From: Octopus sinensis
Taxonomy: Eukaryota
Direction of reading: 5' to 3'
NCBI RefSeq assembly: GCF_006345805.1
Contig: NW_021829786.1
Span: 1 to 5,904 of the forward strand
Length of the DNA: 5,904 nt
Position numbers and translations under genes: made by a program. Position 1 is the first letter of the stretch. Each line of letters begins with the position of its first letter. The notes beneath the pieces are model-generated. The model was not told the origin of the DNA. It did no database searches and saw only the letters and a program-made list of their open reading frames with translations. Positions 1-5,904 of this stretch are shown here, one piece after another.

Positions 1-225
1 GGATGGGACGCCAGTTCGTCGCAAGTGAGCTGCCAAGATGCAGGAGGAAAGAATGAAAGTTGTGGCGAAAGAGTCAGCAGAAGTTCGCCATTACCTTCTG
101 CTGGAGCAGCGTGGAACTTAGGTGTTTTCGCTCATAAACACACACATTGCCCTGTCTGAGATTTGAACCCACACTCCCTTGACCACGAGTCCGCTGCTCT
201 AACCACTAGGCCATGTGCCTCCACA
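1..225 (-). mobile_element. tRNA-derived SINE, family B, copy 1 (3' part runs off the window's left edge)
   Basis: Reverse complement begins TGTGGAGGCACATGGCCTAGTGGTTAGAGCAGCGG, with a Pol III A-box (TGGCCTAGTGG, 213-203) and B-box (GGTTCAAATC, 169-160). The body GTGTGTGTTTATGAGCGAAAACACCTAAGTTCCACG..CTCCAGCAG aligns by eye with the + strand copy at 5189-5345. Confidence 0.85.
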
Positions 226-420
226 TTAGGTCCCTTAGGTAGTAGAAATTATCCACGACCTCTAAAGAGCTTCCAGAGCATTTGATACTTATGAACGTGG
301 AGGGTGTTTAAGTTGACTGGATTCTGGCAAAGGATTTGCTGCCACAAATTCTCAGTAAAAGAGTCGAGAATTGAAACTGAATTTAAATAGAAGTAAAAAA
401 GGGCTGAACTTCAAGGGTTC
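226..420 (+). pseudogene. Possible heavily decayed C-terminus of a Penelope-like GIY-YIG endonuclease ORF
   Basis: Broken frames read HIRS..(stops)..ELPEHL (222-284) and FKLTGFWQRICCHKFSVKESRIETEFK* (307-390), loosely resembling the H..H..F..R..E.FI tail of Penelope endonucleases. If the 435-3178 insertion is removed, a hammerhead motif lies ~300 bp downstream on the same strand. Weak, by-eye similarity only. Confidence 0.25.
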
Positions 421-422
421 TC

Positions 423-434
423 ATATTACAGAAG
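423..434 (+). repeat. 12-bp direct repeat ATATTACAGAAG, left copy (candidate target-site duplication)
   Basis: Exact match to 3167-3178; lies 7 bp before the first SINE-A copy. Confidence 0.7.
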
Positions 435-441
435 GTACAAA

Positions 442-666
442 GGCAGCAAGCTGGCAGAACCATTAGCACATTGAAAAAAATGCTTCCTGACACTTCATTT
501 ATCATTACGTTCTGAGTTCAAAATCCACTGAGGTCAACTTTGCTTTCATCCTCACGGGGTCGATAAATTAAGTACCAGTGAAATACTGGGGTCAGTGTAA
601 TCATCTAGTCCTCTCCCGCAAATTTCACACCTTGTGCCTTTAGTAGAAAGGATTATTATTATTATT
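442..666 (+). mobile_element. tRNA-derived SINE, family A, copy 1 (full length, (ATT)5 tail)
   Basis: A-box-like GCTGGCAGAA..TTAGC, B-box GAGTTCAAAATCC (514-526), central CTTTCATCCT..GGGGTCGATAAATTAAGTACCAG, and 3' CCTTGTGCC..AGTAGAAAGG followed by an ATT tail at 652-666. Three further copies are in the window. Confidence 0.9.
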
Positions 667-667
667 G

Positions 668-880
668 AAGTGGCAAGATGTTAGAATTGTTACCATGCCT
701 GGTGAACAACTGCACAGCCTTTTGTCTGCCCTTATGCTCTGAGTTCAAATTCCACCAAGGTCGACTTTGCCTTTCTTCCTTTCAGGGTCGATAAATTAAG
801 TACCAGTGAAACACTGGGGTCGATGTAATCAACTTGCCCCTTCCCCTGATATTACTGGCCTTGTGCCAATTTGAAATAAT
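668..880 (+). mobile_element. tRNA-derived SINE, family A, copy 2 (diverged head, variant 3' end)
   Basis: Starts directly after the ATT tail of copy 1. B-box GAGTTCAAATTCC at 741-753, same central block, 3' end GGCCTTGTGCCAATTTGAAAT followed by an (ATC)n tail. Confidence 0.88.
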
Positions 881-1035
881 CATCATCATCATCATTCATC
901 GTCATGTCGTCGTCCGTCAATCGTCATCTCATCGTCATTCATTCTCATATTATTATTATTATTATTATTATTCATTATTATTATTATTATATTATTGTTA
1001 TTATTATATATTATTATTATTATTATTATATTATT
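879..1035. repeat. Compound microsatellite: degenerate (ATC)n (~879-946) grading into interrupted (ATT)n (~948-1035)
   Basis: Read directly. It forms the tail of SINE-A copy 2 and the 3' flank of the LINE. Confidence 0.95.
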
Positions 1036-2754
1036 TTCAGTAGTTTTATTTTATAGATGCTTTCACTTTACAACCGAGCGCAGCTCTGTGTGCCTTGGGT
1101 ATGTGCTGTGATTGTTGTGATGCTCTGATGGTTATTGTATGGAAAGTGTTCTGCGTAGGATGGTTGCAGTGCCTAGTAGTGAAATTTTCTGTATGTTATT
1201 GTGTTTTTAAGTCCTGGTGTTTTTGTTATGTATTTATCTGAAATTTTTTATCATGCCTAATGCACCTACTATGATAGGAATTGTTTCTGTTTTCAGATTC
1301 CACATTCGAGTTACCTCTATTTCCAGGTCTTTGTATTTTGAAAGTTTTTCCATTTCTTTTAGAGACACGTTGTCATCTGCCGGTATTGATACATCAATTA
1401 GAAAGCATTTTTTTTCTTCATGATCTCTGACAACTATATCTGGTCTGTTGGCCTTAATTTCTCTATCTGTGTGTATCGCATATCCCAGAGTATGGTTGCT
1501 TTCTCGTTTTCTGTGACCTTTTCTGGTGTGTGCCTATACCATCTTTTTTCTGTGTTATTCCATAATGTTGGCATAGCTTCCAGTGTATGTAGGTTCCAAC
1601 TCTGTCATGGTCTGAATATATTCCTTCTTAGCCAGGACTGGGCAGCCAGAGATAATATGATTTATTGTTTCTTGTCCATCTCCACATATTCTGCAGTTAC
1701 TTGTAATATTTCTTTTCATTACATGTTTTTGGTAATTTCTGGTGGGGAGGCTTTGGTCTTGTGCTGCAATTAAAAATCCCTCTGTCTCTGCTTTGAGTCC
1801 TGAGCTTCTCAACCATTGGGGATTTTCTTTGTCTATTCTTTTGCGTTTAGTTTAGTGCAGTATTACCATGAAGGGGCTTTTCTTGCCATCGTTTTATCAT
1901 GGCTCGTTGCTGTTCTATTTTTAGTTTGGATTTCATTGTTTTAAGCTTTGTGTTTCTTCTCATCTTCTTCTTTTCTTTGTGTTTATTAGGTGGTATGATT
2001 TCTTGTTTGTATTTGTCAGCTTCCTTAAATACTGAGAACAGTTTTTTGTTTGCTCGTGTCTTGCTGCTATCTGGATCAGTTTTCCTTCCTTCTGAAGTAG
2101 GTATTTTTGCAGTCCTATGGTGGTTATTTATAGTAGTTTTCCAGCTGTATAAGGCCTCTACCACCTTCTATACGTTGTATATATAGTCTTTCTATGTCAG
2201 ATTTTGGGTGATGCATCCTAGATCCTGTCATTATTTTTCTTGTTTTCTATCTATTTGGACAGTTCATTTCGTGTCCAGTTAAGGATATTGTAGCTGTAAC
2301 TTATAACTGGGACAGCTAAAGTGTTGATACCTATTATCTTGTTTTTAGCATTGAGCTCTGTGTTTAGTATTGATCTAACTCGTCTATAATATTCTTTTTT
2401 TATTTTCTCTTTCATTTGTGTGTGTTGCGTCTTATCTAGTTCATGGATTCCTAAGTATTTGTAAGTTTGGCTTTGGTCTAATTCTTTTATTTCATTGGTT
2501 TTATCTAGTGTGATGTTGCTACTCTTAACTAGTTTTCCTCTTTTCATGGCTACTTTGGCGCATTTTTCTAATCCAAATTTCATATCTATTTCTTTGGTAA
2601 ATCCATGAACTGTCTTTAATAGTGTTTCCAGCTGTTTGTCATTTGCAGCGTATAGTTTTAGGTCATCCATATATAAAAGGTGGCTGATCGTTTTGCCGTA
2701 ACATTTATATCCGCATCCAGTTCTATTTAGCATATCAGATAGAGGTGACAGTGC

Positions 2755-2755
<1 letters not shown>
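1036..2755 (-). mobile_element. 5'-truncated non-LTR retrotransposon, R4/Dong clade (RLE type), inserted in (TAA)n
   Basis: Minus-strand domain order: RT (ISHLLYMDDLKLYA with YMDD at 2673-2662; FGLEKC; YKYLG), RLY..R.EGGRGL, AAQDQ, CCHC knuckle CRICGDGQETINHIISGC, HD, restriction-like endonuclease NRPDIVV..LIDVSIP..KEMEKLSKYKDL (NRPD at 1449-1438), IPIIVGALG, LRRTLSIQ* (stop at 1134-1132), then a ~97-nt 3' UTR running into TAA repeats. TAA tracts on both flanks match the known Dong target. Confidence 0.92.

Positions 2756-2757
<2 letters not shown>
1132..2757 (-). pseudogene. Frameshifted, N-terminally truncated RT/zinc-knuckle/RLE polyprotein of the Dong-like element
   Basis: Track ORFs 2251-2757, 1847-2164 (part) and 1555-1812, plus unlisted frames at ~1476-1240 and ~1195-1132, join into one protein when single bases are restored. 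The N-terminal half of RT is missing. Confidence 0.9.

Positions 2758-2827
<70 letters not shown>
2756..2827. repeat. Perfect (ATT)24 microsatellite
   Basis: 72 uninterrupted bp between the LINE 5' truncation point and SINE-A copy 3. Confidence 0.97.
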
Positions 2828-2829
<2 letters not shown>

Positions 2830-3041
2830 GGTGGTGAGCTGGCAGAAACATTAGCATGCTGGGCGAAATGCTTAGCACTATTTCATCTGTCTTTACATTC
2901 TGAGTTCAAATTCCACTGAGGTTGACTTTGCCTTTCATCCTTTCGGGGTAAATAAATTAAGTACCAGTTGCATACTGGGGTTGATGTAATCGACTGGGCC
3001 CCTCCCCCAAAGTTTTGGGCCTTTTGCCTATAGTAGAAAAG
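2830..3041 (+). mobile_element. tRNA-derived SINE, family A, copy 3 (full length, no tail)
   Basis: GGTGGTGAGCTGGCAGAAACATTAGC head, B-box at 2902-2914, central block, 3' GCCTATAGTAGAAAAG; colinear with copy 1. Confidence 0.9.
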
Positions 3042-3170
3042 TACATTCTGAGTTCAAAATCCGTCAGTTTCGGACCAATAAAATAAGTACCAGTAAGACA
3101 CTGGGGTCGATGTAATCAACTAGTCCCCTCCCCCACAATTAAGGCCTTGTGCCTTTCGTAGAAAGGATAT
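3042..3170 (+). mobile_element. SINE family A, copy 4 (5'-truncated, internally deleted)
   Basis: Begins TACATTCTGAGTTCAAAATCC (B-box only), lacks most of the GACTTTGCCTTTCATCC segment, and keeps AAGTACCAG..CTGGGGTCGATGTAATC and the 3' end GTAGAAAGGAT. Confidence 0.85.
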
Positions 3171-3178
3171 TACAGAAG
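3167..3178 (+). repeat. 12-bp direct repeat ATATTACAGAAG, right copy (candidate target-site duplication)
   Basis: Exact match to 423-434, located at the 3' end of SINE-A copy 4. Confidence 0.7.
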
Positions 3179-3458
3179 ATGCTCTGCGGTTGTTACCTCC
3201 ACACACACACAGTTACTTTACATAAAATAAAAAGTTAAACGAGCCAGAGTGTAAACGTGTCAAGGAAGGCAGAGCTGGAAAGGGGGGGGGGATCGGAGTG
3301 AGGGCTAATTGTGGTTGGAGATTGAAGATATCGGTTTTAATGGGTGATAAATATTAAGTGTTAACGAGGTTAGAAAATTACTATTTGTAAATCTCACGAG
3401 AGATATTTAGTAACAGTACTTTGGGAGTAAAGATTATTTGCCAACATAACAAGGCAGT

Positions 3459-3504
3459 TCTGGTGCTGATGAAGAGAAATAACCCAGAAATTGCGATACA
3501 CAGA
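3459..3504 (+). ncRNA. Type I hammerhead ribozyme-like motif (minimal, Penelope/retrozyme style)
   Basis: Stem I TCT(G)GTG 3459-3465 / CACAGA 3499-3504; core CTGATGA 3466-3472; A; stem II GAG-AAATAA-CCC; A; GAAA 3487-3490; near-palindromic stem III TTGCGA; cleavage triplet ATA ending at 3498. Confidence 0.62.
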
Positions 3505-3794
3505 TATTGTTTTGAGCTGAGTGGGCGTGCTAGATTCCTTTGTTTGAAAATATAAGGATACAGATCGTATTGTATAGCCAGCTGGAGATGATGTCTCCAG
3601 GTGGGGCTAAATTACAGCAACATTCATCCTAAACCAGGACTGCCATGTTATGTTGGCAAAAATTCATTAATCATTAATAAATCTGTAGAAGAAGAGACAA
3701 AGTCAGAGAGAACGTTTGTTCAAGCTTTCAAGCTTTAAACACTCAAATGAGAAAATCCTTAATCTTTATGATCAACCACACATAACGAGCACTG

Positions 3795-3953
3795 GTTGTT
3801 GTGGTTTAGCCCCAGGTCAGTCCTGATCCAGTAGACCTATGATCAAAGACGTTCCAGTTGTGACCATTATGTCTTTTATTCAGACATAGTGTATCTAGGA
3901 CTACATTATCTAATGTGTGCTTCCTTGTTGTTTAGCCCCAGGTCAGTTCTGAT
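3795..3953 (-). mobile_element. Two tandem 3'-end fragments of a third SINE-like repeat with (CAA)n-type tails
   Basis: GTTTAGCCCCAGGTCAGT(C/T)CTGAT at 3804-3827 and 3930-3953 (23/24 identical), each preceded on + by GTT repeats, i.e. a minus-strand ...GGGGCTAAAC(AAC)n end. The second copy is cut off by the TA tract. Confidence 0.55.
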
Positions 3954-3960
3954 ATATATA

Positions 3961-4787
3961 TATAGCGACGTCCGTACCCCCGTTGGCCTTATATGTAAGT
4001 ACATATTCCTATAAAATTTGGTACGACTCTACACACTGTCTCTCTCTCCTACATTTCTCTACTTTGATCTGTCCCCTTCTCTCTCTCTCTCTCTCTGTGT
4101 CTCTCTCTCTCTACTTCTCCTTTTCTCTTTTCTTGCCTCTGATTCTTTGGTCTACTCTCCCCCCACCCCACTCTCTCACATTTCTCTGTCTTTCTCACTT
4201 TGCACTCACTAGCCCTCCTTGGTACGCACTCTTTCTTCTCCCCTCTTTAATTCCTTCTTTCTTTCTCTTCCCCTCTTTGTTGCCTTCGTCCCTCTTTTTC
4301 TCTCTCTCTTTGTTTCCTTTGCCCCCTTTCTTTTCTCTCTCTTCCCTCACGTGACCGCTGGTCAAAATCAGCCTTTTGGCCTCCGACCACTGCCGTGAGA
4401 ACATCTGTTGTCTTCGTCTGCCGATAAAGGCATTTTTTCCAAATACGCCAGCTAAACTAAGTTGTACTGTCTATTAGTCGTAAGACACCTGCTGTTTTTG
4501 TCCTGCTTTTACCATTATTGTTTTTTGTATTTATATTCGTGTGGCATCGTACGTTTTTCTGTCCCTCTTTCGTATACATTCGATCCTTCTTCCAAGAAAT
4601 CTAATGCTCATAGCTTAGTTTTTCCTTGGGGCTGGCCGGATCGGAGTGATCTCAAGATTAATCAGCCGAAATTGCGAGGATGATCCGGTTCTTGACTGAA
4701 GACTGAAGGCTTCGAATGTCCCATCCGTGTTTTTTGTATCGTCTTCTAAATGTTTTACGTTCTTGTCCCAGTTTGTATTTTTCTACA
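3961..4787. mobile_element. Solo-LTR-like or non-autonomous element (~827 bp) inserted in (TA)n
   Basis: Sharp boundaries against TA tracts. Termini TATAG...CTACA are one substitution from TGTAG...CTACA. Non-coding, with an internal CT-rich tract and more CpG than the surroundings. Class is inferred. Confidence 0.5.
4036..4347. repeat. Polypyrimidine/(CT)n low-complexity tract
   Basis: CTCTCT runs and T/C-rich sequence read directly. Confidence 0.9.
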
Positions 4788-4818
4788 TAAAATAATATAT
4801 ATATATATATATATATAT

Positions 4819-5170
4819 GCTAATTCACTTATCTATATAAATGTGGATATGCTGATTAGCTTCTGTATGCCCCGATGTCGCCTGGTCGGAAATATGGATG
4901 GTAAGATTTCCTAGCATTTCTAGATTTATGTATCAGAATATTATGTTGATGAAGGAAATGAATCTATGATTCTAATCCAGAAACGTATGCGTCCATAATT
5001 GACCATGGACTGTTTGATTTCGTTATTTTTGCCATATAATGAGTTACAAATACTGTTGTCGATGGGGACATATTTTTGTAGTAAAAGAAATAACAGTCCT
5101 CTGGCTGCTATTTCTAATACTTTCGGTATGTGGTCTAGCAACTTGTTGCAAAGTCCCTCATTGTTATAAT
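4819..5170 (+). mobile_element. ~350-bp hammerhead-bearing segment between TA tracts (Penelope pseudo-LTR fragment or retrozyme-like monomer)
   Basis: Bounded by (TA)n at 4794-4818 and 5171-5189, non-coding, with a type I hammerhead fold at 4940-4999. Confidence 0.55.
4940..4999 (+). ncRNA. Type I hammerhead ribozyme-like motif with C3U core change
   Basis: Stem I ATTATG 4940-4945 / CATAAT 4994-4999 (6/6); core TTGATGA 4946-4952; A; stem II GGA-aat-GAATC-tat-GATTC-taa-TCC; A; GAAA 4980-4983; stem III CGTATGCG; canonical GTC cleavage triplet at 4991-4993. Confidence 0.75.
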
Positions 5171-5188
5171 TATATATATATATATATA

Positions 5189-5434
5189 TGTGGAGGCGCA
5201 ATGGCTCAGTTGTTAGGGCAGCGGTTTCGATTCCCAGATCGGGCGTTGTGTGTGTTTATTGAGCGAAAAACACCTAAAGCTCCACGAGGCTCCAGCAGGT
5301 GATCCCTGCTGTACTCCTTCACCACTCTTTCTCTCACTCTTTTTTCGTCATTCGAATCTAAAACAATGCGAACGCATTGTGACCAGCGATGTGTAACAAC
5401 ATCTGATGGTCTGGTCAGTCAAGTGATCACGTGA
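5189..5434 (+). mobile_element. tRNA-derived SINE, family B, copy 2 (two internal deletions), in (TA)n
   Basis: TGTGGAGGCGCAATGGCTCAGTTGTTAGGGCAGCGG head and B-box GTTTCGATTCC. The body matches the reverse complement of ~50-225, but the anticodon arm and the GCAGCTCAC..GGCGTCCC segment seen in copy 1 are absent. Ends GTGATCACGTGA followed by TA repeats. Confidence 0.85.
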
Positions 5435-5458
5435 TATATATATTTATATATATATATA

Positions 5459-5677
5459 CCAAGGGGTGCTGTAAAGTTGCTGACTTAAGGGTATTGCAAT
5501 AGACCTAGTTAGAGGCCCTACCATCCAAGTTCTTTTTACAAGGCTGAGAATGATTGAAGGACCACTGCAATAAGTGTGTGTGAATTGAGGGGGGAATTAT
5601 GTTGAATAAAATCATAACTAACTGATCCTCTCATGTTTTCTTTAACCCTAAGGTCAGGAACTTTCCAATCCCACCCT

Positions 5678-5679
<2 letters not shown>
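5459..5679 (+). mobile_element. Tc1/mariner-derived MITE (deletion derivative, ~220 bp)
   Basis: Imperfect TIRs: left ..AAAGTTGCTGACTTAAGGGT (to 5492) versus reverse complement of right ..AAAGTTCCTGACCTTAGGGT (from 5645), with TA on both sides. 5530-5609 reads FFLQG*E*LKDHCNKCV/../YVE*, resembling the mariner transposase C-terminal F..G..L..RW.KC...G.YVE* motif. Confidence 0.8.
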
Positions 5680-5754
<75 letters not shown>

Positions 5755-5904
5755 TATATGTATATATATAATATATATATAATATATATATTATATGTAT
5801 ATAATATGATATTATGTATATATATATATATATATATAATATATATATATATATGTATATATATGTATATATATATGTATATATATATATATATGTATAT
5901 ATAT
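5680..5904. repeat. (TA)n microsatellite, perfect to ~5751 then degenerate
   Basis: Read directly. Shorter TA tracts occur at 3952-3964, 4794-4818, 5171-5189 and 5434-5458. Confidence 0.98.

What the first reader, a model, noticed from the sequence alone, without database searches (positions are those of the whole stretch)
3459..4999. Two unrelated type I hammerhead folds share a non-canonical A/A variant at the base of stem II
Seen: both motifs read (C/T)TGATGA-A-G...CC-A-GAAA, so an unpaired A flanks stem II on each side where a canonical hammerhead has the G10.1-C11.1 pair directly next to the core. Their stems I, II and III differ completely in sequence. Established: Penelope-like elements and metazoan retrozymes carry minimal type I hammerheads with palindromic stem III. 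Inference: the same deviation in two distinct elements is more likely a lineage-specific hammerhead subtype than decay, and strict descriptors would probably miss it. I cannot tell whether it has been described.
Basis: partly seen in the sequence, partly recalled or inferred. Interest (0 to 1): 0.8.

Follow-up and report, generated by a model that had tools for sequence, protein, structure and literature searches.

The report
Known hammerhead variant, abundant in retroelements
Both motifs are hammerhead-ribozyme-shaped sequences inside short mobile repeats; the extra unpaired base on each side of stem II recurs at thousands of sites in this genome but is already published from other organisms, and self-cleavage here is predicted, not tested.

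Summary
Both folds are present at the stated coordinates (2 descriptor hits versus 0.008 per shuffle). Each lies in a multi-copy repeat unit (about 340 bp and 556 bp) with tandem, inverted and 5'-truncated copies and no linked ORF found. These units look like Penelope-derived retrozymes. The extra-base pair is not decay. Exact patterns give 2,351 (5' A) and 2,043 (5' C/G/T) genome matches versus 77 and 134 in controls, and stems covary across 35 family representatives. The rule is 5' A or C with 3' A or G, not strictly A/A. The first motif's family is mostly A/G (61 of 100), and the window copy is a truncated member of an A/A subfamily with a damaged stem II. The variant is not lineage-wide: bulge-only and canonical hammerheads coexist with it. 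It is also published. Cervera and de la Pena 2014 allow 'extra N10' and 'extra N11' and list an A/A rotifer example; Craig 2021 lists C/A and U/U forms. What may be new is the scale, the A/G form and a possible sheared-pair rule. Cleavage is untested.

The parts
3370..3464 (-). Inverted piece of the family-1 repeat unit, joined to the direct copy inside stem I of hammerhead 1
   Evidence: unit positions 172-268 match 3464-3370
3463..3672 (+). 5'-truncated direct copy of the family-1 unit (tandem units of 331-355 bp elsewhere in the genome)
3459..3504 (+). Hammerhead 1, type I fold, damaged copy: 3-bp stem I, A.C mismatch in stem II, extra A3473 and A3486, predicted cut after 3498
4822..5180 (+). 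5'-truncated copy of the family-2 unit (about 556 bp), inserted in a (TA)n run; its 3' end is at one of the family's two fixed A+T-rich end points
4940..4999 (+). Hammerhead 2, type I fold, intact: 6-bp stem I, U3.G8, extra A4953 and A4979, 3-bp stem II plus internal loop and hairpin, near-palindromic helix III, predicted cut after 4993

Best explanation
The two motifs are type I hammerhead folds with a 1x1 mismatch between the catalytic core and G10.1-C11.1, sitting in short repeats with no linked ORF found that are likely Penelope-derived retrozymes and would cut their tandem transcripts into unit-length RNAs, probably as dimers paired through the palindromic helix III. Shown: the folds, the repeat families, tandem and inverted copies, and covariation between families. 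Inferred: transcription of tandem copies, cleavage after 3498 and 4993, circular or multimeric templates, and copying into (TA)n by the RT/GIY-YIG protein of an autonomous Penelope-like element. Inferred from recalled RNA geometry: the extra pair (A.A, C.A, A.G) stacks as a further sheared pair under A9.G12. The window's motif 1 is likely weak or dead, while motif 2 matches its family.
For: Exact-pattern counts: 1132+1219 versus control 47+30 and 927+1116 versus 98+36. In 35 family representatives not filtered on stem I, stem I has >=4 bp in 21 (permuted mean 3.8, maximum 11 in 5000). The unconstrained third pair of stem II is Watson-Crick in 25 of 35, with all four types (permuted mean 9.3). 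Family 2 keeps A/A in 15 of 15 motifs recovered from 30 loci found with a query downstream of the cut; 7 of the 15 carry U3-A8, a compensatory core change. Tandem spacing is 331-355 bp in family 1 and 556 bp in family 2. Family-2 3' ends fall at two fixed points beside (TA)n in 29 of 30 loci, 5' ends are scattered, and some copies exceed one unit. The helix III palindromes self-pair at -10.1 and -12.2 kcal/mol. A retrozyme hammerhead with U.U at the base of helix II self-cleaves, better as a dimer (PMC7229834).
Against: No cleavage or expression data. Only 1 of 30 family-2 loci has a piece starting at the cut site. A family-1 subfamily with an A.C mismatch in a 3-bp stem II makes up 20 of 100 matches, so spreading may not need a good ribozyme. 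Fourteen of 35 representatives lack a 4-bp stem I (chance hits or decayed copies). The permutation null ignores relatedness, and GG..CC and the 3' purine were imposed by the search pattern. No autonomous element carrying this variant was found. Published minimal PLE hammerheads cleave poorly in vitro (PMC4209133).
Confidence: 0.7

Rival explanations
1. The fold is kept as a structural signal (for example for recognition by the Penelope protein) and cleaves little or not at all; the mismatch at the base of stem II would be tolerated because catalysis no longer matters.
For: U3.G8 in several families; amplified family-1 subfamily with an A.C mismatch; no pile-up of copy ends at the cut site; low in vitro activity of minimal PLE hammerheads.
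Against: Pair 15.2-16.2 and the palindrome are kept across families. A G8A change restoring U3-A8 is seen in 7 of 15 family-2 motifs. A mismatched axolotl relative cleaves.
Confidence: 0.15
2. The repeats are only truncated pseudo-LTR ends of autonomous Penelope-like elements whose ORFs I did not reach, rather than self-contained retrozyme units.
For: Inverted 5' pieces and (TA)n targets are typical of autonomous PLEs (PMC8557442). One related family extends at least 800 bp upstream. The PLE protein queries were limited to those found in this genome.
Against: Head-to-tail arrays of complete 331-355 bp and 556-561 bp units. PLE protein hits in only 10 of 90 family-1/2 loci, all of them family 2; those placed are not continuous upstream in sense. 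The autonomous Neptune-type family has a canonical hammerhead.
Confidence: 0.13
3. The A/A is chance or mutational decay of canonical hammerheads.
For: CpG decay does turn the 3' G into A in part of family 1: outside the A/A subfamily, CA 20 versus TG 20.
Against: An extra base is present on both sides in all 100 listed family-1 matches by construction of the pattern, which has 490 matches versus 0 in the control, and in many other families.
Confidence: 0.02

Closest known systems
PLE hammerhead variant of the Adineta vaga Athena element (Cervera and de la Pena 2014, PMC4209133, Figs S3 and S5B)
   Same: Type I, extra A after CUGAUGA and extra A before GAAA around G10.1-C11.1, short palindromic helix III (read from the PDF text, in which the GAAA column is detached). 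The paper's descriptor allows 'extra N10' and 'extra N11'.
   Different: There a 7-bp stem II in an RT-encoding element; here mostly a 3-bp stem II, often followed by an A-rich internal loop and a hairpin, in short units with no linked ORF, with C/A and A/G forms as well.
PLE-X1_cBra (Chara) and Hydra-clade PLE hammerheads (Craig et al. 2021, PMC8557442, File S2)
   Same: Cores written with one extra base on each side: C/A in PLE-X1_cBra, U/U in most Hydra elements.
   Different: Autonomous elements; no A/A or A/G row in that table.
Metazoan non-LTR retrozymes, especially axolotl HHR_Amex2 (PMC7229834; PLE origin argued in bioRxiv 10.64898/2026.07.22.740005)
   Same: Non-coding tandem units with one type I hammerhead each; mismatch at the base of helix II; better cleavage as a dimer.
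   Different: Published units are about 170-400 nt with a U.U mismatch and 4-bp helix II loop contacts; family 2 is about 556 bp, the mismatch is A/C with a purine, and circular RNA is not shown here.

Membership tests
Type I hammerhead ribozyme | Core CUGANGA ... GAAA ... UH | tested here: met
   motif 2 has U3 (U3.G8; U3-A8 in 7 of 15 family copies)
Type I hammerhead ribozyme | Three helices, open-ended helix I, covariation | tested here: met
   across 35 representatives; the window's motif 1 is only partly paired
Type I hammerhead ribozyme (canonical) | R10.1-Y11.1 pair directly next to A9 and G12 | tested here: not met
   one extra base on each side, so a variant, not canonical
Type I hammerhead ribozyme | Match to an Rfam hammerhead model | tested here: not met
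   no hammerhead family among the 10 matches at E<=10
Type I hammerhead ribozyme | Self-cleavage after H17 | not testable with these tools
   needs an in vitro assay
PLE hammerhead variants (Cervera and de la Pena 2014) | Extra N10, optional extra N11, G10.1-C11.1, palindromic helix III | tested here: met
PLE hammerhead variants (Cervera and de la Pena 2014) | Strict min-HHR descriptor (no loop 3, loop 2 of 3-10 nt) | tested here: not met
   my re-coding of the descriptor hits neither window motif; intact relatives are hit once a loop 3 is allowed
Autonomous Penelope-like element | Hammerhead in a pseudo-LTR continuous with an RT/GIY-YIG ORF | tested here: not met
   no continuous ORF seen within 1.5-4 kb of family-1/2 copies; queries limited to PLE proteins found here
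Non-LTR retrozyme | Short non-coding tandem units, one type I hammerhead per unit | tested here: met
   331-355 bp and 556 bp units; family 2 is longer than the published 170-400 nt
Non-LTR retrozyme | Accumulates as linear and circular unit-length RNA | not testable with these tools
   only contigs were available
Naiad PLE 'HHR_core' motifs (Craig 2021) | Lies in the 3' UTR of an N-terminal-EN Naiad ORF | tested here: not met
   no such motif seen by eye in the three octopus Naiad 3' regions shown in supplement part 24; two motif searches of the supplement showed no hammerhead context; other Naiads were not read

The most novel reading that the evidence does not exclude
The extra pair follows a rule (A or C opposite A or G, no C/G seen) that fits a selected extra sheared pair under A9.G12. 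This would define an active structural subclass of hammerhead that marks a radiation of 20 or more families of 340-560-nt circular-RNA retrozymes in this genome, mobilised by Neptune-type elements. Such a subclass would be untested biochemically and invisible to Rfam.
Probability: 0.3. Interest if true: 0.55.

Novelty: new member of a known kind. Interest (0 to 1): 0.3.

Why it matters
It adds roughly 4,000 exact-pattern sites (a lower bound, taken as twice the forward-strand counts) and 20 or more natural families with which to test how far the hammerhead core tolerates a mismatch at the base of stem II. It also shows that Rfam misses both window motifs. It does not reveal a new ribozyme class or an undescribed core variant.

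Tried and rejected
A loose genome pattern was uninformative: about 331,000 matches versus 205,000 in the control. The idea that this is the missing Naiad hammerhead found no support. Searches for an autonomous partner through GIY-YIG loci and long flanks found none; Pfam PF26215 is not in the library. No genomic footprint of cleavage was seen (1 of 30 loci). Sequencing runs: no RNA holder listed. Contigs of four runs from four coded organisms cover both units but cannot show ends or expression. One search listed no A>G at 3486 or 3475 at >=10%, unlike the genome count; depth falls steeply over that part, so I did not use it. For family 2 no other letter was listed at 4953 or 4979, but 22 rows were not shown. 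Two of my scans failed or were too noisy: a lazy pattern and the ORF listing. Earlier scan findings: nothing returned. Lunse et al. 2017 and Weinberg et al. 2015 are not held. The search on sheared-pair geometry gave listings only, so that argument is recalled.

Full report
Observation. Both motifs are in the sequence as described. Motif 1 spans 3459-3504 with extra A3473 and A3486 and a predicted cut after 3498. Motif 2 spans 4940-4999 with extra A4953 and A4979 and a predicted cut after 4993. A descriptor written after seeing them finds 2 sites in the window and 0.008 per dinucleotide shuffle (1000 shuffles). Rfam gives no hammerhead match at E<=10, and the monomer folding energies are ordinary, as expected for a weak helix III.

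Host elements. G000 is a 2.72-Gb genome; from recall its repeats look like those of an octopus, which no call confirms. Each motif lies in a repeat (1896 and 943 first-look candidates, 40 scored each). Family 1 covers 3370-3672. It is an inverted piece (3370-3464) joined to a 5'-truncated direct copy, with the junction inside stem I. Elsewhere the unit occurs in tandem at 331-355 bp. Family 2 covers 4822-5180 between (TA)n runs, with a 556-bp unit. In 29 of 30 loci a piece ends at one of two A+T-rich points beside (TA)n, while 5' ends scatter and some copies exceed one unit. Partial tandems, inverted 5' pieces and (TA)n targets are typical of Penelope-like elements (PMC8557442, passages). PLE protein queries from this genome hit 10 of 90 family-1/2 loci, all family 2 and some the same place; those I placed are not continuous upstream in sense. 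The units therefore look non-autonomous, like non-LTR retrozymes.

The extra bases are a family feature. In family 2, all 15 motifs recovered from the 30 loci, whose query lay downstream of the cut, keep A/A. The other 16 loci were truncated or missed by my pattern. Seven motifs have U3.G8, seven have U3-A8 and one has another change. In family 1 an unbiased pattern gives 490 matches versus 0. My hand count of the first 100 gives 3' G in 61 and A in 39, with dinucleotides CG 35, CA 36, TG 21 and others 8. Twenty copies have A at the second stem II position, like the window, and 16 of these have CA (Fisher p 9e-6). The remaining CA 20 versus TG 20 fits CpG decay. So the main source was A/G, and the window copy belongs to an A/A subfamily with an A.C mismatch; its hammerhead fold scores +5.8 kcal/mol against -4.8 for an intact copy.

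Genome-wide. The pattern with 5' A, GG..CC and a 3' purine gives 1132 forward and 1219 reverse matches versus 47 and 30 in the control. With 5' C/G/T it gives 927 and 1116 versus 98 and 36; in the first 100 rows I counted C 66, T 27, G 7, and no C/G. T is consistent with CpG decay, but native U-A pairs are not excluded. Reverse-strand matches are partly counted more than once. The ordinary 5'-bulge-only form is commoner: 5528 forward versus 141, with a slightly different pattern. A Neptune-type family (assigned by its Cys linker before a C-terminal GIY-YIG) shows a canonical U3-A8 hammerhead without extras in 15 of 30 GIY-YIG loci. The variant therefore marks some element lineages, not the host lineage.

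Covariation. I took one natural copy per distinct sequence type fetched: 37 rows, of which 2 were dropped as second members of a family. Stem I has >=4 bp in 21 of 35 (permuted mean 3.8, maximum 11). The third pair of stem II, which the patterns left free, is Watson-Crick in 25 of 35, with G-C 6, A-U 10, C-G 4 and U-A 5 (permuted mean 9.3, reached in 0 of 5000 permutations). The extra pairs are A/A 20, C/A 11, T/A 2, A/G 1 and G/A 1. The families are related, so these permutations overstate significance, and 14 rows are chance hits or decayed copies.

Mechanism. Shown: the folds, families and covariation above. Inferred: tandem copies are transcribed, two hammerheads pair through their palindromic helix III (duplex -10.1 and -12.2 kcal/mol for intact copies, -5.9 for window motif 1) and cut out unit-length RNA, which an autonomous PLE protein copies into (TA)n. 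From recalled base-pair geometry, A.A, A.G and C.A can all form the sheared pair type of A9.G12, which would explain the observed rule; one search gave only listings on this point. Against activity: only 1 of 30 family-2 loci starts at the cut, the mismatched subfamily still spread, and minimal PLE hammerheads cleave poorly in vitro. No RNA evidence could be obtained.

Prior art. Cervera and de la Pena 2014 (PMC4209133; main text parts 1-2 of 4 and the whole supplementary PDF as text) report the conserved base between 9 and 10.1 and publish a descriptor with 'a possible extra N10' and 'a possible extra N11'. Their alignment and Fig. S5B show an Adineta vaga Athena hammerhead with A on both sides, and U/U examples from Hydra and Drosophila willistoni (read from extracted text, the figure itself not seen). 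Craig et al. 2021 (passages; supplement parts 1, 2 and 24 of 59 and two searches) list C/A in Chara PLE-X1 and U/U in Hydra-clade elements. Cervera and de la Pena 2020 (PMC7229834; passages and section 15) show that an axolotl retrozyme hammerhead with U.U at the base of helix II cleaves 22% as monomer and more as dimer. I also saw passages of PMC3088659, PMC6765202 and PMC6155905 and part 1 of 5 of bioRxiv 10.64898/2026.07.22.740005. In eight searches and these readings I saw no report of these families, of the A/G form or of a cleavage assay on an A/A hammerhead. Lunse et al. 2017 and Weinberg et al. 2015 were not held, and bioRxiv supplements are closed; any of these may cover it.

Verdict. 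The core variant is published, is broader than A/A and is not lineage-wide. These are new members of a known kind; interest 0.3.

Noticed in passing
window 1234-2750 (-): Broken non-LTR retrotransposon in several frames: Pfam RVT_1 (E 3.5e-8) and zf-RVT (E 3.6e-6).
   Followed up: partly
window 440-870 and 2813-3170: Four to five copies of a SINE-like repeat (families D7-D9 and D12); it resembles octopus SINEs from recall, not verified.
   Followed up: no
window 3956-4803: Young repeat of about 850 bp (copies 96-98% identical over the 231 bp searched, 2307 candidates), beside (TA)n, often with inverted partial copies. It has a long predicted hairpin near 4624-4686, no Rfam match and no PLE protein hit in 9 loci. 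It has PLE-like insertion structure without a recognisable hammerhead; unexplained.
   Followed up: partly
window 3799-3953: Short repeat present as six tandem copies of about 126 bp in L208.
   Followed up: no
window 5171-5458: Another dispersed repeat, shared with L011, L012 and L056.
   Followed up: no
L002 (G000:C30:2941232): 96-98% identical to window 3370-3672, including the inverted junction; probably a duplicate or allelic copy of the same insertion.
   Followed up: no
L138:4021-7385: A variant-hammerhead copy ends at about its predicted cut site and runs straight into a 5'-truncated Neptune-type ORF; a possible template jump onto a cleaved RNA end, seen once.
   Followed up: partly
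L097, L098 and 13 other GIY-YIG loci: Neptune-type PLE family with long open frames (780-883 aa) and a canonical U3-A8 hammerhead in the 3' region.
   Followed up: partly
window 5100-5120 and relatives (L068, L121, L136, L174, L186, L188): Many variant families share a short conserved motif about 150 nt downstream of the hammerhead, in some families as one arm of a hairpin; a possible protein-recognition signal.
   Followed up: no
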